A stretch of DNA of 64,000 nt from NCBI GenBank assembly GCA_963796715.1, contig CAWCMN010000007.1, positions 388,586-452,585 on the forward strand, in the 5' to 3' direction. How positions within the stretch are numbered: position 1 is the stretch's first letter; every line of letters starts with the position of its first letter. A model generated the notes under the pieces. The model worked only from the letters and a program-made list of their open reading frames with translations. It made no database searches and had not been told where the DNA came from. The translations under genes and the position numbers were made by a program. This stretch comes from an uncultured Chloroflexia bacterium. Its GTDB lineage: Bacteria; Chloroflexota; Limnocylindria; Limnocylindrales; CSP1-4. Positions 1-64,000 of the stretch are shown here, one piece after another.

Positions 1-163
1 CGCCTCCTGGGTCTCGCCGGCCACGAAGCGCCAGACCACGCCGCGGGTGAGCGGCGTGGCCGTCGCCACCCGCGCCAGCGAGCGCCGCCCCGAGGCCCAC
101 AGGAGGCTGGCGCGCAAGGCCCGGCCCGGGAGTTCGCGGGCGACCGAGGCGGCGGCGGTCATC
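1..163 (-). CDS. hypothetical protein, 5' end only (gene continues beyond the window edge)
   Basis: Reverse-strand ATG at 163-161 opens a frame (MTAAASVARELPGRALRASLLWASGRRSLARVATATPLTRGVVW...) that runs off the window start. Codon third positions are GC-rich, as in the other genes here. Confidence 0.3.
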
Positions 164-229
164 GGCCGTATCGTACGCCGGTCAGGGAGGCCGGCGGCAT
201 CGCCGACCCGATGCTCAGGAGGCGCATCC

Positions 230-775
230 ATGTCCGCAACACCAGCGGCCGCGGCCCCGCACGCCAAGGGCAAGCTGGGCGAGTTCACGCCCGACCCGCA
301 CCAGCGGGTGAACGCCTACAAGAAGGTACAGGGCAGTCTGGGAACCCAGGACCGCATCGCCCTCGTCATCACCGGTGCCATCGGCACGATGTACGCCGTC
401 TACGTCTTCGCCGCCGTCCTGGCGGGGTGGATGCTCTGGCAGATCCTGGCCGGCAAGGCCGCCTTCGACCCCTATCCGTTCGCGTTCCTGCTCTTCCTGG
501 GCAACATCGTGCAGCTGTTGCTGATGCCCCTGATCATGGTCGGCCAGAACCTCCAGAACCGCCACGCGGAAGTCCGCGCGGACGCCGAGTACAACACCGT
601 AGGCAAGATGTTCCACGACACCGAGGCGGTCATGAAGCATCTCGACCTCCAGGACGCCGAGCTCCTGCGCCAGACACGGCTCCTGACCGCGCTGGTCGAG
701 TCGCTGGTGCCGGCAGATCAGCGGGCGGCGATCCTGGCGGGATCCGAGCCAGCGACGCCCGCCTCGGCCGCCTGA
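230..775 (+). CDS. DUF1003 domain membrane protein
   Basis: AGGAGG at 217-222 lies 7 nt before the ATG. The conserved DUF1003 core is present (NAYKKVQGSLGTQDRIALVITGAIGTMYAVYVFA...LFLGNIVQLLLMPLIMVGQNLQNRHAE) with two TM helices. The longer ORF from 47 has an Arg-rich, low-complexity N-terminus and is rejected. Confidence 0.75.
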   Translation: MSATPAAAAPHAKGKLGEFTPDPHQRVNAYKKVQGSLGTQDRIALVITGAIGTMYAVYVFAAVLAGWMLWQILAGKAAFDPYPFAFLLFLGNIVQLLLMPLIMVGQNLQNRHAEVRADAEYNTVGKMFHDTEAVMKHLDLQDAELLRQTRLLTALVESLVPADQRAAILAGSEPATPASAA

Positions 776-815
776 CCGGCTCGCGCCGGCCTCCCCGTCG
801 CCGACAGGAGCCAAC

Positions 816-1331
816 ATGTTCGGCCTGACCCTCTCGCCGCTCGAGCTGGTCGTCCGCTCCGGCGTCGTCTACCTGGTGTTCTTCCTGCTGCTGCGCATCT
901 CCGGCAAGCGGGAGCTTGGCCAGTTCACGCTCTTCGACCTGGCCCTCGTCCTGCTCGCCGCCAACGCCCTCCAGCCGGCCATGACCGGGACCGACTCGTC
1001 GATCACCGGCGGGCTCGTCGTCATCGCCACCCTCTTCGCCGTCACGACGCTGATCGGGGTGTTGCGCGCCCGCGTGCCGTGGGTGCGCGGCTTCCTGCAG
1101 TTCGAGCCGACGACGATCGGACGCGACGGGACATGGCTGCCCGCCATCGTCGAGGAGGAGGAGCTCGACGACGCCGACCTCGGCGCGGCGCTCCGTGAGC
1201 ATGGCCTGGAGGATGTCCGCCAGGTCAGGCTGGCGACGCTGGAGGAGGACGGCTCGATCAGCATCGTCGCCTACGACGGGACCGGCTCACCCGCCGCCAA
1301 GCGGCGCCGCCGCTACCGCCGTTCGCGGTAG
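816..1331 (+). CDS. DUF421 (YetF-like) membrane protein
   Basis: AGGAG lies 8 nt upstream of the start. The N-terminal TM region followed by RISGKRELGQFTLFDLALVLLAANALQ is the DUF421 signature, and the C-terminal half is acidic. Confidence 0.75.
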   Translation: MFGLTLSPLELVVRSGVVYLVFFLLLRISGKRELGQFTLFDLALVLLAANALQPAMTGTDSSITGGLVVIATLFAVTTLIGVLRARVPWVRGFLQFEPTTIGRDGTWLPAIVEEEELDDADLGAALREHGLEDVRQVRLATLEEDGSISIVAYDGTGSPAAKRRRRYRRSR

Positions 1332-1342
1332 GGGCGTCGCGG

Positions 1343-2521
1343 TCAGGCCGGCGCGGACGGCACCGCTGGGGACGGTGTCTGCGGAGCCGCGGGCAGCCGC
1401 AGGCGGGCCACCGGGAGCAGCGACAGCAGGACGGCCACCCCGCCGGCCACCCACAGCGGGCCAAGGTCGCCGCCGTTGAGCTGCAGCACGGCCGCCGAGG
1501 CCAGCGACCCCGCGACACCACTGAGGTACAGCGGCGCCAGCGCGAGGTTGAGCACGCTCGAGCGGATGGCCGTCGGCAGTCCGGCAGCGAGCATCGTGAA
1601 GAGCATCGAGCTGCAGGCGGCGAAGCCGATGCCGGAGCCGGCGTAGACGAGGGCGAACGCGAGGAGCGACGGCGCGACGGACGCGAGCAGCAGGCAGATC
1701 CCGGCGACGATCGAGCCGACGGCGAAGACCCGCTTGTACCCGGCCCGGTCGGCGACCGTGCCGGCGACCGGCGAGCCGACCGCCGAGGCCACCCCGTATG
1801 CTCCTGCCACCAGCCCGACGACCGTCGCCAGCTGGACCGGCCCGGAGAAGCGTTCCACGTACAGCGGCAGGTACGGGGCCACGAGGCGCTGCCCCAGCAG
1901 GAGCAGCGAATAGCCGACGAACACGCCGCGGGCCAGCGGCGTGCGCACGATCGCGCCAAGCGAGGCGCGCACCAGGGCCAGCACCGAGCCGCCGGCCGGG
2001 CGCTCGCGTCGCTCGTGGTACTGCGTCGTGAGCATCACGACCATCGCCAGGGACAGCAGGCCGTCAAGCAGGAAGAGGGTCTGCACGGAGGAGTGGTCGG
2101 CGATCACGCCCCCGATCGCGGGGCCGATGGCGAAGCCGAGCGGGCTGGCCGTCCCGACGATGCTGATGGCCAGGGCGAGGCGGGCGCGTGGTGCGCGGTC
2201 GGAGACCTCGGACAGCATCACCCCCGTGTTACCAAGGACGAGGCCGGCAAGCGGCACGAGCACGAAGAGCTGCCACACCTCGCCGACCCGCGACAGGAGC
2301 AGGAAGAGCACCGTCTCCACGGCCGCGCTGCGCACGATGACCGCCTTGCGCGAGTAGCGGTCGGCCCACGCCCCCCAGAACGGCACGAGCGGCAGGCCGG
2401 CGATGAAGGCCCCCACCGACAGGATGCCGACCGTCACCGCCAGCCCGGAATCGGTCACCCCCAGGCTCCGCACGAGCAGCGGCATGAACGTCACGAAGTG
2501 CCCGAAGCTGACCGTTTCCAC
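1343..2521 (-). CDS. MFS transporter (12 TMS)
   Basis: The frame is hydrophobic throughout, with MFS loop motifs (GAWADRYSRK, GAYGVASAVGSPVAGTVADRAGYKRV). It sits downstream of proC on the same strand. Confidence 0.8.
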   Translation of the reverse strand: METVSFGHFVTFMPLLVRSLGVTDSGLAVTVGILSVGAFIAGLPLVPFWGAWADRYSRKAVIVRSAAVETVLFLLLSRVGEVWQLFVLVPLAGLVLGNTGVMLSEVSDRAPRARLALAISIVGTASPLGFAIGPAIGGVIADHSSVQTLFLLDGLLSLAMVVMLTTQYHERRERPAGGSVLALVRASLGAIVRTPLARGVFVGYSLLLLGQRLVAPYLPLYVERFSGPVQLATVVGLVAGAYGVASAVGSPVAGTVADRAGYKRVFAVGSIVAGICLLLASVAPSLLAFALVYAGSGIGFAACSSMLFTMLAAGLPTAIRSSVLNLALAPLYLSGVAGSLASAAVLQLNGGDLGPLWVAGGVAVLLSLLPVARLRLPAAPQTPSPAVPSAPA

Positions 2522-2586
2522 GAACCCGGCGGTGGCGAAGATCAGCGCGAGTCGACGCCAGTCGGACGAGCCGTCCAGGGCTCGCC

Positions 2587-3438
2587 TCAGTGATCCGCGT
2601 CGGGCGCGGTCGCGTCCTCGAGTTGCCGGCCCAGCTCTTCCGTCCGCCGGTAGGCCGCCCAGACCGCCTCCGAGAGCACGGTCCGCAGGCGGCCCGACTC
2701 GAGCTCGTGGAGCGCGGCGGCGCTGGTCCCGCCCGGCGAGGTGACCATGTTGCGCAGCACGGCAGGGTGGTCGCCGCTCTGCTTGGCGAAGAACGTGCTG
2801 CCCTCGAGCGTCTCCACCACGAGGTCATGGGCGATGTGGCGCGGGAAGCCCAGATGGACGGCCGAGTCGATGAGCGCCTCCATGACCAGGAAGACGTAGG
2901 TCGGCCCGGTCCCGCTGACCGCCGTGGCCATGGCCACCATCCGCTCATCGTCCACGGCCAGCTCGGCGCCAAGCGTCCGCAGCAGGCTCGCGGCCTGGGC
3001 GCGCTGCGCAGTGGTGACCTCGGGCGTCGCATACCACACGGTCATGCCGCGCCCAAGGCGCGCCGGCGTGTTGGGCATGCTGCGCACGATCGGGCGGTGC
3101 CGCAGGGCATTGGCGAGGGCCGTCGTGGTGGCCCCGGCGATGATGCTCAGGACGAGCTGGCCGTCGCCAAGCACGGGGGCCAGGTCCCGGCCCACGCGGA
3201 TCAGCATCTGGGGCTTCACGCCGAGCACGACGACATCGGCGCCGTCCGCGGCCGCGGCGTTGGACTCGACCGTGCGGATGCCGTACGTCTGTTCCAGCTG
3301 CGCCCGCCGGTCGGCCCGCGGGTGGCTGGCCACGATGCGCTCGGGGCTGACGTCGCCGCCACGCAGCAGCCCGGCGATCATGGCCTCCGCCATGACCCCT
3401 GAGCCGACGATGCCGATGGTGGCGGTGGCGAGCGACAT
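2587..3438 (-). CDS. proC: pyrroline-5-carboxylate reductase
   Basis: Rossmann N-terminus IGIVGSGVMAEAMIAGL and the ProC C-terminal motif NMVTSPGGTSAAALHELE are both present. Confidence 0.9.
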   Translation of the reverse strand: MSLATATIGIVGSGVMAEAMIAGLLRGGDVSPERIVASHPRADRRAQLEQTYGIRTVESNAAAADGADVVVLGVKPQMLIRVGRDLAPVLGDGQLVLSIIAGATTTALANALRHRPIVRSMPNTPARLGRGMTVWYATPEVTTAQRAQAASLLRTLGAELAVDDERMVAMATAVSGTGPTYVFLVMEALIDSAVHLGFPRHIAHDLVVETLEGSTFFAKQSGDHPAVLRNMVTSPGGTSAAALHELESGRLRTVLSEAVWAAYRRTEELGRQLEDATAPDADH

Positions 3439-3493
3439 GGGCGCCGAGTATACCGACGGGCCGGTGCGCTCAGGCGGGGCTCAGACGCTGCGG

Positions 3494-4462
3494 TCAGACG
3501 CTGGCGCGGCCCAGCAGGAAGAACCGGCCGGTCGTCGTGACCGTCGCGCTGCTGAAACCGGCCGTGCCTAACGCCCGCTCGAGCTCGGCCGGTTCGTAGA
3601 ACACCTTCGGCACCTGGAAGACACGGCCGTCAGAGAGGCGGCGCGTGGCCACCTCGGTCGCGGCATCCCACTCGTTGCCCACGGCCCCGGATCCTGGGTC
3701 GAGCCGTGAATCGATGAACGCGTACGTCCCGCCCGGCGCGAGCCAGGCGCGGGCGAGGCGCAGGAAGTCGGCCAGGCGATGGCGCGGCACGTGACTCAGC
3801 CAGAAGCCGGTGAACAGGCCACCTGCGGGAGGCGGTTCCGGCGGCGCCCACGCGTCGCGCTGGTGGAGATGGGCCAGGAGGTGATGCGCCACCAGCCGTC
3901 GGCGGGCGAGCTCGAGTGGCGCCGCGGCCGCGTCGTAGCACCACAACTCGCCCTTGGCGGCGAGCAGCGGCGACCACCAGCCCGTGCCGCTCGCCAGTTC
4001 CACGATCCGGCCGCTGAACGCCACGTCATCCAGCCAGGCGGTGGCCTGGTCGAGCTCCATCTGCCACGCCATGTCGTCGATCACGCCCCGCCGATACCGG
4101 CCGCGGCGCAGGTAGAAGTCGTCATATTCGGGGGCGCGAGCGTCGTAGTAGGCGATCAGGTCCGCATCGGTCGGGTCTGGCGCGGCCGTCGCCACGGCCG
4201 TCCTGGTGTCGCGGCCGGGGGGAGCGGCGTGGCGTGCGAGTGCGGCGTGCCCCGCGTTTGCATCGGACCCCGCGCCTGCTTCGGGCCCCGCGCCCGCCCG
4301 CTCCGCCAGGGCGGCCCGCAACCGGGCGCGCAGGAACGGGTTGTCGCCGGCACGACCGAGACATTCGGGGCAAAGGTGCGCCCATGCTTCCAGGTCCTGC
4401 CGGTCACGAACCGTCCAGCGCTGGCCGCACCACAGGCAATCGAACGTCTTGCGAACGGGCAC
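3494..4462 (-). CDS. class I SAM-dependent methyltransferase with an N-terminal C4 zinc-ribbon
   Basis: A GTG start is preceded by GAGGA (VPVRKTFDCLWCGQRW...HLCPECLG, two CxxC pairs). An Ala/Gly-rich linker follows, then methyltransferase motif I (IVELASGTGWW) and a post-I acidic residue. The 1282-aa ORF listed from 7342 is a GC artefact. Confidence 0.65.
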   Translation of the reverse strand: MPVRKTFDCLWCGQRWTVRDRQDLEAWAHLCPECLGRAGDNPFLRARLRAALAERAGAGPEAGAGSDANAGHAALARHAAPPGRDTRTAVATAAPDPTDADLIAYYDARAPEYDDFYLRRGRYRRGVIDDMAWQMELDQATAWLDDVAFSGRIVELASGTGWWSPLLAAKGELWCYDAAAAPLELARRRLVAHHLLAHLHQRDAWAPPEPPPAGGLFTGFWLSHVPRHRLADFLRLARAWLAPGGTYAFIDSRLDPGSGAVGNEWDAATEVATRRLSDGRVFQVPKVFYEPAELERALGTAGFSSATVTTTGRFFLLGRASV

Positions 4463-4506
4463 GGCGCCATCCTCGCACGCGGGCCGGTCATCTTGCCCGT
4501 GCCGCG

Positions 4507-4755
4507 GGCGGGCGGTCACTGTGAGTGAACGGATGCGGGCCGAGGCCTGCTCCCCAGTCGTCCTCGGGGCCGTTGCACGGGCCTTCGGTCGCTGTGGGTG
4601 AACGGATCCGGGTCGAACGACCCGTGTTGACCGCTCACCCGACCCCTCGGGGCCGTTTCGTTCACTGCCAGTGACCGACGAACGCGGTAGACGGTCGGGA
4701 CCGCCTCCGGTGACGGCTTCACGGGCGCGGTGTTCACGGTGAGTGACATCGATCG
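4507..4755. promoter_or_regulatory. array of four imperfect palindromes GTTCACT-N3-AGTGAAC phased at 73 bp
   Basis: Sites at 4514-4530 (GGTCACTGTGAGTGAAC), 4587-4603, 4660-4676 and 4732-4748 (GTTCACGGTGAGTGACA). Spacings are 73, 73 and 72 bp, about 7 helical turns. The flanks of units 1 and 2 are also similar, giving a degenerate 73 bp tandem repeat in the divergent MTase/trpB2 spacer. Confidence 0.5.
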
Positions 4756-4792
4756 CCCAGCAGGCCGATCCGGGCCCCCGACTCGCGGGCGT

Positions 4793-4960
4793 TCCCCGGC
4801 GCACCAGCCTCGTTGGTGCTATGCGCCTTCGCGCGGCGTCGGAGGAGGGCCGGGGCGGCTGGGCACGTACGGCCACGCTCGGTCCGCTCGTCATCCATGC
4901 CGCTCGGCCCTCCCGGTCGCACATACCACCAGCCTGGCTGGTAAGGCGTGGGCAGCCGGC
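4793..4960. repeat. dispersed about 170 bp repeat element, copy A, with palindromic termini
   Basis: It starts GCACCAGCCTCGTTGGTGCTATGCGCC and ends CACATACCACCAGCCTGGCTGGTAAGGCGTGGG. Both termini match the copies at 57696-57871 and 57932-58107 closely, and the middle is more divergent. Confidence 0.55.
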
Positions 4961-5146
4961 CGGCGAGGCGGGGGCAGGCGGCCGACGAGGCGTCGAGGCC
5001 TGGCCGCCCGCCGCTCGCCCGCCCGGTGCGCGACCAGCGCCGCCACCACTCCATCGTCGCCGCCTCCCGACCGGTATCATGCGGCCCCCGGCGGCCACGG
5101 CGCGCACCCGATGGCCGGCAGCGGGACCGAGGAGGAGGAGCGGGCC

Positions 5147-6508
5147 ATGGCGGAGAAGCGCACCAAGTTCGTGCTGGATGAGTCTCGCATCCCGCGCGTC
5201 TGGTACAACATCGCGGCCGACCTGCCGACGCCGCCGGCCCCCGTGCTGCATCCCGGCACGGGCCAGCCGATCGGGCCCGCCGACCTCGCGCCGCTCTTCC
5301 CCATGGCCCTCATCGGCCAGGAGGTGAGCACCGAGCGCGAGATCGAGATCCCCGGTCCGGTACGCGACGCCTATGCGCTCTACCGGCCGTCGCCGCTCTA
5401 TCGCGCCCACCGCCTCGAAGCCGCCCTCCAGACGCCGGCCCACATCTACTACAAGTACGAGGGTGTCAGCCCGGCCGGCAGCCACAAGCCCAACACGGCC
5501 ATCGCCCAGGCGTACTTCAACAAGGCCGAGGGCGTGAAGCGCCTCGCGACCGAGACGGGCGCCGGGCAGTGGGGCACGGCCCTCGCTTTCGCCGGTGCGC
5601 TCTTCGGCCTCGAGGTCAAGGTCTACATGGTGCGCGTGAGCTACGACCAGAAGCCGTACCGGCGCGTGCTGATGGAGGTCTACGGCGCGGAGGTCGTGGC
5701 CAGCCCCAGCCTGACCACCGACTACGGCAAGCGGGTCCTGGCGGAGGACCCCGACAGCCCCGGATCGCTCGGCATCGCCATCTCGGAGGCCGTCGAGGAC
5801 GCGGCCAAGCGCGACGACACGAAATACTCGCTGGGGTCGGTGCTGAACCACGTGCTCCTGCACCAGACGGTCATCGGCCAGGAGGCGATGGAGCAGATGG
5901 CCATGGCCGGCGAGCGCCCCGACGTGATCATCGGGTGCACCGGCGGCGGCTCCAACTTCGCCGGCCTGACCTTCCCGTTCCTGGGCCAGAAGCTGCGCGG
6001 CGAGGCCGACTACCGCGTCATCGCCGTCGAGCCGGAGGCAGCGCCGTCGATGACCCGCGGCGTCTACGCCTACGACTTCGGCGACACCGGCCAGATGACG
6101 CCGCTGGTCAAGATGCACACCCTGGGCCACGACTTCGTGCCCGACCCGATCCACGCCGGCGGCCTGCGCTACCACGGCATGGCGCCGCTCGTCAGCCTGC
6201 TGAAGGAGCAGGGCGTGATCGAAGCCCAGGCCGTCCATCAGCGGGCCACCTTCGAGGCCGGCGTCACCTTCGCCCGGGCGGAGGGCATCCTTCCCGCCCC
6301 GGAGCCGACACACGCCATCAAGGTCGCCATCGACGAGGCGGTCGCCGCCCGCGAGGCCGGCCAGGCCAAGGTGATCCTGTTCAACCTGTGCGGCCACGGC
6401 CACTTCGACCTGTCCGCCTACGAGCGCTACCTCAGCGGGCGCATGGAGGACTACGAGTACCCGACGGAGAAGGTGGCGGCGGCCCTCGCGGGCCTGCCCA
6501 AGGTCTAG
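5147..6508 (+). CDS. trpB: TrpB-like PLP-dependent enzyme (tryptophan synthase beta chain, TrpB2 type)
   Basis: GGAGGAGGAG lies 6 nt before the ATG. PLP-fold motifs are present ([36 protein letters not shown]). Its length (453 aa) and N-terminal extension are typical of the TrpB2 subfamily. Confidence 0.85.
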
Positions 6509-7428
6509 ATCGGGGACCAGCTGGCCGGCGGCGCCTCGCCGGCGAACCCGACCGGGTCCATCAGCTCGGCCAGCAGGGCGACGCCCTCGACGGCCCGCGG
6601 CCCGGGTCGGCTGAAGTAGGCCGACCCGTCGACGACGAACACCTGGCCCTCGCGCACGGCCTGGAGGTCGGCGAACCAGGCGGGATGCGGCGTGCGGGCC
6701 CATTCGTGCCGCGTCTGCGCGGTGTCGAAGCCACACGGCATCAGGAACAGCTGCTGCGGGTCGACGTCGCGGACGGCCTCCCACGTCGTTTCGACGGAGC
6801 GGGCGCCGGCCTGCCCCAGCAGCTCCCAACCGCCGGCGCGCTGCACCTGCTCGGGCACCCAGTGGCCGGCGGTGAACGGCGGATCGAGCCACTCGGCACA
6901 GACCACGCGCCGCGGGGCGACACCGTCGAGGCGCCGCTCGAGCACTCGGTTCTCCAGCGCTGCCAGGCGCTCGCGCAGCACCTCCACGAGGCCGACCGCC
7001 TCGTCCTCGGCGGAGGCATACGCGCCGACCGTGGTGATCGTGTTGAAGATGCCCTCCAGGGAGGTCGGCTCCAGGCTGACCACCGTCACCTCGGCGTCGA
7101 TGGCGCGGACGGCCCCGGTGACCTGTCGGTAACTCACCGCGCAGACCTCGCAGAGCTCCTGGGTCAGGATGAGGTCCGGCCGGGCTGCCGCAAGGCCCGC
7201 CTCGTCGAGGCGGTAGATGGCGCTCCCACCGTGCAGCTGGGCGCGCACGCGATCGTGGATGCGCCGGCTCGTGGCGCCGGGCTCGGGCGTCGCATCGGCC
7301 GTCATGACCGGCACGGCAGCCGCGGCCGGGGGGTAGTCGCACTCGTGGGTCCGACCGACGAGGTCGTCGCCAAGGCCAAGGGCGAAGACGATCTCCGTGG
7401 CCGACGGCAGGAGTGAAACGATGCGCAC
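6505..7428 (-). CDS. ABC-type Fe3+-siderophore/cobalamin-like periplasmic binding protein (TroA/BtuF fold), no obvious signal peptide
   Basis: The N-terminus [19 protein letters not shown] and the [12 protein letters not shown] region match the class III binding-protein fold. Its stop overlaps the trpB2 stop, convergently. Confidence 0.7.
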
Positions 7429-7466
7429 CGCGTCAGCCTAGCGGCTCGACCCAGGTCGGCCGGGCT

Positions 7467-7487
7467 GGCCGGGGTTGAACCCCGGCC
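7467..7487. other. perfect 8 bp stem-loop GGCCGGGGTTGAACCCCGGCC between fdxA and the downstream binding-protein gene
   Basis: Seen directly in the sequence. It has no U-tract and is intercistronic on the minus strand. Confidence 0.35.
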
Positions 7488-7502
7488 GCGGGCGGCGGAG
7501 GG

Positions 7503-7790
7503 TCAGCGAGGTTTCAGACCCTCGACGGCGGCGCGCGCGCCGGCTTTGTCCTCGAACCACTGGGCGTTGACCCGCGTGTAGGCGGCCCACTCGGGCGGCA
7601 GCGAATCCTCGGGGAAGATGGCCGTCACGGGGCACTCGGGCTCGCACGCCCCGCAGTCGATGCACTCGTTGGGGTCGATGTAGAGCATGCGGTCGACGCC
7701 CTGCTCGAAGTGGATACAGTCCACGGGGCAGACCGCCACGCAGGCCTGGTCGATCACGTCGATACAGGGCTCGGCGATGACGTACGTCAT
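7503..7790 (-). CDS. fdxA: 7Fe ferredoxin (3Fe-4S + 4Fe-4S)
   Basis: AAGGAGAT lies 7 nt before the ATG. The protein begins [27 protein letters not shown] and continues [12 protein letters not shown]. The upstream M in the listed ORF (7832) overlaps the RBS and is rejected. Confidence 0.9.
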
Positions 7791-7891
7791 GCGGGCAGAT
7801 CTCCTTGTCCTGCGCGATGTCTTGCTTCGCAAGTGTAGCGTCGGCCCGGCAGCACGCTGCGACCTGACACCGGTCCGCGCGAGGTCGCACG

Positions 7892-8896
7892 GTGCGGTGC
7901 CATCGAGGCGCCGCGACCGTGGTGCCGAGCGAAGGCGTCACCGGCTGGGCCGACATGTGGATGATGTCGACCCACGCCAAGCACCCCAACTGCATGTACA
8001 TGTGGATGGCGTGGGCCCTCAAGCCCGCCACGCAGGTCCAGTCGGCCGAGTGGTTCGGCGAGGCCCCGGCCAACCCGCTGGCCTGCCCCGTCCTTGACAA
8101 GGGCTTCGCCGACGCAGGCCTCAAGAACTTCTGCACCATCTACCACGCGACGGACACGGCGTTCTACAACGCGGTCGCCTTCTGGAAGACCCCCAGTGCG
8201 AACTGCGGCGACAGCCGCGGCCAGACCTGCGTCGACTACAGCAAGTGGGTCGACGCGTACATGGTCGTGGCCGCGATCGTCACCGTGGCGGACGCGGTGA
8301 TCGCCTTCCCCATCGCGTACTTCATGGCGCGCGTCGCGTCGCCGCGCACCCGAGCGGCGCTGGCCGTTGCCGTCCTGCTGCCCCTGTGGGCGAGCTACCT
8401 GGTCTGCGTCTACGCGTGGCGCGTGATCCTCTCCGACAGCGGCCTCGTGGACTGGGTCTTCGCCCAGCTGGGGGTGCCCAACGTGGGGTCGCTCTTCGGC
8501 ATCTCCGACCTGTCGATGACGATCGTCTTCGTCTACCTGTGGCTGCCCTACATGATCCTGCCGATCTTCGCCGGCCTGGAGCGCATCCCCGCCTCGTACC
8601 TGGAGGCATCGGCGGACCTCGGCGGGCACCCCTGGACGACCTTCCGCCGGATCATCCTGCCGCTGGCCATCCCGGCCCTCGCCGCCGGATCGATCTTCAC
8701 CTTCTCGCTGACCCTCGGCGACTACATCACGCCGCAGCTCGTGTCGAACTCGCAGTTCATCGGCAATGTCATCTACGACGAGCTTGGCGTGGCCGGCGAC
8801 ATCCCGTTCGCCGCGGCCTTCGCCATGGTCCCCATCCTGATCATCGCCATCTACCTGCTCATGGTCCGCCGCCTCGGCGCGTTCGAGGCCCTGTGA
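7892..8896 (+). pseudogene. chimeric ORF: C-terminal fragment of a PotD-like polyamine binding protein fused in frame to an N-terminally truncated PotB-like permease (probable deletion remnant)
   Basis: Residues 20-125 (DMWMMSTHAKHPNCMYMWMAWALKPATQVQSAEWFGEAPAN...YSKWVDAY) align with the last roughly 100 aa of PotD/PotF-family binding proteins. The frame then runs without a stop into permease helices (IAFPIAYFMARVASPRTRAALAVAVLLPLWASYLVCVYAWRVIL, EAS-DLG-R signature LEASADLGGHPWTTFRRIILP) with TM1 missing. There is no ATPase gene and no binding-protein N-terminal lobe nearby. Confidence 0.5.
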
Positions 8897-8897
8897 C

Positions 8898-9716
8898 GTG
8901 AGGGCCGCCGTCGCGCGCGTGGGCCTCCAGCTGGCGACCGGCCTGACGATCGCCTTCCTGTACCTGCCGATCGCGATCATCGCCCTGTACGCCTTCAACG
9001 GCGACCGGGCCCAGACCTGGCCGATCACCAACTTCTCCTTGCAGTGGTTCGGCGATGCCTTCAACAACAGCGACGTGCGGGACGCCATGACGCTGTCGAT
9101 CACGATCGCGACGCTGGCCATGCTCGCGGCGGTCGTCCTCGGCACGGCCGCCTCGCTGGCCGTCCACCGCTACCGCTTCTTCGGCCGCGACATCGTCTCG
9201 TTCGCCCTGGTCCTGCCCATCGCGCTGCCGGGGATCATCACGGGCATCGCGCTCAACGCCGCGTTCCGCGGCATCGGCCTCGGCCTGGGCACGCTGACGA
9301 TCGTCATCGGCCACGCCACGTTCTGCGTGGTCGTCGTCTACAACAACGTCATCGCCCGCCTGCGACGGTCCTCGCCCTCGCTTGAGGAGGCCTCCGCCGA
9401 CCTTGGCGCAGACCAGCTCCAGACGTTCCGCTACGTGACGCTGCCGGTCATCCGGACGGCCCTGCTGGCGGGCGCGCTGCTGGCGTTCGCGCTCTCGTTC
9501 GACGAGATCATCGTCGCCTACTTCGTGGCGGGCACGCAGGAGACGATCCCGATCTGGATGTTCAACCACCTGCACCAGGCCAACCAGCGGCCGATCGTCA
9601 ACGTGGTGGCCCTCTTCGTGATCCTCCTTTCCACGATCCCCGTCTACATCTCGCAGCGCCTCGTGGGTGCCGAGGCGACCGCCGGAGCGGCCACCGGGAC
9701 ACGCACGCGGCGCTGA
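8898..9716 (+). CDS. ABC transporter permease (PotC/PotI-like)
   Basis: A GTG start lies 1 nt after the upstream stop. Six TM helices and the EAA loop (EEASADLGADQLQTFRYVTLPV) are present. Confidence 0.8.
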   Translation: MRAAVARVGLQLATGLTIAFLYLPIAIIALYAFNGDRAQTWPITNFSLQWFGDAFNNSDVRDAMTLSITIATLAMLAAVVLGTAASLAVHRYRFFGRDIVSFALVLPIALPGIITGIALNAAFRGIGLGLGTLTIVIGHATFCVVVVYNNVIARLRRSSPSLEEASADLGADQLQTFRYVTLPVIRTALLAGALLAFALSFDEIIVAYFVAGTQETIPIWMFNHLHQANQRPIVNVVALFVILLSTIPVYISQRLVGAEATAGAATGTRTRR

Positions 9717-9728
9717 CGTCGGAGAGGC

Positions 9729-9926
9729 TCAGGCAAGCTGCCGCAACCCGTCAGACCAACGCCAGCTGCCGGTGAGGTCCGGGTCAAGCTGGGCCGCGAC
9801 GATCCACACGGCGAGCACGAGCACGGCGGCGGCGACCAGGACCGCGACCGATAGGAGCCCGCCCGAGACGGGCAGCGGGGCGACCAGGTGGCCGGGGCGG
9901 AAGCGGGACAGGGCGGCGAAGTTCAT
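9729..9926 (-). CDS. small membrane protein (65 aa, one TM helix)
   Basis: GGAGGA lies 9 nt before the ATG, and the TM segment is LLSVAVLVAAAVLVLAVWIVAA. I recognise no family. Confidence 0.4.
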   Translation of the reverse strand: MNFAALSRFRPGHLVAPLPVSGGLLSVAVLVAAAVLVLAVWIVAAQLDPDLTGSWRWSDGLRQLA

Positions 9927-10021
9927 GGTCGGTCATCCTCCGTGGCCTCACGAGCGGGCATCGCGCCCCACGGCGCGATCGGCTCCCGCCACCCTACGGA
10001 TGGCCGCTTGGCGGGCTCTTA

Positions 10022-10492
10022 TCAGGCGCTTATCAGGAGGTCCCGCAGGCGGCGCAGGTCGGCCCGGAAGATGACTTCGAACACGGGCCCGAAGAGGGGA
10101 TCCAGGAGCCTCAGGAGCGGGCCGACCACCTCCGGCAGGCCCAGGCCCGCGGCGTCCGGGCGCAGCTCCTCCCGCCACGTCACGCGAGTCCGCCGGCCGC
10201 CCGGCAGTGGCTCCAGCCAGAAGTCGGCGCGCCCCGTGAAGCCGCCGCCGTGGGTCATGCCGAAGTGGCGACTCGGCTCGAAGGCGGTGACCTCGATGGG
10301 GTCCTCCTGCGTCACGCCGAACATGCGCACCCGGCCGACGGCGCGGAACCCGACCGCCAGCGGACCCGGGCTCGATGGGGTGATCGACTTGAGGTCGCGC
10401 ATCCACGTCGGCTGCCGCTCGAGGTCCACCAGCAGCGCCCACACCGCGTCCGGCGGCGCCGGGAAGGTCAGGGCACGCACGATCACGGGCAC
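10022..10492 (-). CDS. SRPBCC (START/Bet v1-like, polyketide-cyclase-type) protein
   Basis: The N-terminus PDAVWALLVDLERQPTWMRDL is typical of the SRPBCC fold, and it is 156 aa long. Confidence 0.7.
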   Translation of the reverse strand: MPVIVRALTFPAPPDAVWALLVDLERQPTWMRDLKSITPSSPGPLAVGFRAVGRVRMFGVTQEDPIEVTAFEPSRHFGMTHGGGFTGRADFWLEPLPGGRRTRVTWREELRPDAAGLGLPEVVGPLLRLLDPLFGPVFEVIFRADLRRLRDLLISA

Positions 10493-10530
10493 GGCCCGAT
10501 GCTAGGTCATCGCGGCGCGCACGGTCGACG

Positions 10531-11415
10531 GTGGGTATCCTGCGGCGCATGACCACGTCACGCCCGCATGAGCCTCGCCCCACCCGCGCCAGTGCGGCGA
10601 GCCGCGCGACCGAGGACCACAAGTTCCTGCAGGGCAAGCCGTATGCCGACACGGCCTTCCTGGAGAGCGACGCCTGGCGGGCCCTGCGGATCCAGGGCGA
10701 GTTCGTCGAGGGCTTCGACGCGATGGCCCGGCTGGGGCCGGCCGTGACGGTCTTCGGATCGGCGCGCATCCACCGCCACGCCCCGGCCTATGACGCCGCC
10801 GAACGGCTGGGCGCCGGCCTCGCCCGGGCGGGGTTCGCGGTCATCACCGGCGGTGGGCCGGGCATCATGGAGGCCGCCAACAAGGGCTGCCGCGAGGCGG
10901 GCGGCTACTCCGTCGGCTGCACCATCGAGCTGCCCCACGAGCAGGCCTCGAACCCGTACCTGGACCTGTCGGTCGACTTCAAGTACTTCTTCGTGCGCAA
11001 GACGATGTTCGTCAAGTACGCCCAGGGCTTCGTCATCTTCCCCGGCGGCTACGGCACCCTCGACGAGCTCTTCGAGTCGGTCACCCTGGTCCAGACCGGC
11101 AAGATCGAGCACTTCCCGATCGTCCTCTTCGGCAGCGACTACTGGGGCGGCCTCCTGGCCTGGCTCAAGGACCACGTGGCGGCGGAGGCCAACATCGCCC
11201 CGGCCGACCTTGACCTGCTGCCGGTGACGGACGACGTGGACGGGACCGTCGAGCTGATGGTCGAGTCCCGGCGCCGGGAGCTCGAGGCGCGCGCCGCGGC
11301 GGAGGCGGAGACGCTCCTGCGGCGCCAGGGCGAGCCCGTCGCGAGCGGGCGCCCGGACCTCCGCGACGTCGAGTCGCCGATCCATCGAGGCGCGCTCATC
11401 CAGCATCCCGACTGA
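10531..11415 (+). CDS. LOG-family / TIGR00730 Rossmann-fold nucleotide-binding protein (possible cytokinin riboside 5'-monophosphate phosphoribohydrolase homologue)
   Basis: Motifs VITGGGPGIMEAANKG and PGGYGTLDELFE are present. The start could be GTG 10531 or ATG 10549. Confidence 0.75.
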   Translation: MGILRRMTTSRPHEPRPTRASAASRATEDHKFLQGKPYADTAFLESDAWRALRIQGEFVEGFDAMARLGPAVTVFGSARIHRHAPAYDAAERLGAGLARAGFAVITGGGPGIMEAANKGCREAGGYSVGCTIELPHEQASNPYLDLSVDFKYFFVRKTMFVKYAQGFVIFPGGYGTLDELFESVTLVQTGKIEHFPIVLFGSDYWGGLLAWLKDHVAAEANIAPADLDLLPVTDDVDGTVELMVESRRRELEARAAAEAETLLRRQGEPVASGRPDLRDVESPIHRGALIQHPD

Positions 11416-11418
11416 CCC

Positions 11419-13161
11419 ATGACCGAAGTCCCCGCGACTGCCGCCAGCGGTCGCGTGCGCCGCGTGCGACGCCACGACCCGAACTACAAGTGGATCGCGC
11501 TCTCCAACACGACCCTCGGCGTGCTCATGGCCGCCATCGACGGGTCGATCGTCATCATCTCGCTGCCCGCCATCTTCAACGGCATCAAGCTCGACCCGCT
11601 GGAGCCCGGCAGCACGAGCTACCTGCTGTGGATCTTCATGGGCTACCTGCTCGTGACGGCGGTCCTCGTCGTGGCCTTCGGGTGGCTGGGGGACCGGTAT
11701 GGCCGTGTGCGGATGTACAACGCCGGCTTCGCCATCTTCACGGTGGGCTCGCTGCTGCTCGCCGCGACGCCCTTCGAAGGTTCCGCGGGCGCGCTGTGGA
11801 TCATCGGCATGCGCATCGTGCAGGGCATCGGGGGCGCCTTCCTGTTTGCCAACTCGGCGGCCATCCTGACCGATGCGTTCCCCACCCACCAGCGGGGCCT
11901 GGCCCTGGGCATCAACGGCATCGCCGCGATCGCCGGCCAGTTCATCGGCCTGCTGGCCGGCGGCTTCCTGGCCACCATCGAGTGGCGGCTCGTCTTCTTC
12001 GTCAGCGTGCCGATCGGCATCATCGGCACGATCTGGGCCTACCTGCGGCTCGAGGAACTCAGCACCACGTCACACCGGCGCATGGATTGGGCGGGCAACC
12101 TGACCTTCGGGATCGGGCTGGCCGCGATCCTCATCGGGATCACGTACGGCATCCAGCCCTACGGCTCCGATCCGACGGGCTGGACCAGCCCGCTCGTCAT
12201 CGGGCTCATCGGTGGCGGCCTGGTCCTGCTCGCGGCGTTCCTGTGGCTCGAGCGGCGGGTGCGTGATCCCTTCTTCGACCTGTCCCTCTTCCGCATCCGG
12301 GCCTTCATGGCCGGCAACCTGGCCGGCCTCCTCGCCTCCACGGGCCGCGGCGGCCTCTCGTTCATGCTGGTCATCTGGCTGCAGGGGATCTGGCTGCCGC
12401 TGCACGGTTACAGCTACGCCGACACCCCGCTGTGGGCCGGCATCTACATGCTGCCGCTGACGGTCGGGTTCCTCGTGGCGGGGCCCCTCTCGGGCTTCCT
12501 TTCCGACCAATTCGGCGCCCGCCCGTTCGCCACCGGCGGCATGCTCCTGGTCGCCGTCGCTTTCATCGGGCTCACTCGCCTGCCGGTCATCTTCGCCTAT
12601 CCCCTGTTCGCCCTGACCATCCTGCTGGCTGGCGTGGGGTCGGGGCTCTTCAACTCGCCCAACGCGGCGGCCATCATGAACAGCGTGCCGGCCGGCCAGC
12701 GCGGCGCCGCGTCGGGCATGCGGGCCGTCTTCGCCAACGCCGGGTTCGTCGTCTCCATCGGGCTCTTCTTCTCGCTCATGATCGGCGGCCTGGCGGGCTC
12801 GCTGCCATCGACGCTCTACGCCGGCCTCGTGGCCCACGACGTCCCCGCGTCGGTCGCGACCCAGATCTCGCACCTCCCGCCCGTCTCCAGCCTGTTCGCC
12901 GCCCTGCTGGGCTACAACCCGATGGCCTCGCTGCTGCCGCCGAGCGTCCTCAACGCCCTGCCGCCGGATCAGGCCGCTATCCTCACCGGCAAGGACTTCT
13001 TCCCCCAGCTGATCAGCGGCCCGTTCCAGCAGGGCCTGACCATCGTCTTCGTGACCGCGGCGAGCATGGCCGTCATCGCCGCTGCGGCATCCGCCCTCAG
13101 GGGCGGCCGCTACGTCCATGTCGAGGTCCCCGTGCCCGACGCCGAGCTCACGACGAACTGA
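11419..13161 (+). CDS. MFS transporter, DHA2 (EmrB/QacA) family, 14 TMS
   Basis: It begins 3 nt after the upstream stop. The N-terminus [27 protein letters not shown] and [14 protein letters not shown] are DHA2 signatures. Confidence 0.85.
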
Positions 13162-13186
13162 CCACCCCCGCGCCGAAAGGGACCCC

Positions 13187-15493
13187 TTGAGCCACTTCTT
13201 CACGAGTCTCGGGCGTTTCAGCGTCCGCTTCCGGTACCTCATCGTGGTCATCTGGGTGGTCGGCACGGTGCTGGCGGTCAAGACCCTGCCGTCGCTGAGT
13301 GACGTCGCCAAGGACACCACCAGTGGCTTCCTGCCCGCGAACGCCCCAAGCATGCAGGCGGCCAACCTGGCGGCACCCTTCCAGGACGCGTCGCTCGCCT
13401 CGGCCACCCTCGTCGTGGCGCGGGACGGCGGGCTGACCGCCGCCGATAACGCGGCCGTGGACACCCTGGAGGCGCAGATCCGCAAGGTCCCTCGGGTGAA
13501 GCTCGTGCTCGATCTTGGCGTCTCGGGCGACGGCCAGGCTCGCCAGGCCCTGCTCCAGGCGACCGTGGTCGCGTTCAGTGGCGGCCCCGAGGCCACCGGC
13601 GTGGTCGACGCCATCCGGGCCACCTTCACGACCGTTGGGGCACCGGCCGGCCTGCAGATCCACCTCACCGGCCAGCTGGCGACCCAGATCGACACCATCG
13701 CGGCGACCGGCTCGTCGCAGGACCAGACGTCGCAGCTCTCGCTGCTGTTCATCGTCGTCCTGCTCTTGCTCGCCTTCCGCGCCCTGATCGCGCCGCTCAT
13801 CACGCTGATCCCCGCGGCCTTCGTGCTCGTGCTGTCGGGGCCGGTCATCGCCGAGTCCACGAACCTCGGGGTCCAGGTCTCCTCGATCACCCAGCTGCTG
13901 CTGATCGTGCTGATCCTGGGCGCGGGCACGGACTACGGCGTCTTCCTCGTCTTCCGCGTGCGCGAGGAGTTGCGGCGCGGCCTGACGCCACAGGAGGCCG
14001 TGGTCCGCTCGGTGAGCCGGGTGGGTGAGTCGATCACGTTCTCAGCGTTCACCGTCATCGCGGCGCTGATGAGCCTCGTGCTGGCCGAGTTCGCCTTCTA
14101 CCAGAGCCTGGGCCCCGCGCTCGCGATCGGCATCGGGCTGATGCTGTTGGCCGGCCTGACGCTGCTGCCGGCGCTGCTGGCGATCTTCGGCCGAGCCGTC
14201 TTCTGGCCGACCGGCACGGCCATGCGGCACCAGGACCGGGCCGGCCTCTGGGACCATATCGGCGTCATCGTCACGCGCCGACCGGGCCTCACGCTCACCG
14301 CCGGCGTGGCGCTGTTCGTGGCCCTCGGGGCGACGCTCCTGACGACCGGCGTGGCGGGCTTCGGCGACGTGAGCTCGAGCCCCAGCGGCACCGACTCCGC
14401 GGCCGGGACCGCCCTCATCCAGGCCCACTTCCCCTCCTCGCTCGCCGGGCGCAGCGCCGTCCTCATGCAGTTCCCGAAGTCCGTGTGGGACGACCCATCC
14501 GTGATCGCGCGGGCCCAGACCGGCCTGGGCCAGGTGGCCGAGTTCAGCGGCCTCGTCGGTCCCCTGAACCCTAACGGCATCCCCCTCACGACCGACCAAC
14601 TGGTGCAGCTCCACACGACGCTCGGCCCCGCCGGGCAGCTGCCCCCCGAGCAGACCACGACGGCCGTGACGCCATTGCTCTATAACGCCTACCGGGCCAC
14701 GGCCCAGCTCATCAGCGCCGACGGTCGCACGATCCAGTTCTCGGTGGCCTTCGAGAGCGGCGACGCATCCAGTCCCGCCGCCCTGAACGCCGTGCCGCCG
14801 ATGCGCGCCGACGTCGACCGCGTGGCCCAGGCGGCCGGCGCGACGGCCAACGGCGTCTTCGGTAACACCGCCCTGGCCTATGACGTGAGTGACGTCTCCG
14901 GCCGCGACCTCACGCGGATCATCCCCATCGTCGCGGTCCTCATCGCCCTGTTGCTGGCGGTCGTGCTGCGCAGTCTCGTCGCGCCGCTCTACCTCGTCGC
15001 CAGCATCGTCCTGTCGTACCTCGCGTCCCTGGGCCTCGTGGGCATCATCTTCGTCCATCTCGGCGGCCAGGACGGCTTGAGCTTCATCCTGCCGTTCCTG
15101 ATGTTCGTCTTCCTCATGGCCCTGGGATCCGACTACAACATCCTGATCATGTCGCGCATCCGTGAGGAGGCCCACGGGTTACCCCTGCGCGATGCGGTGG
15201 CGCGGGCCATCGGGCGCACCGGCGGCACCATCACCACCGCCGGCGTCATCCTTGGCGGGACGTTCGCCGTGCTGGCCGTGGCCGGGGGCTCGGCCGGCGG
15301 CGGCCAGATCCAGCAGATCGGCTACGGCGTGGCGGCCGGCATCCTCATGGACACGTTCCTGCTGCGGTCGCTCCTGGTGCCGTCGCTGGTGGTCCTGTTG
15401 GGCGACCGCAACTGGTGGCCGTCGCACCTCTCACGGACACCCCTCGAGGGCGACGCGCGTCATGGATCGGGGGTCACCGCCGCCGACAGGTGA
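13187..15493 (+). CDS. MMPL-family (RND superfamily) membrane transporter
   Basis: A TTG start is preceded by AAAGGGA. Two 6-TM bundles are each followed by a large loop, and MMPL motifs are present (GAGTDYGVFLVFRVREE, ALGSDYNILIMSRIREE). Confidence 0.8.
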   Translation: MSHFFTSLGRFSVRFRYLIVVIWVVGTVLAVKTLPSLSDVAKDTTSGFLPANAPSMQAANLAAPFQDASLASATLVVARDGGLTAADNAAVDTLEAQIRKVPRVKLVLDLGVSGDGQARQALLQATVVAFSGGPEATGVVDAIRATFTTVGAPAGLQIHLTGQLATQIDTIAATGSSQDQTSQLSLLFIVVLLLLAFRALIAPLITLIPAAFVLVLSGPVIAESTNLGVQVSSITQLLLIVLILGAGTDYGVFLVFRVREELRRGLTPQEAVVRSVSRVGESITFSAFTVIAALMSLVLAEFAFYQSLGPALAIGIGLMLLAGLTLLPALLAIFGRAVFWPTGTAMRHQDRAGLWDHIGVIVTRRPGLTLTAGVALFVALGATLLTTGVAGFGDVSSSPSGTDSAAGTALIQAHFPSSLAGRSAVLMQFPKSVWDDPSVIARAQTGLGQVAEFSGLVGPLNPNGIPLTTDQLVQLHTTLGPAGQLPPEQTTTAVTPLLYNAYRATAQLISADGRTIQFSVAFESGDASSPAALNAVPPMRADVDRVAQAAGATANGVFGNTALAYDVSDVSGRDLTRIIPIVAVLIALLLAVVLRSLVAPLYLVASIVLSYLASLGLVGIIFVHLGGQDGLSFILPFLMFVFLMALGSDYNILIMSRIREEAHGLPLRDAVARAIGRTGGTITTAGVILGGTFAVLAVAGGSAGGGQIQQIGYGVAAGILMDTFLLRSLLVPSLVVLLGDRNWWPSHLSRTPLEGDARHGSGVTAADR

Positions 15494-15761
15494 CGGGCGG
15501 GTCGGTGGTGCGCACGTGCCCGGGTGGGGCAGTGGCTCAGACGTTCACCCCGGGAACATTCGCGAGTGGCAGGGACGACAGGAACGTCGATCCGAGCTTA
15601 TTGAGGCTCCGCCCACGCTCAACGAGTGTGCCGAGGTACGTGCTCGGCCGCCCTGGACCCAGCCGGTCCGGCGCGAACGTTCCCCGGGCGCACATCTGCA
15701 ACTGGGCCGGCATGGCGCACGTCGATCGGCGTCCCGCCGGGTGGTAGGCTCAGGTCGGCGC

Positions 15762-15837
15762 GCGGGAGTAGCTCAGTTGGCAGAGCGGCAGCCTTCCAAG
15801 CTGCATGTCGCGGGTTCGAACCCCGTCTCCCGCTCCA
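15762..15837 (+). tRNA. tRNA-Gly (anticodon UCC), CCA encoded
   Basis: The cloverleaf was folded by hand: acceptor GCGGGAG/CTCCCGC, D arm GCTC-AGTTGGCA-GAGC, anticodon arm GCAGC-CTTCCAA-GCTGC, T arm GCGGG-TTCGAAC-CCCGT. A TAGGCT -10 box sits at 15745-15750. Confidence 0.9.
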
Positions 15838-15882
15838 TCCTCGTGACACCCTAGCTGGCACAGCATCGTTCGATCGTGGCGC

Positions 15883-16195
15883 CATGCATCCGATCGACCC
15901 GACAGACGCGACTCAGACCGTGGACGCCGACGTGCGCTTCCGAATGGTGGCACCGACCCATTCGCTCGAGGCCTCGGTCCGCCTTCGGCACACCACGACT
16001 GGCTGGATCGCCACGTCAGAGGCGGAGGGTCGTGCCACGATCGGCATCGGTCCCAGCCCGCGGGACGCCGTCGTGGCCAGCCTGGGATGGCTGGGTCGCT
16101 CCGCCCTGAGCGAGCTGCTGGCCGACCTCGGCCTCTTCGACGTCTCGCGCCGGATCCGCGCTCTGGGCCAGCCAGCACCGGCGTCGATCAGCTAG
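15883..16195 (+). CDS. hypothetical protein (104 aa)
   Basis: An ORF directly downstream of tRNA-Gly, with weak RBS and no recognisable domain. It overlaps the nagA stop by 4 nt. Confidence 0.25.
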
Positions 16196-17355
16196 GGCGT
16201 TGGCTCCAGTTCGCGGCCCCTGAGCCACACGCGGGCCACCGAGCCATCCGGGCGCAGCGCGACCAGATCCGCGTCGGCGCCACGGACGATCCGGCCCTTG
16301 CGCCGTGCACCGACCAGCCCGGCCGGTCGCGTGCTGGCGGCCCCCACGGTCTCGGCGAGTGACGCGCCGTGCGCCACATACCGCGCCACCGCGTCCGCGA
16401 GCAGGACCATCGAACCGGCCAGCGTGCCGTCGGCGAGCGTCGCCCGACCGTCGCGCACGGTGACCTCCAGGCCGCCCAGGCGGAAGGTCCGGTCGCCGGC
16501 GAGACCCGCGTCGGGCAGCGCATCGGAGACCAGGACGACGCGGCCGCCTGCCAGGCGGCGCACGAGGGGCCACATGGCCGCGTCCACGTGGAGGCCGTCG
16601 GCGATCAGCTCGACCAGGGGCCGGGGATCCAGCAGCGCCGCCAGCGCGAGCCCCGGCCCGCGGTGGGTCAGGCCCGTCATGGCGTTGAAGAGGTGCGTCG
16701 TGGAGCGTGCGCCGGCGTCATAGGCCAGCAGCGCCTGCGCGTATGACGCCCCGCTGTGGCCGATGCTGGCGACGATCCCACGTGCCGCCAGCAACCGCAC
16801 GAGGTCGAGCCCGCCTGGGCGCTCGGGCGCGACGGTGACGACCCGAACCGCAGCCCACGCGGCCGGATCACGGGTGAACGCGGTGGCCACCACGGACGGG
16901 TCCACCAGCGCCGCGTGGGCGTGCGCGCCGGCATGCCCAGGATCCAAGGCCGGCCCTTCCAGGTTGGCATCGAGGACGGTCGCGCCGTCGCGGTCCGACG
17001 CTCCCCTCGCCCGCCCCACCTCGCCGGCGAACGTCGCAAGCCGATCCAGCGGCGCCGAGACCGCGGTCGGCAGGAACGAGGTGACCCCGCGTGCCGCCAG
17101 CGTGCGGGCCATGTGCCGGATGGCGTCCGGCCCATCCATGGCGTTCGCGCCGCCCGCCCCATGGACGTGGATGTCGATGAAGCCCGGGGCCAAGACGAGG
17201 TCGTCGGAGAGTCGCTGCGCACCCCGCTCGGCGCCCCCGGCGTCACGGCCGTCCACCACCGAGACGACGCGCCCATCGACCACGCCCAGGACGACGTTCG
17301 GGCGCTCGACACCCCCGACGATGGCGCGGCCGCGCAGCCGGGTGGAGGTCCTCAC
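16192..17355 (-). CDS. nagA: N-acetylglucosamine-6-phosphate deacetylase
   Basis: The metal-binding signature FIDIHVHGAGG and the overall NagA architecture are present. Confidence 0.85.
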   Translation of the reverse strand: MRTSTRLRGRAIVGGVERPNVVLGVVDGRVVSVVDGRDAGGAERGAQRLSDDLVLAPGFIDIHVHGAGGANAMDGPDAIRHMARTLAARGVTSFLPTAVSAPLDRLATFAGEVGRARGASDRDGATVLDANLEGPALDPGHAGAHAHAALVDPSVVATAFTRDPAAWAAVRVVTVAPERPGGLDLVRLLAARGIVASIGHSGASYAQALLAYDAGARSTTHLFNAMTGLTHRGPGLALAALLDPRPLVELIADGLHVDAAMWPLVRRLAGGRVVLVSDALPDAGLAGDRTFRLGGLEVTVRDGRATLADGTLAGSMVLLADAVARYVAHGASLAETVGAASTRPAGLVGARRKGRIVRGADADLVALRPDGSVARVWLRGRELEPTP

Positions 17356-17372
17356 GGTCGGTCAGACTACCA

Positions 17373-17406
17373 CTTGACAGACCATCTCCACTCACTTTAT
17401 AAAGTG
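17373..17406 (+). promoter_or_regulatory. sigma70-like promoter TTGACA-N18-TATAAA overlapped by a perfect 14 bp palindrome CACTTTATAAAGTG (candidate ROK/NagC-type operator)
   Basis: This is an AT-rich perfect palindrome at 17393-17406 in a roughly 72 % GC background. It lies in the divergent nagA / ROK-regulator spacer, overlapping the -10. Confidence 0.5.
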
Positions 17407-17457
17407 TCCGTACATTGTCGCGGACCGCCCTGAGGATGGAGGCCGGAACCCCGCCGG

Positions 17458-18657
17458 ATGCCGACGCTCGAGAAGGCCACGCACCAGCAGACTCGCGCGT
17501 ACAACAGCCAGCTCGTGCTGCGCACCGTCTACGACCGCAGCGCCATCAGCCGCTCCGAGATCGCCCGCATGACGGGCCTCACCCCCACGTCGGTGTCCGA
17601 TCTCGTGCGCGAGATCATCGACGCCGGGCTCATCGAGGAGGTCGGCCGCGGCCCGTCCACCGGCGGCAAGGCGCCCATCCTCCTGCGGGTCGTGCCGCGC
17701 GGCCGCGAGGTCATCGGGCTCGACCTGGACGGCAAGGCCTTCACCGGCGTGCGGGTCGACCTGCGCGGGCAGATCCTGCGCGCCGCCGAGCGGCCGCTGG
17801 ACGGCCGCGACGGCGCAGAGGCCCTCGGCCTCGTCTTCAGCCTCCTCGACGAGCTGACCGAACGCTCCCCTGCCCCCCTCCTCGGCATCGGCATCGGCGC
17901 CCCGGGGGTCATCGACGCCGCGACCGGGACGGTGCGCTGGGCGGCCAACCTGGACTGGTCCGACCTGCCGCTCGGCCGGCTGGTGGCGGAGCGCTTCGAG
18001 ACCACCGTCAACGTGGGCAACGACAGCCAGGCCGCGGCCCTCGCCGAGTACACCTTCGGCGGCGCGCCGCGACCGGAGAACCTGGTCGTGGTCAAGGTCG
18101 GCCAGGGCATCGGGGCCGGCATCATCCTTGGCGGCCGCCTCTACCAGGGCGACGGCTCCGGGGCCGGTGAGATCGGGCACACGACGGTCGTCGAGGACGG
18201 CGAGCCATGCCGCTGCGGCAGCCTGGGCTGCCTCGAGACCGTGGCCAGCATGCGCGCCATCGTCGCCCGCGTGCGCCACCTGGCGGCCCATCGACCGGCC
18301 ACCTCCACCCTGCCGGCCGAGGCGACGCGCATCGACGAGGCGGCCGTGGCGGCCGCATTCCTGGCCGGTGACGAGGTGGCGCGCACGGTCGTCGAAGATG
18401 CCGCGCGGCAGCTGGGCCGGGCCCTGGCGGCGCTGGTCGGGGCGTTCAACGTGCGCCAGATCCGCATCGTCGGCTCCGTCCATGCCTTCGGCGACCCGTG
18501 GCTGCAGGTCGTGCGGCGCGAAGTCCGCAGCCACGCCATGCCGCTGCTGGCGAATGAGACCGAGGTCGTGTTCGGGCGCACGCAGGACCACGTCGTGGCT
18601 CTCGGCGCGGGCGCGCTGCTCCTGACGCGCGAGCTCGGCCTGAGCCTCGCCCGATGA
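17458..18657 (+). CDS. ROK-family transcriptional regulator (NagC/Mlc/XylR type)
   Basis: An N-terminal winged HTH (ISRSEIARMTGLTPTSVSDLVREII) is followed by a ROK sugar-kinase-like domain with the Zn motif CRCGSLGCLE. Confidence 0.85.
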   Translation: MPTLEKATHQQTRAYNSQLVLRTVYDRSAISRSEIARMTGLTPTSVSDLVREIIDAGLIEEVGRGPSTGGKAPILLRVVPRGREVIGLDLDGKAFTGVRVDLRGQILRAAERPLDGRDGAEALGLVFSLLDELTERSPAPLLGIGIGAPGVIDAATGTVRWAANLDWSDLPLGRLVAERFETTVNVGNDSQAAALAEYTFGGAPRPENLVVVKVGQGIGAGIILGGRLYQGDGSGAGEIGHTTVVEDGEPCRCGSLGCLETVASMRAIVARVRHLAAHRPATSTLPAEATRIDEAAVAAAFLAGDEVARTVVEDAARQLGRALAALVGAFNVRQIRIVGSVHAFGDPWLQVVRREVRSHAMPLLANETEVVFGRTQDHVVALGAGALLLTRELGLSLAR

Positions 18658-19661
18658 CCACCCTCCGGCCCCGCTCAGGACGCCCGGCCGGCTCCAGCCT
18701 GGTGCTGGGGCTCGACGTGGGCGGCACGAAGAGCGCCGCGCTCCTGGTTGACGACGACGACCGCGTCGTGGGCCGTGCTGCGGCGCCGACCCGCCACGAT
18801 GCGGCGGCGTACGGCATCGTCGAGCTGGCGCGCGACATCCTCGACCGTGCCGAGGTCCTGCCGGGCGACCTCGCCGCCGTCGGCGTCGGCCTGCCCGGCC
18901 ACGTCGACCCGGCCGCCGGCACGGTCGCCCTGGCGGTCAACCTGGACGGCCTGCCCCAGCCCATCGCCAGCGTCGTCGAGGAGGCGCTCGGCGTCCCCTG
19001 CTTCATCGACCACGACGCCCGCGCGGCCGCCCGCTGGATCGCGCGGCTCGACCGCGGCGCCCACCGCAGCATCGGCTATGTCTCGATCGGGACGGGCATC
19101 TCGGCCGGCCTCGTCCTCGACGGCGTGGTCGTCACCGGCGCCCTCGGCATGGCCGGTGAGATCGGCCACCTGGCCGCCCATCCGGACGGCTTGCTCTGCC
19201 TGTGCGGCCTGCACGGCTGCCTCGAGACCGTGGCCAGCGGCCCGGCCATCGCCCGCGAGGCCGGCACGATGAGCGCCGGGGATGCCTTTGCCGCCGCCGC
19301 AGCGGGTGACGCGCGGGCGCAGGCGGCCATCGCCGCGGCCACGACGCACCTCGCGCGCGCCATCCGCGGCCTCGTCCTGACCTTCGGCCTCGATCACGTG
19401 GTGGTCGGCGGGGGGGTCGCTCGGGCCGGCGCGGCCCTGATGGAGCCCCTGCTCGCGGTGCTCGCCAAGGAGCGCGACGAGTCGTCGCTCGTGCGGACGC
19501 TGCTTGCCGACGACGTGGTGCGGCGCCAGCCGGCCGATGCCGAGGCGGGTGCATGGGGCGCCGTGACGGTCGCGCGCGACGGCCTCCGCGCTGGTTCATC
19601 GCGCGGCATGTCTGACCGAGAGGAGGTGGGGCGACGAGATGTGACCACCCAGTCGGGGTGA
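18654..19661 (+). CDS. ROK-family sugar kinase (GlcNAc kinase / glucokinase)
   Basis: The ATP-binding motif LGLDVGGTKSA and the ROK Zn motif CLCGLHGCLE are present, with no HTH. It overlaps the regulator's stop by 4 nt. Confidence 0.8.
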   Translation: MTTLRPRSGRPAGSSLVLGLDVGGTKSAALLVDDDDRVVGRAAAPTRHDAAAYGIVELARDILDRAEVLPGDLAAVGVGLPGHVDPAAGTVALAVNLDGLPQPIASVVEEALGVPCFIDHDARAAARWIARLDRGAHRSIGYVSIGTGISAGLVLDGVVVTGALGMAGEIGHLAAHPDGLLCLCGLHGCLETVASGPAIAREAGTMSAGDAFAAAAAGDARAQAAIAAATTHLARAIRGLVLTFGLDHVVVGGGVARAGAALMEPLLAVLAKERDESSLVRTLLADDVVRRQPADAEAGAWGAVTVARDGLRAGSSRGMSDREEVGRRDVTTQSG

Positions 19662-19745
19662 TCGATCCCGCGACGCCCCTCGCGTCGCGGTCGTGGCCAG
19701 GCGATCCGGAGGGCCGGCGCCATCAGATGGAGGAGATCCAAGCTG

Positions 19746-21148
19746 TGACCAAGTTCAAGCATCTGGCGCTCGGGATGGCGTTGGTCGTCATCCTGGCCGC
19801 CTGCGGCTCGAGTGCGACACCAACGGGCACGCCGACCGGCGCTGCCGCCACGCCCACTCCCGCGGCGACCACGGGCGCCTCCAGCAGCCCGACCACGGCC
19901 GCCTCCACGAGCGCCGCCCCGCTGGCGGTCGACCCGGCCGAGGCCGTCATCCCCAATGTCGAACCCAACGCCGAGATCCACTTCTGGACCTACTACCTGT
20001 CCCCCACGTTCGACCAGTACATCAAGGACACCATCGCCCGCTTCGAGGGCACGTACCCCGGCGTGAAGGTCGACTGGGAGGACCACCAGGGCACCTTCAA
20101 GGACGACCTCAACGCCGCCTTTTCGGCCGGCAAGGCGCCCGACGTCATCAACCTGTCGGTGTCCGAGGGCTGGGTCTCCGAGTACGCCTCGAAGGGCCTG
20201 CTCCTGCCGCTCGATGACAAGGTCCCCGCGGCCGTCCAGGCCACCTACTTCCCGGGTCTGTGGAAGGAACAGATCGTCGGCGGCAAGAACTTCCAGTTCC
20301 CCTGGTACCAGGGCATCAACGTCGACCTGATCAACAAGCAGCTCTTCGACGCGGCCGGCGTCAACGTGTCCGACTTCCCCAAGACCATCGACGGCCTGAA
20401 GCCGCTCTGCCAGACGCTCCACGACAAGGCCAACACGGTCTGTGACATCCGCCTGACGGTGAACGACATCATCAGCCAGATGGTCTACGAGGGCGGCGTC
20501 ACACCCATCAGCGCCGACGGCAAGAAGTTCACCTTCGACTCGCCCGAGGCGGTCGCCTGGCTCCAGCAGTACGTCGACATGGTCAAGGCCGGGACGGTCG
20601 ACAACGACATCCTGACCACCGACCAGGACCGCCTGGGCCTCCTCCTCTTCTCGTCCGGCCAGGCGCCGTTCTACGCGACCGGCCTTAACCTCATCCGCGA
20701 CGTGAAGTCCAACAACTCCCAGCTGTACGGCAACCTGGCCGTCGCCCCGGCGCCGGTCGGCAAGTCCGGCGTGGTCGGCAAGGGCCTCATGGGCATCTCC
20801 GTCAAGGCCGACACGAAGTTCCCCAATGCCTCCATGGCGCTGGCGCAGTTCTTCACCAACGCCCGGAGCATGGTCGCCTTCTCCAAGATCGTGGCCATCT
20901 ACCCGTCGGTCATCGCCTCGTACGACGACCCGTTCTTCTCCACGACCGGGGGCGCCATCGAGGACAGCGCCCGCTCGTCGGCCAAGGACGTGGTCTCGCA
21001 CTACGCCGACATCGTCCCGGACATCCCCAGCAAGGCCGATGTGAACGACATCGTGCTCAAGGCCGTGGAGTCGGCCATCTTCAACGGAGTCGATCCGCAG
21101 AAGGCGTTGAGTGACGCCGTCATCGCGGCCGACAAGTTCATCAAGTAG
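19746..21148 (+). CDS. sugar ABC transporter substrate-binding lipoprotein (family 1)
   Basis: A GTG start lies 9 nt after GGAGGAG. The lipoprotein signal VTKFKHLALGMALVVILAAC is followed by a Thr/Pro-rich linker and a binding-protein fold. The upstream ATG at 19658 or 19727 is an alternative start. Confidence 0.75.
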
Positions 21149-21154
21149 GGTCCC

Positions 21155-22102
21155 TTGACCCAGTCGCGTCAGCTCGAGCCGGCCTTGCCATCGCGGCGGG
21201 GCCGGCTCGCGCCGAAGGAGGGCACGGGGCGTCGCCGGTTCTCGGTGACGCCCTACCTCTTCCTGGCGCCGGCCCTCATCCTCATCGGGATCTTCGTCCT
21301 CTACCCCATCGCGGCCGTCGTGGTCATCAGCCTGACCAACTACGACATCGTCCGGCCGCCGGTCTTCAACGGCCTCGACAACTACGCCCAGCTGGTGGCC
21401 GACCCGGTGTTCTGGAAGGCCCTGGGCAACTCGATCGTCTACCTCATCGTCACGCCGATCATCATCGCCCTCTCGGTGGGCCTGGCCATCATCGTCAACC
21501 GCAAGCTGCGCGGGATCCAGATCTTCCGCGCGCTCTACTTCATCCCCGCCGTCAGCGGCAGCATCGCCATCGGCATCGCCTGGCGCTGGCTCTTCGACCG
21601 CAACGGCTTCCTCAACAGCGTCCTGATCTCGGTGGGCTGGATCAAGGAGCCCGTCCAGTGGCTGAGCGATCCGTCGTACGTCCTGCCCATCGCCATGATG
21701 CTCACGATCTGGGCCGGCATCGGCTACTACTCGGTCATCTTCCTGGCCGGGCTGCAGAACATCTCGGAAGAGCTGTACGACGCGGCCCGCCTCGACGGCT
21801 GCAACAACTTCCAGAAGCACTGGTACGTGAGCGTGCCGGGCCTGCGGCCGCAGATCGTCTTCGTGGCCGTCATCTCGAGCCTGGCCGCGCTCAAGGTCTT
21901 CGATGAGATCTACGTCCTGACCGGCGCGACCGGCGGCATCCTCGACAGCGGCACGACGATCGTCTTCTACCTCTGGAAAGAGGCCTTCAAGCTCGAGCAC
22001 GCGGGCTACGCCGCGGCCATCGCCATGGTCCTGCTGGTGCTGACGCTGGCCTTCTCGATCATCAATGTGCGCTTCCTCGAGCGCGGCACGGCGACCGAGT
22101 GA
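21155..22102 (+). CDS. sugar ABC transporter permease (MalF/UgpA type)
   Basis: Six TM helices and the EAA motif YDAARLDGCNNFQKHWYVSVPGL are present. Confidence 0.85.
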   Translation: MTQSRQLEPALPSRRGRLAPKEGTGRRRFSVTPYLFLAPALILIGIFVLYPIAAVVVISLTNYDIVRPPVFNGLDNYAQLVADPVFWKALGNSIVYLIVTPIIIALSVGLAIIVNRKLRGIQIFRALYFIPAVSGSIAIGIAWRWLFDRNGFLNSVLISVGWIKEPVQWLSDPSYVLPIAMMLTIWAGIGYYSVIFLAGLQNISEELYDAARLDGCNNFQKHWYVSVPGLRPQIVFVAVISSLAALKVFDEIYVLTGATGGILDSGTTIVFYLWKEAFKLEHAGYAAAIAMVLLVLTLAFSIINVRFLERGTATE

Positions 22103-23004
22103 TGGCCCGCCCGAGCGTCCTCGAGGCAACACCGGCGACCGGCACGGCGACGTCCGTGGCGTCGGCCCATCGGCAGTCCCCGCGGCGGCGCTTCGGCGAG
22201 CCGGTGTTCTGGTACGTCGTGCTGCTGCTCATCGCGGTCGTGACGGTCTTCCCCTTCGCCTGGATCCTGCTGACCTCGGTCAAGGGGCCGCAGGACGTGC
22301 TGTTCTCGACGCCGCCGCAGTTCATCCCCCATGACCCGACGCTGGCCAACTACGCCCGGGTGCTGGATGCCCTGCCCATCCCCACGTTCTTCCAGAACAG
22401 CATCGTGGTGGCCATCCTGACCACCGGCGGCAACGTCCTGGTCGCGTCGCTGGCGGCCTACCCGCTGGCGCGCATGAAGTTCCGCGGCCGCGACCCGATC
22501 TTCTACCTGCTCATCGCGACGCTGATCGTGCCCGTCCAGCTGACGTTCATCCCGGGCTACCTGATGGCCCAGTTCTTCGGCTACTACGACTCGCTGCCGG
22601 CCGTCATCCTGCCGGCCCTCGTGAGCGCCTTTAACATCTTCCTCATGCGCCAGGCGTTCCGCGGCGTCCCCGGGGAGCTCATCGACGCGGCCCGGGTCGA
22701 CGGTGCCCGCGAGTGGCGCATCTGGTGGCAGATCCTGGTGCCGCTGGTGCGGCCGTCGATCGCCGCCGTGGCGATCTTCACCTTCGTGACCTCGTGGAAC
22801 GACTTCTTCTGGCCGTCCCTCATGTTGCCGACGGTGGCCAACAAGACGCTGCCCGTCGGCCTGATCGCGCTCCAGGGCTACTTCAGCTCGGACTTCCGCT
22901 CGATCGCCGCCGGCGTGACCCTCACGGTCGTACCCATCCTCATCTTCTTCATCTTCGTCCAGCGCTACTTCGTGCGCGGCCTGGCCGGCGCGGTCAAGGG
23001 GTGA
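22099..23004 (+). CDS. sugar ABC transporter permease (MalG/UgpE type)
   Basis: The EAA motif IDAARVDGAREWRIWWQILVPL is present, and the gene overlaps the upstream stop by 4 nt. Confidence 0.85.
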   Translation: MMARPSVLEATPATGTATSVASAHRQSPRRRFGEPVFWYVVLLLIAVVTVFPFAWILLTSVKGPQDVLFSTPPQFIPHDPTLANYARVLDALPIPTFFQNSIVVAILTTGGNVLVASLAAYPLARMKFRGRDPIFYLLIATLIVPVQLTFIPGYLMAQFFGYYDSLPAVILPALVSAFNIFLMRQAFRGVPGELIDAARVDGAREWRIWWQILVPLVRPSIAAVAIFTFVTSWNDFFWPSLMLPTVANKTLPVGLIALQGYFSSDFRSIAAGVTLTVVPILIFFIFVQRYFVRGLAGAVKG

Positions 23005-24599
23005 CGGCGCCGAACCGTCTGCAGCGCCGGGCCGGGGCGCGTCTCGTGCGCTCGTTCGTGGGCCTGACCCCGACACGCGAGATCGTCGCCTCGCTCGAGG
23101 GGGGCCGGGGGGCCGGCGTGGGCCTCTACCGGACGGCCAACATCGCGTCGGCGCAGCAGCTGCAGGCCCTCACGGGGGCCCTCCAGGCGGCGCGGCCGCG
23201 CGGCGAGCCGCCGCTCGTCATCGCCCTGGACCAGGAGGGCGGCCAGCTCCAGGCCTTCGCCGCGGACGGGGCGACGGCCTGGCCGGGCAACCTGGCCCTC
23301 GGCGCGACCGGCTCGGTGGCGCTCGCGCGGCGGGCGGGCGAGGCCATCGGCCGTGAGCTCGCGGCGGTCGGCGTGAACACCGTGTGGGCCCCCGTGTGCG
23401 ACCTGCTCGTCGACGGCAACGTGGCCATGGGCACGCGTCCCTTCGGCGACGAGCCGGTCGCCGCCGGACGGATGGCCGCCGCGATGGTGCGCGGCCTCCA
23501 GTCGGCCGGGGTCGCGGCGACCGTGAAGCACCTGCCCGGCCACGGCTCGGCGCGGGCCGACCCGCACTACCGCCTGCCGGTCGTGGAGGCCACCGCGGAC
23601 GAGATCCGCCGACGCGACCTCGTGCCCTTCGAGGGCGCGCTCCGGGCCCGCCCGAAGCTCGCCATGGTGGGCCACATGGCCGTGCCAGCGCTCACCGGCG
23701 ACCGCGCCCTGCCGGCGACGTTCTCCTCCGCGATCGCCGGACGACTCCTGCGCGACGAGCTCGGGTTCCGCGGCGTCAGCGTGACCGACGCGCTGAACAT
23801 GGGCGCGCTCGGGGCGGCCGACCAGGCATCCGACCACGCCGTGCGGGCGGCTGAGGCGGGTTTCGACCTCCTGCTGCTCCTGCAGGAACCGGCGGTCGAG
23901 GAACAGGCCGTCGACGCGGTCCTCGCCGCGCTGGCCGACGGATCGCTGGACGCCGCGGGCGCCGGTGCCGCGGCCGGCCGCATCTTCGCCCTGCGCCGCT
24001 GGCTCGGCCGGCTGGCCGCCGGTGCTCGAGCGGGGCTCGACATCGTGGGCTGCAGCGCGCATCTCGCCCTTGCCCGCGAGATCGCCGAGCGCTCGATCAC
24101 CCTGGTCCGGGACCGCGAGGGGCTCCTGCCGCTCCGCCCGACCGGCTCGGCCCCGCTCCTCGTGCTCGCCCCCCGACCGGTCGACCTGACGCCGGCCGAC
24201 ACGTCCTCGTACCTACACTTCGGCCTGGCCGAGGCCATCGGCGCTCGGGGCCTGTCAGCCCAGGCGGTGGAGATCCCCCTGGACCCGAGTCCCGCCGATA
24301 TCGCCGCGCTCCGCGCCGCCGCTGCCGGCCGAACGGTCGTGGTCGGCACGATCGACGCGTCGGTGCACGATGGGCAGGGGGCGCTCGTGCGTGCCCTCCT
24401 GGCCGACGGGGTGGCGGTCATCCCGGTCGCGCTGCGCACGCCCTTCGACCTGGAGGCGTACCCCATGGCAGGGACCTGGATCTGCAGCCACGGCATCCAG
24501 CCGCCGACGGTGGAGGCGCTCGCCGACGCGCTCCTTGGCCGCATCCCCTTCACCGGCCGGCTCCCCGTGCGGCTCGGCCGCCAGGCGGCCGCGGCATGA
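23001..24599 (+). CDS. glycoside hydrolase family 3 protein (beta-N-acetylhexosaminidase, NagZ-like)
   Basis: A GTG in GTGA overlaps the upstream stop. GH3 N-domain motifs are present (LVIALDQEGGQLQAF, ATVKHLPGHG, GFRGVSVTDAL). Confidence 0.8.
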   Translation: MTAPNRLQRRAGARLVRSFVGLTPTREIVASLEGGRGAGVGLYRTANIASAQQLQALTGALQAARPRGEPPLVIALDQEGGQLQAFAADGATAWPGNLALGATGSVALARRAGEAIGRELAAVGVNTVWAPVCDLLVDGNVAMGTRPFGDEPVAAGRMAAAMVRGLQSAGVAATVKHLPGHGSARADPHYRLPVVEATADEIRRRDLVPFEGALRARPKLAMVGHMAVPALTGDRALPATFSSAIAGRLLRDELGFRGVSVTDALNMGALGAADQASDHAVRAAEAGFDLLLLLQEPAVEEQAVDAVLAALADGSLDAAGAGAAAGRIFALRRWLGRLAAGARAGLDIVGCSAHLALAREIAERSITLVRDREGLLPLRPTGSAPLLVLAPRPVDLTPADTSSYLHFGLAEAIGARGLSAQAVEIPLDPSPADIAALRAAAAGRTVVVGTIDASVHDGQGALVRALLADGVAVIPVALRTPFDLEAYPMAGTWICSHGIQPPTVEALADALLGRIPFTGRLPVRLGRQAAAA

Positions 24600-25636
24600 C
24601 GCTGCGCTCTGAGATCGGCGAGACGGCGGCGGCCGTCGCGCATCTCATCGACACGGCCGGGCCGACGATGGAGGCGATCGCCTCGGCCGCCCGCGGTCGC
24701 GACCTCGCCTTCGCGCTCATCGCCGCGCGCGGCACGTCCGATCACGCGGCCACCTACGCCCAGTACGTCCTCGGCGCACGCAACAGCCTGACCGTGGGCC
24801 TCGCGGCCCCGTCGCTGGTGAGCCTCTACGGCCGCGCCCCCGATGTCGCCCGGGCGCTCGTGGTGGGCATCTCGCAGTCCGGGCGCTCGCCTGACGTCGT
24901 CGGGGTGGTGGAGGACGCGCGACGCCAGGGGGCCCTGACGATGGCCATCACGAACGATCCGGGTTCGCCGCTCGCCAGTGCCGCCGAGCTGGCCCTGGAC
25001 CTCGACGCCGGTCCCGAGAAGGCCGTGGCCGCGACCAAGACGTACGTCGCCGAGCTGGCGGCCGTGGCCCTGCTCTCGGTGGCCCTCGATCGCGCCGCCG
25101 ATCCGGCCGCGAGCAGGGCGCTCGCCGACGTGCCGGCGGCCATCGAGAGGGCTCTTTTCTCGGAGCCGCACGTCGTGGAGGTCGCACGCGAGCACGCGGC
25201 GATGGACGGCTGCATCGTCATCGGGCGCGGCTTCCAGTACCCCACGGCACGGGAGTGGTCGCTCAAGCTGAAAGAGGTCGCCGGCGTCTTCGCCGATCCC
25301 TACTCGGCGGCCGATTTCGAGCACGGCCCCATCACGCTCGTGGGCCACGGCACGCACGTGTTCGCGGTCGCGACCGCGGGGCCGGCCATGCCGGGCGTGA
25401 TGGACCTGCTGGAGCGGCTACGAGCCGACGGGGCGGACCTGCTCGTGGCCTCCGACGAGGACGCGGCCCGGCGGTTGGGGCGGACGGCGCTCGTGCTGCC
25501 CGGCGGCGTGCCCGAGTGGCTCGCTCCCCTCCCCGCGATCGTGCCGGCCCAGCTCTTCGCCTACCACCTGGCGATCGCGAAGGGCATCGACCCCGAACGT
25601 CCGCCGCACCTCAGCAAGGTGACCCTGACGCGCTGA
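24596..25636 (+). CDS. SIS-domain sugar-phosphate isomerase/deaminase (GlcN-6-P deaminase NagB-II / AgaS-like)
   Basis: There are two SIS domains (LVVGISQSGRSPDVV). This is the last gene of the GlcNAc operon. Confidence 0.75.
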   Translation: MTLRSEIGETAAAVAHLIDTAGPTMEAIASAARGRDLAFALIAARGTSDHAATYAQYVLGARNSLTVGLAAPSLVSLYGRAPDVARALVVGISQSGRSPDVVGVVEDARRQGALTMAITNDPGSPLASAAELALDLDAGPEKAVAATKTYVAELAAVALLSVALDRAADPAASRALADVPAAIERALFSEPHVVEVAREHAAMDGCIVIGRGFQYPTAREWSLKLKEVAGVFADPYSAADFEHGPITLVGHGTHVFAVATAGPAMPGVMDLLERLRADGADLLVASDEDAARRLGRTALVLPGGVPEWLAPLPAIVPAQLFAYHLAIAKGIDPERPPHLSKVTLTR

Positions 25637-25656
25637 ACGGCGCGGTCACCGGCGCT

Positions 25657-26523
25657 TCAGCGCAGGAAGGCCGCGATCGCGTCGCTCGAGGTCTCATGCG
25701 TGTTGATGCCGTAGTGGTTGGCATCCACCTCGACGAGGCGGGCGGACGGGACCGCCGCGAGGAAGTCGTCGCGCTCGGCGGGCGGCACGATGAAGCCGGC
25801 GCCGTCGAAGAGCTCCTGGGTCGCGCGCAGCAGCAGGGTCGGCTGCGTGAGGTACGGCCACAGCGTCCGCGGGTCGTGCTCCTCACCGTACGTGGCGTCC
25901 TCCAGGACCGCGGCGCGGTCGCTGCGGGCGCGGACACCGCCGCCCGGGACAGGCGCCAGCTCGTAGCGGAAATAGCGCTCCCAGTACGGGCTCCACGGAC
26001 GGATCGTGCCGAGGCGCTGGACGACCTCCAGGTACGTCTCCACCGACGGGTACACCGAGCCAAGGCGCTCGACGGCCGCCCGGATGAGGGGCACCGTCCT
26101 GGGGTCGGGCACGCCGCACACGTCGATGAGCACGACCGAGCCCAGCCGCTGTGGGGCCAGCCGCGCGATCTCCATCGCCACCGCCGCGCCCATCGACTGG
26201 CCAACGACGTCGAAGCGCGACGCGCCGAGGATGTCGGCGACCTCGAGCACGTCCTCGGCGTGATGGACCCAGCCGTAGGTGCCGGGGTCGGTGACCTGGC
26301 TCTGGCCCCGTCCCCGGAGGTCCAGGGCGACGATGCGATGGGTCGGGTCGGCGACGCGTTCGGCGATGAAATCGAAGCCGCGCAGGTTGGCCGAGAGGCC
26401 GGGCACGCACACGACCAGCCGGCCATGCTCGGCCCCGAACCACTCCGCGTGCAGGTCGCCGCTGGCGAGGTGCAGGTCGAGGGGCGTGCCACTGGGGATG
26501 GGCACGTCGGGTGCCGGGCTCAT
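25657..26523 (-). CDS. alpha/beta-fold hydrolase
   Basis: GAGGAG lies 6 nt before the ATG (MSPAPDV). The nucleophile elbow GQSMGA, an HGxxxxxxxW-type oxyanion region and a C-terminal His are present. Confidence 0.75.
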   Translation of the reverse strand: MSPAPDVPIPSGTPLDLHLASGDLHAEWFGAEHGRLVVCVPGLSANLRGFDFIAERVADPTHRIVALDLRGRGQSQVTDPGTYGWVHHAEDVLEVADILGASRFDVVGQSMGAAVAMEIARLAPQRLGSVVLIDVCGVPDPRTVPLIRAAVERLGSVYPSVETYLEVVQRLGTIRPWSPYWERYFRYELAPVPGGGVRARSDRAAVLEDATYGEEHDPRTLWPYLTQPTLLLRATQELFDGAGFIVPPAERDDFLAAVPSARLVEVDANHYGINTHETSSDAIAAFLR

Positions 26524-26533
26524 GGCTCGCTCC

Positions 26534-26815
26534 TCAGGCGGTCGGATCGTCAAGGCCGGCGCTGGCCCGGTGCATCGTGCAGTAGCCCAGCGCGCCGTCC
26601 CGCTCGCGCCACCGCGCTCGCTGATCGCAGCGCTTGCCGCGACGGTTGCGGTACGAGCAGAACTCGGGGTGGGGTCCCTCCGTGGTGGCCAGCAGGAGGA
26701 CCAGCGGGCTGCGTCCGACCGCCGAGCCGCCGGGGCCGCGCGGTGCCTCCTTCAGCAGCGCGGCGACATCGACGCCGCTCGCCCGCAGGACCCCGTCCGC
26801 GTCGTGGCCATCCAT
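26534..26815 (-). CDS. small Cys/His-containing protein (93 aa; possible zinc-ribbon), translationally coupled to the downstream hydrolase
   Basis: Its stop codon lies inside the hydrolase RBS. The C-terminus is EFCSYRNRRGKRCDQRARWRERDGALGYCTMHRAS (C-x9-C-x16-C-x2-H). I recognise no family and the start is uncertain. Confidence 0.35.
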   Translation of the reverse strand: MDGHDADGVLRASGVDVAALLKEAPRGPGGSAVGRSPLVLLLATTEGPHPEFCSYRNRRGKRCDQRARWRERDGALGYCTMHRASAGLDDPTA

Positions 26816-26881
26816 CACGAGGAGCGTAGAGTGGTTGGGCCGCGCTGTCACGCAGCTGAACGGGCGCGGCGGGGAGGCAGG

Positions 26882-28468
26882 ATGAGCGATCGCCGCCGGA
26901 TCGTCGTGACGCTGCTGGCCGTGGTGCTGGCCGCGTGCACGAGCTCGCCGACGCCGGTCCTGCAGGCCACCCCTTCGCCGACGCCGACCACCGTGCCAGG
27001 CGCGTCCGCGTCGCCAACCCCACCCGAGCTGTCCAGCCCCACGCCGTCCGCCGTGCCCACGCTCGGCTCGGTGTCGACCGACCTCGCCCTGGTCGCCGAC
27101 GTCCGCGAGCCGCGCCTGGGCCTGACGGCGGCCGAGTTCCGCGCGGCACTCGGCAAGGCCCTCATCCCGTGCGGCATCACCGACCTGCGGCTCGAGGGGG
27201 CCGCGGTCGCCCTGCCGTCGACCCCCTGTGTCGCCGCAGACGCGATCACCGCCCGTATCCACGGCCATGCGGGCCTGCTCGCCCTCCTGCCTCCGGGCCT
27301 CGTCGGTCCGCGCGTGAAGGTCCTGCAGGTCGACGGGGCCGACCTGTTCGGGGGTCCCTCGATCCGCTCGAAGGCCTACCCCCTGACGGCGACCGCCGAC
27401 GGGCTCGCCGCGGCCTGGACCGCCTACGACGCGACGCAGATCCGGACCATCGACTCGACCGGCGACACCTGTCCCGACCGGGGTCCGGCGAACGAGGCGA
27501 TCGTGCTCCACAAGGGCTGGCCGTGGACGCTCGACGGCGGCTACGCTCGCTACACCGGCACGTACATGGACACGCGCTACAGCGGCCCGACCGGCGACGG
27601 CTGGCCGGTCGTGCTGGCCAAACGGACGGGCGAGGCGGGGTCGGTCCAGGCGCTCATCTCCGACTCCGACATCACGGTCAATGACTTCGAGTGCCCCATG
27701 CTCGCCGGGTTCGTCTTCCACGCCAAGGGCACGGTCTTCAACGTGGATCCCAAGGTCGGGCCGTTGCTGGCCTCGGCCGGCATCAAGGTCGTGACGCTCG
27801 GCTCCAACCACATCACCGATGCCGGCTCGACCGGGGTGCGACAGACGCTCCAGATCCTGGACGCCGACCACATCGCGCACACCGGCGCCGGCGTGGACCT
27901 GACATCCGCGCTCGCCCCAGCCGTGGTCGACGTGCGCGGCCTGAAGTTCGGCTTCGTCGGCTGGGACGACATCGTCGGGTCCGGCGCCGCGGCCCCGGGG
28001 CGACCGGGCGTGGCGCCCCTCACCGATGCCAACGTGAAGGTCTCGCTGGCCGCCGCTCGCAAGCAGGCGGACGTCGTCTTCGCCATGCCGCAGTGGGGCT
28101 GGCCGGAGTACCACAACGGCTTCACCAAGCAGGAGCTCACCCAGCGGGCGATGTTCTTCGCCGACGGCGCCGACGACGTGCTGGGCAGTGGCACGCACTG
28201 GGCATCGGCCGTCTCGATCACGCCGGGGTCGGACGGGGCCGACCACTTCGTCATCGGCAGCCACGGCAACTTCCTGTTCGGCCAGGACTGGAGCCGCCAG
28301 ACCATGGAGGGCGTGGTCGTGGAGCTGACGTTCTCCGGCACGACCCTGGTGCAGGCCCGCCTGCATCCGTACGTCGTCCTCGATGAAGCCCAGCCGAACC
28401 TCATCGATCCGGCCACCGATGGGCGCTACGTGCTGAACCAGGTGTGGAGCGTCAGCCAGCTGCCCTGA
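26882..28468 (+). CDS. CapA-family (PGA-synthesis/metallophosphatase-like) lipoprotein
   Basis: GGGGAGG lies 6 nt before the ATG. The lipoprotein signal MSDRRRIVVTLLAVVLAAC is followed by a Ser/Pro/Thr linker and a CapA-like domain (VVTLGSNHITDAG...FVIGSHGNF). Confidence 0.7.
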   Translation: MSDRRRIVVTLLAVVLAACTSSPTPVLQATPSPTPTTVPGASASPTPPELSSPTPSAVPTLGSVSTDLALVADVREPRLGLTAAEFRAALGKALIPCGITDLRLEGAAVALPSTPCVAADAITARIHGHAGLLALLPPGLVGPRVKVLQVDGADLFGGPSIRSKAYPLTATADGLAAAWTAYDATQIRTIDSTGDTCPDRGPANEAIVLHKGWPWTLDGGYARYTGTYMDTRYSGPTGDGWPVVLAKRTGEAGSVQALISDSDITVNDFECPMLAGFVFHAKGTVFNVDPKVGPLLASAGIKVVTLGSNHITDAGSTGVRQTLQILDADHIAHTGAGVDLTSALAPAVVDVRGLKFGFVGWDDIVGSGAAAPGRPGVAPLTDANVKVSLAAARKQADVVFAMPQWGWPEYHNGFTKQELTQRAMFFADGADDVLGSGTHWASAVSITPGSDGADHFVIGSHGNFLFGQDWSRQTMEGVVVELTFSGTTLVQARLHPYVVLDEAQPNLIDPATDGRYVLNQVWSVSQLP

Positions 28469-28506
28469 CGGCGGCCGGCCGACGCTCGAACAGCTGCGGC
28501 GGCGGC

Positions 28507-28851
28507 CTACATCAGGCCGACGACGTGGCCCTCCGGATCGGTGAACAGGGCGATCGTCGTGCCCGGCGCCACCTCCGTGAGGGGCATGATCACGCGCCCG
28601 CCCAGGGCCTCCACCTGCCGCAGGGTGCCCTGCGGATCGTCCGCGTGGACGTAGAAGGTGGCCATGCCGGCCGAGCCGTCCTGTGTGGCGCCGACGCCGG
28701 CCGTGAAGTCGCCCTCGGCGACGCCGCGGGCCATGCCGTAGCCACCCGGATTGCTCGTGTCGAGCTGCCAGCCGAAGACCTGGCTGTAGAACTTCTGGAG
28801 GGCCGGGCCGTCCTTGCCCGTCACCTCGACGTGGATCACCTTGGCTGCCAT
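28507..28851 (-). CDS. VOC-family (glyoxalase/bleomycin-resistance fold) protein
   Basis: AGGAGG lies 8 nt before the ATG. The 114 aa protein has the HVEVTGKD...FGW and GGRVIMP motifs. Confidence 0.75.
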   Translation of the reverse strand: MAAKVIHVEVTGKDGPALQKFYSQVFGWQLDTSNPGGYGMARGVAEGDFTAGVGATQDGSAGMATFYVHADDPQGTLRQVEALGGRVIMPLTEVAPGTTIALFTDPEGHVVGLM

Positions 28852-28916
28852 CGATCGATGCCTCCTGACTGCGCCTATTTAAGGGACTTCTAAACTATCA
28901 CCCGGCAGATCGGGTC

Positions 28917-28944
28917 TTGTCAATCCCGAAGTTTTCGCTTAAGT
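28917..28944 (+). promoter_or_regulatory. promoter TTGTCA-N16-TTAAGT for the ArsR gene (near-leaderless, 7 nt to the ATG)
   Basis: The hexamers are seen directly in an unusually AT-rich 100 bp divergent spacer. Confidence 0.4.
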
Positions 28945-28951
28945 TAGGTCC

Positions 28952-29263
28952 ATGCAAGCCGACCTGTTGCGTGCCGTGGCCAGCCCACGGCGCCGCGAGA
29001 TCCTCCGCCTGGTGTGGGACCAGGAGATGGCCGCCGGCGACATCGCCCGCCATTTCGATATCAGCTGGCCGGCCGTCTCACAGAACCTGGCCGTCCTGCG
29101 CGCGTCCGGCGCGGTCGTCGAGCGCCGTGACGGGACGCGGCGCTTCTACCGCACCGACCAGCACCGCCTTGGTCCCCTCGCAGACGTGGTTCGCGCCATG
29201 TGGTCCGAGCGGCTGGACGTCCTGGCTGATCTGGCCGAGCGGGCCGAGCGAGGCATCGCATGA
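28952..29263 (+). CDS. ArsR/SmtB-family transcriptional regulator
   Basis: The HTH ILRLVWDQEMAAGDIARHFDISWPAVSQNLAVLRASGAV is present. Confidence 0.85.
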   Translation: MQADLLRAVASPRRREILRLVWDQEMAAGDIARHFDISWPAVSQNLAVLRASGAVVERRDGTRRFYRTDQHRLGPLADVVRAMWSERLDVLADLAERAERGIA

Positions 29264-29724
29264 CGTTCGCCTTTCCCGCCACCGACGCCATCGACATCGA
29301 GAAGCGCATCCGCGCGCGTCCCGAGACCGTCTTCGCGTTCCTCACCGACCCCGTCCTGTACCGCCAGTGGAAGGGTCGCGAGGCCGATCTGGATGCGCGG
29401 CCCGGCGGCATCTACCGCGTCGTCATGCCGGGCGGCATCGCCCTCGGCGAGTACCACGTCGTCGAGCCGCCCCGACGGGTCGTCTTCAGCTGGGGCTGGG
29501 AGGGCAACCCGGCCGTGCCGCCGGGGTCCTCGCTGGTGGAGATCTCGCTGGTCCCGGAGGGGGCCGAGACCGTGCTCCATCTGCGCCACACGGGCCTGCC
29601 CGCGGGAGCCATGGCCCAGCATGACCAGGGCTGGTGGCACTACCTGGCGCGCCTGGACGTGGCCGCGGGCGGCGACGACCCGGGGCGCGATCCCTTCGAG
29701 GACGCCACACCACCCACGAGCTGA
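29260..29724 (+). CDS. SRPBCC protein (AHSA1/Aha1-like)
   Basis: It is coupled to the ArsR gene, the classic ArsR–SRPBCC pair. IEKRIRARPETVFAFLTDP is the AHSA1 N-terminus. Confidence 0.75.
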   Translation: MTFAFPATDAIDIEKRIRARPETVFAFLTDPVLYRQWKGREADLDARPGGIYRVVMPGGIALGEYHVVEPPRRVVFSWGWEGNPAVPPGSSLVEISLVPEGAETVLHLRHTGLPAGAMAQHDQGWWHYLARLDVAAGGDDPGRDPFEDATPPTS

Positions 29725-29815
29725 ACCGGCGGGGCGGCCCACTGGTACGTTCGGCGGGCCGGCCGCGTCGACTGGCGGCTTGGCACGATCGCATGACCCG
29801 GGGTAGGGTTGGCGG

Positions 29816-30412
29816 GTGCTCCGCGACCTCGGAAGGCGCCTGGGACGAGGCGGGCTACCGCCCACCACCGAGCCGGACGATCCGGTAGAGCCGCCTCCTG
29901 CGCCGCAGCTCGACGTCACCGCCTACACGGATTCGGCGGTCCTGCGGGGCCACCTGGAGTTCATCGGGGTCGACCGCCTGACCGAGGCGCTCAACACGGC
30001 CGATTCCTTCCTGCTCACCGAGGTGGAGGCCGAAGCCCTGGGCGACGGCGCCGTGACGCAGGCCGCCGTCGTGCGGGTGGCGCGCGATGACCTGGTCGCG
30101 ATGGCGGCCGGCGGCCCCCGCGGCGACCCCAGCCGCCGGGTGCGGACGCAGGCGCAGCCCGTGACCATCCAGTCGGGACCGTACGAACTGACCGGGCGCG
30201 TCCACGCGCTGGCCGGCGCGGACCCCATCGGCAGCCTGAAGCGGCGACGCGTCATGGTGCCGCTGACGGCGGCCCAGGTCGTCTTCGCGGTCGCCGGGCG
30301 ACCCCGCTTCGACTCGATGGACCTGCTGATCATCAACCGCGACCTGATCGACCTCATCCACGGGCCGCACGACGCACCCGGGACACCCGCGGCGCCCGCC
30401 GCGATGCCCTGA
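29816..30412 (+). CDS. hypothetical protein (198 aa)
   Basis: Codon usage is consistent with the other genes, but I recognise no domain. Confidence 0.35.
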   Translation: MLRDLGRRLGRGGLPPTTEPDDPVEPPPAPQLDVTAYTDSAVLRGHLEFIGVDRLTEALNTADSFLLTEVEAEALGDGAVTQAAVVRVARDDLVAMAAGGPRGDPSRRVRTQAQPVTIQSGPYELTGRVHALAGADPIGSLKRRRVMVPLTAAQVVFAVAGRPRFDSMDLLIINRDLIDLIHGPHDAPGTPAAPAAMP

Positions 30413-30468
30413 AGGGACCCGGACTCGGCCGCCGCGACCAGGCGACCCCGGCGGCCGGTCCGGACCGT

Positions 30469-30594
30469 TCAGCGCGGGAAGGGCGGGCCGGTGCTGTCGG
30501 CGAAGACGGCCGCCACGCTCATGATCGTCAGCAACCCGCCGAGCAGCAGCCCGACGGCCGCCGCGCGGACCTGGTGGTAGTGGTGACGCAGCAC
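30469..30594 (-). CDS. small hydrophobic peptide (41 aa, one TM)
   Basis: AAAGGAG lies 9 nt before a GTG. The peptide VLRHHYHQVRAAAVGLLLGGLLTIMSVAAVFADSTGPPFPR is divergent from the XRE-TPR regulator gene. Confidence 0.3.
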   Translation of the reverse strand: MLRHHYHQVRAAAVGLLLGGLLTIMSVAAVFADSTGPPFPR

Positions 30595-30738
30595 GATCCG
30601 ATGCTCCTTTCGTGTCGTGGCCCTCAGGGCGGGCCGCTGGCTGCCCATTGAGACAGGCGGCGCTTGGCCCGCTCTTGGCGCCGCCTTACCGCCGGCTCAC
30701 CGCCCCGCGAGCCGCGGCACGTCCGATCGGGCCACGGT

Positions 30739-30773
30739 CAAATGACATGCGACCGACGCGTATACTCCCGCCC
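30739..30773 (+). promoter_or_regulatory. putative promoter with -10 TATACT (30761-30766) placing the TSS at or near the ATG of the XRE-TPR gene (leaderless mRNA)
   Basis: TATACT lies 7 nt upstream of ATG 30774, with no Shine-Dalgarno sequence present. Confidence 0.4.
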
Positions 30774-32078
30774 ATGCCTCGCGTCGCCTCGCCCGCCCAG
30801 GCCTCGACCACCGAGCCGGATGGCAGCGCCTTCGCGGTCCGCCTCCGCGACGCCCGCCTGCGGGCCGGCCTGACGCAGGCGGAGCTGGCCGGCGAGCGCT
30901 ACACGAAGGCCCACATCTCGGCCCTGGAGCACGGCCTCGCCAACCCCTCGGTGGAGGCGCTCGGTCACCTCGCCGGCAAGCTGGGGACGACCCCGGCGCG
31001 ACTGCTCGGCGGCCTGGAGGACGGCGCCTGGCGGCCGCTCGAGGCGGACCTCGCCCTCGCCACCGGCGCCTGGCCGGAAGCGGTCGAGCGGTACCGGGCC
31101 CTGCTCGGCGCAGGGATCGCGGGGCCCGTCCGGGCCGCCGCGCTGGCGGGCCTGGCCGAGGCCCTCTGCCGGCTGGATCGGGGGCGAGAGGCGCTGCCGG
31201 CGGCGCTCGAGGCGGCGGGCACGTTCGAGCAGCTCGGCCGGACCGAGAGCGCCGCGGAGGCCCGCTACTGGCAGGCCTGCGCCGCGTACCTCATGGACGC
31301 CGCCGCCGACGCCCGGACGGTGCTGCTGGATCTCCTCGAGCGGTCCCGCACGGGATCGGCCGTCGGCCCCGACCTGCAACTGCGCGTGCTGATCGCCCTG
31401 GGGGCGACCGAGAGCCGCGAGGGTCATCCAGAGCGGGCCCTCGCGTACCTCGAGGAGGCGCGCGTCGTCGCGGCCGACCTGGACGACCGCCGGCGGGCGA
31501 CCTTCCTGCACGGCCTGGCCGCGTCCTACCGCGAACTCGGCGACCTGGAAGCCGCCGTCACCACGGGCCTGCGCAGCCTGGCCCTGTTCCGTGCCTCGGC
31601 CGGGGCGGCTGAGGTGGCGGCCATGGAGAACGAGCTGGCGCTGGCCCACCTCGCGCTCGGCCATATGGACGAGGCCGACCGGTACGCGCGCGCGGCCGTC
31701 GAGCGGGCCGGGTCCCTGGATGACCGGCGTCTCCTGGCCCATGCCCTGGAGACGCGCGCCCAGCTCGAACTCGCCGAGGGCCGGCCGGGCGAGGCCCTCG
31801 AACTGGCCGGCCAGGCGCAGGCCCACGCCCGCACCAGCCACAACCGCAAGGCGGAGGTCAGTGCTGGTTTGACCGTCGGGCGCGCCCTCCGCGCGGCCGG
31901 CGACGTCGGCGCGGCCACCGCCAGCCTGGAGGTGACGGCGCAGACCGCCCGCCGGTACGGCCGGGCCGAGCAGCTGCGCGACGTCCTGGCCGAGCTGGCC
32001 GAACTGGCGGCCCAGACGGGCGATCACGCCCGCGCCTACGAGCTGAGCCGCGAAGCCCTGCACGCGGGGCGGCCGTGA
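30774..32078 (+). CDS. XRE-family HTH regulator with C-terminal TPR domain
   Basis: The HTH LRDARLRAGLTQAELAGERYTKAHISALEHG is followed by about 350 aa of TPR-like repeats. The upstream M at 30612 is rejected for its Arg/Pro-rich leader. Confidence 0.7.
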   Translation: MPRVASPAQASTTEPDGSAFAVRLRDARLRAGLTQAELAGERYTKAHISALEHGLANPSVEALGHLAGKLGTTPARLLGGLEDGAWRPLEADLALATGAWPEAVERYRALLGAGIAGPVRAAALAGLAEALCRLDRGREALPAALEAAGTFEQLGRTESAAEARYWQACAAYLMDAAADARTVLLDLLERSRTGSAVGPDLQLRVLIALGATESREGHPERALAYLEEARVVAADLDDRRRATFLHGLAASYRELGDLEAAVTTGLRSLALFRASAGAAEVAAMENELALAHLALGHMDEADRYARAAVERAGSLDDRRLLAHALETRAQLELAEGRPGEALELAGQAQAHARTSHNRKAEVSAGLTVGRALRAAGDVGAATASLEVTAQTARRYGRAEQLRDVLAELAELAAQTGDHARAYELSREALHAGRP

Positions 32079-33787
32079 TCGCGCCGGTCGCCGATCCGTC
32101 GCAGGCGCTCATCGACGCCATCCGCTCGGCCGTCATCGGCGATGACGAGGCCGTCGCCGGCCCCTTCGGACCGCGCCGCGTCATCTACGCCGACTACACC
32201 GCGTCCGGACGGGCCCTGACCTTCATCGAGGACTACATCCGCGCCGCGGTGCTGCCGCTCTACGCCAACACCCACACCGAGTCGTCGGGCACCGGCCTCC
32301 AGACCTCCCGCTTCCGTGAGGACGCCCGGGACATCATCCGCACCGCCGTCGGCGCGACCGACGAGCACGCCGTGATCTTCTGCGGCTCCGGCTCGACCAC
32401 CGCCATCAACCGTTTCGTGGACGTGCTCAACCTGCGCCTGCCGGCCGACCTCGACGATCGCTACCACCTGCTGGCGACGATCCCGGCCGACGAGCGCCCG
32501 GTCGTCTTCATCGGGCCGTTCGAGCACCACTCCAACGAGCTGCCGTGGCGCGAGTCGATCGCCGATGTCGTGACCATCGGCGAGGACCACGACGGCCACA
32601 TCGACGTGCGGCAGCTGGAGGCCGAGCTGGTGCGTCACGCCGACCGGCCGCTCAGGATCGGCAGCTTCTCCGCCGCCTCCAACGTGACCGGCATCACCAG
32701 CGACGTCCGCGGCGTGAGTGCCCTGCTGCATCGCCACGGCGCCCTGGCCTGCTGGGACTATGCGGCCGCGGCGCCGTACGTGGCCATCGACATGGGTTTG
32801 GGCGCGCGTGCCGATCACCTCGACGCGATCTTCCTGTCGCCCCACAAGTTCATCGGCGGGCCCGGCACGCCGGGCGTCCTCGTGGCCCGTCGTGAACTCT
32901 TCCGGAATCGCGTCCCCACCGTGCCCGGCGGCGGCACCGTCGCCTACGTGAACCCCACCGAGCACGTCTACCTCAGCGACATCGAGCATCGCGAGGAGGG
33001 CGGCACGCCGGCCATCGTCGAGTCCATCCGGGCGGGGCTGGTCTTCCAGCTGAAGGAGGCGGTCGGCACCGACGCCATCCGCGAGCGCGAGGCGTCCTTC
33101 ATCACGCGGGCCATCGCCCGGTGGCGCGACCACCCGCGGATCGAGGTCCTGGGCAACCTGGACGCCGAACGGCTGTCGATCGTCTCGTTCGTCGTCCGCT
33201 ACGGCCAGCAGTACCTCCACCACAACTACGTCGTGGCGCTGCTCAACGACCTGTTCGGCATCCAGGCCCGCGGCGGCTGCTCGTGCGCCGGGCCGTACGG
33301 CCACCGGCTGCTGGGCATCGACCTCGCCACGTCGCACGAGTTCGAGCGCGCCATCGGCCGGGGCTGCGAAGGCATCAAGCCCGGCTGGGTCCGGGTGAAC
33401 TTCAACTACTTCATCTCGGAGGCCGTCTTCGAGTACATCCTGGCCGCGGTGGAGCTCGTGGCGACCGACGGCTGGCGGCTGCTGCCGCGCTACCGGTTCG
33501 ATGCCTCGAGCGGCATGTGGCGCCACGGCGGCGACCCCATCGAGCCGCCGCTGAGCCTCCACGACGTGCGCTACGAGAGCGGCCGGATGACGTACCAGGC
33601 GCACCGGCATCGCGAACCGGAGGCCCGGCTGGCCGACTACCTGGCCGAGGGCCGGCGCATCCTCGCCGCGGCGTCCGCAGCAGGCTCGCCCGAGGGCGCA
33701 TCCGCCGGCGGGCCGGCCATGGATGCCGACGCCGAGTCGCTCCGCTGGTTCCCCCTGCCCCACGAGGTGCTCGCCCGCCTGGGCTGA
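32075..33787 (+). CDS. aminotransferase class V-fold PLP-dependent enzyme (cysteine desulfurase-like) with about 170 aa C-terminal extension
   Basis: A GTG start overlaps the regulator's stop (GTGA). The PLP Lys region FLSPHKFIGGPGTPGVL and the motifs HTESSGTG and HHSNELPW are present. Confidence 0.7.
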   Translation: MIAPVADPSQALIDAIRSAVIGDDEAVAGPFGPRRVIYADYTASGRALTFIEDYIRAAVLPLYANTHTESSGTGLQTSRFREDARDIIRTAVGATDEHAVIFCGSGSTTAINRFVDVLNLRLPADLDDRYHLLATIPADERPVVFIGPFEHHSNELPWRESIADVVTIGEDHDGHIDVRQLEAELVRHADRPLRIGSFSAASNVTGITSDVRGVSALLHRHGALACWDYAAAAPYVAIDMGLGARADHLDAIFLSPHKFIGGPGTPGVLVARRELFRNRVPTVPGGGTVAYVNPTEHVYLSDIEHREEGGTPAIVESIRAGLVFQLKEAVGTDAIREREASFITRAIARWRDHPRIEVLGNLDAERLSIVSFVVRYGQQYLHHNYVVALLNDLFGIQARGGCSCAGPYGHRLLGIDLATSHEFERAIGRGCEGIKPGWVRVNFNYFISEAVFEYILAAVELVATDGWRLLPRYRFDASSGMWRHGGDPIEPPLSLHDVRYESGRMTYQAHRHREPEARLADYLAEGRRILAAASAAGSPEGASAGGPAMDADAESLRWFPLPHEVLARLG

Positions 33788-33823
33788 CCGTCCCCCGACC
33801 ACCGGCCAGCGTATCCTCGGCCG

Positions 33824-36541
33824 ATGGGGATGCCGATCGCACGCGAGGCCGTCGAGGGCCGGCCCCGGCGCGCCCGGCGGCCGGCAGATCGCCCGCGCCG
33901 CGAGGTCCGCGGCGACGGTGGGCTGGCGCTCGCGGCGATGCGCCGGCTGGCGGCCGACCTGGACCTGGAGACCGGCGACCTGCTCGGGGCGACGGTCCTC
34001 CACGAGGTGATCCATCGCGTCCTTGCGCGCCAGGGCAGGGGCGCGGCCCATCCGCTCGAGTCGGCCCGGCGCCGCATGGCCCGCGCCGCCGACGCGCCCG
34101 ACATGGCCGGCACCCTGCGCGCGTTCCGGCCGGCGTTCCCGACCGGCTCGCCGCTCCCGGACCCGGCCGTCGAGGGCGCAGTGGCGGGCGACCGGACCGC
34201 CGCCGGCCGGGCGCTCGAGGAGCTCGTGCTGCTCCGCCTGAACGCCACGAACCCGGCCCTGCGCGGGGTGCGCCGGCTGTTCGACGACGCGGAGCTGGCG
34301 GCCTCGACCGACTACCTGCGCATCCTGGAGGCCCTGGACGCCTCGGCAGCAGGGCCGGCCACCGGTGCGGGGGCCGGGGCCGGGGCCGCATCGCACGCCC
34401 CCGGGCTCATGCGGCTGCTGCGCGGCCCGATCGCGGCCTCACCGGACTCCCTCGCCGGGCAGCTGCTGTGGGTCCGCCGCCACTGGGCGGCCGAGCTGAC
34501 CCCCGAGGCCCGCCGCCGTCTGACGCTGGCGCTGGACCTCCTGGCCGAGGAAGCGCACGCGCGCAGCCTGCGCGAGCGGGACGCCCACGCCGGCGGCGGA
34601 GGCCACGACGCCCCCGAGCTCGGCGCGGGCGACGAGGCCGAGCGGTTCTCTACCGACGCCCCCTGGATGCCCCGCGTCGTCCTGCTCGCCAAGAACGCGT
34701 ACGTCTGGCTGGAGCAGATCTCGCGAGCGTATGGACGAGCCATCACGACGCTCGACCAGGTCCCCGACGAGGTCCTTGGCACCCTCGCCGCCGAAGGGGT
34801 CAACGGGCTCTGGTTGATCGGCCTGTGGGAGCGGAGCCGGGCGTCCCGTGAGATCAAGCAGCGCATGGGCAACCCGGACGCCGCGGCCTCCGCCTACGCC
34901 ATCGACCGCTACGTCATCGCGGCCGACCTCGGCGGGGACGCGGCGCTGGACGTCCTGCGCCAACGCGCGGACCGGCACGGCATCCGCCTGGCCAGCGACA
35001 TGGTGCCCAACCACATGGGCCTCGACAGCGACTGGGTCCTGCACCATCCGGAGCGGTTCATCGGCCTCGACGAGCCACCGTACCCCGGCTATCGCTTCAC
35101 CGGCCCCGACCTGTCGCCCGACCCCGGCGTGGTCATCCAGCTGGAGGACGGGTACTGGGACCACAGCGACGCGGCCGTCGTCTTCCGGCGCCTGGACCAC
35201 TCGACCGACGAGTCCCGCTACATCTACCACGGCAACGACGGCACGGCCACGCCGTGGAACGACACGGCCCAGCTGGACTACCTCCAGGCCCAGGTCCGCG
35301 AGGCCGTGATGGGACTGATCCTGGACGTCGCGCGACGCTTCCCGATCATCCGCTTCGACGCGGCCATGACCCTCGCCCGTCGCCACATCCAGCGCCTCTG
35401 GTATCCGCCGCCCGGCCATGGCGGCGCGATCCCCTCACGGGCCGAGTACGGCCGCCTGAGCCCCGCCACGTTCCGCCGCCGGATGCCCCATGAGTTCTGG
35501 CGCGAGGTGGTCGACCGGGTCGCGGTCGAGGCGCCCGACACGCTGCTCCTGGCGGAGGCCTTCTGGCTCATGGAGGGCTACTTCGTGCGCACGCTGGGCA
35601 TGCACCGCGTGTACAACAGCGCGTTCATGCACATGCTGCGCGACGAGGAGAACGACAAGTACCGGGCCATCCTGCGCGAGACCGTCGCGTTCGACCCGCG
35701 CGTCCTGGAGCGCTACGTCAACTTCATGAGCAACCCGGACGAACGCACCGTCGCCGACCAGTTCGGGACCGGCGGCAAGTACGCCGGCGTGGCGACACTG
35801 CTGGCGACGCTGCCCGGGCTGCCGCTGCTGGCGCACGGCCAGCTGGAGGGCTACCAGGAGCGCTACGGCATGGAGTTCCGCCGGCCGCAGCTGGATGAGC
35901 GCCCGGACCCCGGGCTCGCCGCGCTGCACGAGGCGCGGCTCTTCCCGCTCCTGCGCCGCCGGGCCCAGTTCGCGCCGGCCGCCACGTTCCGCCTGTTCGA
36001 CGTGACGGCGGCGGACGGCCACGTGCTTGACGACGTGTTCGCCTATACCAACCGGGCGGACGGCCAGCGCTCGCTCGTCCTCTTCCACAACCGCTGGGCG
36101 GAGGCGGACGGGACCATCGCGCGGAGCGTGCCGTTCGCCACCGGGGACGGCGGAGGGCCGCGCTCGGAACACCTCGCCGAGGCCCTGGACCTGGCCACCG
36201 ACGCAGATGCCTGGTACGCCGCCCGCGATCTCGTGGAGGGTCGCGAGCACCTGCTCCACGGCCCGGCGCTGGCGCGCGAGGGCTACGCCGTCCGCCTCGG
36301 CGCGTTCGGCTGCCGGGTGCTCCTCGACTGGCGCCGCCTCCCCGCCGATCGCCCGTGGGCCGAGCTGGCGGCGGAGATCGGGCCGGACGGGGTGCCCGAC
36401 GTGGACGCGGCGATGGCTGCCCGACGGCCGGCCACCGAAGCCCCTGGCGAAGCGCCACCAGCCGGCTCTGACGGCGCGATCCCAGCGCCGGGAACCCCTG
36501 CCGGGACTGCCGCGGGGCGGGGTATCATCGAACGGTCATGA
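33824..36541 (+). CDS. alpha-amylase-family (GH13) glucan-active enzyme, long form
   Basis: GH13 catalytic regions are present (IRLASDMVPNHMG, PIIRFDAAMTL, LLAEAFW, YNSAFMHM). The N-terminal 280 aa are Ala/Arg-rich, so the true start is uncertain. Confidence 0.7.
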   Translation: MGMPIAREAVEGRPRRARRPADRPRREVRGDGGLALAAMRRLAADLDLETGDLLGATVLHEVIHRVLARQGRGAAHPLESARRRMARAADAPDMAGTLRAFRPAFPTGSPLPDPAVEGAVAGDRTAAGRALEELVLLRLNATNPALRGVRRLFDDAELAASTDYLRILEALDASAAGPATGAGAGAGAASHAPGLMRLLRGPIAASPDSLAGQLLWVRRHWAAELTPEARRRLTLALDLLAEEAHARSLRERDAHAGGGGHDAPELGAGDEAERFSTDAPWMPRVVLLAKNAYVWLEQISRAYGRAITTLDQVPDEVLGTLAAEGVNGLWLIGLWERSRASREIKQRMGNPDAAASAYAIDRYVIAADLGGDAALDVLRQRADRHGIRLASDMVPNHMGLDSDWVLHHPERFIGLDEPPYPGYRFTGPDLSPDPGVVIQLEDGYWDHSDAAVVFRRLDHSTDESRYIYHGNDGTATPWNDTAQLDYLQAQVREAVMGLILDVARRFPIIRFDAAMTLARRHIQRLWYPPPGHGGAIPSRAEYGRLSPATFRRRMPHEFWREVVDRVAVEAPDTLLLAEAFWLMEGYFVRTLGMHRVYNSAFMHMLRDEENDKYRAILRETVAFDPRVLERYVNFMSNPDERTVADQFGTGGKYAGVATLLATLPGLPLLAHGQLEGYQERYGMEFRRPQLDERPDPGLAALHEARLFPLLRRRAQFAPAATFRLFDVTAADGHVLDDVFAYTNRADGQRSLVLFHNRWAEADGTIARSVPFATGDGGGPRSEHLAEALDLATDADAWYAARDLVEGREHLLHGPALAREGYAVRLGAFGCRVLLDWRRLPADRPWAELAAEIGPDGVPDVDAAMAARRPATEAPGEAPPAGSDGAIPAPGTPAGTAAGRGIIERS

Positions 36542-37065
36542 CCGCACCTGCCCTCGAACATCCGACCGCGCCGCAGGCCGCGCCTGCCGCGACGCCCGTC
36601 GAGCCGGAGCAGGACCTTGGGCCGTGGGTCGCCTTCATCCGCGCCCACGCGGCGCTGACGCGACGCCTGGAGGCCGAGCTGCAGGACGCCGCGGGCGTTT
36701 CGCTGGCCGACTACGAGGCGCTCCTCCAGCTGTCGCTGGCCGGCGGCCGCCTGCGCATGAACGAGCTGGCCGACCGCCTCCTGCTGACCCGCAGCGGCGC
36801 CAGCCGCCTCGTCGACCGCATGGCCGACGACGGCTACGTGACCCGCCACAAGTGCGCCACCGATGCGCGCGGCGCCTTCGCCGTCCTGACCCAGGCGGGC
36901 CAGGAACACCTGGAGCGGGCTCGCCCCACGGCTCACGAGGCGATCTCGGAGCACTTCCTGGCGGTGCTGCCGGTACGCGATCGCGCCGCCTTCCTTCGGT
37001 CGCTGGAGACGATCCTGGCGCGGCTCGACGTGGCCCCGTCGCCCGCCGAAAGCTCGGGCTGCTAG
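36538..37065 (+). CDS. MarR-family transcriptional regulator
   Basis: The winged HTH MNELADRLLLTRSGASRLVDRMADDGYV is present. Confidence 0.8.
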   Translation: MTAPALEHPTAPQAAPAATPVEPEQDLGPWVAFIRAHAALTRRLEAELQDAAGVSLADYEALLQLSLAGGRLRMNELADRLLLTRSGASRLVDRMADDGYVTRHKCATDARGAFAVLTQAGQEHLERARPTAHEAISEHFLAVLPVRDRAAFLRSLETILARLDVAPSPAESSGC

Positions 37066-37071
37066 CCGCCC

Positions 37072-38247
37072 CTACTCCGCCGCGGCGCCCGCTGCCGCGT
37101 AGCGCGCATCCGTCCGTCGCAACGTGTCGGGGTTCGTGCCGCGCGCCCGGGCCAGCCGCTCGGCCAGCCACTGCAGGGGCACGGCCGACCCGATGAGGGC
37201 CGCCGCCGGCGCGGACAGCGCGGGCGCCTCGGGCACGGTCAGGCGCCCGGCCGGCGTCAGTTCGCGCGGCAACCCCGCGGCCACGTCCTCCGCCAGGATC
37301 GCGCCGACGCGCATGCCCAGGACGCGGGCCGCCTCGAGCACGCCGCGTGCCCGGCGCGCCCGGTCGTCCCGCCGCTCGCGGTCGGTCAGGATGAGCACGA
37401 GACCCGTCGTCGCCCCAGCCGCCGGGAGGTGGCCGTGCAGGATCGTCTCCAGGTCACGCGCCACGGTCGGCAGGTAGCTCGCCTCCTCCACTTTGAGGGC
37501 CAGCTCCCGGGCGGCCGGGCCGTCCGACCCCGAGGCCACGACCAGCAGCCGATCCACCGACCCCAGCGCGGCCGCCATCGACTCGGCCTGGCCCTCCGCG
37601 GCGACGCTCGCGGTCAGGAGGGCCCGGACCGCCGCGATATCGAGCCTCGCGCCCTCAGCCAGCGCGGCAACGGCCGTCGCGGCCAGGATCGGCGAGAGGT
37701 AGCCGACGGTGTGGCACCACGACTGGTCCGCCTCGTCGGTCGTCACCACGATGTCGGCCAGGGCGGCCCCGGGCGAGCGGTCGCTGACGGTGATGAGCGC
37801 CGTCCTGATCCCCGCGCCACGGGCCGCCGACAGCGCCTCGTTCGTGGCCCACGTGCCACCTTCATGGCTGATGCCCACGAGCAGGCCCGCGTCCTGCGGC
37901 GCCAGGGCCGCCTCGAGCGCTTGCCGGGCGACGACCCGTCCCCTGCCCGACGTCGGGCGAGCCGCCTGCGCCAGGATCGCCGCGGCCGCTATGGCGCCGT
38001 GCTCGCTGGTGCCGCAGCCCACGATGACCACGTCACGGCCGGCCGCGACGGTCGACCGGACCGCCTGCGCCAGGCGGTCGGCGGCGCTCCCCTCGGCCAG
38101 CAGCCGCCGTAGCAGCCGTTCGGCGAAGGCGGGCTCGGCCTGGATCATCTCGGTCATGAGGAAGGGCGGGCCGGAACGGGCCGGCGGCATCGTCGAACCG
38201 ACCCACGGATCTGGCGCGCCGGGCAGCGGGTCGTCGGGTCGACGCAT
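37072..38247 (-). CDS. SIS-domain protein (GlmS C-terminal-like sugar-phosphate isomerase, two SIS repeats)
   Basis: Motifs VVIVGCGTSEHG and LLVVASGSDGP are present. An alternative start at M(TEMIQ) is 38157. Confidence 0.7.
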   Translation of the reverse strand: MRRPDDPLPGAPDPWVGSTMPPARSGPPFLMTEMIQAEPAFAERLLRRLLAEGSAADRLAQAVRSTVAAGRDVVIVGCGTSEHGAIAAAAILAQAARPTSGRGRVVARQALEAALAPQDAGLLVGISHEGGTWATNEALSAARGAGIRTALITVSDRSPGAALADIVVTTDEADQSWCHTVGYLSPILAATAVAALAEGARLDIAAVRALLTASVAAEGQAESMAAALGSVDRLLVVASGSDGPAARELALKVEEASYLPTVARDLETILHGHLPAAGATTGLVLILTDRERRDDRARRARGVLEAARVLGMRVGAILAEDVAAGLPRELTPAGRLTVPEAPALSAPAAALIGSAVPLQWLAERLARARGTNPDTLRRTDARYAAAGAAAE

Positions 38248-38329
38248 CAGCCCGAGTCTGGCATGGCCAGATTGGTGATAGAGGGTGGATAAGTGCCTCT
38301 CGTCACCAGAATCTCGTGGAGAACTCGCC

Positions 38330-38358
38330 TTGACCCGGTGGGCCTGCGCGCCTAGTCT
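38330..38358 (+). promoter_or_regulatory. near-consensus promoter TTGACC-N17-TAGTCT reading toward/antisense to the 3' end of fabI
   Basis: The hexamers are seen directly. There is no plus-strand protein gene downstream, so this may drive an antisense or small RNA, or be fortuitous. Confidence 0.3.
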
Positions 38359-38504
38359 TTGTCTTGCCCGAAGGGGCCCTGCACCGGACCTGGCGCTGAT
38401 GGTTTACCAGCAGTGACAGGGGCCTCAGGACCGGCAGCGATGCTGGACCGGAGGCGATGGAGCGGCGGTTCCTTCGGGCGCTTCGTTGTGCCCGGCATCC
38501 GCGG

Positions 38505-39287
38505 TCATGCGTCGGGCAGCGGCACACCAAGCACGTTGAACCCCCCGTCCACGTAGTGCACCTCGCCGGTCACCGCGCCCGCCAGGTCGCTGCACAGGTA
38601 GACGGCGGCGCGGCCGACATCCTCCGGGGTGATGTTGGCGCGCAGGGGCGCCACGTCGCGGAACGACCCGTAGAGGCCCTTGAAGCCGGCGATGCCGGCC
38701 GCCGCGAGGGTGCGCACCGGGCCGGCGCTGATGGCGTTGACGCGGATCCCCTGGGGACCAAGGTCCGCGGCGAGGTACCGCACGCACGCCTCCAGGGCCG
38801 CCTTCGCGACACCCATCACGTTGTAGTTGGCGACCACCTTCTCGGCCCCGTAGTAGCTCAGGGTGAGCACGGCGCCGCCGTTCGTCATGACCGGCAGCGC
38901 GGCACGGGTGAGGGCCACCAACGAGTAGGCGCTGACGTCAAGGGCGGTCGCAAAGCCCTCGCGCGACGTCTGCACGAACGCCCCCTCCAGGTCCTCGCGG
39001 CGCGCGAAGGCGAGGGCGTGGACGAGGATGTCCAGGCTGCCGTGGCGGACCTGCCAGCGGTCGAACACGGCCGCGATCTGCGCGTCGTCCTGGACGTCGC
39101 ACGGCTCCACGAAGTCGGCCCGCAGGGTCTGCGCCAGTGGGCGGACGCGCTTGTCCAGCAGGCTTTCGATCGAGCTGAAGCCGACCAGCGCCCCTTCATC
39201 GTGGAGGGCGCGGGCGATGCCCCAGGCGATCGAATGGTCGTTGGCGACGCCGAAGATCAGCGCCTTCCTGCCGTCCAGCAGCCCCAT
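38505..39287 (-). CDS. fabI: enoyl-[acyl-carrier-protein] reductase (NADH)
   Basis: The N-terminus GKRALIFGVANDHSIAWGIA and the catalytic region SYYGAEKVVANYNVMGVAKAALE (Y-x6-K) are present. Confidence 0.9.
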   Translation of the reverse strand: MGLLDGRKALIFGVANDHSIAWGIARALHDEGALVGFSSIESLLDKRVRPLAQTLRADFVEPCDVQDDAQIAAVFDRWQVRHGSLDILVHALAFARREDLEGAFVQTSREGFATALDVSAYSLVALTRAALPVMTNGGAVLTLSYYGAEKVVANYNVMGVAKAALEACVRYLAADLGPQGIRVNAISAGPVRTLAAAGIAGFKGLYGSFRDVAPLRANITPEDVGRAAVYLCSDLAGAVTGEVHYVDGGFNVLGVPLPDA

Positions 39288-39361
39288 GCCTCTCCTCCGG
39301 TGCAGCCCCTGCGACCAGCGTACCTCGCGTCGCCCTACACTGACCGCGTGAGGACCCGCCC

Positions 39362-40927
39362 GTGAAGATCCAGTTCCTCGGCGCGGCCGGCACGGTGACG
39401 GGCTCGCAGTACCTCGTGACGACCCAGGCGGGGCGGATCCTGGTCGACTGCGGGATGTTCCAGGGCAGCCCGGCGGAGGCCGCGCGCAACCGGGCCGGGT
39501 TCGCCTACGACCCCGCGTCCATCGACGCGGTGCTCCTGACGCACGCCCACCTCGACCACTGCGGCATGCTCCCCGCGCTCGTCAAGGGTGGCTACCGCGG
39601 CCCGATCATCACCACGACCGGCACGCGCGAGCTGGCCGAGCTGGTCCTCCTCGACAGCGGCAAGCTCCAGGTCCAGCAGGCCCAGGCACACAACGACCGG
39701 CTCGAACGAGAGGCACGACGTGAGGCGCGGGACGCCGCCGCGACCGCCGGACCAGCCGGGGCGCCCGTGGTCACGACCGGCGTCCACACCGCGGTCGTGC
39801 CGGTGCCGCACGTCGCCTCCGACCACGGGCCCTTCCCGCGCGGCGGCGGCGACCCGGAGCTGCCGGCGTGGCAGGACGAGCCGATCGAGCCGCTCTACGA
39901 CCGTGACGACGCGGCGGCCACGATGCTGCAGTTCCGCGGCATCGACTACGACACGGCCATCGATGTGATCGCCGGCGTGCGGGCCACCTTCCATGACGCC
40001 GGCCACATCCTGGGCTCGGCCATCATCGTCGTGGAGGTGACCGAAGGCGGCGGCGCACCGCGGCGGCTCGTCTTCTCGGGCGACCTGGGGCGGTCGGACG
40101 CGCCGATCCTGCGCGACCCGACGACGATCCTCGACGGCGCCGACTACGTGCTCGTCGAGTCCACGTACGGCGGCCGCGAGCACGAGCCCGAGGATGAGGC
40201 GATCGAGGCGCTCGCCCAGGCCGTCCACGCCACCTCCGACCACTCGGGCGTCCTGCTCATCCCCGCCTTCGCCATCGGCCGCACGCAGGACATGCTGTGG
40301 GTCCTGGACCGGCTCCTGGAGGCGGGCCGCATCCCGCACGTGCCGCTCTACCTGGACTCGCCGATGGCGACCGGCGCGACGGCCGTGTACATCCACCATC
40401 CGGAGTACTACGACGCCGAGACCGGCCGCCTCCTGAGCTCCGGCGAACGGCCGCTGGAGTATCCCGGCCAGATCGTCACGACCACGGCCGAGCAGTCCAA
40501 GACCATCACCAACGCCGCCCGGCCGATGATGATCGTATCGGCCAGCGGGATGCTCACCGGCGGCCGCATCGTGCACCACCTGGACGACCTGATCGACGAC
40601 CCCAAGGCCATCCTGCTGTTCGTGGGCTACCAGGGTGAGGGCACGCTCGGCGCGCACCTCCAGGCCGGCGCGAAACAGGTCCGCCTCAACGGCGTGTGGC
40701 GCGACGTGCGATGCGAGATCCGCTCCATCAACGGCTTCAGCGCCCATGCCGACGAGAACGAGCTGGCTGCCTGGCTGGCCCATTTCGCGACTGGCACGCC
40801 GCGCCCGCGGACCATCTTCATCGTCCACGGCGACCCCGACGCCGAGCTGGCCGTGGAAGCCCGCGTCAAGGGCCTCGGCCTGACCGCCCACCGCCCCGCC
40901 TGGCGCGAAGAAGTCGACCTGGGCTAG
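39362..40927 (+). CDS. metallo-beta-lactamase-fold / beta-CASP RNA-metabolising hydrolase (RNase J / CPSF-like)
   Basis: A GTG start lies 7 nt after GAGGA. Present are the MBL motif LLTHAHLDHCG, beta-CASP motifs, and a C-terminal His (IVHGDPD). Confidence 0.8.
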   Translation: MKIQFLGAAGTVTGSQYLVTTQAGRILVDCGMFQGSPAEAARNRAGFAYDPASIDAVLLTHAHLDHCGMLPALVKGGYRGPIITTTGTRELAELVLLDSGKLQVQQAQAHNDRLEREARREARDAAATAGPAGAPVVTTGVHTAVVPVPHVASDHGPFPRGGGDPELPAWQDEPIEPLYDRDDAAATMLQFRGIDYDTAIDVIAGVRATFHDAGHILGSAIIVVEVTEGGGAPRRLVFSGDLGRSDAPILRDPTTILDGADYVLVESTYGGREHEPEDEAIEALAQAVHATSDHSGVLLIPAFAIGRTQDMLWVLDRLLEAGRIPHVPLYLDSPMATGATAVYIHHPEYYDAETGRLLSSGERPLEYPGQIVTTTAEQSKTITNAARPMMIVSASGMLTGGRIVHHLDDLIDDPKAILLFVGYQGEGTLGAHLQAGAKQVRLNGVWRDVRCEIRSINGFSAHADENELAAWLAHFATGTPRPRTIFIVHGDPDAELAVEARVKGLGLTAHRPAWREEVDLG

Positions 40928-40980
40928 GCCGATGCAGCGACGGATGCTTCTCGGAGCAGAGACCTGCGACCGGTGAACCG

Positions 40981-41340
40981 CTAGGTCGCCGAGGCCCGCG
41001 CCAAGACTGACACGCCAGTGAACGGGCCCGGATCCGCCGCGTTGCTCACTGACAGCTTCTGAACGGGTGACACGGTCCGCTCAACCGGCTCCAAGGTGAA
41101 CGCCGTGTTCAGGTAGGCGACGTCGTACGGCATCCCAGCGATCCCCGATGGGAGCGCCTGGTCCGCCATTGACTCGGCAGCCTCCCTGAGGATGTCCGAC
41201 ATCCGAACGCCTCTCTGGCGCGCTAGTAATCGGAGCCGTCGCGCCGTGGCATCGTCCAACCTTACGGACAGAACAACCGTGGCGCTCCGCACCTCGATGT
41301 CCAGTGGCTCTAGCGTCTGGCGCTGACCTGTCTTGTCCAT
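40981..41340 (-). CDS. ribbon-helix-helix (CopG-like) antitoxin candidate with about 60 aa C-terminal extension
   Basis: GGGGAAAG lies before the ATG. The RHH is VVLSVRLDDATARRLRLLARQRGVRMSDILREAAE. Its 5' end overlaps the last roughly 10 codons of the toxin gene. Confidence 0.5.
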   Translation of the reverse strand: MDKTGQRQTLEPLDIEVRSATVVLSVRLDDATARRLRLLARQRGVRMSDILREAAESMADQALPSGIAGMPYDVAYLNTAFTLEPVERTVSPVQKLSVSNAADPGPFTGVSVLARASAT

Positions 41341-41606
41341 GTGGTTCTTTCCCCTTTGCTGGCTAGCCAACCCGTCACCACGTCCCAGACGGTCGCGTCG
41401 CTACCAGTCTGCTCGATCACAACGGTCACCAATCGCCCGCCGATCGTACGGCCGATCATGAGCTTGCGGTCGGCCTCATTGTCTCGGCAGAAGTACGGGT
41501 GATCCCAAAGAACGTCAAGTACCTCGTCGGGGCTGATCCCATGGCCGGCAAGGTGGTCCTCGGCGCCCGAAGAGATCCGCAGTTCGTCGATGCACCCCCT
41601 TGCCAT
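41310..41606 (-). CDS. RelE/ParE-superfamily toxin candidate (BrnT/DUF497- or DUF4258-like)
   Basis: The pattern HGISPDEVLDVL...RKLMIGRTIGGRLVTVVIEQTGSDATVWDVVTGWLASKGER matches the BrnT-type core (HG[IV]S..E..E....GRT..GR.L.VV). Confidence 0.5.
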   Translation of the reverse strand: MARGCIDELRISSGAEDHLAGHGISPDEVLDVLWDHPYFCRDNEADRKLMIGRTIGGRLVTVVIEQTGSDATVWDVVTGWLASKGERTTWTRQVSARR

Positions 41607-42166
41607 ACTCGTCTCGCAGGCCTATGATTCGTATACAACGTCTACAAGTGTACCAGAGGCGCATCCAGCACGTGATAGAGCCACAGCCCGCTCGTAAGCG
41701 CTCTCCCCGATCGCAGCTTCCGCGATCCTCAGTCGAGTACTTGATCCTCGCCGACGCGGTCGAGGTGCTGAACGGCAAGCTTTACCTGATGGGGGGAGGG
41801 TGGGACGCGATCTTCGTCCCAGCTCTTCAGTCACCAGTGACACTGTCGATCGCGTGCGGAGTCAATGTGACGTACAACGAGACTGACGACGAGCACAGTC
41901 TCAGCGTTGCCGTACGGGACCTGGACGGAATCGCGGTCGGGCAGCCGATCACGCTGTCCTTCCGCACCGGCCGCTCGCCGATGCTTGCTCGCGGCGCCTC
42001 CACGCACGTTCCGATCGCCATCAAGGCCGCGTATCCCTTCTCCCGGTACGACGAATACGTGATAGCGGCAGCCGTGGACGATCGACATGAGTCACGGCTG
42101 TCCTTCTTCGTCCGAACTCCACCCGGTTCTCCGGTCTTGATGCATCCGGCTCGACAGGCTCCATAG
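41600..42166 (+). CDS. hypothetical protein (orphan; true start probably near 41740)
   Basis: It lies in the low-GC islet. The plausible core is (V)EYLILADAVEVLNGKLYLMGGGWDAIFVPAL... with no recognisable domain. Its Arg-rich N-terminus overlaps the divergent toxin promoter region. Confidence 0.35.
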   Translation: MPYSSRRPMIRIQRLQVYQRRIQHVIEPQPARKRSPRSQLPRSSVEYLILADAVEVLNGKLYLMGGGWDAIFVPALQSPVTLSIACGVNVTYNETDDEHSLSVAVRDLDGIAVGQPITLSFRTGRSPMLARGASTHVPIAIKAAYPFSRYDEYVIAAAVDDRHESRLSFFVRTPPGSPVLMHPARQAP

Positions 42167-42324
42167 CCGAGAACGCCCACGTCGCGACCGAATGCCGGAA
42201 CGGTCGCACATCGCCCTTCACCGCCGATCCACCCCGTCAAGTGTTGGCACCGCCAGACACCAGCTGCCCCGCGGTCCGCGGCGGCGTAGAGTGAACTTGG
42301 CAGAGCCGCTCGGGAGGGACGGAC

Positions 42325-42543
42325 ATGGATGACAAGTGGCAGTGCGGGACGTGCGGCACACGCAACGATCCCGGCACGGCAGTCTGCTACCACTGCGGGA
42401 CGCCTCGGCTCATCCCCCCGATTCCCGGCACACGCGTCTACGACCCGCTGCCGGAACCGGTCGAGCCGGGTGCTGGTCCCCTGAAGCCGGCCGCGCCGAC
42501 CGTTTCCGAGCCCGACGGCTCGAAGTCGGAGGGCAAGAGCTAG
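42325..42543 (+). CDS. zinc-ribbon mini-protein (72 aa, CxxC-x12-CxxC)
   Basis: GGGAGGGA lies 5 nt before the ATG. The N-terminus MDDKWQCGTCGTRNDPGTAVCYHCG is followed by a Pro-rich tail. Confidence 0.5.
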   Translation: MDDKWQCGTCGTRNDPGTAVCYHCGTPRLIPPIPGTRVYDPLPEPVEPGAGPLKPAAPTVSEPDGSKSEGKS

Positions 42544-44027
42544 GCAGTCGCTCCCCCGCGCTTCGCGTGCACGGCGACGGCGCGCGCGTAGGCCGCCTCG
42601 TATCCCTGCGCCGGCACGCCCCAGGCATGGTCCTCCGCCATCCCGCGGCGCACGAGGGCGGTCCACCGCACGGGGTCGCGGTAGGCCGCCACGGCGCGCC
42701 GCACGGCTTCCCGGAGTGCTGCCGGCGTGGCCTCCTGGAACGTGAAGCCGTTGCCCCGACCCGCCCGGGCATCGGCGTCGAACACGGTATCGGCCAGGCC
42801 ACCCGTGGCCCGCACGATGGGCACCGACCCGTAGCGCAACGCGATGAGCTGGCCCTGGCCTGACGGCTCGAAGCGCGATGGCATGAGGAACGCGTCGCTG
42901 GCCGCGTAGATGCGCCGCGCCTCGTCCCGGTCGAAGCGGTCCAGCACGACCAGCCGGTCGGCGTGGCGTGCCGCGAGCGCCTGCAGGCCGGCCACCAGCC
43001 GCGCGTCGCCGGTGCCAAGCACGATGAGCCGCACGCCCATCCGCAGCAGCGCCGGGGCGGCGTCGGTCAGCAGGTCGAAGCCCTTCTGCGGGTCCAGCCG
43101 GCCGACGAGGCCCATCAGCGGCGCGCCGCGCTCGTCCCACCCGCGGCCGATGCCGGGCGCCAGGCGATGGCGTGCCAGGAGGTCGGCCTTGCAGGCCGCC
43201 TTCCCGGCCAGCGCGCGCCGGCTGAAGGGCGCAGCCTGCACGGGATCGTGGGCCGGATCCCAGAGGACCGTGTCGATGCCGTTCATGATGCCCAGGTAGC
43301 GATCGCCCAGGCCGCGCAGGAGATCGTCGACCCCAGCTCCGTATGCCGGTCCCAGCGTCTCGCGGGCGTATGTGGGGCTCACGGTGTTGACCAGGTCCGC
43401 GTGCCCGAGTCCTTCGCGCAGCAGGTCCACGCCCTCCGGCTGGCCCACCGACGCGGACAGGCCCAGCCGCCACGCCTCCGCCCGCGGCGTCCAGCCGTGG
43501 TACGCCAGGTTGTGGCAGGTGAGCTGGCTCGCCGCGCGACCCACCACCGGGTCCGTGGCATAGCCGTGGCGCAGGTGGAGGAGCACCGGGCCGGCCTGCC
43601 AGTCGTGGCCGTGGACGATGTCGACCGGCCGTCCCTCCGCCCGGATCGTCTCGAGGGCGGTGCGTCCGAGCAACGCGAAGCGTCCGGCGTTGTCGGGGTA
43701 GTCGGCGCCCGCCTCGCCGTACAGCCCGGCCCGATCGAACGACGGCGGATGGTCCACCAGGCGGACGCGGTACCCGTCGCCGGCGAACGTGAGGAGGCCC
43801 ACCTCGACGTGGCCCGAGCGGCGTGGGCCCGTGGCCACGGGCACGCGGATCGTGCTGCGCACCGGGGGCGGGTCGACCGGCAGCCGGACGTCGCGGTAGC
43901 GGGGCAGGTAGACGTCGACCTCATGGTCGAGCTGCCCGAGCGCGCGCGAGAGCGCGTCGACCACGTCGGCCAGGCCGCCGGTCTTGGCGTAGGGCTCGCA
44001 CTCGGAGGCGACCATGGCGATCCGCAC
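42540..44027 (-). CDS. glgA: glycogen synthase (ADP-glucose type, GT5)
   Basis: The N-terminal signature VRIAMVASECEPYAKTGGLADVV is present, with the GT-B C-terminus (SRFEPSGQGQLIALRYGSVPIV). The start could be GTG 44027 or ATG 44015; the listed 44162 start is rejected. Confidence 0.85.
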   Translation of the reverse strand: MRIAMVASECEPYAKTGGLADVVDALSRALGQLDHEVDVYLPRYRDVRLPVDPPPVRSTIRVPVATGPRRSGHVEVGLLTFAGDGYRVRLVDHPPSFDRAGLYGEAGADYPDNAGRFALLGRTALETIRAEGRPVDIVHGHDWQAGPVLLHLRHGYATDPVVGRAASQLTCHNLAYHGWTPRAEAWRLGLSASVGQPEGVDLLREGLGHADLVNTVSPTYARETLGPAYGAGVDDLLRGLGDRYLGIMNGIDTVLWDPAHDPVQAAPFSRRALAGKAACKADLLARHRLAPGIGRGWDERGAPLMGLVGRLDPQKGFDLLTDAAPALLRMGVRLIVLGTGDARLVAGLQALAARHADRLVVLDRFDRDEARRIYAASDAFLMPSRFEPSGQGQLIALRYGSVPIVRATGGLADTVFDADARAGRGNGFTFQEATPAALREAVRRAVAAYRDPVRWTALVRRGMAEDHAWGVPAQGYEAAYARAVAVHAKRGGATA

Positions 44028-44076
44028 GCGCGCATCGTAGCCGCCGCGGCAGGTCCGTCGTGTACGATGCCGGCTC

Positions 44077-46242
44077 ATGCTCATGCCCGAGATCCCGGCC
44101 CAGGAGCTCGTCGCGCTCCGGCTGCCACCCCGCCTGGCCGGCCTCCGGCGTCTCGCCTTCAACCTCTACTGGACGTGGCACCCGGAGGTGCGCGAGCTCT
44201 TCAGCCGCATCGACGCCGGCGCCTGGGAGCGCTACCGCAGCCCGGTGCCGCTCCTGCACCTGGACCGGGACTGGACCGAGCTCCTCGACAACGAGGGCTT
44301 CATGGTCGACTACGAGGCGGTGCTGGCCAGCTTCGACGCCTACCTGGCCAACGGCGCGGGCCACTGGTACCCCGGCGGTGCCGGCGCCACCCTGCCGGGC
44401 CCGGTGGCGTACTTCTGCGCCGAGTACGGCATCCACGAAACGCTCGGCCTCTACTCCGGTGGCCTGGGCGTCCTCGCCGGCGACCACTGCAAGACGGCCT
44501 CCGACATGGCCCTGCCGTTCGTGGCCGTCGGCCTCTTCTACCGCCACGGCTACTTCAGCCAGACGATCGACGCCGACGGCCACCAGGAGCATGCCTACCC
44601 CGACTTCGATCCGCGCCGCATGCCGCTCCAGCGCGTCATCGGCGAGGACGGCGGGCCGCTGCTGGTGCCCGTCGAGCTGCCCGGGCGCACGGTCCGCTGC
44701 GCGGTCTGGCGCGTCGAGGTCGGTCGCGTGCCGCTCATCCTGCTGGACTCCGACGTGCCCGAGAACTCCCCGGAAGACCGGCCCATCACCCACATCCTGT
44801 ACGTCCGCGGCCGGGAGATGCGCCTGTACCAGGAGATCGTGCTCGGCGTGGGCGGCGTGCGCGCCCTGCGCGCGCTGGGCATCGACCCGGCCGCGTGGCA
44901 CCTCAACGAGGGCCACTCGGCGTTCATGCTGGTGGAACGCACCAGGGAGTTGATGGCCGGCGGGATGCCCTTCGAGGAAGCCATGGCCGCGGTCAGCGCT
45001 GCGTCCGTCTTCACCATCCACACACCCGTGGCCGCGGGCAACGAGCGATTCGCCGCCGACCTCGTGCGCCGGCTGATCGCGCCCCTGCTGGCGGGCGTCG
45101 GCCTGGATGCGGAGCGGATCCTGGAGCTTGGCCGGGGGCCGGACGGGAACGCCGGCGAGTTCGACATGACGGCCCTGTGTCTGCGCAGCACATCGGGCGC
45201 GAACGCCGTCAGCCAGCTCCACGGGCGGACGGCGAACGCCACCTGGCACGCCGTCGCGGGCCGCGAGATCCTGGCCATCACCAACGGGGTCCACGTGGCT
45301 TCCTGGCTGGGGACCCCCCTGCGGCGCCTGTACGAGCAGCGGGGCGCCGACCTGGACCGCCTCGACGCGGCCCGCCCGGGGGACCGTTTCTGGGAGCACC
45401 TGGATGCCATCGAGGACGACCGCCTGTGGGCCGCCCACCGGCACCTCAAGGTGGAGCTGGCACTGTACGCCCGTCGCCACCTGCGGCATCAGTTCGCCCG
45501 CCTCGGCGAGGCCCCGGAGGCGCTCGCGCAGCTGTCCCAGGCGCTGGAACCTGACGTCCTCACGGTCGGGTTCGCGCGGCGCTTCGCCACGTACAAGCGC
45601 GCCGAACTGCTCTTCCTGGACGAGGAGCGCCTGGCGTCCATCCTGTGCGACCGCGACCGGCCCGTGCAGGTCGTCATGGCGGGCAAGGCCCATCCGGCCG
45701 ACCGACCCGGCCAGCAGGTCATCCGCGACATCTTCGCCCGCAGCCGGGACGAGCGCCTGCGGGGCCGGGTGCTGATCCTGGAGAACTACGACATGCGCAT
45801 GGCCCGCCGGCTCGTGCGAGGCACCGACGTGTGGCTGAATACACCGCGCCGCCCGCTGGAGGCGTCGGGCACCAGCGGCATGAAAGCCGGCGCCAACGGC
45901 GCCATCAACTGCTCGGTCCTGGACGGCTGGTGGGACGAGGGCTACACCGGCGACAACGGCTGGGCCATCGGTGGCCGCGACATCGACCCCGACGATCGAG
46001 CGCAGGACTGGTCCGATGCCCAGGCGCTGTACCACCTGCTGGCCGACCAGATCGTGCCCCTCTACTACACCCGCGGGGACGACGGGCTGCCCCACGGCTG
46101 GCTCGATCTGATGCGCCGCTCGCTGGCCTCGATCACGTGGCGCTTCTCGACCACCCGCATGCTTGAAGAGTACGTGGCCCAGCTCTACCTGCCGGCCGCC
46201 TCCGGGGCGATGAGCCGGCGCCAGGTCAGGACCGGCCGGTAG
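44077..46242 (+). CDS. glgP: alpha-glucan (glycogen/maltodextrin) phosphorylase, GlgP family
   Basis: Motifs LAFNLYWTWHP, EYGIHE..LGLYSGGLGVLAGDH and the PLP-Lys region EASGTSGMKAGANGA are present. Confidence 0.85.
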   Translation: MLMPEIPAQELVALRLPPRLAGLRRLAFNLYWTWHPEVRELFSRIDAGAWERYRSPVPLLHLDRDWTELLDNEGFMVDYEAVLASFDAYLANGAGHWYPGGAGATLPGPVAYFCAEYGIHETLGLYSGGLGVLAGDHCKTASDMALPFVAVGLFYRHGYFSQTIDADGHQEHAYPDFDPRRMPLQRVIGEDGGPLLVPVELPGRTVRCAVWRVEVGRVPLILLDSDVPENSPEDRPITHILYVRGREMRLYQEIVLGVGGVRALRALGIDPAAWHLNEGHSAFMLVERTRELMAGGMPFEEAMAAVSAASVFTIHTPVAAGNERFAADLVRRLIAPLLAGVGLDAERILELGRGPDGNAGEFDMTALCLRSTSGANAVSQLHGRTANATWHAVAGREILAITNGVHVASWLGTPLRRLYEQRGADLDRLDAARPGDRFWEHLDAIEDDRLWAAHRHLKVELALYARRHLRHQFARLGEAPEALAQLSQALEPDVLTVGFARRFATYKRAELLFLDEERLASILCDRDRPVQVVMAGKAHPADRPGQQVIRDIFARSRDERLRGRVLILENYDMRMARRLVRGTDVWLNTPRRPLEASGTSGMKAGANGAINCSVLDGWWDEGYTGDNGWAIGGRDIDPDDRAQDWSDAQALYHLLADQIVPLYYTRGDDGLPHGWLDLMRRSLASITWRFSTTRMLEEYVAQLYLPAASGAMSRRQVRTGR

Positions 46243-46988
46243 TCCAGGCCGGCGTACAGGGCCGCTGCGGCGGCGTTGTCGGCCTCCACCGATAGCCACA
46301 CCAGGCGCGCGCCGCCGGCCAGGCCGGCGCGCGTGGCGACCGTCGTCATCAGCGTCCCGTAGCCCTGGCGGCGCCGTGCGGCGACCACGCCGACTCCCTG
46401 GAGCGCGGCCAGCCCGTCGCCGCGGATGAGGCGCGCGGTCGCGACCGGCGCCCCGTCGAGTCGCGCCAGGTAGGCCCGTACACGGCCGACCTCCAGGCCC
46501 ACCTGCAGCGACCTGACGCGGTCGGCGGCCTCCACCGGCGCGAGCCCGAAGATCGCCCGCTCGGTCGCCTCGTAGGCCGCGGCCGTGGCCGGCGTGACAG
46601 CCTCAAGGCGCAGGCTGGGCGCCAGGTGCGGCACGGCGGCCGCCCGGCGGGTCCAGAGGATCCGCTCACGACCGATCTCCAGCCAGCCCCGCCCCTGCAG
46701 CCGCATGGCCAGGTCGGGCGGCGTGGCCAGCTCATCGACCAGGAGGATGGCCGGCACCTCGCCGAGCCCGCGCAACCGAGCGGCCACCGCGTCCGCCTGC
46801 GCAGCCCAGGTCGCCTCCGTCCAGCGCGGCCGGGCGGCGTGGTTGAACGCCAGGCCGCGGCCGGGCCAGGCCACGAGATCCGCGCCGAGCGCAGGATCAG
46901 GCGTCAGGGTCGCGCCAGCGTGGACCCACAGGGCGACGAGCTGGTCCTCGATGGCCGCCTGTTCGGCGGCGTCCGGGGGCGGTGGCAC
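46185..46988 (-). CDS. GNAT-family N-acetyltransferase
   Basis: The acetyl-CoA motif RRRQGYGTLMTTVATRAG lies near the C-terminus. The first roughly 73 codons of the listed ORF are Arg/Ser-rich and rejected. The tail overlaps the glgP 3' end convergently by 58 nt. Confidence 0.6.
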   Translation of the reverse strand: MPPPPDAAEQAAIEDQLVALWVHAGATLTPDPALGADLVAWPGRGLAFNHAARPRWTEATWAAQADAVAARLRGLGEVPAILLVDELATPPDLAMRLQGRGWLEIGRERILWTRRAAAVPHLAPSLRLEAVTPATAAAYEATERAIFGLAPVEAADRVRSLQVGLEVGRVRAYLARLDGAPVATARLIRGDGLAALQGVGVVAARRRQGYGTLMTTVATRAGLAGGARLVWLSVEADNAAAAALYAGLDYRPVLTWRRLIAPEAAGR

Positions 46989-47055
46989 CGCCTCGGCGTC
47001 GGCCCGCGGCCGGGCGTCCGCCGGTCGACGAAGGGGAGCCTCGGGCGCGCTCGCG

Positions 47056-48897
47056 TCAGGCTCCCAGGACGAGCCGGCGCACCCACTTGATGGGTGGCGC
47101 GCCGTGCGAGATGACCGCCTCCAGGTGGGCCCGCTGGTCGAACCCCGGCGTCGCGCCGAAGTCGCCCACGAGGCGCGGCTCGGGCACGGCCGACACATCC
47201 GCCCCACGCGCCTCGGCGGCGCGCCGTCGGGCGGCCCGCTCCAGGTCCCAGAACTCGAGCGAGCCCATGTAGTACGTACTGAGCTGCGTCGCCGTGAGCC
47301 GCGCGCGCAGCCACTTGGCGCGCGCCTCCTGCTCCTCCTGGAACGCGCCGCGGACCATCAGGTCCATCGCCTCCGTCTCGGTCATGCCGCCCGTGTGGAT
47401 GGCCACGTCGAGCAGCGCGTTGACGATCGCGCGCAGGTAGAACTTCCAGTGGTTGAGCAGCAGGGCGGGCTCGTGATCGCCGTAGCCGGCGTCCATCATC
47501 ACCTGGGTGACGTAGACCGCCCACCCCTCGGCGAACATGCCGGACTGGAAGATGCTGCGGGTCAGGTTGGGCGTCTTCGCCGCGGCCGCCAGCTGGAGGT
47601 AGTGGCCGGGGATCGCCTCGTGGATGCAGAGCAGCCGCTGCATCCGTTCGTTGTCCTCGCGCAGGAAGGACTCGAGGCGCTCGGGCGGCCAGTCGTCGCC
47701 GGGCGGGGTGATCCAGAAGTAGCTGCGCTGGCCGACCTCGAGCGGCCCCGGCGGGGACAGGAAGGCGCCGCCGTAGGCGCGCATGAAGGTCGGCGTCCAG
47801 GTGATCTCGAGCGGCTCGTCGGGCAGGCTGATGACGCCGCGCTCGCGGACGAACGCCTCGATGCGCGCCACCTCCGCCCGGGCGTCGTCGAGCAGGCCGG
47901 CCGGCTCGCCGTGCTCCGCGGCGATGGCATCCAGGACGCCGCGCACGAGGGCGTCCTCGTCGTCGGGCATGGGGCTGTCGGGGCGCCAGGTGGGCCACGC
48001 GACGCGGGCCAGCCGCACGAGCTCGGCGCGTACCACGGCGTAGTCGTGCCGCGCGCGAGCCTCGACCTCGTCCGGGCTCAGGTCGCTGGCCAGGGTGTGG
48101 CGCAGCTTCTCGGCGAACAGCCGCGGACCAAGGCGGCCCTCGCCCCTGGCGTGCGGCCTGACCTCGTCGGTCAGGAAGCGCCGGAAGGCCTCGACGGCCG
48201 CGTCGGCGTGCGGGCGCAGGGCGGCCAGCTGGCGGGCGAGGCCCAGGCCGCCGTCGTCGGTCGCGGCGGCGATGGCCAGGCCCTCGTCGACCTGCTCCAT
48301 GACGCCGTCCAGCTGGGCCAGGGCGGTCTCCGTGTGGAGCAGCGAGACGGGACGGTCCGGCAGGCCGTGCAGCGCCGACCGCGCCCCGGCCAGGAAGTCG
48401 GCCAGACGGGCGACCCGCCAGGTGAACGCCACGCCGCGCTGCGCCCACGGGGTCGTCTCGCGGGCGACGAGCTCGAACAGGCCGCTGCCCGCGACCTGCA
48501 CGACGCCCAGCGGATCCCAGGCCGATTCACGGAGCACGTCCTCATCGAAGAGGACGCCCTGGAGCGCTTCGACGAGGATGCCGCGATCGAGGCGTTCATC
48601 GGCCGACAGGTCTGCCTCCGGCAGCGCGCGGGCGGCCTCGATGAGCTGGCCCAGGCGGGCCACCAGCCGCTGCCGGGCGTCCTCGGCAAGGTCGGACCAG
48701 CGATCGTCGAAGGCGTGGTACCCGACCTCGGTGGCGAAGACAGGGAACGCCGCGAACAGGACGTCGAGGGCGTCGTGCATGACGCGCTGATAGGGCGTCG
48801 CCGGGACCGGGCGGGGATCGGGGCCGGCGGCCCGGAAGGGTGGCAGGGCCGCCGTCAGGGCGGCCAGCGACGGGTCGAGCGGTGTGGTGTCGGGCAT
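47056..48897 (-). CDS. DUF885-family protein
   Basis: The 613 aa protein carries the HExxH-like CIHEAIPGHYLQ region typical of DUF885. The 1111-aa ORF listed from 50391 is antisense to the next gene and rejected upstream of 48897. Confidence 0.7.
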   Translation of the reverse strand: MPDTTPLDPSLAALTAALPPFRAAGPDPRPVPATPYQRVMHDALDVLFAAFPVFATEVGYHAFDDRWSDLAEDARQRLVARLGQLIEAARALPEADLSADERLDRGILVEALQGVLFDEDVLRESAWDPLGVVQVAGSGLFELVARETTPWAQRGVAFTWRVARLADFLAGARSALHGLPDRPVSLLHTETALAQLDGVMEQVDEGLAIAAATDDGGLGLARQLAALRPHADAAVEAFRRFLTDEVRPHARGEGRLGPRLFAEKLRHTLASDLSPDEVEARARHDYAVVRAELVRLARVAWPTWRPDSPMPDDEDALVRGVLDAIAAEHGEPAGLLDDARAEVARIEAFVRERGVISLPDEPLEITWTPTFMRAYGGAFLSPPGPLEVGQRSYFWITPPGDDWPPERLESFLREDNERMQRLLCIHEAIPGHYLQLAAAAKTPNLTRSIFQSGMFAEGWAVYVTQVMMDAGYGDHEPALLLNHWKFYLRAIVNALLDVAIHTGGMTETEAMDLMVRGAFQEEQEARAKWLRARLTATQLSTYYMGSLEFWDLERAARRRAAEARGADVSAVPEPRLVGDFGATPGFDQRAHLEAVISHGAPPIKWVRRLVLGA

Positions 48898-48966
48898 GGG
48901 TCCTCGAGCGTGTCGGGGTCGCGCGAACGGGCCGGCGGCATCGTACCGCACGTGTACCCTGTCGCC

Positions 48967-50679
48967 ATGACGGCCAAGCTGCTGGCGACCGCCCTCGGCT
49001 CGCTCGCGCTCCTCTTCGCCGTCATCTCGCCGATCGCCGCGGCGGGCCCGCCGTTCCCCGACCCGGTCGGCGGCCAGTACGTCTACGACACGGCCGATGT
49101 CTTCTCGCCGGGTGTCATCGAGCAGGTCCAGTCGACCATCGCCGCGATCCGGCAGCGGACCGGCGCCGAGATCGTCGTCTACACCCAGACCAAGCCGGGC
49201 GTCGACGAGCAGGGGGCGAAGGACGACGCGGACGCCCTTGGCAACCAGTGGGGCGTTGGCCAGGCCGGCTTCGATAACGGCCTGGTGATCCTCTTCGACC
49301 TGGACGAGACCGGGTGCCACGGCCAGGTCCGGCTGGACCCCGGCCCCGGGTTCGCGGCGACCTACATGAGCGAGGGTGACCTCGAGGCCGTCTACGAGAA
49401 CGACATGCTGCCGCAGCTGGAAGCCTGCGACATGGACGGAGCCGTCCAGGCCGGGGTCGCGAGGATCGACGCCAGCATGACGCCGGAGGCAGCCCAGCAG
49501 CTGGCCTTCGCGCGCGAGGTCAATGCGGTGGTCGGGCTCATCATCGCCCCCCTCCTCTTCATCCTCGCCGCGGGCTACGCCGTGCTGGCCTGGTACCGCA
49601 AGGGTCGCGATGCCGTGTACACCGACGACCCCTCGGTGCTCATGGCGGGTCCGCCGGAGGCCCTCACCGCGGCGAGCGCGGCGCTCATCTACGACGACCG
49701 CTCGAGCCGCCGCACGCTGACCACGGCGATGGTCGACCTGGCCAGCCGCGGCGAACTGGCCTTCGCGCCCGAGAGCGGCGCCAAGGTCGGCATCCGGGTC
49801 CTTGACCCGCATCCCGACGACGCGACCCTCGCGGCGGCGCGGCGGCGGCCGCTGTCGGACGCCGAGACGTATCTGGTGGGCGCCGTCCGAGGCATCTCCA
49901 CGGACTACCTGGATCCCTCGGACGTCCTGCAGTTCGGCCAGAAGACCCCCGAGTTCGACAAGCGGCTCGAGCAGCATGCGGTCGACCAGGGCTGGTTCGC
50001 GCGACGACCGCGCGATCTCATCCAACGCTGGTCGCTCGTGGGAGTCGCCGAGCTCGTCCTGGCCATCGTGTTCGGGCTCATCGGGGTCAACCTGCCGAGC
50101 AGCGGGCTCGTCCTGCTGGCCGTCGCGGCCGGAGCAGCCGCCGCTGTGACCGTGGCGGTCGCCCGGGTGATGCCCGCGCGCACGCTCGATGGGGCACGCG
50201 TGCAGGCCATGCTGCAGGCGTACCGCCGCACGCTCCAGGCGACGATGGCCCAGGCGAGGTCGATGCCCCAGGTCGTCCAGCAGGCCAACCTGGCATGGCT
50301 GGACACACCCGATCTGGCCACCGTGTGGGGGGTCGCCCTGGGCCTCCAGAACGAGATCCAGACCGTCCTCCAACGGACCATGGACGATCAACGGGCGGCT
50401 GGCGGCACCGTGAGCAGCGCCGCCTGGCTCCCCATCTGGTTCAGCCCGGCCTGGTCCACCGCGACCTCCCGGTCGGCGTTCGCCGCCGGCGGCACGGGGC
50501 TCTTCGCGGCCGGCAGCTTCTCCGCCTCGCCCATCCCGAACTTCGGCAGCATGTTCTCGGCGCTCGGCGCCATCGGCAACACGCCCAGCTCCTCCGGCAG
50601 CGGCGGTGGGGGCGGCTTCGGCGGAGGGTTCGGCGGTGGCGGCGGCTTCAGCGGGGGCGGGGCGGGCGGCGGCTTCTGA
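48967..50679 (+). CDS. TPM-domain + DUF2207 membrane protein with C-terminal Gly-rich tail
   Basis: A signal peptide MTAKLLATALGSLALLFAVISPIAAA is followed by a TPM (TLP18.3/Psb32-like) domain (YVYDTADVFSPGVIEQVQSTIAAIRQRTGAEIVVYT), then TM helices and a GGGGGFGGGFGGGGGFSGGGAGGGF C-terminus. Confidence 0.75.
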   Translation: MTAKLLATALGSLALLFAVISPIAAAGPPFPDPVGGQYVYDTADVFSPGVIEQVQSTIAAIRQRTGAEIVVYTQTKPGVDEQGAKDDADALGNQWGVGQAGFDNGLVILFDLDETGCHGQVRLDPGPGFAATYMSEGDLEAVYENDMLPQLEACDMDGAVQAGVARIDASMTPEAAQQLAFAREVNAVVGLIIAPLLFILAAGYAVLAWYRKGRDAVYTDDPSVLMAGPPEALTAASAALIYDDRSSRRTLTTAMVDLASRGELAFAPESGAKVGIRVLDPHPDDATLAAARRRPLSDAETYLVGAVRGISTDYLDPSDVLQFGQKTPEFDKRLEQHAVDQGWFARRPRDLIQRWSLVGVAELVLAIVFGLIGVNLPSSGLVLLAVAAGAAAAVTVAVARVMPARTLDGARVQAMLQAYRRTLQATMAQARSMPQVVQQANLAWLDTPDLATVWGVALGLQNEIQTVLQRTMDDQRAAGGTVSSAAWLPIWFSPAWSTATSRSAFAAGGTGLFAAGSFSASPIPNFGSMFSALGAIGNTPSSSGSGGGGGFGGGFGGGGGFSGGGAGGGF

Positions 50680-50710
50680 CCGCGGCGTCGCCCTCGGCTA
50701 GACTGGGCTC

Positions 50711-51040
50711 GTGGGCGCCGTCGAGACCATGGACCAGTTCTTCGAGCATCTCAACGCGGGCGAGCGCGAGGCCGCCGTGGCCCTCATGGCCGACAACGCG
50801 GAGATGCGCATCCACGTTGGCGACAACTCGCAGCTGCTCCGCGGCGTGGAGCGGGTCGGGGGCTGGTTCCTGCGCGCGGACAAGGGCCTCAAGATGATCC
50901 CGGCCGATATCCGCGACACCGGCTCGACCTACGAGTGCGATGTGCTCGTCGTCCGGCCCGGCGTCAACTCGCAGCACCTCGACGCCACCTTCCGCGTGGA
51001 GGCCGGCCGCATCACGGCCATCAACCTCGCCCCTCGCTAG
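50711..51040 (+). CDS. NTF2-like (SnoaL/DUF4440-type) small protein
   Basis: Its 109 aa include the motif FFEHLNAGEREAAVALMADN. Confidence 0.55.
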   Translation: MGAVETMDQFFEHLNAGEREAAVALMADNAEMRIHVGDNSQLLRGVERVGGWFLRADKGLKMIPADIRDTGSTYECDVLVVRPGVNSQHLDATFRVEAGRITAINLAPR

Positions 51041-51059
51041 GGCCGCGCGGACCGCTCCC

Positions 51060-51539
51060 GTGGACCCTGCGATCCTGGTGAGGGAGCTGGAAGCGCCGAC
51101 GGAAGCCGAGATCACCCGCCTCGCCGATCTCTTCGACCAGTACCGCGCCCATTACGGCCAGGCGATCCAGGCCGGGCGATCGGCGTCGTGGTTGAGGGAC
51201 AACCTGCGAAGCGGGCGCCTGACCGCGTTCGTCGCGGAGATGCAAGGGGAGCTGGTCGGCTTCGCCGTGACGACGGACGTGCCGGCCTCGCTGCGGCTGG
51301 GCCACTACTGGCAGATCCGGGACCTGTTCGTGGTGCCGAGCCGACGGCGGCTCGGCGCGGCGCGCGGCCTGCTCGATGGCATCCGCAACTCGGCGACCGC
51401 CGCGGGCGCCCTGCGTCTGGCGGTCCAGACCGAAGTCGACAACGCCGGCGCTCTGCGGCTCTACGAGCAGAGCGGTTTCACGCCCGTCGAGGACTACCGC
51501 GCGCTCATGGCGCCGCTCGTGCCTGACGAGCCTACCTAG
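51060..51539 (+). CDS. GNAT-family N-acetyltransferase
   Basis: The region LVGFAVTT...WQIRDLFVVPSRRRLGAARGLL (Q/RxxGxG/A) is present. The GTG start has no clear RBS. Confidence 0.6.
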   Translation: MDPAILVRELEAPTEAEITRLADLFDQYRAHYGQAIQAGRSASWLRDNLRSGRLTAFVAEMQGELVGFAVTTDVPASLRLGHYWQIRDLFVVPSRRRLGAARGLLDGIRNSATAAGALRLAVQTEVDNAGALRLYEQSGFTPVEDYRALMAPLVPDEPT

Positions 51540-52621
51540 GGTCCGCTGCTGGCGCTGGCGGAGGCGCCGGGGGTCGGGATCGTGATCTTGTCGCCGACCT
51601 TGATCTTGTTCGGGTCGGTGATCTGCGGGTTGGCCGCTTCCAGATCGGCGAGGGTCACGTGGTAGCGCGCCGCGATCGTGGACAGCAGGTCGCCGGACTT
51701 GACCACGTAGATGAAGGGCGTCGGTCCCACGGCCAGGGTCGGCGCGATCGACGTCGCGGCGGCCGTGTCCGAGGCGCCGGGCGATCCGGTCGGGGTGGTG
51801 CCGTTGTTGCCGGGCAGGAGGCTCGGCAGCACGAACAGGGCCACCGCGGCCACGATGAGGGCCGTCAGCGCCAGGGCGACGGGAGGGACGGACGGGAGCC
51901 CGCTGCGCGTCCGGAGAGTGGGGTACAGCTCGTTGCGGCGCGGCCGCTCCCAGGGCGGGTTGGTGCCGTCGCTCGGCGGCACGGGCTGGCGGGGTGCCGC
52001 GCGCCCGGTGCGAGGAGCCGGGGCGCCCGTCCGTGTCCCGCTCGCGCGGCCGGCCAAAAAGGCCGGCGCGTCGGATGCGGCATCGGCCGAGGCGGGCGCT
52101 GATGCCGCGGCGGCTCCGGCCGCGGCGGTTGCACCTGCGGCGCCGCCCACGAGCGCGGCCAGTTCCGCGTGGCCGGCGCCCTCGTCCTCAGGCTCGGCCG
52201 CATGGGGCTCCTCAGGGGACTCCGGCTCGACGTCGTCGAAGGCGGCCAGCTGGCCCACGTCCCCGCGGGCCGCCGGCGGTGCGTACCGGGATGTCGAGGC
52301 TGTCGGCGGCTGGGCCACCCAGGCAGCCGGGTCGACCGGCGGCCGGCCTGCCGGCACTTCCTTGGCGGCGGCCGGGTCCGACTCCTTGGCCGCTTCCCGC
52401 CGGGCCCAGGCCTGGAAGGTCGGGCAGCTCGGGAAGTCGCGCGTCAGGCAGTAGCGCTCCTGGTGGGCCAGGGCGCGGGGGGCTGGGCGCGGCTCGGCGT
52501 AGCAGCGGTGCCGGTGGTCGGGCGCCGTCGAGCGCCGTTCGCGATCGTCCTCGAACGCGACGAAGGGACAGGCCGGCGGGATCTCGACGGGCTCCACAGC
52601 GCGTCCGGTCATCGCAGGCAT
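51536..52621 (-). CDS. LysM-domain protein with N-terminal Cys-rich region, Ala/Pro-rich linker and one TM
   Basis: The C-terminal LysM is YVVKSGDLLSTIAARYHVTLADLEAANPQITDPNKIKVGDKITIP. The N-terminal region CPFVAFEDD...HRCYAE...YCLTRDFPSCP is possibly Zn-binding. Confidence 0.65.
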   Translation of the reverse strand: MPAMTGRAVEPVEIPPACPFVAFEDDRERRSTAPDHRHRCYAEPRPAPRALAHQERYCLTRDFPSCPTFQAWARREAAKESDPAAAKEVPAGRPPVDPAAWVAQPPTASTSRYAPPAARGDVGQLAAFDDVEPESPEEPHAAEPEDEGAGHAELAALVGGAAGATAAAGAAAASAPASADAASDAPAFLAGRASGTRTGAPAPRTGRAAPRQPVPPSDGTNPPWERPRRNELYPTLRTRSGLPSVPPVALALTALIVAAVALFVLPSLLPGNNGTTPTGSPGASDTAAATSIAPTLAVGPTPFIYVVKSGDLLSTIAARYHVTLADLEAANPQITDPNKIKVGDKITIPTPGASASASSGP

Positions 52622-52723
52622 GATACCGGCAGCGGTGGGGCTCCGATGCGGGCACAATGACCGACACGACCCCCGGCCCTGCCGTCGGGCCTTCCGGCGG
52701 CGGCGCGCATGAAAGGAGCCCTC

Positions 52724-53221
52724 ATGTCGTTCACCCGCGTCATGGACGCCCTCAAGCCACGGCGGACGGCGCACGCCCACTGCGATGTGCCATGCGGCAT
52801 CTACGATCCCGCCACGGCCCAGCTCGCGGCCCGCACCGTCTCACGCATGGTCGAGCTGCTGGTTGGCCTCCCCGTGGGCGGGGCGCTCGAGGATCGCAAC
52901 AAGTTCATCCGCTGCATCGCCGTCAAGGAGCAGCACGCCGAACAGGTCAAGCGCGACGTCCAGGTCATCTGGAGCGACTACTTCAAGCCCGAGCACCTGG
53001 CCCAGTTCCCCGAACTCCACGACCTGACCTGGAAGATCCTCAAGCAGGCCGGCAAGTGCAAGCAGAGCGTCGACGCGGCCGCCGCGGCCGACCTCGAGGT
53101 GCAGGTCGCCCGCTTCGCCGAGATCTTCTGGACCACCAAGAACGCGCCCGTCCACACGATGAAGCCTTCGGCCGAGGGCGCCCCCAAGAACGCCATCGCG
53201 TGGGAGGTCCGCGCCGCCTGA
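52724..53221 (+). CDS. sodN: nickel-containing superoxide dismutase precursor
   Basis: AAAGGAG lies 5 nt before the ATG. An N-terminal propeptide is followed by the Ni-hook HCDVPCGIYDP. Confidence 0.9.
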   Translation: MSFTRVMDALKPRRTAHAHCDVPCGIYDPATAQLAARTVSRMVELLVGLPVGGALEDRNKFIRCIAVKEQHAEQVKRDVQVIWSDYFKPEHLAQFPELHDLTWKILKQAGKCKQSVDAAAAADLEVQVARFAEIFWTTKNAPVHTMKPSAEGAPKNAIAWEVRAA

Positions 53222-53224
53222 CCG

Positions 53225-53680
53225 ATGCGCCCGGTACGCCGGATGCGCGGGGCGATCCGCCGGGCCGTGCGCCACTCGGCGCGCCGCTCGCTGCGCGTCG
53301 GCGCGGTGGCCCTGGCCATCCTTGGCGCACCATCGCTCGGGCGGGTCGTCCGCTCGTGGCCGCACCGGGTAGCCGTCGAGGGTCTGAGCATGGCCCCGAG
53401 CCTCAGGCCCGGGGACTGGCTCCTCGTCGACCCGCTGGCCTACCGCGACGTGGGCCCTGCGGTGGGCGACATCGTCGTGGCACCCGACCCGCGTGAGCCC
53501 GGCCGCCTGCTGGTGAAGCGGATCGGTGGCGTCACCGCGGACGGCACCGTGGAGTTGCGTGGTGACGCGCCCGACGCCTCGACCGATTCACGGACCTTCG
53601 GGCCCCTGCCCGCCTCGGCCGTCACCGGGCGGGCGTGGGCGCGCTACTGGCCGCCGCGGCGCGCCGGCCTGCTGCGCTGA
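53225..53680 (+). CDS. sodX: S26-family signal-peptidase-like NiSOD maturation protease
   Basis: It begins 4 nt after the sodN stop. S26 boxes are present (GLSMAPSL, VKRIGG, GD....S.DSR.FG), and it is only 151 aa. Confidence 0.8.
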   Translation: MRPVRRMRGAIRRAVRHSARRSLRVGAVALAILGAPSLGRVVRSWPHRVAVEGLSMAPSLRPGDWLLVDPLAYRDVGPAVGDIVVAPDPREPGRLLVKRIGGVTADGTVELRGDAPDASTDSRTFGPLPASAVTGRAWARYWPPRRAGLLR

Positions 53681-54170
53681 TCGCCTGAGCCGGGCGGGCG
53701 CCTCACCCGCTGGCGGGCGGCTCCCCGCTGGCGCGGCGGCTCCCCGCTGGCGGGCGGCTTCCCAGAGCGCTTTGCATCCAGCGGCGACAGCGACGGAGGA
53801 CGTCACCTTCGCCCGTCGTTTCGATCGCGGGATGCACCGAACGACGGGGGAACGGCCTCCCGGAGGCCCTCGGGACTCCTTGCTCCGTCGCTGTGATCGC
53901 CAGATGCAAATGGTGCGCCGGAGCCCGCGTGCGAGCCCGGCGTCGCGCCCGCTGGCCGGAGCCTCGTGCGAGCGGCGGCGGCGCGCCCGAGGCGTGCTGC
54001 GACATCAAAGGCCCCCTGCCGCTACGAAACAGGCGCGAAAGGCCGAGTCCGGGGAGCTCGCTGGCCGGATGGGACATCAAGGGCCCGCCTTGACCGCCGG
54101 ACGACGGCTTGGTCGGCCCTAGGGGGCCTTTTGTGTCGCACCCGACGGGAGCGGGTGCGGCGCCCGCGGA
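53681..54170. repeat. repeat-dense non-coding block: 3x tandem 18-19 bp unit (CCGCTGGCGGGCGGCTCC), a roughly 24 bp inverted repeat pair around TTTGCATC/GATGCAAA, and a direct repeat GACATCAA(A/G)GGCCC
   Basis: The repeats are seen directly in the sequence. There is no credible ORF between sodX and the convergent oxidoreductase gene. Confidence 0.5.
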
Positions 54171-55136
54171 TCAGGTGCCCTGGAGGTGCCGGCCCAGGGA
54201 CGCGATCATGTCCAGGTCACGCGGCAGGAGGTCCTGCAGCGCGAGGCGCTCGACGCCAGCGGCCCGGAACGCGGCCACCTGCTCGAGCACCTGCTCGGGC
54301 GTGCCGAAGAGCCACCGTGCGCGTCGGACGGCGAGCCAGGCGGCAAGCTGCTCGGGCGTCTCGTCGGAGCGGAGCAGGTCGACCATCAACCTCGCCAGCC
54401 GTTCGTCGACCTCGCCCTGATCGGCCCCCATCAGGACGCCGGTCATGGCCGAGAAGACGAGCGTGTCAGGATCGCGCCCTTCGGCCACGCACGCGGCCCG
54501 CAGCGCCTCGCGGACCGTGGCCGCGTCGGCCGGCGTGGCGCTGGAGAGGTTGTACTCGTCGGCGAAACGGGCGGCGGCGCGGAGGCCGCGTGGCTTGCCG
54601 TTGCCGCCCACGATGAGGTGGGGGTGGCGCCTGCCGTCGCGCGCCGCCGGGGGCCGGTACAGCGAGTCGTGGACCTGCCAGAAGCGCCCCTCGAACGTCC
54701 AGCCGTCGGGTTCGGTCCACAACCCGTGCAGGATCGCCAGGGCTTCCTCGACCCGGTCGAAGCGCTCGCCCAGCGGCGGGAACGGGATACCCAGCTGGGC
54801 GTGCTCGCCCTCGTTCCAGCCGGCCCCCAGGCCGACCTCGATCCGGCCGCCGCTCATGGCATCGACGGTCGTGACGACCTTGGCGAACGCGCCGGGGATG
54901 CGGAAGGTGACCGGCGACACGAGCGCCCCCAGGCGGATCCGTCGGGTCTCGCGGGCGAGGCCGGCGAGGACGGCCCACGCGTCGGTCGTGGGGTTGTCGG
55001 AGGCGCCCGGGAAGCTGGCGTAGTGGTCGGAGCGGAGGAATCCCTCGAAGCCCGCCGCCTCGACCGTGTGCGCCACGGCGAGCTGCTCCTCGTAGCTCAG
55101 GCCCTGCTGCGGCTCGAGCATCAGCGCGTAGCGCAT
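54171..55136 (-). CDS. luciferase-like monooxygenase (LLM) class F420/flavin-dependent oxidoreductase
   Basis: LLM TIM-barrel motifs are present (FEGFLRSDHY, LGALVSPVTFRIPG, GRIEVGLGAGW). Confidence 0.8.
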   Translation of the reverse strand: MRYALMLEPQQGLSYEEQLAVAHTVEAAGFEGFLRSDHYASFPGASDNPTTDAWAVLAGLARETRRIRLGALVSPVTFRIPGAFAKVVTTVDAMSGGRIEVGLGAGWNEGEHAQLGIPFPPLGERFDRVEEALAILHGLWTEPDGWTFEGRFWQVHDSLYRPPAARDGRRHPHLIVGGNGKPRGLRAAARFADEYNLSSATPADAATVREALRAACVAEGRDPDTLVFSAMTGVLMGADQGEVDERLARLMVDLLRSDETPEQLAAWLAVRRARWLFGTPEQVLEQVAAFRAAGVERLALQDLLPRDLDMIASLGRHLQGT

Positions 55137-55150
55137 CCCGACCCTCCTTG

Positions 55151-55197
55151 TGAACCATCAATCTTGACATGACCATTCCGACGTGTAGAATGGTTCA
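55151..55197 (+). promoter_or_regulatory. promoter TTGACA-N16-TAGAAT flanked by the inverted repeat TGAACCAT...ATGGTTCA (candidate MarR operator)
   Basis: The hexamers are at 55164-69 and 55186-91. The 8 bp inverted-repeat arms are at 55151-58 and 55190-97. Confidence 0.45.
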
Positions 55198-55201
55198 TCT
55201 G

Positions 55202-55768
55202 ATGGCAACTATCGCCGACCACCCGACCACGACCGCACCCGGCGGCACGTCGATCGTCCGCCCCGAGGTCGATCCGGTCGCCCGGCGCGTCCTCGATGAG
55301 CTGTCCGACGCCCTTGGGGCGTGGCGCTGTGGGGGCAGCGAACGCCTCGTCCGGGCCGGCGTCAGCATGAGCCATCTGCACGTGATGTGGATCCTCCAGA
55401 GTCACGGTGACCTGACGATGACGCACCTGGCCGAGATGCTCGACATCTCGCTCTCGAACGCGACGGGCCTCGTGGACCGCATGGAGGAGCGCGGCGTCAT
55501 CGACCGCATCCGTGTCCCCGACGACCGACGTATCGTCCTGGTGAGCCTCTCCGATCACGGCCGCGAACTGCTCGCCCAGGTGGACCTGGTGCGCAGCGAC
55601 CTCGTGGCGGCCGTCCTCCGGCACCTGGATGCAACGCAGCTTGACGGGCTGTTGCATACACTGGCCGACCTGCGCCAGGCGATGCAGGAGGCGCGTGCCG
55701 CGGGGGAACTCCCAGTCACTTCCGCCGACGAACACGGCCACCAGCGTTACCACCCCCAGCCAGCCTGA
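55202..55768 (+). CDS. MarR-family transcriptional regulator
   Basis: The winged HTH THLAEMLDISLSNATGLVDRMEERGVI is present. The start is moved to MATIADH because the -10 box lies inside the longer listed ORF. Confidence 0.8.
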   Translation: MATIADHPTTTAPGGTSIVRPEVDPVARRVLDELSDALGAWRCGGSERLVRAGVSMSHLHVMWILQSHGDLTMTHLAEMLDISLSNATGLVDRMEERGVIDRIRVPDDRRIVLVSLSDHGRELLAQVDLVRSDLVAAVLRHLDATQLDGLLHTLADLRQAMQEARAAGELPVTSADEHGHQRYHPQPA

Positions 55769-55794
55769 CCAGACAGAGGGAGATCACCGACCTG

Positions 55795-57468
55795 ATGGAA
55801 GCCATGCCCCGAGAGGCCGTCGCGTTCGAGCCCGATACGGCTCACGATCCCGCGATCGGCCTCGATAACCGCACGAAATTCGAGATCCTGTTCGCCGTCA
55901 TGCTGGGCCTCTTCCTGACGGCGCTCGACCAGACCATCGTGGGCCCCGTCCTGCCGCATATCGTGACCGACCTCAAGGGCGCGGACCTGTACACGTGGGT
56001 GGTCACGGCGTACCTCCTGACCAGCACCGTGACCATCCCCGTCTACGGCAAGCTGTCCGACCTGTACGGGCGCAAGCCGCTGCTGATGATCGGCATCGGC
56101 ATCTTCCTGGTGGGCTCGGCCCTCTCCGGCCTGAGCCAGGAGATGTGGCAGCTGATCCTCTTCCGCGCCATCCAGGGCCTTGGGGCAGGCGCCCTATTCC
56201 CGATCTCGCTGGCCGTCGTCGGTGACCTCTTCACCCCCGCCGAGCGCGGCAAGTACCAGGGCCTCTTCGGGGCCGTCTTCGGCATCGCCTTCCTGGTCGG
56301 CCCGTTCCTGGGCGGCGTGCTCACCGATAACGTCGGCTGGCACTGGATCTTCTTCGTCAACCTGCCCATCGGCATCATCGCATTGGCGGTCATCGCCCGG
56401 CTCCTGCCGACGATCCGCCGCGAGGGTGCCCGCAACAACATCGACATCCCGGGCATCGCCACGCTGACGCTGGCCATCGTGCCCGTGCTGATCGCCCTCA
56501 CCATCGCCGAGAACGGCGACTGGTCGGCTCCTGGCGTCGTCGGGGGCTTCATCGCCGGGATCGTCTTCCTCGTGCTCTTCATCCTCGCCGAGATGCGGGC
56601 GGAGGATCCGGTCGTGCCCCTCGAGCTGTTCCGGAACCGCACCTTCACCGTGTCCAGCGTGGCCACCTTCCTGGCCAGCTTCGGCTTCGCCGTGGCCATC
56701 ATCTTCCTGCCGCTCTGGTTCCAGGTCGTGCAGGGCGCCTCGACGACCGCCTCGGGCTACGACCTCCTGCCGTTCCTGGTCGGGCTCATCATCAGCTCCG
56801 TGCTGACGGGCTTCATCATCAGTCGCACGGGCCACTACAAGTGGCTCGTCGTGGTCGCCATGGTGTTCGTGGCAGTCGGCCTGGCCCTCTTCACCAACCT
56901 GCGGGCGGATACGCCCACGCCGATCCTGTGGCTGTGGATGCTCATCGCCGGCGTCGGCGTCGGGCCGTCCTTCGCCGCGTTCACCCTCATCGTCCAGAAC
57001 GCCGTGCCGTTCACCCGCCTGGGGACCGCCACGGCCGACCTGACACTGCTGCGCCAGATCGGGACCTCGGTGGGCCTGACCGTGGGCTTCACGATCTTCT
57101 CCAACAACCTGACGTGGGACCTGCTGCGGTCGCAGATCATCGCCGCGGGCGCGCCGGCGGCTTTCGTGCCGGCGACCGCTCCGAACGGCTTCAACATCAG
57201 CCAGCAGCTGACCCAGGTGGGCGGCGATCCGCTGGGCTCCTTCCTGTCGCAGGTGCCACCCGCCGCCCAGGCCGCGTTCCTGAACGGCTTCCACGGGGCC
57301 TTTTCCATCGCCCTGGCCAACTCGATGTGGGTCGGTGTGGGCGCCGCCGTCGTGGCCGGTATCTCGACGCTCTTCCTCAAGGAGCTGCCGCTCCGCGCCA
57401 CCCACAACCCGACGTCAGAGTTCGCCCGCCAGCGGCCGACCGGGTCCGCCGCTCCGGCCGCCGACTGA
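55795..57468 (+). CDS. MFS efflux transporter, DHA2 family (14 TMS)
   Basis: The signature LGLFLTALDQTIVGPVLPHIV...GKLSDLYGRKPLLMIG is present, downstream of the MarR gene. Confidence 0.85.
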   Translation: MEAMPREAVAFEPDTAHDPAIGLDNRTKFEILFAVMLGLFLTALDQTIVGPVLPHIVTDLKGADLYTWVVTAYLLTSTVTIPVYGKLSDLYGRKPLLMIGIGIFLVGSALSGLSQEMWQLILFRAIQGLGAGALFPISLAVVGDLFTPAERGKYQGLFGAVFGIAFLVGPFLGGVLTDNVGWHWIFFVNLPIGIIALAVIARLLPTIRREGARNNIDIPGIATLTLAIVPVLIALTIAENGDWSAPGVVGGFIAGIVFLVLFILAEMRAEDPVVPLELFRNRTFTVSSVATFLASFGFAVAIIFLPLWFQVVQGASTTASGYDLLPFLVGLIISSVLTGFIISRTGHYKWLVVVAMVFVAVGLALFTNLRADTPTPILWLWMLIAGVGVGPSFAAFTLIVQNAVPFTRLGTATADLTLLRQIGTSVGLTVGFTIFSNNLTWDLLRSQIIAAGAPAAFVPATAPNGFNISQQLTQVGGDPLGSFLSQVPPAAQAAFLNGFHGAFSIALANSMWVGVGAAVVAGISTLFLKELPLRATHNPTSEFARQRPTGSAAPAAD

Positions 57469-57559
57469 TCAGGCGGCAGTCCACCGGACTGCCCCTGCCC
57501 GCGGATCGGGCCCCGCGGGGCTGCGGCCCGCGGCTCGGGCCCCTGACCGATACAAGCGA

Positions 57560-57592
57560 GCCCGGCCCACCAGGACCGGGCTCTTTCGAATT
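57560..57592 (+). terminator. candidate intrinsic terminator after the MFS gene (GCCCGG-N10-CCGGGC + TCTTTCGAATT)
   Basis: The hairpin with a T-rich tail is seen directly. This is a weak call, as U-tracts are generally poor in this genome. Confidence 0.3.
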
Positions 57593-57695
57593 CCTGCGGC
57601 CGTCAGGCAGCCGGCTTCCTTCCGGCGGTCATCCGCGCATCCTTCGGGCTCCTGCGCATCCTCCTGGCCTCCGATGCCTCCTCCCGGGCACCCAT

Positions 57696-57871
57696 GCATC
57701 CTCCCGGGCACTAGCCTGATTGGTGTTATGTGCGTTCGGGTGGCTCCTGGACCGCTCGGTCGGCCTCAGGTGATCCGATCCCGAGCGTGGGCGACGGCTC
57801 GGGACTGGGCTGGCGCGCCGAAGCAGCCACTTACCACCATCACGGCTGGTGAGGCGTGGAAACGGGTGCGG
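57696..57871. repeat. dispersed about 175 bp repeat element, copy B
   Basis: It is about 85 % identical to copy C across most of its length. The termini GCACTAGCCTGATTGGTGTTATGTGCG ... CACCATCACGGCTGGTGAGGCGTGGAAACGGGTGCGG match copy A. Confidence 0.6.
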
Positions 57872-57931
57872 AGATGGCCGCCCGCGGGTAGCGCGGGGCC
57901 CAAGCCACCTACCAGCTCGGAGCCACGCTAC

Positions 57932-58107
57932 GCATCCCTCCAGGCACCAGCCTGGTTGGTGTTATGTGCGTCCAGATGGCTCCTGGACCGCTCGGTCGGC
58001 CTCAGGTGATCCGACCCTGAGCGTGGCGCACAGCTCGAGCCTGAGCCAGCCCGACCGAACACCCACTTAGCACCAGCGCGGCTGGTGAGGCGTGGAAACG
58101 GGTGCGG
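57932..58107. repeat. dispersed about 175 bp repeat element, copy C (direct orientation, 236 bp period with copy B)
   Basis: The 5' end CACCAGCCTGGTTGGTG is palindrome-like, and the 3' end CACCAGC-GCG-GCTGGTG is a perfect 7 bp hairpin. Confidence 0.6.
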
Positions 58108-58136
58108 CCACGGCTGCCCGAGGACGGGTGCGGCCG

Positions 58137-59117
58137 TCAGGCGGCGCCTGCGTCGGAGGTCGGCGTGAGCGGTCCGCTGCCGGGGCGACGGCCCAGGCGG
58201 CGCCGCAGCACCAGGAGCGGCAGCCCGACGAAGATCAGCAGCGCCAGCAGGAACGGCAGCCCGACGATGCCCAGCCAGACGAGGCCCGTGGCCACGCCCT
58301 GGCCGACCTGCAGGAGCTGAGCGACGGCCTGGTCGACCTGCGCGCCAAAGTTCCAGTCGTTGGTGGCGGTCGTGACGGCGACGACGGGGGCCTCGAAGCC
58401 CACCGTCAGCGTGCCGTCGGCGGCCTGCTGCTGGAGATGCGTCTGCTCGGTGGTGAGCTCCTCGATCTGACCCTGGACGTTGGTCAGCTGGCTCTGCACA
58501 TCCAGGATGTCGGAGATCTTGGTGGCCTTGGTCATGATGCCCTGGAGGGCGGTCTCGGTGACCCGCAGGTTCTGGATCCGCGCTCCCAGATCGATGACCT
58601 GGCCGGTGACCTCGGTCGCGTCGGTCTTCTCGCTGAGGACCTTGGTGCCAAGGCCGCGGAGGGCGTTGAGGGCGGCGTCCCACTGGTCGGCGGGGATGCG
58701 GTAGGTGATCGAGGCGACGGGCTGGTCGCCCTTGGTCGACTGCTCCGAGCCGCTGACGTACCCGCCGAAGCCGCTGATCAGCGTGCGGGCGCGAACGACG
58801 GCCGCGTCGACGTCGGTGACCTGGAGGTCGAGCGTGCCGGTCTTGACGACGAGCGCCTGCTCGGCCGCGGCCGCCTCGGTGCCGGTCGTGGTCGCGTCGG
58901 TGCCGCTGCCGCCGGACTGGACGTCGGCGGGGGCCGGCTGCGCGGCCGGTGCGGCCGCCGGCTCGCCCTGCGCGTCGACGGCGCTGCCCGCGTTATCGAC
59001 GGCGGCACGGTCGACGGGCGCGGCCGAACCCGAGCAGGCTGCCACGAGGAGGACGATGACCGCCACCGAGAACAGCACGGTGGCCGTGCGATGGAGGTGG
59101 CCGGATGGGCGGTTCAT
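58137..59117 (-). CDS. DUF4349-domain lipoprotein
   Basis: The lipobox VIVLLVAAC is followed by an Ala/Pro-rich linker, a DUF4349-like region and a C-terminal TM segment. Confidence 0.65.
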   Translation of the reverse strand: MNRPSGHLHRTATVLFSVAVIVLLVAACSGSAAPVDRAAVDNAGSAVDAQGEPAAAPAAQPAPADVQSGGSGTDATTTGTEAAAAEQALVVKTGTLDLQVTDVDAAVVRARTLISGFGGYVSGSEQSTKGDQPVASITYRIPADQWDAALNALRGLGTKVLSEKTDATEVTGQVIDLGARIQNLRVTETALQGIMTKATKISDILDVQSQLTNVQGQIEELTTEQTHLQQQAADGTLTVGFEAPVVAVTTATNDWNFGAQVDQAVAQLLQVGQGVATGLVWLGIVGLPFLLALLIFVGLPLLVLRRRLGRRPGSGPLTPTSDAGAA

Positions 59118-59227
59118 GCGAGGCCTCCGATGGTGCTGGCGCGAGCGAGCGGAGATGCTGCCGCGAGCGACGATGCTGCCCTGAGGACGCCGCGTGGCGG
59201 TCCATGGTTCCCGGCTACCATGCGGCC

Positions 59228-59743
59228 ATGCCGCGAGCGACCGAGCCAGCCGCCACGATGCCCGTCGCGGTCGTGGTGCTGCCCATCCCGCCCGGGCTGC
59301 AGGCGATCGGCACCCATCACCGGCCCTTCGAGCCGGTGCTCCCCCTGGAGGACCTGCCGCTCGGCGCGATGCGCCGCGTCACGCGCGGCGACCTTGACGT
59401 ACTCCTGGCCTACACCTCGGGCGGCCTCGTCGCCGTGGACGACCGCTGCCCGCACATGTCGGCGCCCCTGTCCCTCGGCGTGCTCGAGGACTGCGTCGTG
59501 GGCTGCCCGCTGCACAGCGGCCGGTTCGACCTGGCCAGCGGCGGCGTCGTGCAGTTCCCCACCACGGGCGGCCTCGATGCGGAGGGCGGCTACCACCCGA
59601 CCTGGAGCCCGCCCGACCGCGAGGCCCGGCCGGAGCCGACGGACCTCAAGGCCCGGGCCCGCGCCGCGACGCGCATCCGCCGGCTGCGCTACTACCCGCT
59701 GCGCGTGCGCGACGGCGTCATCGAGCTGGCGTGGCCGGCATGA
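59228..59743 (+). CDS. Rieske [2Fe-2S] ferredoxin component
   Basis: The Rieske ligands are CPHMSAPLSLG...CPLHSGRFDL. The start could be 59228 or 59258, and the stop overlaps the next start (ATGA). Confidence 0.7.
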   Translation: MPRATEPAATMPVAVVVLPIPPGLQAIGTHHRPFEPVLPLEDLPLGAMRRVTRGDLDVLLAYTSGGLVAVDDRCPHMSAPLSLGVLEDCVVGCPLHSGRFDLASGGVVQFPTTGGLDAEGGYHPTWSPPDREARPEPTDLKARARAATRIRRLRYYPLRVRDGVIELAWPA

Positions 59744-60969
59744 GCGGCTCGAACGGCAGCGGTCCTCTCTTCACGCCGCAGGAGATCGCCGCCGTGCGGC
59801 GGCCCTTCCGCGCCGCGTCGCTGCTCCCCGCCCGCGCCTACCACGAGCCGGCTGTCTGGGACTTCGAGCGCGAGGAGTGGTTCTTGACCGACTGGGTCTG
59901 CGTCGGACGCGAGGAGGACGTGGCCGCGCCGGGCACGTACCAGCGCCAGGACTTCCTGGGCGAGGACGTCCTCCTGGTGCGGGCGCGTGATGGCGTCCTG
60001 CGCGCCTTCTACAACGTGTGCCGCCATCGCGGGACGTGCGTCGTGGAACCCGACTCCGGGAGCGCGGTGCGCTTCCAGTGCCCGTACCACGCCTGGATCT
60101 ACGACCTTGACGGCACGTTGGTGCGAGCCAGGCACACCGACGACCTGGAGGACTTCGCCAAGGAGGACTTCGGGCTCACGCCGATCCGGCTGGCGACGTG
60201 GCAGGGCTTCGTCTTCCTCTGCTTCAGCGAGCAGACGCCGGCGCTCGAGGCGTACATGGGCGACTGGTTCGAGCACCATGCCGGCTTCGAGCGGGACTAC
60301 GCGAGCCTGCGCCGGGCGGCCCGCCTGGAGTACGACGTGGCGGCCAACTGGAAGATCGTGGCCGAGAACTACTCGGAGTGCTACCACTGCCCGGGCGTCC
60401 ATCCGCTGCTCAACCAGCTGACGCCGTACGACCAGGGCGAGGACTTCTTCCCCGGTGGTCCGTGGAAGGGCGGCTGGATGCTGTTCGCCGACGGCTTCCA
60501 GACGATGTCGATGGACGGCGACCGCCACGGCCGCCCGCTGCTGCCGCACACCACGGCGGTGGATGCCCGCCGCATCTACTACTACATCCTGTGGCCCAAC
60601 CTCATCGTCAGCGTCCATCCCGACTACGTGCTGACGCACCAGGCCTGCCCGGACGGGCCGGAGCGGACGCGAGTCGTGTGCGACCTGTACGTCCATGCCA
60701 ACGACGTGGGGGCGGTGTCGGTCAGCGACGCAGTCGAGTTCTGGGACCTGACCAACCGGCAGGACTACCACGTCGTCGAGCTCCAGCAGCGGGGCACCCG
60801 TTCGCGGAGCTGGGTCGCCGGACGGTTCTCCAACCAGGAAGCGGCCGTCCACGCCTTCGACCTGATGGTCATGGATCGCTACGCCCAGGACGGCCGGCGC
60901 ACCGAACGCGAGGCCAACACCAAGGTCGAGCGGCCGCCCCGAACCCGACGGGCCGGCGCCGGCGTATAG
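59740..60969 (+). CDS. Rieske non-heme iron ring-hydroxylating oxygenase, alpha subunit
   Basis: The Rieske site is CRHRGTCV...CPYHAW, with a mononuclear Fe site and the C-terminal SRPBCC-like catalytic domain (ENYSECYHCPGVHP). Confidence 0.8.
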   Translation: MSGSNGSGPLFTPQEIAAVRRPFRAASLLPARAYHEPAVWDFEREEWFLTDWVCVGREEDVAAPGTYQRQDFLGEDVLLVRARDGVLRAFYNVCRHRGTCVVEPDSGSAVRFQCPYHAWIYDLDGTLVRARHTDDLEDFAKEDFGLTPIRLATWQGFVFLCFSEQTPALEAYMGDWFEHHAGFERDYASLRRAARLEYDVAANWKIVAENYSECYHCPGVHPLLNQLTPYDQGEDFFPGGPWKGGWMLFADGFQTMSMDGDRHGRPLLPHTTAVDARRIYYYILWPNLIVSVHPDYVLTHQACPDGPERTRVVCDLYVHANDVGAVSVSDAVEFWDLTNRQDYHVVELQQRGTRSRSWVAGRFSNQEAAVHAFDLMVMDRYAQDGRRTEREANTKVERPPRTRRAGAGV

Positions 60970-60974
60970 CCACC

Positions 60975-61181
60975 ATGATGTCTCGCGGCCCCGCGTGGGT
61001 CTCCCTTGTGGTCGGTGCCCTGATCGCGTTGATCGGGCTGGTGTGGATCGGTCAGGGCGTCGGCCTGATCGGCGGCGGCTTCATGAGCGGCAACGGCATG
61101 TGGGCCGTGATCGGCCTGGTCCTGGTCGTCATCGGCGGCCTGCTCGTCTTCCGCGCCCTGCGCGTCAGGCAGGCACGCTGA
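60975..61181 (+). CDS. small membrane protein (68 aa, 2 TM)
   Basis: The protein MMSRGPAWVSLVVGALIALIGLVWIGQGVGLIGGGFMSGNGMWAVIGLVLVVIGGLLVF has no clear RBS. Confidence 0.35.
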   Translation: MMSRGPAWVSLVVGALIALIGLVWIGQGVGLIGGGFMSGNGMWAVIGLVLVVIGGLLVFRALRVRQAR

Positions 61182-61533
61182 GCATCGCCAGCCAGCGGGC
61201 TTCATCCGGCCCGACCGCGAAGAGGTCCCCCCGCCGGACCAGCGGCAGGGCCAGGAGGCCGGGGTCGCCGAGCAGGCGATCGAGCAGCTCCTCGTCGGTC
61301 ATGCGCAGGTAAGCGAGGCCGAGTTCGGCATACCGGCGTCCGCCGGCGTCGACCAGCGTAGCCGTGCCCAGGCGCGAGGCGAAGCGGCGCAGTTCGGTCG
61401 GGGCCGGCGGCTTGACGGCCAGGTCCACCAGGCTGATGGGGATCCGTCGTTCCTTGAAGAACCGCAGCGCCTGCTGGGTCGGGCGCGAGTCGCGGCGACC
61501 GAAGATCTGCACCGGGACGACGGGGGGCGCCAT
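61165..61533 (-). CDS. ArsC/Spx-family thioredoxin-fold protein (YffB-like)
   Basis: The core is VQIFGRRDSRPTQQALRFFKERRIP...LRMTDEELLDRL. The upstream 69 codons of the listed ORF are rejected. It starts 7 nt after the phosphotriesterase stop. Confidence 0.65.
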   Translation of the reverse strand: MAPPVVPVQIFGRRDSRPTQQALRFFKERRIPISLVDLAVKPPAPTELRRFASRLGTATLVDAGGRRYAELGLAYLRMTDEELLDRLLGDPGLLALPLVRRGDLFAVGPDEARWLAMLSVPA

Positions 61534-61540
61534 GGGCGGC

Positions 61541-62488
61541 TCAGGGCGTCCCGGGCAGGCTGAGTAGCCGCCGCGGGTTGGCCACCGTGATCGTCTCGAG
61601 GGTCGCGGCATCCACGCCGGCGGCCATGAGGCGGGGCAGGAACGTGGCCTGCAGGTAGGTGTAGCCGTGGCCGCCAAAGGCCATGAGCTGGGCGTCGTGG
61701 CAGACGTCCTGGCTGAAGAGCAGCTGACCGGCATGGCCACGCGAGAGCAGCTCCAGGACCAGGTCGATGATGCGCGGCTCCCCGGCGCGCTCCTGCGGCG
61801 TGAAGCTCATGCCAAGGAAGTCGAACTCCACGCTGGCGCCCCGGTCGATGAGCGCCAGGTAGTGGGCCAGGTCGGGATATGAGTCGGCGTGGCCGATGAC
61901 CACGCGGGTCGGATCGGCCCCTTCGTCCTCGAAGATGCGCAGCTGGGCCCGGCCGACGTCGGACATCACGGCGTGGGTCGTGATGGCCAGGCCGGTCCGG
62001 CGTGCCGCCCGGGCGACGGCGCGGTGCACCCGCTCCTCGCGGGCCGTGAGCCACGGCTTGTCGGTGCCGATCTCCCCGATGATGCCGGGGCGGATGCCGG
62101 TCCCGTCCACGCCCTCGGTCGCCTCGGCGACGAGCCGATCGGCCAGCTCATCGACCGTGCACCGGTCGATGTCGTCGGCCTGCGGGTAGTGCGAGTCGCG
62201 GTACCAGCCGCACCCCATCACGACATGCAGCCCGGTCGCCTCGCTGAGGCGCAGGAGGCGGCGCGGATCCCGCCCGATGGCCGGCAGAGTGACGTCCACG
62301 AGGCACGTTCCGCCGGCGTCGCGGAACCGGACCAGCTCGGGCACGATGACCTCGTCGTCGCCGGTCAGCTGCCAGTAATCCCACCGGGCGGGGATGTGCC
62401 ACAGCACGCATCGGGTGTGCTCGTGCGGCAGGGTGAACCCGACCTCGCCGGGCGCGACCGGCCCTCGCACCGTCTGGATGAACGCCAT
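61541..62488 (-). CDS. phosphotriesterase-family (PTE/PHP, amidohydrolase superfamily) protein
   Basis: The metal ligands are TLPHEH, GEIGT and HADS. The start is MAFIQTV; the Arg/Ser-rich listed N-terminus is rejected. Confidence 0.75.
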   Translation of the reverse strand: MAFIQTVRGPVAPGEVGFTLPHEHTRCVLWHIPARWDYWQLTGDDEVIVPELVRFRDAGGTCLVDVTLPAIGRDPRRLLRLSEATGLHVVMGCGWYRDSHYPQADDIDRCTVDELADRLVAEATEGVDGTGIRPGIIGEIGTDKPWLTAREERVHRAVARAARRTGLAITTHAVMSDVGRAQLRIFEDEGADPTRVVIGHADSYPDLAHYLALIDRGASVEFDFLGMSFTPQERAGEPRIIDLVLELLSRGHAGQLLFSQDVCHDAQLMAFGGHGYTYLQATFLPRLMAAGVDAATLETITVANPRRLLSLPGTP

Positions 62489-62507
62489 CGCGGCGAGGAT
62501 ACGTCGG

Positions 62508-63719
62508 TCAGGCAGCCCCGGCGACGAGGGCCCCTGCCTTGTAGACGGACCGGATGCGCTGCCGCAGGTCGGCGAAGGCGAACGGGTCGCCCTCCACCAC
62601 CACGATGTCGGCGCGCTTGCCCGCCTCGAGCGAGCCCGCCTCATCGGCCAGGCCCATCAACTCGGCGGCGGAGCGGGTCGTCGCCAGGAGCACATCGACC
62701 GGGGCCATCCCGCCCGCCTCCATCAGGACCAGCTCCTTGAGATTGGCGCCATGCGCGGTGACGCCCGAGTCGGTGCCCATAGCGATCTTGACGCCGGCCG
62801 CGACGGCACGGCGGAACGAGTCCTGGTGGACCTCCACGACGGAACGGGCCTTGCGGATCTGCGCCTCCAGGAGGTTCATCCCGGCATCGGCCGCCTCGAC
62901 CACGCCACGCGCGGCCACGAGCGTGGGCACCAACCACGTGCCGCTCTTCAGCATCAGGTCGATGGCCTCGTCGTCCAGGTAGATGCCGTGCTCGATGCTG
63001 CGGATCCCGGCCCGCACGGCGGCCTTGATGCCCGGTGCGCCCTGAGCGTGGGACATGACGAAGCGGCCAGCCCGGGTCGCCTCCTCCACCAGCACGGCCA
63101 GCTCCGCGTCGCTGAAGTGCGCGTGGCGCGGGTCGTCGTTCGGCGACAGGACGCCCCCCGTCGTGAAGACCTTGATGACGTCCGCCCCCGCCCGCACCAG
63201 CTCGCGGACGCGGAGCCGCATCGCGTCGGGGCTGTCGACCATGCCGGTCGGGAAGCCCGGGTAGGGCAGATCGCCCAGGTCGTAGCCGGAGATCATCCAG
63301 CCGTCGCCGTGGCCGCCGGTCTGGCTGATCTGGTTGACCGAGATCTGCGCGTGCGGCCCCGCGACCAGGCCGTCGTCGATGGCCTGCTTCATGCCCCGGT
63401 CCATGTAGCCCGCGTCACGGACGGTCGTGATGCCCGTGTCGAGCGTGGCCTGCATGTTCCCGATAGCGCTGTAGAAGTGGTACGAGAACGGGCGCTGGAG
63501 TGCCAGGAGGGTGTCCAGGTCCTCCGGCCCGAACGCCAGGTGCACGTGGCAGTCGAAGAGGCCCGGCAGCAGCGTCCGGCCGCCCACGTCGACCCGCGTG
63601 TCGCCGTCCAGGCCCGGGCCGACGTCGACGATGCGCCCATCCTCGACCGCCACATCGGCCGCCGGCAGCGCCGTCGTACCGTCGAACACCCGGCCCCCAG
63701 CAAGAACCACGCGCGTCAT
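62508..63719 (-). CDS. amidohydrolase-family metal-dependent hydrolase
   Basis: AGGAGG lies 5 nt before the ATG (MTRVVLAGGRVFDG). The metal-binding motifs are DCHVHL and HAQG. Confidence 0.8.
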   Translation of the reverse strand: MTRVVLAGGRVFDGTTALPAADVAVEDGRIVDVGPGLDGDTRVDVGGRTLLPGLFDCHVHLAFGPEDLDTLLALQRPFSYHFYSAIGNMQATLDTGITTVRDAGYMDRGMKQAIDDGLVAGPHAQISVNQISQTGGHGDGWMISGYDLGDLPYPGFPTGMVDSPDAMRLRVRELVRAGADVIKVFTTGGVLSPNDDPRHAHFSDAELAVLVEEATRAGRFVMSHAQGAPGIKAAVRAGIRSIEHGIYLDDEAIDLMLKSGTWLVPTLVAARGVVEAADAGMNLLEAQIRKARSVVEVHQDSFRRAVAAGVKIAMGTDSGVTAHGANLKELVLMEAGGMAPVDVLLATTRSAAELMGLADEAGSLEAGKRADIVVVEGDPFAFADLRQRIRSVYKAGALVAGAA

Positions 63720-64000
63720 GTCGCCTCCTGGTGTGCACGTGCCGCTGCCCGAGCCATATCGGCAGGCTCGTCGATGTCGTCTCGCCACGCACCATCCGCG
63801 TCCCATGCGCGCCAGACGGCCTCCGCCACGATAGACGGGCGAAGGGCCCGCAGCACGCCGCGCACGCTGTGGTCTGGACCGGCCAGTCGGACGCGGACGA
63901 GCGGGCCGGCCGCGCCGGTTCGGAGGGCGCACGGGAGGGGGCGCCAGTCATCGCCGTCGGCGAGGACGGCGGCATCGGCGTGGTCCAGCTCGCGTAGCAG
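63716..64000 (-). CDS. hypothetical protein, 3' end only (upstream gene of the amidohydrolase operon)
   Basis: A stop-free frame runs in from the window edge (…AEAVWRAWDADGAWRDDIDEPADMARAAARAHQEAT*). Its TGA overlaps the amidohydrolase ATG (ATGA), and its third codon positions are GC-rich. Confidence 0.35.
   Translation of the reverse strand: MLRELDHADAAVLADGDDWRPLPCALRTGAAGPLVRVRLAGPDHSVRGVLRALRPSIVAEAVWRAWDADGAWRDDIDEPADMARAAARAHQEAT

Follow-up and report, generated by a model that had tools for sequence, protein, structure and literature searches.

A phased array of palindromes between divergent methyltransferase and trpB2 genes in Limnocylindria, and its possible origin from the operator array of an XRE-type regulator

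Palindromes in the methyltransferase/trpB2 spacer

The window considered here (the whole 64-kb stretch of DNA that was analyzed) contains a methyltransferase gene and a gene encoding a TrpB2-like PLP enzyme, oriented divergently as an earlier note on this DNA had stated. The spacer between them carries four similar palindromes, three of which make up a conserved module, and a separate hairpin element:

3494-4462, minus strand: methyltransferase gene (Zn-ribbon and Methyltransf_25 domains, class I SAM), with a GTG start and GAGGA 7 nt upstream
4463-5146: methyltransferase/trpB2 divergent spacer, 684 bp (about 90-210 bp in relatives without the module)
4514-4530: site u1, GGTCACTGTGAGTGAAC, an extra copy of site A (secondary nhmmer profile match at 4509-4549)
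4587-4603: site A (u2), GGTCGCTGTGGGTGAAC, the left end of the conserved module
4587-4748: three-site module A-B-C, 162 bp, with 145 bp from A to C (nhmmer match at 4578-4756, E = 1.9e-45)
4660-4676: site B (u3), GTTCACTGCCAGTGACC, the middle site
4732-4748: site C (u4), GTTCACGGTGAGTGACA, the right end of the module, identical in relative L002
4802-4943, plus strand: separate hairpin repeat element, with two CACCAGC-N3-GYTGGTG palindromes 125 bp apart
5147-6508, plus strand: gene for a TrpB2-like PLP enzyme (PALP), with its ATG at 5147

The earlier note had called attention to four palindromes beginning at 4514, 4587, 4660, and 4732, hence spaced at 73, 73, and 72 bp from start to start, and the sequence of the window bears this out. 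The four are packed into 235 bp. They are imperfect, of the form GKTCAC-N5-GTGAMC, and the right half-site (GTGAMM) is better conserved than the left. When the 64-kb window was searched for GTTCACN5GTGAAC with two or fewer mismatches, exactly four matches were found, the four palindromes themselves. Shuffling that preserved dinucleotide frequencies gave on average 1.07 matches per 64 kb, at most three, and never four. The palindromes had also been thought to lie within degenerate tandem units of about 73 bp. This is so for the first two units, which are 75% identical over 57 nt (4487-4543 compared with 4560-4616), but not for the third and fourth, which resemble the first two only at the palindrome itself and at a few bases next to it. 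The attribution of the region to an actinobacterium was mistaken. The genome is that of a soil member of the Chloroflexota, class Limnocylindria, and all 80 loci carrying homologs of the methyltransferase come from such MAGs or from mis-binned relatives.

No tRNA genes were found in the spacer, nor sigma-70 promoters, nor intrinsic terminators. A search of Rfam gave no match in the array region, either at the gathering threshold or at E<=10, and one chance-level match to an sRNA elsewhere in the spacer. A small open reading frame at 4516-4749 (minus strand) and a frame entering trpB2 were considered and rejected as genes: both have the Arg/Pro-rich composition of off-frame translation, and the frames are broken by indels between lineages.

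The spacer also contains further inserted DNA, which varies by lineage. The hairpin element at 4802-4943 belongs to a type about 160-165 nt in length, in which the two hairpins are always 125-126 bp apart and the interior is variable. Two further copies in the window (57709-57851 and 57945-58087) lie in tandem with a period of 236, following a terminator-like hairpin between convergent genes encoding an MFS protein and a DUF4349 protein. The element is present in L002 and missing from L101, and it has no entry in Rfam. It is separate from the operator module. There are also GC-rich tandem repeats in the window, one of period 22 in the same spacer as the array (4944-4993) and others of periods 19, 37, and 38 at 53693-53989.

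A three-site module of nearly constant length

Orthologs of the module were found in relatives L002, L093, and L101, and paralogs in L104 and L109. Seven modules were aligned: those from the window, L002, L093, and L101, which lie between methyltransferase and trpB2 genes, and those from L104 and L109 (two copies), which adjoin a gene encoding an XRE-type protein, described in the following section. Their length is 162 bp precisely in six cases and 160 bp in the seventh, and they align nearly without gaps from end to end. In a four-way alignment, the conserved stretch runs from site A to site C, with noise on either side. Identities differ according to context and position as follows:

Within the methyltransferase context: 87.6% in sites, 63.2% between sites, 44.2% outside the module
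Within the XRE context: 85.0% in sites, 75.1% between sites, 38.9% outside the module
Between the two contexts: 85.0% in sites, 55.4% between sites, 32.3% outside the module

The internal spacings shift in a compensating fashion, 73 + 72 bp in the window versus 72 + 73 bp in L002, leaving the distance from A to C at 145 bp in both. The 6-N5-6 geometry of the palindromes is common to all arrays, and 20 of their 23 adjacent spacings are 71-73 bp. The comparison points to constraint on the sequence of the sites and on their spacing, with the DNA between sites much less constrained, and in this respect the operator-like character claimed for the palindromes has held up. The earlier note had also considered that they might belong to a genome-wide repeat family with random phasing. 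No such family was seen: besides the narrow range of spacings, searches by BLAST and nhmmer of about 1.5 Mb of related sequence found no copies other than the orthologs and the L104 copy. A pattern scan of metagenome contigs gave three matches, among them the paralogous copy of L104, and the array was not found in collections of viral contigs, plasmids, and phages.

At the methyltransferase/trpB2 spacer, every array-bearing relative has three sites, and the window has four. The window array is a local expansion, to four sites, of a three-site module. Site u1 is a lineage-specific duplication of one 73-bp unit; L002, L093, L101, and L104 have three sites.

The array is present in the window, in L002 (and the nearly identical L081-L088 and L103), in L093-L096, and in L101. 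It is missing from L001, L014, L091, L092, L097, and the outgroup L005, in which the methyltransferase and trpB2 genes are separated by only about 90-210 bp. Conservation of the motif at orthologous spacers, on which the operator reading had been made to depend, is therefore partial: four related lineages carry the module, and six are without it. Since these six related lineages manage without the module, it must be dispensable for the flanking genes. The array lies within an insertion missing from the same six lineages and does not belong to the conserved sequence that would regulate the methyltransferase gene and trpB2.

Third codon positions of the flanking genes, about 77-82% identical between the window and its relatives, place the window outside the group consisting of L081, L091, L001, and L014. 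The presence and absence of the array disagree with this tree, so the array must have been gained and later lost, or else gained more than once; the tree fits gain followed by deletion and repeated insertion equally well. An 8-mer, CGGGCCGC, occurs at both ends of about 430 bp of extra DNA in L002 (at 5973-5983 and near 5540) and once at the empty site in L014 (5975-5990), while the window's copy has no clean flanking pattern. The 8-mer could be either a target duplication or the microhomology of a deletion.

The distance from the sites to the neighboring start codons differs widely among lineages. On the methyltransferase side it ranges from 52 to 390 bp, the upper figure being the distance between site A and the methyltransferase gene in L093, compared to 52-71 bp elsewhere. 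Such variability does not fit a fixed geometry of promoter and operator. In L093 (5556-5900, minus strand), about 330 bp of additional, unrelated DNA lies between the methyltransferase start and site A.

Related arrays beside a gene encoding an XRE-type protein

The earlier note found no obvious cognate regulator near the array. This much was confirmed: a tblastn search found no member of the XRE family described below encoded within the 64-kb window. A candidate is nonetheless to be had, as four other contigs (L104, L107, L108, and L109) carry arrays of the same phasing directly adjoining a gene for an XRE-type HTH protein, in the spacer where this gene and perM diverge. In L104, the module lies between the XRE gene (minus strand, Pfam HTH_3) and perM, which encodes an AI-2E transporter. 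The layout is the same in L109, where the module occurs twice in tandem, giving six sites separated by 72, 71, 81, 73, and 72 bp; the neighbors of the XRE gene there are perM, yidB, trpS, and a peptidase gene. The spacer of L107 has the sites GTTCGCTGCGAGCGAGC, GTTCGCCATGAGCGAAC, and GTTCGCCGCAGTCGAAC, spaced by 73 and 72 bp, with a fourth 83 bp upstream, and that of L108, whose XRE protein is P0250, has GTTCGCCTTCGCCGAAC, GTTCGCCTGGCACGAAC, and GTTCACCGGCAGCGAAC, separated by 71 and 73 bp. In both L107 and L108 the three or four palindromes are of the type GTTCGC-N5-GCGAAC, of which 0.14-0.22 matches would be expected from shuffled sequence. A second array of this type, with four sites (at 1297, 1369, 1442, and 1514, hence spacings of 72, 73, and 72 bp), lies directly 3' of the XRE stop codon in L108. 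This second array (1297-1573) is followed by sequence like that usually found adjacent to the XRE start, and there the contig ends.

The XRE gene and its array do not behave like their neighbors. Between L104 and L107, perM is 90% identical and the XRE proteins about 61%, and the intervening arrays cannot be aligned. It would follow that the XRE gene together with its array diverges, or is exchanged, much faster than perM. In the more distant L105 (851-1100) and L106 (1-300), perM comes straight after trpS across a spacer of 46-76 bp, with neither XRE gene nor array in between. Gene and array thus have the appearance of a joint insertion. In L104 (2198-2497 and, on the minus strand, 1251-2255), a frameshift splits the XRE gene just past the HTH, either an assembly error or the mark of a pseudogene.

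Two other features of these loci may be mentioned. The sequence GTCGTAGACTGCGGCCATG is conserved directly 5' of perM (L104, 2815-2843; L107, 720-741; L108, 159-185; L109, 5405-5430) and includes a -10-like TAGACT. Its position just 6 nt from the perM ATG suggests that the perM mRNA is leaderless. Also, a gene related to tryptophan is found in both contexts: trpB2 in the window (5147-6508) and trpS, convergent with the XRE gene, in L104 (660-1691) and L109 (6754-7785). This may be a coincidence or a hint of a regulon.

The XRE family proteins have about 250 residues, comprising a ClgR-like HTH (ClgR is the nearest among solved structures) and a C-terminal domain of the PD-(D/E)XK fold. For the latter, fold comparison gave XisH, a factor that controls excision, as the top match and several restriction endonucleases as further matches. 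Residues E119, D131, E146, and S149 (in P0250 numbering) are among those that are invariant, and the first three form a pattern resembling the BamHI and BglII active sites. The position of the lysine of the nuclease motif varies, however, being occupied by H, Q, N, or E. A library clustered at 50% identity contains 286 representatives of the family at E <= 1e-30, mostly from uncultured soil Chloroflexota, and the plasmid, phage, and viral collections searched contain none. NCBIfam and PADLOC recognize the HTH of the protein alone. A search of the literature on regulation in Limnocylindria and on regulators joining XRE and endonuclease-like domains turned up nothing specific.

Although the window encodes no member of the family, the genome from which it comes very probably does. 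A protein identical to the window's methyltransferase, P0001, is very probably encoded on the same contig as P0250, the XRE protein of L108, as each is recorded on a contig of 739,767 bp. This would place the gene for the family member in the window's genome but outside the 64 kb.

The type of half-site appears to change along with the recognition helix of the adjoining protein, over three protein types and four loci: the helix AGISRPYLSAIEAG is found with GGTCAC/GTGAAC sites, and AGVSRAYLCEIEAG and AGISRSHLSEIEAG are found with GTTCGC/GCGAAC sites. From these four loci a recognition code may be predicted, in which A:T or G:C at position 5 of the half-site accompanies Ala or Glu in the helix. 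The motif of Streptomyces ClgR has been reported as GTTCGC-5N-GCG, which is contained within the GTTCGC-N5-GCGAAC of L107 and L108; the window carries the variant GKTCAC/GTGAMC. By type, the window array is GGTCAC/GTGAAC, as are those beside the proteins with an SRPYLSAIE helix (L104 and L109). P0250, very probably the protein resident in the window's genome, has arrays of its own that are of the GTTCGC/CGAAC type, with a GTTCAC half in one L108 site. This mismatch is the main weakness of reading the window array as an operator in its present genome. Possibly the genome has no cognate protein, or binding is only weak; a second paralog, relaxed specificity, and loss of the cognate protein are conceivable.

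A displaced operator array and its alternatives

The explanation that we prefer, at a probability of roughly 0.6, is that the window array is a displaced copy of the cooperative operator array of an XRE regulator. The palindromes are most likely sites for a dimeric protein that combines a ClgR-like XRE HTH with a PD-(D/E)XK-fold domain, as judged from the arrays that adjoin the genes for such proteins. An HTH dimer would occupy each 6-N5-6 palindrome, with the centers of the half-sites one helical turn apart. Sites separated by 72-73 bp, about seven turns (6.9 at 10.5 bp/turn), would share one face of the DNA, and dimers on the same side could therefore touch one another through their nuclease-fold domains. 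Contacts of this sort might form short loops or a wrapped complex spanning the 145-bp distance between A and C. The module would be native to the spacer from which the XRE gene and perM diverge, where it would serve in autoregulation and in control of perM. The module as a whole would have been copied into the methyltransferase/trpB2 spacer in an ancestor of the window's lineage, passed on vertically, lost in several lineages, and enlarged by one 73-bp unit in the window. The copy might then put the methyltransferase gene, trpB2, or both under XRE control, or else it might titrate the XRE protein. The layout of sites and module, the constraint on sites and spacing, the association with the XRE gene, and the fold of the protein are observed; that the protein binds the sites, that it does so cooperatively, and that the methyltransferase gene or trpB2 is affected are what we infer. 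The candidate regulator's gene adjoins the array in L104, L107, L108, and L109 and is absent beside the window array, there being no family members (0) in the 64 kb.

How well does the proposal accord with known systems? ClgR is an activator of the XRE family that acts on clp and lon genes in Actinobacteria. The XRE family protein is like ClgR in that its HTH is nearest to that of ClgR and its predicted sites have the same 6-N5-6 palindromic geometry. However, ClgR, at about 100-120 residues, lacks the 170-residue nuclease-fold domain of the XRE family. Promoters controlled by ClgR carry one or two of its sites, which are not known to form fixed 162-bp triplets with 73-bp phasing. Also, the phylum is different, the window's sites are variant, and no clp genes are involved at the window locus.

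The operators lac O1/O2/O3 and gal OE/OI and those of lambda and 434 offer another comparison. There, as here, several palindromes lie in phase, recognized by a single HTH protein and bridged cooperatively, and the Lac repressor loops efficiently in vivo over short in-phase distances of about 70 bp. Unlike those systems, the arrays considered here have at least three equally spaced sites in a unit of fixed length, which has probably undergone tandem duplication and been transferred as a copy to a second locus. Oligomerization would proceed, moreover, through the domain of PD-(D/E)XK fold.

A third comparison is with sopC of the F plasmid, a tandem series of 43-bp units beside sopB, each with a palindrome bound by SopB. 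Both have tandem units of constant length with one palindrome each, adjoining the gene of the presumed binding protein (on both sides, in the case of L108). The arrays considered here differ in being chromosomal, with no gene for a ParA-type ATPase nearby, in the protein family concerned, and in having a unit of 73 bp. None of the families compared (ClgR, looping repressors, sopC/sopB) fits fully: here the protein has an extra nuclease-fold domain, the sites form a fixed 162-bp triplet that duplicates whole, and the locus is chromosomal, without a partition ATPase.

Perhaps, though, the module is a relic without function, copied by chance through ectopic recombination or repair, with nothing binding to it and its neighbors unaffected. 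Six related lineages keep the flanking genes without the module, the resident P0250 adjoins sites of a different type, distances to start codons vary, and the spacer has acquired other inserted repeats too, all of which a relic would readily accommodate. It would not so readily accommodate the conservation of the sites in the four modules of the methyltransferase context, 87.6% identical compared to 63% between the sites and about 77-82% at third codon positions of the flanking genes. Nor would a relic be expected to keep a length of 162 bp by means of compensating 1-bp shifts (72 + 73 versus 73 + 72). The identity of the sites and the preserved length of the module indicate that constraint continued after the copying took place, and a functionless relic, the best of the alternatives, is accordingly judged unlikely.

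The next alternative denies that the array is an ordinary operator. The gene for the HTH plus PD-(D/E)XK protein and its 73-bp arrays might constitute a selfish or specificity cassette, akin to a site-specific nuclease, to an excision or partition system, or to an immunity-type system, which diversifies rapidly and spreads or reshuffles its arrays. On this view the array of the window is an orphan whose specificity type differs from that of the resident protein, a stray target left as the footprint of array mobility or of the replacement of one cassette by another. Arrays would be recognition sites or assembly platforms, with an oligomer of nuclease-fold domains wrapping or bridging about 146 bp, and the protein might possibly retain catalytic activity. 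Several observations of the previous section are what one would expect of such a cassette: its absence between trpS and perM in L105 and L106, the discrepancy between perM (90% identity) and the XRE protein (about 61%) in L104 and L107 with arrays that defy alignment, the XRE gene of L108 with an array to either side, the growth of arrays by tandem duplication, the invariant acidic residues E119, D131, and E146, and the best fold match, to the excision-controlling factor XisH. Yet no recombinase, ParA-type ATPase, or methylase partner adjoins the XRE gene, and searches of plasmids, phages, and viral contigs found no member of the family. The nuclease motif has no fixed residue (H, Q, N, or E) where a lysine is usual, and a catalytically active nuclease with targets next to its own coding sequence would destroy itself. 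On balance we regard the cassette, too, as improbable.

A different kind of explanation looks to RNA. The module might specify a structured transcript of the plus strand, a long leader of trpB2 or a small RNA, with the palindromes forming hairpins or long-range helices. The consensus structure given by RNAalifold is better on the plus strand than on the minus (-34.7 versus -19.5 kcal/mol), it contains several G-U pairs, and five of its pairs are altered on both sides. Folding of single sequences, however, gave z-scores of -2.6 for the plus strand and -3.2 for the minus, so the minus strand folds equally well by this test. The direction of the wobble pairs is inconsistent, site u2 of the window and site B of L002 having G-T where the third site of L108 has A-C on the equivalent strand, and the hairpin is broken at several sites, e.g., at site A of L093 and in the right halves of L108. 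Palindromes of the same family pair with one another by construction. Considering also that no match to Rfam and no promoter or terminator was found and that different genes lie downstream of the module in its different contexts, we are strongly disinclined to accept a functional RNA.

Least credible of the four, in our estimation, is that the module is a MITE or a repeat of the REP/BIME type, whose terminal inverted repeats would be sites A and C. The module shares with such repeats an intergenic location, imperfect palindromes, variable presence, and local tandem expansion. It is polymorphic as an insertion among relatives, site A matches the reverse complement of site C, most copies have the same dinucleotide at both module ends (TC, CC, or CG), and the 8-mer CGGGCCGC bounds the larger insertion in L002. 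But a match of 2 bp is weak, particularly with only two independent events. The copy number, very low for a repeat of this kind, amounts to two genomic contexts, with no extra copy in about 1.5 Mb and three matches in the metagenome scan, and the inserted DNA is far longer than the module and variable from lineage to lineage. Finally, the arrays are tied to one regulator gene, and the half-site appears to change with it, which is not to be expected of the ends of a transposon unless the protein is its transposase.

Three other candidates were rejected: a CRISPR array, since the "spacers" are homologous between lineages, the repeats are degenerate and just 17 bp, and a tandem-repeat finder found none; the centromere of a plasmid partition system, since the neighbors of the XRE gene in L109 include no gene for a ParA/ParM-type NTPase and the family is not in the plasmid collection; and direct repeats for a response regulator such as GlnR, PhoP, or MtrA (of the form AC-N9-AC), dropped after the XRE-linked arrays and the match to ClgR came to light.

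If the window array is indeed a displaced copy of an operator array, then a complete operator module with several sites, its length and phasing fixed, has been copied in one piece into a new spacer. This would provide a direct route to the growth of a regulon, unlike the birth of single sites through point mutation. The arrays would also give a first handle on an uncharacterized family of regulators that join a ClgR-like head to a nuclease-fold domain, and the strict unit of 72-73 bp offers a testable prediction concerning the geometry by which such a protein would assemble on DNA.

Follow-up and report, generated by a model that had tools for sequence, protein, structure and literature searches.

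Does a reading frame that begins as the tail of a substrate-binding protein and continues as the permease of an ABC transporter encode a working product, or is it what a lost operon has left behind? The question is raised by one locus in a 64-kb stretch of DNA (the window), which has a G+C content of about 72% and comes from an uncultured high-GC bacterium. The initial annotation of this stretch took the locus for the scar of one or two deletions that had removed most of a polyamine-type transporter operon, and pointed to the risk that it could be mistaken for an intact permease.

Results

The frame joins the end of a binding protein to a permease

The open reading frame was confirmed at 334 residues, counted from its first GTG, and is bounded upstream by an in-frame stop at 7863–7865 (Table 1). 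Searches against NCBIfam returned separate matches to its two parts, bearing out the initial reading of the frame as a chimera of a binding-protein C-terminal fragment and a permease that lacks its first transmembrane helix (TM1). Residues 7–124 matched the C-terminal end of the YdcS model (profile positions 269–373 of 379, E = 7.9e-25, 87.4 bits), with a weaker showing for PotF, while residues 117–324 matched PotH (profile positions 93–304 of 317, E = 2.7e-35) and PotB (profile positions 65–271 of 285). Pfam recognised BPD_transp_1 alone, at residues 139–324, and gave no match in the N-terminal 125 residues even at E ≤ 10; NCBIfam was therefore needed to identify the binding-protein fragment.

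In tblastn, residues 304–422 of the binding protein fell on window positions 7913–8269 with 95% identity, and residues 8–123 of the chimera correspond to the last 116 residues (codons 304–419) of a 424-residue YdcS/PotD-type lipoprotein binding protein. The N-terminal half is missing, as had been noted, and in all 27% of the protein is kept and 73% lost in the window copy. The intact orthologue opens with a lipoprotein signal (...LASAC) that is absent from the fragment, and hydropathy analysis of the fragment showed no hydrophobic segment and 19 charged residues. Residues 57–424 of the intact protein align with the solved structure 6NLP_A (E = 5.9e-95), its matches to PotD and PotF being weaker. 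The fragment had been described as the last lobe of a PotD/PotF-type protein; its C-terminal origin stands, but it is YdcS-like rather than strictly PotD/PotF-like and, judged from the alignment to solved PotD/PotF and from established domain boundaries, probably holds pieces of both lobes. From what is established about this two-lobed fold, a C-terminal piece of 116 residues would be incapable of forming a binding site.

The remainder of the chimera (residues 124–334) is a PotB/PotH-like permease, hereafter permease 1, minus its first 83 residues. Hydropathy analysis found five hydrophobic segments in the chimera and six in the intact orthologue. The latter aligns from its residue 24 with residues 11–273 of E. 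coli PotB (8Y5F, chain B), which shows that the lost residues 1–83 hold TM1 and the first outer loop.

Table 1 Features of the locus, in window coordinates.
Feature	Position	Strand	Remarks
fdxA-like 7Fe ferredoxin gene, 95 aa	7503..7790	-	Pfam Fer4 families; ATG at 7790, as in the calls of L001–L003
fdxA–ATPase intergenic remnant	7791..7922	+	132 of 185 bp kept; the 53 bp nearest the ATPase start deleted
Chimeric open reading frame, whole	7892..8896	+	334 aa; public call P0001 from GTG 7919, 325 aa
Junction 1, sole surviving copy of CGCGACCGTGG	7912..7922	+	blastn blocks overlap by 11 bp
YdcS/PotD-type binding-protein C-terminal fragment	7913..8260	+	codons 304–419 of 424; without signal peptide or lipobox
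Junction 2, hybrid ATG	8261..8263	+	A from binding-protein codon 420, TG from permease 1 codon 84
PotB/PotH-like permease 1 remnant	8264..8896	+	residues 85–294 of 294 plus stop; TM2–TM6 and EAA loop kept, TM1 lost
PotC/PotI-like permease 2, full length, 272 aa	8898..9716	+	NCBIfam PotC, profile positions 13–252 of 257, E = 3.5e-47

Relatives at the same locus carry four separate, intact genes

A protein search with the chimera, of which the best 120 of 8000 scored hits were listed, contained a single match that covers the binding-protein part. This was P0001, the chimera's own public call, which forms a singleton protein cluster, and the N-terminal extension was thus, among these best 120 hits, confined to the window's own protein. 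The other listed matches were permeases, mostly of about 270–310 aa and covering about 60–93% of the query; the closest of those listed, P0002 and P0003, have 294 aa and are 98% identical over the permease part. Exact-sequence look-ups with P0001 and with the downstream permease of the window (permease 2) returned no contigs on record, and the context of the locus was drawn from the near-identical intact permeases P0002 and P0003.

Three contigs from ENA metagenome assemblies (L001–L003) are syntenic with the window, at 94–97% DNA identity over about 17 kb. Immediately next to fdxA, L002 and L003 encode an ATPase of 377 aa, a binding protein of 424 aa, and permeases of 294 and 272 aa, all intact; L001 has the same operon DNA as these two, but with three 1-bp indels. 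A fourth syntenic contig (L004), with 86–91% identity over 11 kb, carries the same operon intact. The flanks are likewise common to the window and L002–L004: TrpB-like, Peripla_BP_2 and fdxA genes border the locus at one end, polyketide-cyclase-like, LOG and MFS genes at the other.

We extended the comparison to 80 loci from species-representative genomes, covering Limnocylindrales/Chloroflexota, Actinomycetota, Thermoleophilia and others. The order ATPase, binding protein, permease, permease was found in nearly every one of these loci with enough flank, the binding protein being matched from about residue 61, and permease 1 from about residues 1–20, through to their ends; in a few long-read loci the matches were fragmented. 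Orthologues sharing the N-terminal extension had been named at the outset as what would speak against a scar, and the chimeric fusion was found in 0 of 83 related loci.

Several features of these relatives deserve mention in their own right. The indels of L001 are three 1-bp C insertions (L002 coordinates 8180, 8447 and 9245) that disrupt both the ATPase gene and the binding-protein gene. We considered whether L001 is losing its operon independently and rejected this reading, as the indel rate is alike throughout the contig (36 per roughly 20 kb relative to L002), and the insertions are probably assembly noise. L004 (DASPUH010000013.1) is titled Candidatus Sulfotelmatobacter sp. (Acidobacteriota) despite its 11 kb of synteny with the window; after it, the operon is closest to those of Limnocylindrales/Chloroflexota MAGs, and the taxonomic label or the binning of L004 may be wrong.

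Gene content near the locus differs among close relatives. L003 contains an IS481-type transposase gene (rve, LZ_Tnp_IS481) adjoining the Peripla_BP_2 gene and an additional gene for a MarR-family regulator, which separates the LOG-like gene from the MFS gene (at 5073–6029 and 13455–13925, respectively), both absent from the window. A 7.2-kb segment of the window (17364–24582), flanked by an amidohydrolase gene and a SIS-domain gene, is missing in L001 and L003, where about 100 bp of unrelated spacer is found. The segment encodes a ROK-family regulator, a ROK kinase, an SBP_bac_1 sugar-type binding protein, two permeases and a GH3 glycosidase, and by its gene content looks like an ATPase-less uptake cluster for amino sugars or oligosaccharides; its GC content of 0.712, against 0.72 for the window, gives no compositional hint of recent import.

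Two deletions separate the window from the intact operon

Alignment of the window with L002 by blastn gave three collinear blocks, pairing the window up to 7922 with L002 up to 7533, window 7912–8261 with L002 9625–9974, and the window from 8262 onwards with L002 from 10251. Comparing the breakpoints base by base with L001–L003, we mapped two deletions, of 2102 and 276 bp, in line with the proposal that one or two such events had removed most of the operon. The first is bounded by an 11-bp direct repeat, CGCGACCGTGG (L002 7523–7533 and 9625–9635), and removed the final 53 bp of the leader, the entire ATPase gene and binding-protein codons 1–303. The second (92 codons; L002 9975–10250) is blunt, in frame and without microhomology, and removed the last five codons of the binding protein (TTIRG), its stop codon, a 9-bp spacer and permease 1 codons 1–83. 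In the intact locus the binding-protein and permease 1 genes are in the same frame and, with 276 divisible by 3, a single open frame resulted.

A 6-bp inverted repeat lies at the second deletion, where the deleted segment starts with CGACCA (L002 9975–9980) and the right flank with TGGTCG (L002 10251–10256; the site in the window is 8261–8267). A small hairpin could have drawn the ends of this deletion together, a repeat of 6 bp being possibly due to chance. Translocation in place of deletion was considered and rejected, the deleted DNA and proteins being unmatched elsewhere in the window apart from one DNA match at chance level (51 nt, 76%).

An in-frame joint is also what a genuine, evolved fusion of binding domain and permease (SBD-TMD type) would display. 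Natural SBD-TMD fusion importers exist, and the permease part of the chimera matches, weakly, the NCBIfam model MMSYN1_0195 for a spermidine/putrescine permease/substrate-binding fusion. However, with 116 of 424 binding-protein residues (27%) in the frame, the ligand-binding fold cannot be complete, and the fragment stands N-terminal to a helix that needs an outside N-terminus, yet carries no signal sequence. The architecture is moreover a singleton, the relatives having separate full-length genes throughout the 83 loci, and we consider an evolved fusion exceedingly improbable.

A different doubt attaches to the junctions themselves, which might have arisen in metagenome assembly or in polishing of the consensus, for instance from mixed strains, with the operon intact in the organism. 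The source is a contig (739,767 bp) of an uncultured genome, and the metagenome assemblies of the relatives are rich in indels (for L003, 35 per roughly 20 kb against L002, next to the 36 of L001). Searches of JGI metagenomes with k-mers found neither junction in independent contigs: a 22-mer across junction 2 had 0 matches, a null that is uninformative, and a 23-mer across junction 1, GGCGCCGCGACCGTGGTGCCGAG, had 20, all of them in unrelated contigs. Against this, neither a repeat of 11 bp nor a blunt joint is nearly long enough to make an assembler collapse sequence, and both resemble the products of illegitimate recombination.

The 20 JGI contigs (L084–L103), all from soil metagenomes, contain GGCGCCGCGACCGTGGTGCCGAG exactly, share 25–34 nt with the window and are without binding-protein or permease homology to the locus. 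These matches seem too numerous to be due to chance, which suggests a conserved segment of an unrelated abundant gene.

Neighbouring genes and expression signals

The former operon is bounded upstream by the divergent fdxA gene. Its start is the ATG listed in Table 1, as opposed to the TTG at 7832 of the mechanical list of reading frames. The first GTG of the chimera lies 101 bp, and the deletion junction 122–132 bp, from this start, distances that replace the figure of about 60 bp given by the initial annotation. The extent of the intergenic remnant was taken from L002, in which fdxA starts at 7401, the ATPase gene starts at 7587 and the alignment with the window runs up to 7533.

A GAGG motif resembling a Shine–Dalgarno (SD) sequence is found 11 nt ahead of GTG 7892, 14 nt ahead of GTG 7919, and also before the start of permease 2, while no such motif precedes the ATG created at junction 2. 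A search for sigma-70-like promoters over 7400–10100 gave no match, which is uninformative for an organism of such high GC content. Both remnant frames are open, neither containing a frameshift or a stop. Expression is thus possible, given the open frames, the SD-like motifs and the survival of 132 bp of the intergenic region that bears the promoter. Rfam, run over the whole window, reported one tRNA and no riboswitch at the chimera locus; this single tRNA gene (15762–15834) lies between MMPL and amidohydrolase genes.

Downstream, the PotC-like permease 2 is complete, as had been claimed, and orphaned. The claim that an ATPase gene is missing also holds, tblastn with the orthologous ATPase having found no ABC ATPase in the 64-kb window at E ≤ 1e-3.

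Selection is relaxed on the remnants

For the window and for L001–L003, we counted the codon changes found in one of these four sequences alone, in three remnant segments and six flanking genes. The ratio of non-synonymous to synonymous (N/S) singletons was 10/15 in the window's remnants, compared to 3/41 in the intact lineages together (Fisher p = 0.0012) and 9/61 in the window's six flanking genes (p = 0.007). With L004 as outgroup, derived N/S changes, which are small counts, numbered 7/6 in the remnants, compared to 1/18 in the intact lineages (p = 0.003) and 4/38 in the flanking genes (p = 0.002). Omega, when unpolarised, was about 0.24 on the window branch against 0.03 in the intact lineages and 0.05 in the flanks; when polarised, it was about 0.4 on the window branch. 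Both values for this branch are raised but below 1, and come from few substitutions.

Five of the 10 window-specific replacements introduced residues never seen at their position in 73–80 homologues. These are T318M in the binding protein, R132C in permease 1, and R11Q, T207A and I221M in permease 2, the last two at family-invariant positions (T in 75/75 and I in 75/75). The counts are small and the pattern consistent; judged from these substitutions, constraint is lost on the window lineage only, the still-complete permease 2 included. Two marks of a pseudogene are present at this locus, namely a derived truncation relative to intact orthologues in the same place (two deletions, four syntenic relatives) and, on small counts, relaxed purifying selection.

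These data also bear on the possibility of an assembly artefact. An artefactual gap would leave normal purifying selection on the operon, so the excess of non-synonymous changes indicates that the operon has really been inactive for some time. Sequencing errors of the substitution type would strike the flanks equally, but the flanking genes on the same contig are without the derived excess found in the remnants. Together with the changes at invariant sites, this excess argues for a real and not very recent deletion rather than an artefact, which we regard as quite unlikely.

The same substitutions matter for the question of whether some function persists, with the five-helix core of permease 1 and permease 2 operating together with an ATPase and a binding protein from elsewhere in the genome, and with translation starting either at the head of the chimeric frame or at ATG 8261, the start codon created at the junction. 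TM2–TM6 and the EAA loop are intact, permease 2 is of full length, both frames are open with SD-like motifs and most of the intergenic region in place, and omega on the window branch is below 1. It is established for MetI that five-TM permease cores work in other ABC importers; ATPase-less ABC operons served in trans exist, and the window itself holds an ATPase-less sugar ABC cluster. However, ATG 8261 has no SD-like motif, an ATPase gene forms part of the operon in essentially all 80 loci, and no relative has the chimeric arrangement. The changes R132C, T207A and I221M at invariant sites indicate a loss of constraint in both permeases. The product of the chimeric frame, if made, would be a 116-residue piece that lacks an export signal and is followed by a permease starting with TM2, a helix that needs its N-terminus outside; the long, charged, unexported segment would have to cross the membrane, which makes correct insertion of TM2 unlikely. 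We judge residual function of this kind to be unlikely.

Family of the lost importer

The ATPase of the intact relatives passes the cut-off of the polyamine PotA subfamily model TIGR01187 (378.3 vs 355.6 bits). The intact binding protein of L002 matches the YdcS model NF041888 over profile positions 17–377 of 379 (E = 2.6e-113, 378.7 bits), yet both this orthologue and the window fragment (87.4 bits) stay under its equivalog cut-off of 725 bits, and the protein would accordingly count as a YdcS homologue and not, by the NCBI criterion, as an orthologue. Equivalog cut-offs are likewise missed by the chimera (PotH, 122 vs 489 bits; PotB, 113 vs 348 bits) and by permease 2 (PotC, 161 vs 326 bits), and the permeases of the intact relatives also fall below those for PotB/H and PotC/I. 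With permease and binding-protein scores under these cut-offs, the substrate is not assignable from the family, and the profile matches place the ancestral system among the polyamine-type (PotABCD/YdcSTUV-like) ABC importers.

Among characterised systems, E. coli PotABCD and PotFGHI (TC 3.A.1.11; PDB 8Y5F) provide the nearest comparison for the permeases. Permease 1 of the relatives aligns with PotB (8Y5F_B, E = 5.9e-28) and PotH, permease 2 with PotC and PotI, and the binding protein, more distantly, with PotD and PotF; the remnants in the window match the same models. The relatives differ from potA-B-C-D in gene order, with the ATPase gene followed by those for the binding protein and the two permeases, and in the window copy, moreover, the ATPase is missing, the binding protein has lost 73% of its length and permease 1 is without TM1. 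Measured against what a functional importer of the PotABCD/PotFGHI type contains, no cognate ATPase is encoded with the permeases in the 64-kb window, and the complete two-lobed binding protein with its signal is reduced to codons 304–419 of 424. Where two six-helix permeases with EAA loops belong, permease 2 is complete and permease 1 keeps TM2–TM6 and the EAA region, without residues 1–83.

In E. coli, the genes of the YdcSTUV system are ordered ydcS-T-U-V. The binding protein of the relatives is most similar to YdcS, with 6NLP_A as the closest solved structure, whereas their gene order departs from this arrangement. A review (PMC6135910) connects E. coli YdcS with natural transformation and with PHB synthesis, roles that cannot be transferred to the window's system.

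Discussion

Taken together, our data indicate that the locus is very probably what deletions have left of a polyamine-family ABC importer operon with four genes, and is most likely non-functional and drifting. The ancestral operon would have encoded an ATPase (377 aa), a binding protein (424 aa), permease 1 (294 aa) and permease 2 (272 aa), divergently from fdxA. A deletion between the two copies of CGCGACCGTGG has the signature of slipped-strand or microhomology-mediated illegitimate recombination and may have arisen in this way, and the blunt 276-bp deletion fused the remnants of the binding protein and of permease 1 in frame; the two deletions may have occurred in one event or in two. With no cognate ATPase, no functional binding protein and a TM2 unlikely to insert correctly, the locus is most likely non-functional, and the relaxed selection on the remnants supports this. 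We infer from the sequence that expression or function is probably lacking at the locus.

In several respects, the locus resembles other pseudogenes that arise by deletion between short direct repeats, with ends in an 11-bp repeat of which one copy is kept, a later loss of constraint, and a reading frame that is still called. Slightly uncommon for this class is the in-frame second deletion that joins two genes. The five helices TM2–TM6 and the EAA loop also recall the five-TM core of MetI-type permeases, but the truncation from a six-helix protein is recent here, the N-terminus is a foreign piece of 116 residues, a partner ATPase is absent and selection is relaxed. A more far-reaching reading, in which the chimera is expressed and forms, with permease 2, a working or neo-functional MetI-like five-helix complex with a tethered binding-protein fragment and an ATPase from elsewhere, is very unlikely in our view; if true, it would capture a stage in the origin of fused or minimal ABC permeases through deletion.

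We return to the deletion remnant, which is an ordinary pseudogenised locus, a known kind of gene loss that opens no new biological question. Its main consequence is a trap for annotation. Public collections hold a 325-aa coding sequence with a single Pfam domain, BPD_transp_1, which makes the mis-annotation foreseen initially plausible; a pipeline would probably name the chimera an ABC transporter permease and so count a polyamine-type importer that could not be assembled from this locus. The locus also illustrates operon loss neatly and at base resolution, in an uncultured soil bacterium of high GC content, joining a microhomology-mediated deletion and a blunt in-frame deletion with a measurable relaxation of selection, even on a gene that looks complete.

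Follow-up and report, generated by a model that had tools for sequence, protein, structure and literature searches.

A palindrome-ended intergenic repeat, possibly of the MITE type, at two loci in a genome of Candidatus Limnocylindria

A short repeat with palindromic ends occurs in three copies (A, B, and C) at two intergenic loci of the 64-kb stretch of DNA analyzed here (hereafter, the window). We tentatively read these copies as a small, lineage-restricted family of non-coding, non-autonomous elements of the MITE type, low in copy number and mobile or recently mobile. This reading, which may well be correct, is supported by filled and empty sites among related strains, by 24-bp inverted-repeat ends, by a 17-bp direct repeat flanking one of the insertions, and by islands shared with other polymorphic hairpins. 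The preliminary description of this DNA had offered two readings, a MITE/REP-like mobile repeat and a family of small structured RNAs; the same four lines of evidence favor the former, and the latter was not supported.

Copies, ends, and folding

The proposal of a repeat family was borne out by motif searches of the 64-kb window. The 5′ motif GCACCAGCCTGGTTGGTGYTATGYGC (26 nt) gave three matches with up to three mismatches (at 4801, 57708, and 57944), and the 3′ motif CACCAGCNNGGCTGGTRAGGCGTGG (25 nt) likewise gave three (at 4927, 57835, and 58071), as against 0.00 matches expected from shuffled sequences for either motif. All three copies are on the + strand, with a spacing of 109–110 nt between the 5′ and 3′ motifs. 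With each copy measured from the initial C of its 5′ palindrome through AGGCGTGG, the coordinates of the copies and of their ends are as follows.

4802–4951, + strand: copy A, 150 nt, including the 5′ palindrome and the AGGCGTGG tail (motif matches and fold)
57709–57859, + strand: copy B, 151 nt; with its GCATCC leader and GGGTGCGG tail, 57696–57871
57945–58095, + strand: copy C, 151 nt; with leader and tail, 57932–58107
57945–57968, + strand: left terminal inverted repeat of C, CACCAGCCTGGTTGGTGTTATGTG (reverse-complement match, inverted repeat I1, and palindrome scan); equivalents at 4802–4825 in A and 57709–57732 in B
58064–58087, + strand: right terminal inverted repeat of C, CACTTAGCACCAGCGCGGCTGGTG (3′ motif, palindrome scan, and inverted repeats); equivalents at 4920–4943 in A and 57828–57851 in B

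The element thus delimited is about 150 bp in size, or about 176 bp with the outer leader and tail, where the GCATCC leader pairs with a GGGTGC tail in a weaker outer stem (about 25 nt extra). The limits first assigned to the B–C pair, 57696–58107, coincide exactly with the start of the leader of B and the end of the GGGTGCGG tail of C. Together, B and C form a 192-nt direct repeat that is 83% identical at a spacing of 236 bp, and their 151-nt cores are 86% identical, in agreement with the earlier estimate of about 85%. Copy A was said to share both termini but to have a divergent middle, and this was also the case: A is 64% identical to B or C overall, with the likeness confined to the ends, which have the same spacing, and its 91-nt core has no detectable homology to the cores of B or C in either orientation. 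The hairpin of A is extended by self-complementary flanks to about 4774–4975, with an outer inverted repeat at 4774–4790 and 4959–4975 that is 88% complementary.

Five distinct copies, including those found in relatives of the window, are all 150–151 nt long and nearly free of indels despite a divergence of 14–37%, whereas the adjoining spacers are full of indels. No reading frame is conserved between the copies, and we took the element (150–176 bp) to be non-coding. A single frame is open in A, B, and C and also in one of the pair of copies on the related contig L001; a profile of it was used to look for spurious ORFs called over further copies, and its sole match, P0241, was an unrelated 67-aa tandem-repeat ORF. 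That spurious weak match to the translated element is located on contig L011 (GCA_018402085.1, 10001–10837), where a 278-aa ORF consists of four tandem 67-aa (201-bp) repeats, and the neighboring genes of L011 encode domains such as Por secretion tail and CarbopepD_reg_2.

Each terminal 17-mer is a palindrome of the form CACCAGC-N3-GCTGGTG (CACCAGC-N3-GYTGGTG at the left end of C). A scan of the window for this palindrome at up to two mismatches found five matches, all of them inside the elements, against 0.68 expected, and no solo palindrome was found elsewhere in the window, promoter regions included. When the first 24 nt of a copy were compared with the reverse complement of its last 24 nt, 17–19 of the 24 positions matched in all five distinct copies, so that the elements carry terminal inverted repeats, as MITEs do. 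The consensus of the ends is CACCAGCC-N4-TGGTG-NTA-NGTG. Because the terminal 17-mers are palindromic, the ends are at once direct and inverted repeats of each other, and each copy also presents two inverted palindromic units that form a hairpin, as REPs and REPINs do.

Folding with RNAfold closed every copy by a long-range stem between its ends, with z scores from −1.4 to −3.9. The fold of copy A reached −94.5 kcal/mol (z −2.7) and that of the opposite strand −92.0 kcal/mol; the corresponding values for copy C were −80.1 and −79.1 kcal/mol. Within the closing stem, the five distinct copies folded into different branched cores, and the basal stem alone was conserved. G.T mismatches in the closing stem numbered six, as compared with five A.C mismatches. 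As both strands fold about equally and the two kinds of mismatch are balanced, the copies give no sign that one strand has been selected as RNA. Across the five distinct copies, the long-range stem paired 90.5% of cells and an alternative of two local 7-bp hairpins paired 88.6%. Covariation was not above that of shuffles for either the long-range stem (163 of 500) or the local hairpins, a comparison to which five sequences lend little power.

Filled and empty sites in related strains

Exact look-ups with two proteins of the window gave no record, and relatives of the window were collected as syntenic contigs from ENA assemblies, relatives being present in ERZ25039537, ERZ25039551, ERZ25039557, and ERZ25039558. 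The closest homologues of the flanking proteins bearing a source name were mostly labeled “Candidatus Limnocylindrales bacterium”, an order in Chloroflexota. Pfam identified the neighboring genes as those of an MFS transporter, a DUF4349 protein, a MarR regulator, a TrpB-like PALP enzyme, and a methyltransferase. The gene context had been described correctly: the MFS gene (55795–57468, + strand) and the DUF4349 gene (58137–59117, − strand) converge on B and C, and the gene of the TrpB-like PALP enzyme (trpB2) starts at 5147, which places copy A about 190 bp upstream of it, as claimed.

At the trpB2 locus (locus 1), the following features were delimited.

4472–5053, no strand assigned: composite insertion ahead of trpB2, delimited by BLAST alignment with L007 and L008 and by junction sequences, and comprising hairpin X, X-like fragments, and copy A
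4513–4677: hairpin X, with 33-nt inverted arms; fragments at 4584–4616 and 4729–4748, and a relative at 9150–9345 of L012

The insertion occupies about 580 bp in the window, as compared with 22 bp in L007, whose TrpB-like protein is 96% identical to that of the window; the gap in L008–L010 is similarly short. Hairpin X is of the same design as A, B, and C, with palindromic ends (TCACTG..CAGTGA), a total length of about 165 nt, and a z score of −3.6. In our own reading, copy A lies outside the trpB2 leader, upstream of a candidate TATNNT −10-like hexamer conserved in the 94 bp that the window shares with L007 and L008. Elsewhere in this syntenic region, the MFS transporter gene at 11419–13161 (580 aa) is missing from L007; in turn, some 2 kb of additional ABC-transporter DNA is present in L007 near position 7920 of the window. 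This window-specific 1.7-kb segment was considered as a parent insertion sequence and rejected on account of its being the MFS gene.

At the MFS/DUF4349 locus (locus 2), the insert and its surroundings comprise the following features in addition to B and C.

57556–57590, no strand assigned: putative bidirectional terminator, a G+C-rich hairpin preceded by an A-tract and followed by a T-tract, conserved in L003, L004, L005, L013, and the window
57595–57611, + strand: left copy of a 17-bp direct repeat, carrying a duplicate of the DUF4349 stop codon; a single copy is present at empty sites
57626–57707, + strand: tandem array of four short, incomplete copies of the 5′ leader GCGCATCCYYCNGG, with a period of about 19–21 bp, directly upstream of B (direct-repeat families D2 and D4)
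58129–58145, + strand: right copy of the 17-bp direct repeat, overlapping the true DUF4349 stop codon (gene end 58137)

The convergent gap between the MFS and DUF4349 genes measures 668 bp in the window and in L001 and L002, which are about 94–95% identical to the window at the DNA level and each carry two diverged copies of the family at the same positions. In L003, L004, L005, and L013 (80–90% identical), the gap is only about 60–90 bp long and holds just the terminator hairpin. The hairpin at 57556–57590 was not flagged by a simple terminator scan; from its sequence it reads as a terminator common to the two convergent genes, and B and C probably lie in the DUF4349 3′ UTR, upstream of it. 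The whole B–C island is bracketed by the 17-bp direct repeat TGCGGCCGTCAGGC[A/G]GC, whose two copies are 94% identical at a spacing of 534 bp (family D5). The 534-bp insert consists, in order, of the four partial leader copies, copy B, a spacer, and copy C. Around single copies we could read by eye just imperfect 6–8-bp G+C-rich direct repeats (GGCCAC-like and CAGGCCGA-like).

Since the gaps filled here are short or empty in relatives, both loci represent insertions relative to near relatives. Orthologous filled and empty sites, a hallmark of MITEs, were found at both loci, the empty ones being those of L003, L004, L005, and L013 at locus 2 and of L007–L010 at locus 1. The inserts at both loci are composites of about 530–580 bp and not single elements.

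A third allelic state of locus 2 was found in L012. This contig is 98.4% identical to the window over 5.9 kb, up to position 58133, and from the DUF4349 stop codon on it carries a wholly different, X-type element, which shares the 18-mer GTGTTCACGGTGAGTGAC with positions 4731–4748 of the window. L012 ends about 320 bp past the stop codon, just beyond the island and inside the terminator hairpin. A comparison of the window, the empty-site relatives, and L012 thus reveals three allelic states (empty, B–C doublet, and X-type singlet) that all start within 0–3 nt of one stop codon. In L003, at 11341–12000, the MFS gene breaks off after about 290 bp, and the DNA beyond is lower in GC and has no alignment to the window, so that this relative has a rearrangement or insertion at that point.

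The B–C region also differs from its surroundings in its rate of change. Between the window and L001, coding segments are 95–98.6% identical and 11 of the 14 intergenic segments 93–100% identical, the exceptions being the B–C gap (73.9%, with 79 gap columns), a third island described below (the Y island, 85.5%), and one 19-bp segment (89.5%). The B–C intergenic region has thereby diverged about eight times faster than the sequence around it. The most similar copies are not those that occupy corresponding positions in the two strains: copy B of the window is nearest to copy C of the window (86%) and then to the copy at the C position of L001 (85%), while the copy at the B position of L001 is 73–76% identical to all others. 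The alignment of the copies is a mosaic, with a strain-specific middle block and a 3′ block shared crosswise between strains. The strain-specific middle block points to concerted evolution within each genome, and from the mosaic pattern we infer gene conversion or recombination among copies.

Neighboring hairpin families and the reach of the repeat

Hairpins of comparable design occupy a third island of the window, between the genes of a peptidase S26 and a luciferase-like protein.

53694–54167: third island, with 19-bp tandem repeats and hairpins Y1 and Y2
53771–53910: hairpin Y1, with 28-nt inverted ends TTGCATCCAGCGGCGACAGCGACGGAG; further copies at 15040–15193, 3871–4019, and 1191–1351 of L001 and at 1983–2129 of L012
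53998–54140: hairpin Y2, with 20-nt arms that are 90% complementary

Y1 has a conserved internal motif, GATGCAACGAACGACGGAGGAACG, and sharply bounded copies at four loci, namely, the window locus and three others in L001, L002, and L012. These paralogues at separate loci indicate that hairpin repeats of such design are dispersed in these genomes; no paralogue of Y2 was found in the fetched related DNA. An 18-bp inverted repeat (GCGGGCGCCTCACCCGCT / AGCGGGTGCGGCGCCCGC) borders the Y island on both sides. L004 and L013 lack this island and have just 10–12 bp between the two stop codons. Island boundaries take two forms, the 17-bp direct repeat at locus 2 and inverted repeats of 12–18 bp elsewhere. 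The exact 10-mer CGGGTGCGGC occurs just three times in the window (54152, 58099, and 58125), and all three occurrences mark the right end of an element or of an island; in our own reading of the sequence, it is the 3′ partner of the GCGCATCC leader. Short tandem repeats, with units of 19–23 bp and, in L001, a 9-bp GGCCACGGC microsatellite, lie beside the hairpins in the window (53706–53763 and 57626–57707) and at about 11240–11285 of L001, and their position beside hairpin elements suggests slippage-prone DNA.

The repeat itself was found at few sites. The preliminary description had called the family dispersed; its repetition is evident, and its dispersal amounts to just two loci, with three copies in 64 kb and no further copy detected by nhmmer in the 64-kb window or in the related loci L003–L012. 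Degenerate end motifs that match every known copy gave no hits in two scans of 185,579 species-representative genomes (GTDB). A scan of JGI metagenomes for the end motifs returned a single match, L006, which we discarded as due to chance, as it is a lower-GC contig without the 5′ motif. No viral contig matched the end motifs, and no plasmid or phage was found by blastn. None of these collections evidently includes the source genome. The family is at least narrowly distributed, and a literature search found no description of such repeats for Ca. Limnocylindria.

Nor was a partner for the element found: the Pfam tables of L001, L004, L005, L007, and L008 contained no transposase or integrase domain, and neither the fetched loci nor the end-motif scans of public collections yielded an insertion sequence or transposase with matching ends. 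Among the other genes of the window, those at 40981–42166 encode an RHH_1 protein (40981–41370), a protein with a weak BrnT-like match (41310–41606; 23.6 bits, below the Pfam cut-off of 34.5), and an adjoining DUF6941 protein; none of the three passed a gene filter of GC3 > 0.80. The RHH_1/BrnT-like pair at 40981–41606 is a probable toxin–antitoxin system.

Origin and significance of the repeat

The MITE-type reading has in its favor that two loci separated by 53 kb present the same termini of about 25 nt, equally spaced and enclosing unrelated cores. Further points for it are the rapid turnover of the B–C region, the mosaic pattern of the copies, the X-type hairpin at the locus 2 site of L012, the dispersed and polymorphic hairpin families of like design, and the absence of RNA-gene signals. 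In the course of events that we envisage, a transposase encoded elsewhere in the genome would bind the ends and move the element, and the palindromic ends would be suited to a dimeric protein or to recognition as a single-strand hairpin. The elements lie in insertion-prone intergenic islands, of which one follows the DUF4349 stop codon directly and the other closely precedes the trpB2 promoter region; unrelated hairpin repeats and short tandem debris are present in these islands as well. B and C may have arisen by tandem duplication and, to judge from the mosaic, may then have been reshuffled and homogenized by gene conversion; ongoing reshuffling of this kind would explain the roughly eightfold faster divergence of the B–C intergenic region. 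Effects on the host would be a by-product: where the elements are transcribed, for example, as the DUF4349 3′ UTR that extends to the shared terminator, they would add long RNA hairpins.

The elements resemble known MITEs, such as Correia/NEMIS of Neisseria and ERIC/IRU of enterobacteria, in being short (100–200 bp) and non-coding, with inverted ends and a hairpin spanning the whole element, in their intergenic location, often in 3′ UTRs between convergent genes, in their presence or absence among strains, and in their tandem or nested clusters. They differ from them in having no sequence likeness to described families, a very low copy number in the DNA covered, no clean short target duplication, no partner insertion sequence found, a palindrome in the outer 17 bp of each end, and an uncultured host, Ca. 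Limnocylindria. Against a MITE stand the lack of a partner transposase with matching ends, the low copy number, the absence of clean single-element target-site duplications, and the composite nature of the inserts. The flanking repeat of 17 bp is also longer than the usual target duplications of DDE transposases, and the fixed length of 150–151 nt without indels hints at a constraint not expected of a decaying transposon.

Of the other explanations, we consider a local, non-mobile origin unlikely, although several observations speak for it. The hairpins would have been made by slippage, duplication, and hairpin-templated repair in unstable intergenic DNA, recombination would swap the alleles, and the ends shared by A and by B and C would derive from an old segmental copy or conversion. 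Consistent with this, tandem repeats of 19–23 bp and the 9-bp microsatellite border the elements, tandem copies are built of mosaic blocks, the inserts are larger than one element, the island boundaries are direct repeats only once and inverted target copies elsewhere, and no extra copies were found anywhere searched. On the other hand, a local process would have to account for end motifs of 25–26 nt that, at sites 53 kb from each other, have one and the same spacing and enclose unrelated cores, for the sharp conserved ends of Y1 at four loci, which are expected from dispersal by insertion, and for three allelic states that begin 0–3 nt from one stop codon.

Less likely still is a REPIN- or PATE-like element moved by a single-strand HUH tyrosine transposase, such as a RAYT or the TnpA of IS200/IS605, in which the terminal 17-nt palindromes would be the recognized hairpins and their inverted pair the replicative unit. 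Each end can indeed form a local 7-bp hairpin that pairs nearly as many cells as the long-range stem does, and the mixed clusters of palindromic families are like the mosaic BIME clusters of E. coli. Two palindromic units that close a larger hairpin and an extragenic position mostly downstream of genes and between convergent genes are also features of REP doublets and REPINs as described in PMC3116915 and PMC3733652. However, no GTAG/CTAC or CGTC/GACG adjoins the palindromes, whose flanks read ..GGG|CACC.., ..GGTG|TTAT.., ..TTAG|CACC.., and ..GGTG|AGGC..; as a GTAG or CGTC tag defines the two published REP superfamilies (PMC3733652), membership among the REPs fails for want of the tag. Moreover, the spacer of 91 nt is much longer than in REPINs, a handful of copies in the DNA covered compares with tens to hundreds, and no Y1 transposase or RAYT appears in the gene tables of the fetched loci. 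PATEs, which derive from IS200/IS605, likewise are short non-coding elements with a similar hairpin at either end; here, in contrast, the ends are also true inverted repeats beyond the hairpin, the left end is not preceded by a visible conserved tetranucleotide target, neither TnpA nor TnpB is encoded nearby, and the island is flanked by a direct repeat, unlike an IS200/IS605-type insertion, which to our knowledge leaves no target duplication.

A more novel and, in our estimate, improbable explanation is that the hairpins are interchangeable cassettes, swapped at intergenic hot spots by a site-specific mechanism acting near palindromes or stop codons, which would make them a new targeted miniature module or a diversifying 3′-UTR RNA module. 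It is suggested by the three allelic states within 0–3 nt of one stop codon in strains that are 88–98% identical, by the length of 150–151 nt, and by the eightfold divergence. The fixed length in spite of the unrelated core of A, the near lack of indels, the composites of about 550 bp, and the odd boundary repeats are what give this explanation and the local origin the weight that they have.

Quite improbable is a family of small structured RNAs (sRNA genes or, alternatively, cis-acting UTR modules) in which selection on the RNA would maintain the closing stem and the fixed length. The nearly indel-free copies amid indel-rich spacers, the folds more stable than those of shuffled sequences (z down to −3.9), and the probable position of B and C inside the DUF4349 3′ UTR would fit such a family. 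However, the loci are absent from relatives of 88–90% identity and hold another element in the relative of 98.4% identity, the cores differ in fold, the strands fold equally, the G.T and A.C mismatches are balanced, and covariation did not exceed that of shuffles. A search against Rfam 15 gave just one gathering-level match in the window, a tRNA at 15762, and in permissive scans the best scores in both repeat regions were at most 19.6 bits, far below threshold. A simple scan found no sigma-70-like promoter, and it gave just two terminator-like hits, both weak and both within the 5′ ends of B and C. Absence in relatives, unconserved cores, and the lack of strand bias together leave a dedicated sRNA or riboswitch-like family a low probability.

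Least credible are protein-binding or recombination sites: paired operators for a dimeric regulator might be seen in the perfect or near-perfect 7-N3-7 palindrome at each end and in the MarR regulator gene adjoining the MFS gene, and invertons in the inverted repeats flanking a segment of about 100 bp, but the palindrome occurs nowhere else in the window, promoter regions included, B and C lie downstream of both neighboring genes, the gene tables of the fetched loci contain no recombinase, and the lack of any reversed core among the copies (z at most 2.2 for the alignment of a core to the reverse complement of another) makes an inverton unlikely.

Read as MITE-type repeats, the elements look like an ordinary kind of feature in a little-studied lineage. 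Ca. Limnocylindria is an abundant but uncultured class of soil and freshwater Chloroflexota, for which the repeat, if this reading is true, would be the first described miniature palindromic repeat family, accompanied by at least three sister hairpin families. The intergenic hot spots that vary between nearly identical strains could then serve in strain typing and would explain breaks in metagenome contigs, such as that of L012, and annotators would be warned off spurious ORF or sRNA calls at such sites. A new mechanism would be opened only if the swapping at these hot spots proves to be site-specific.
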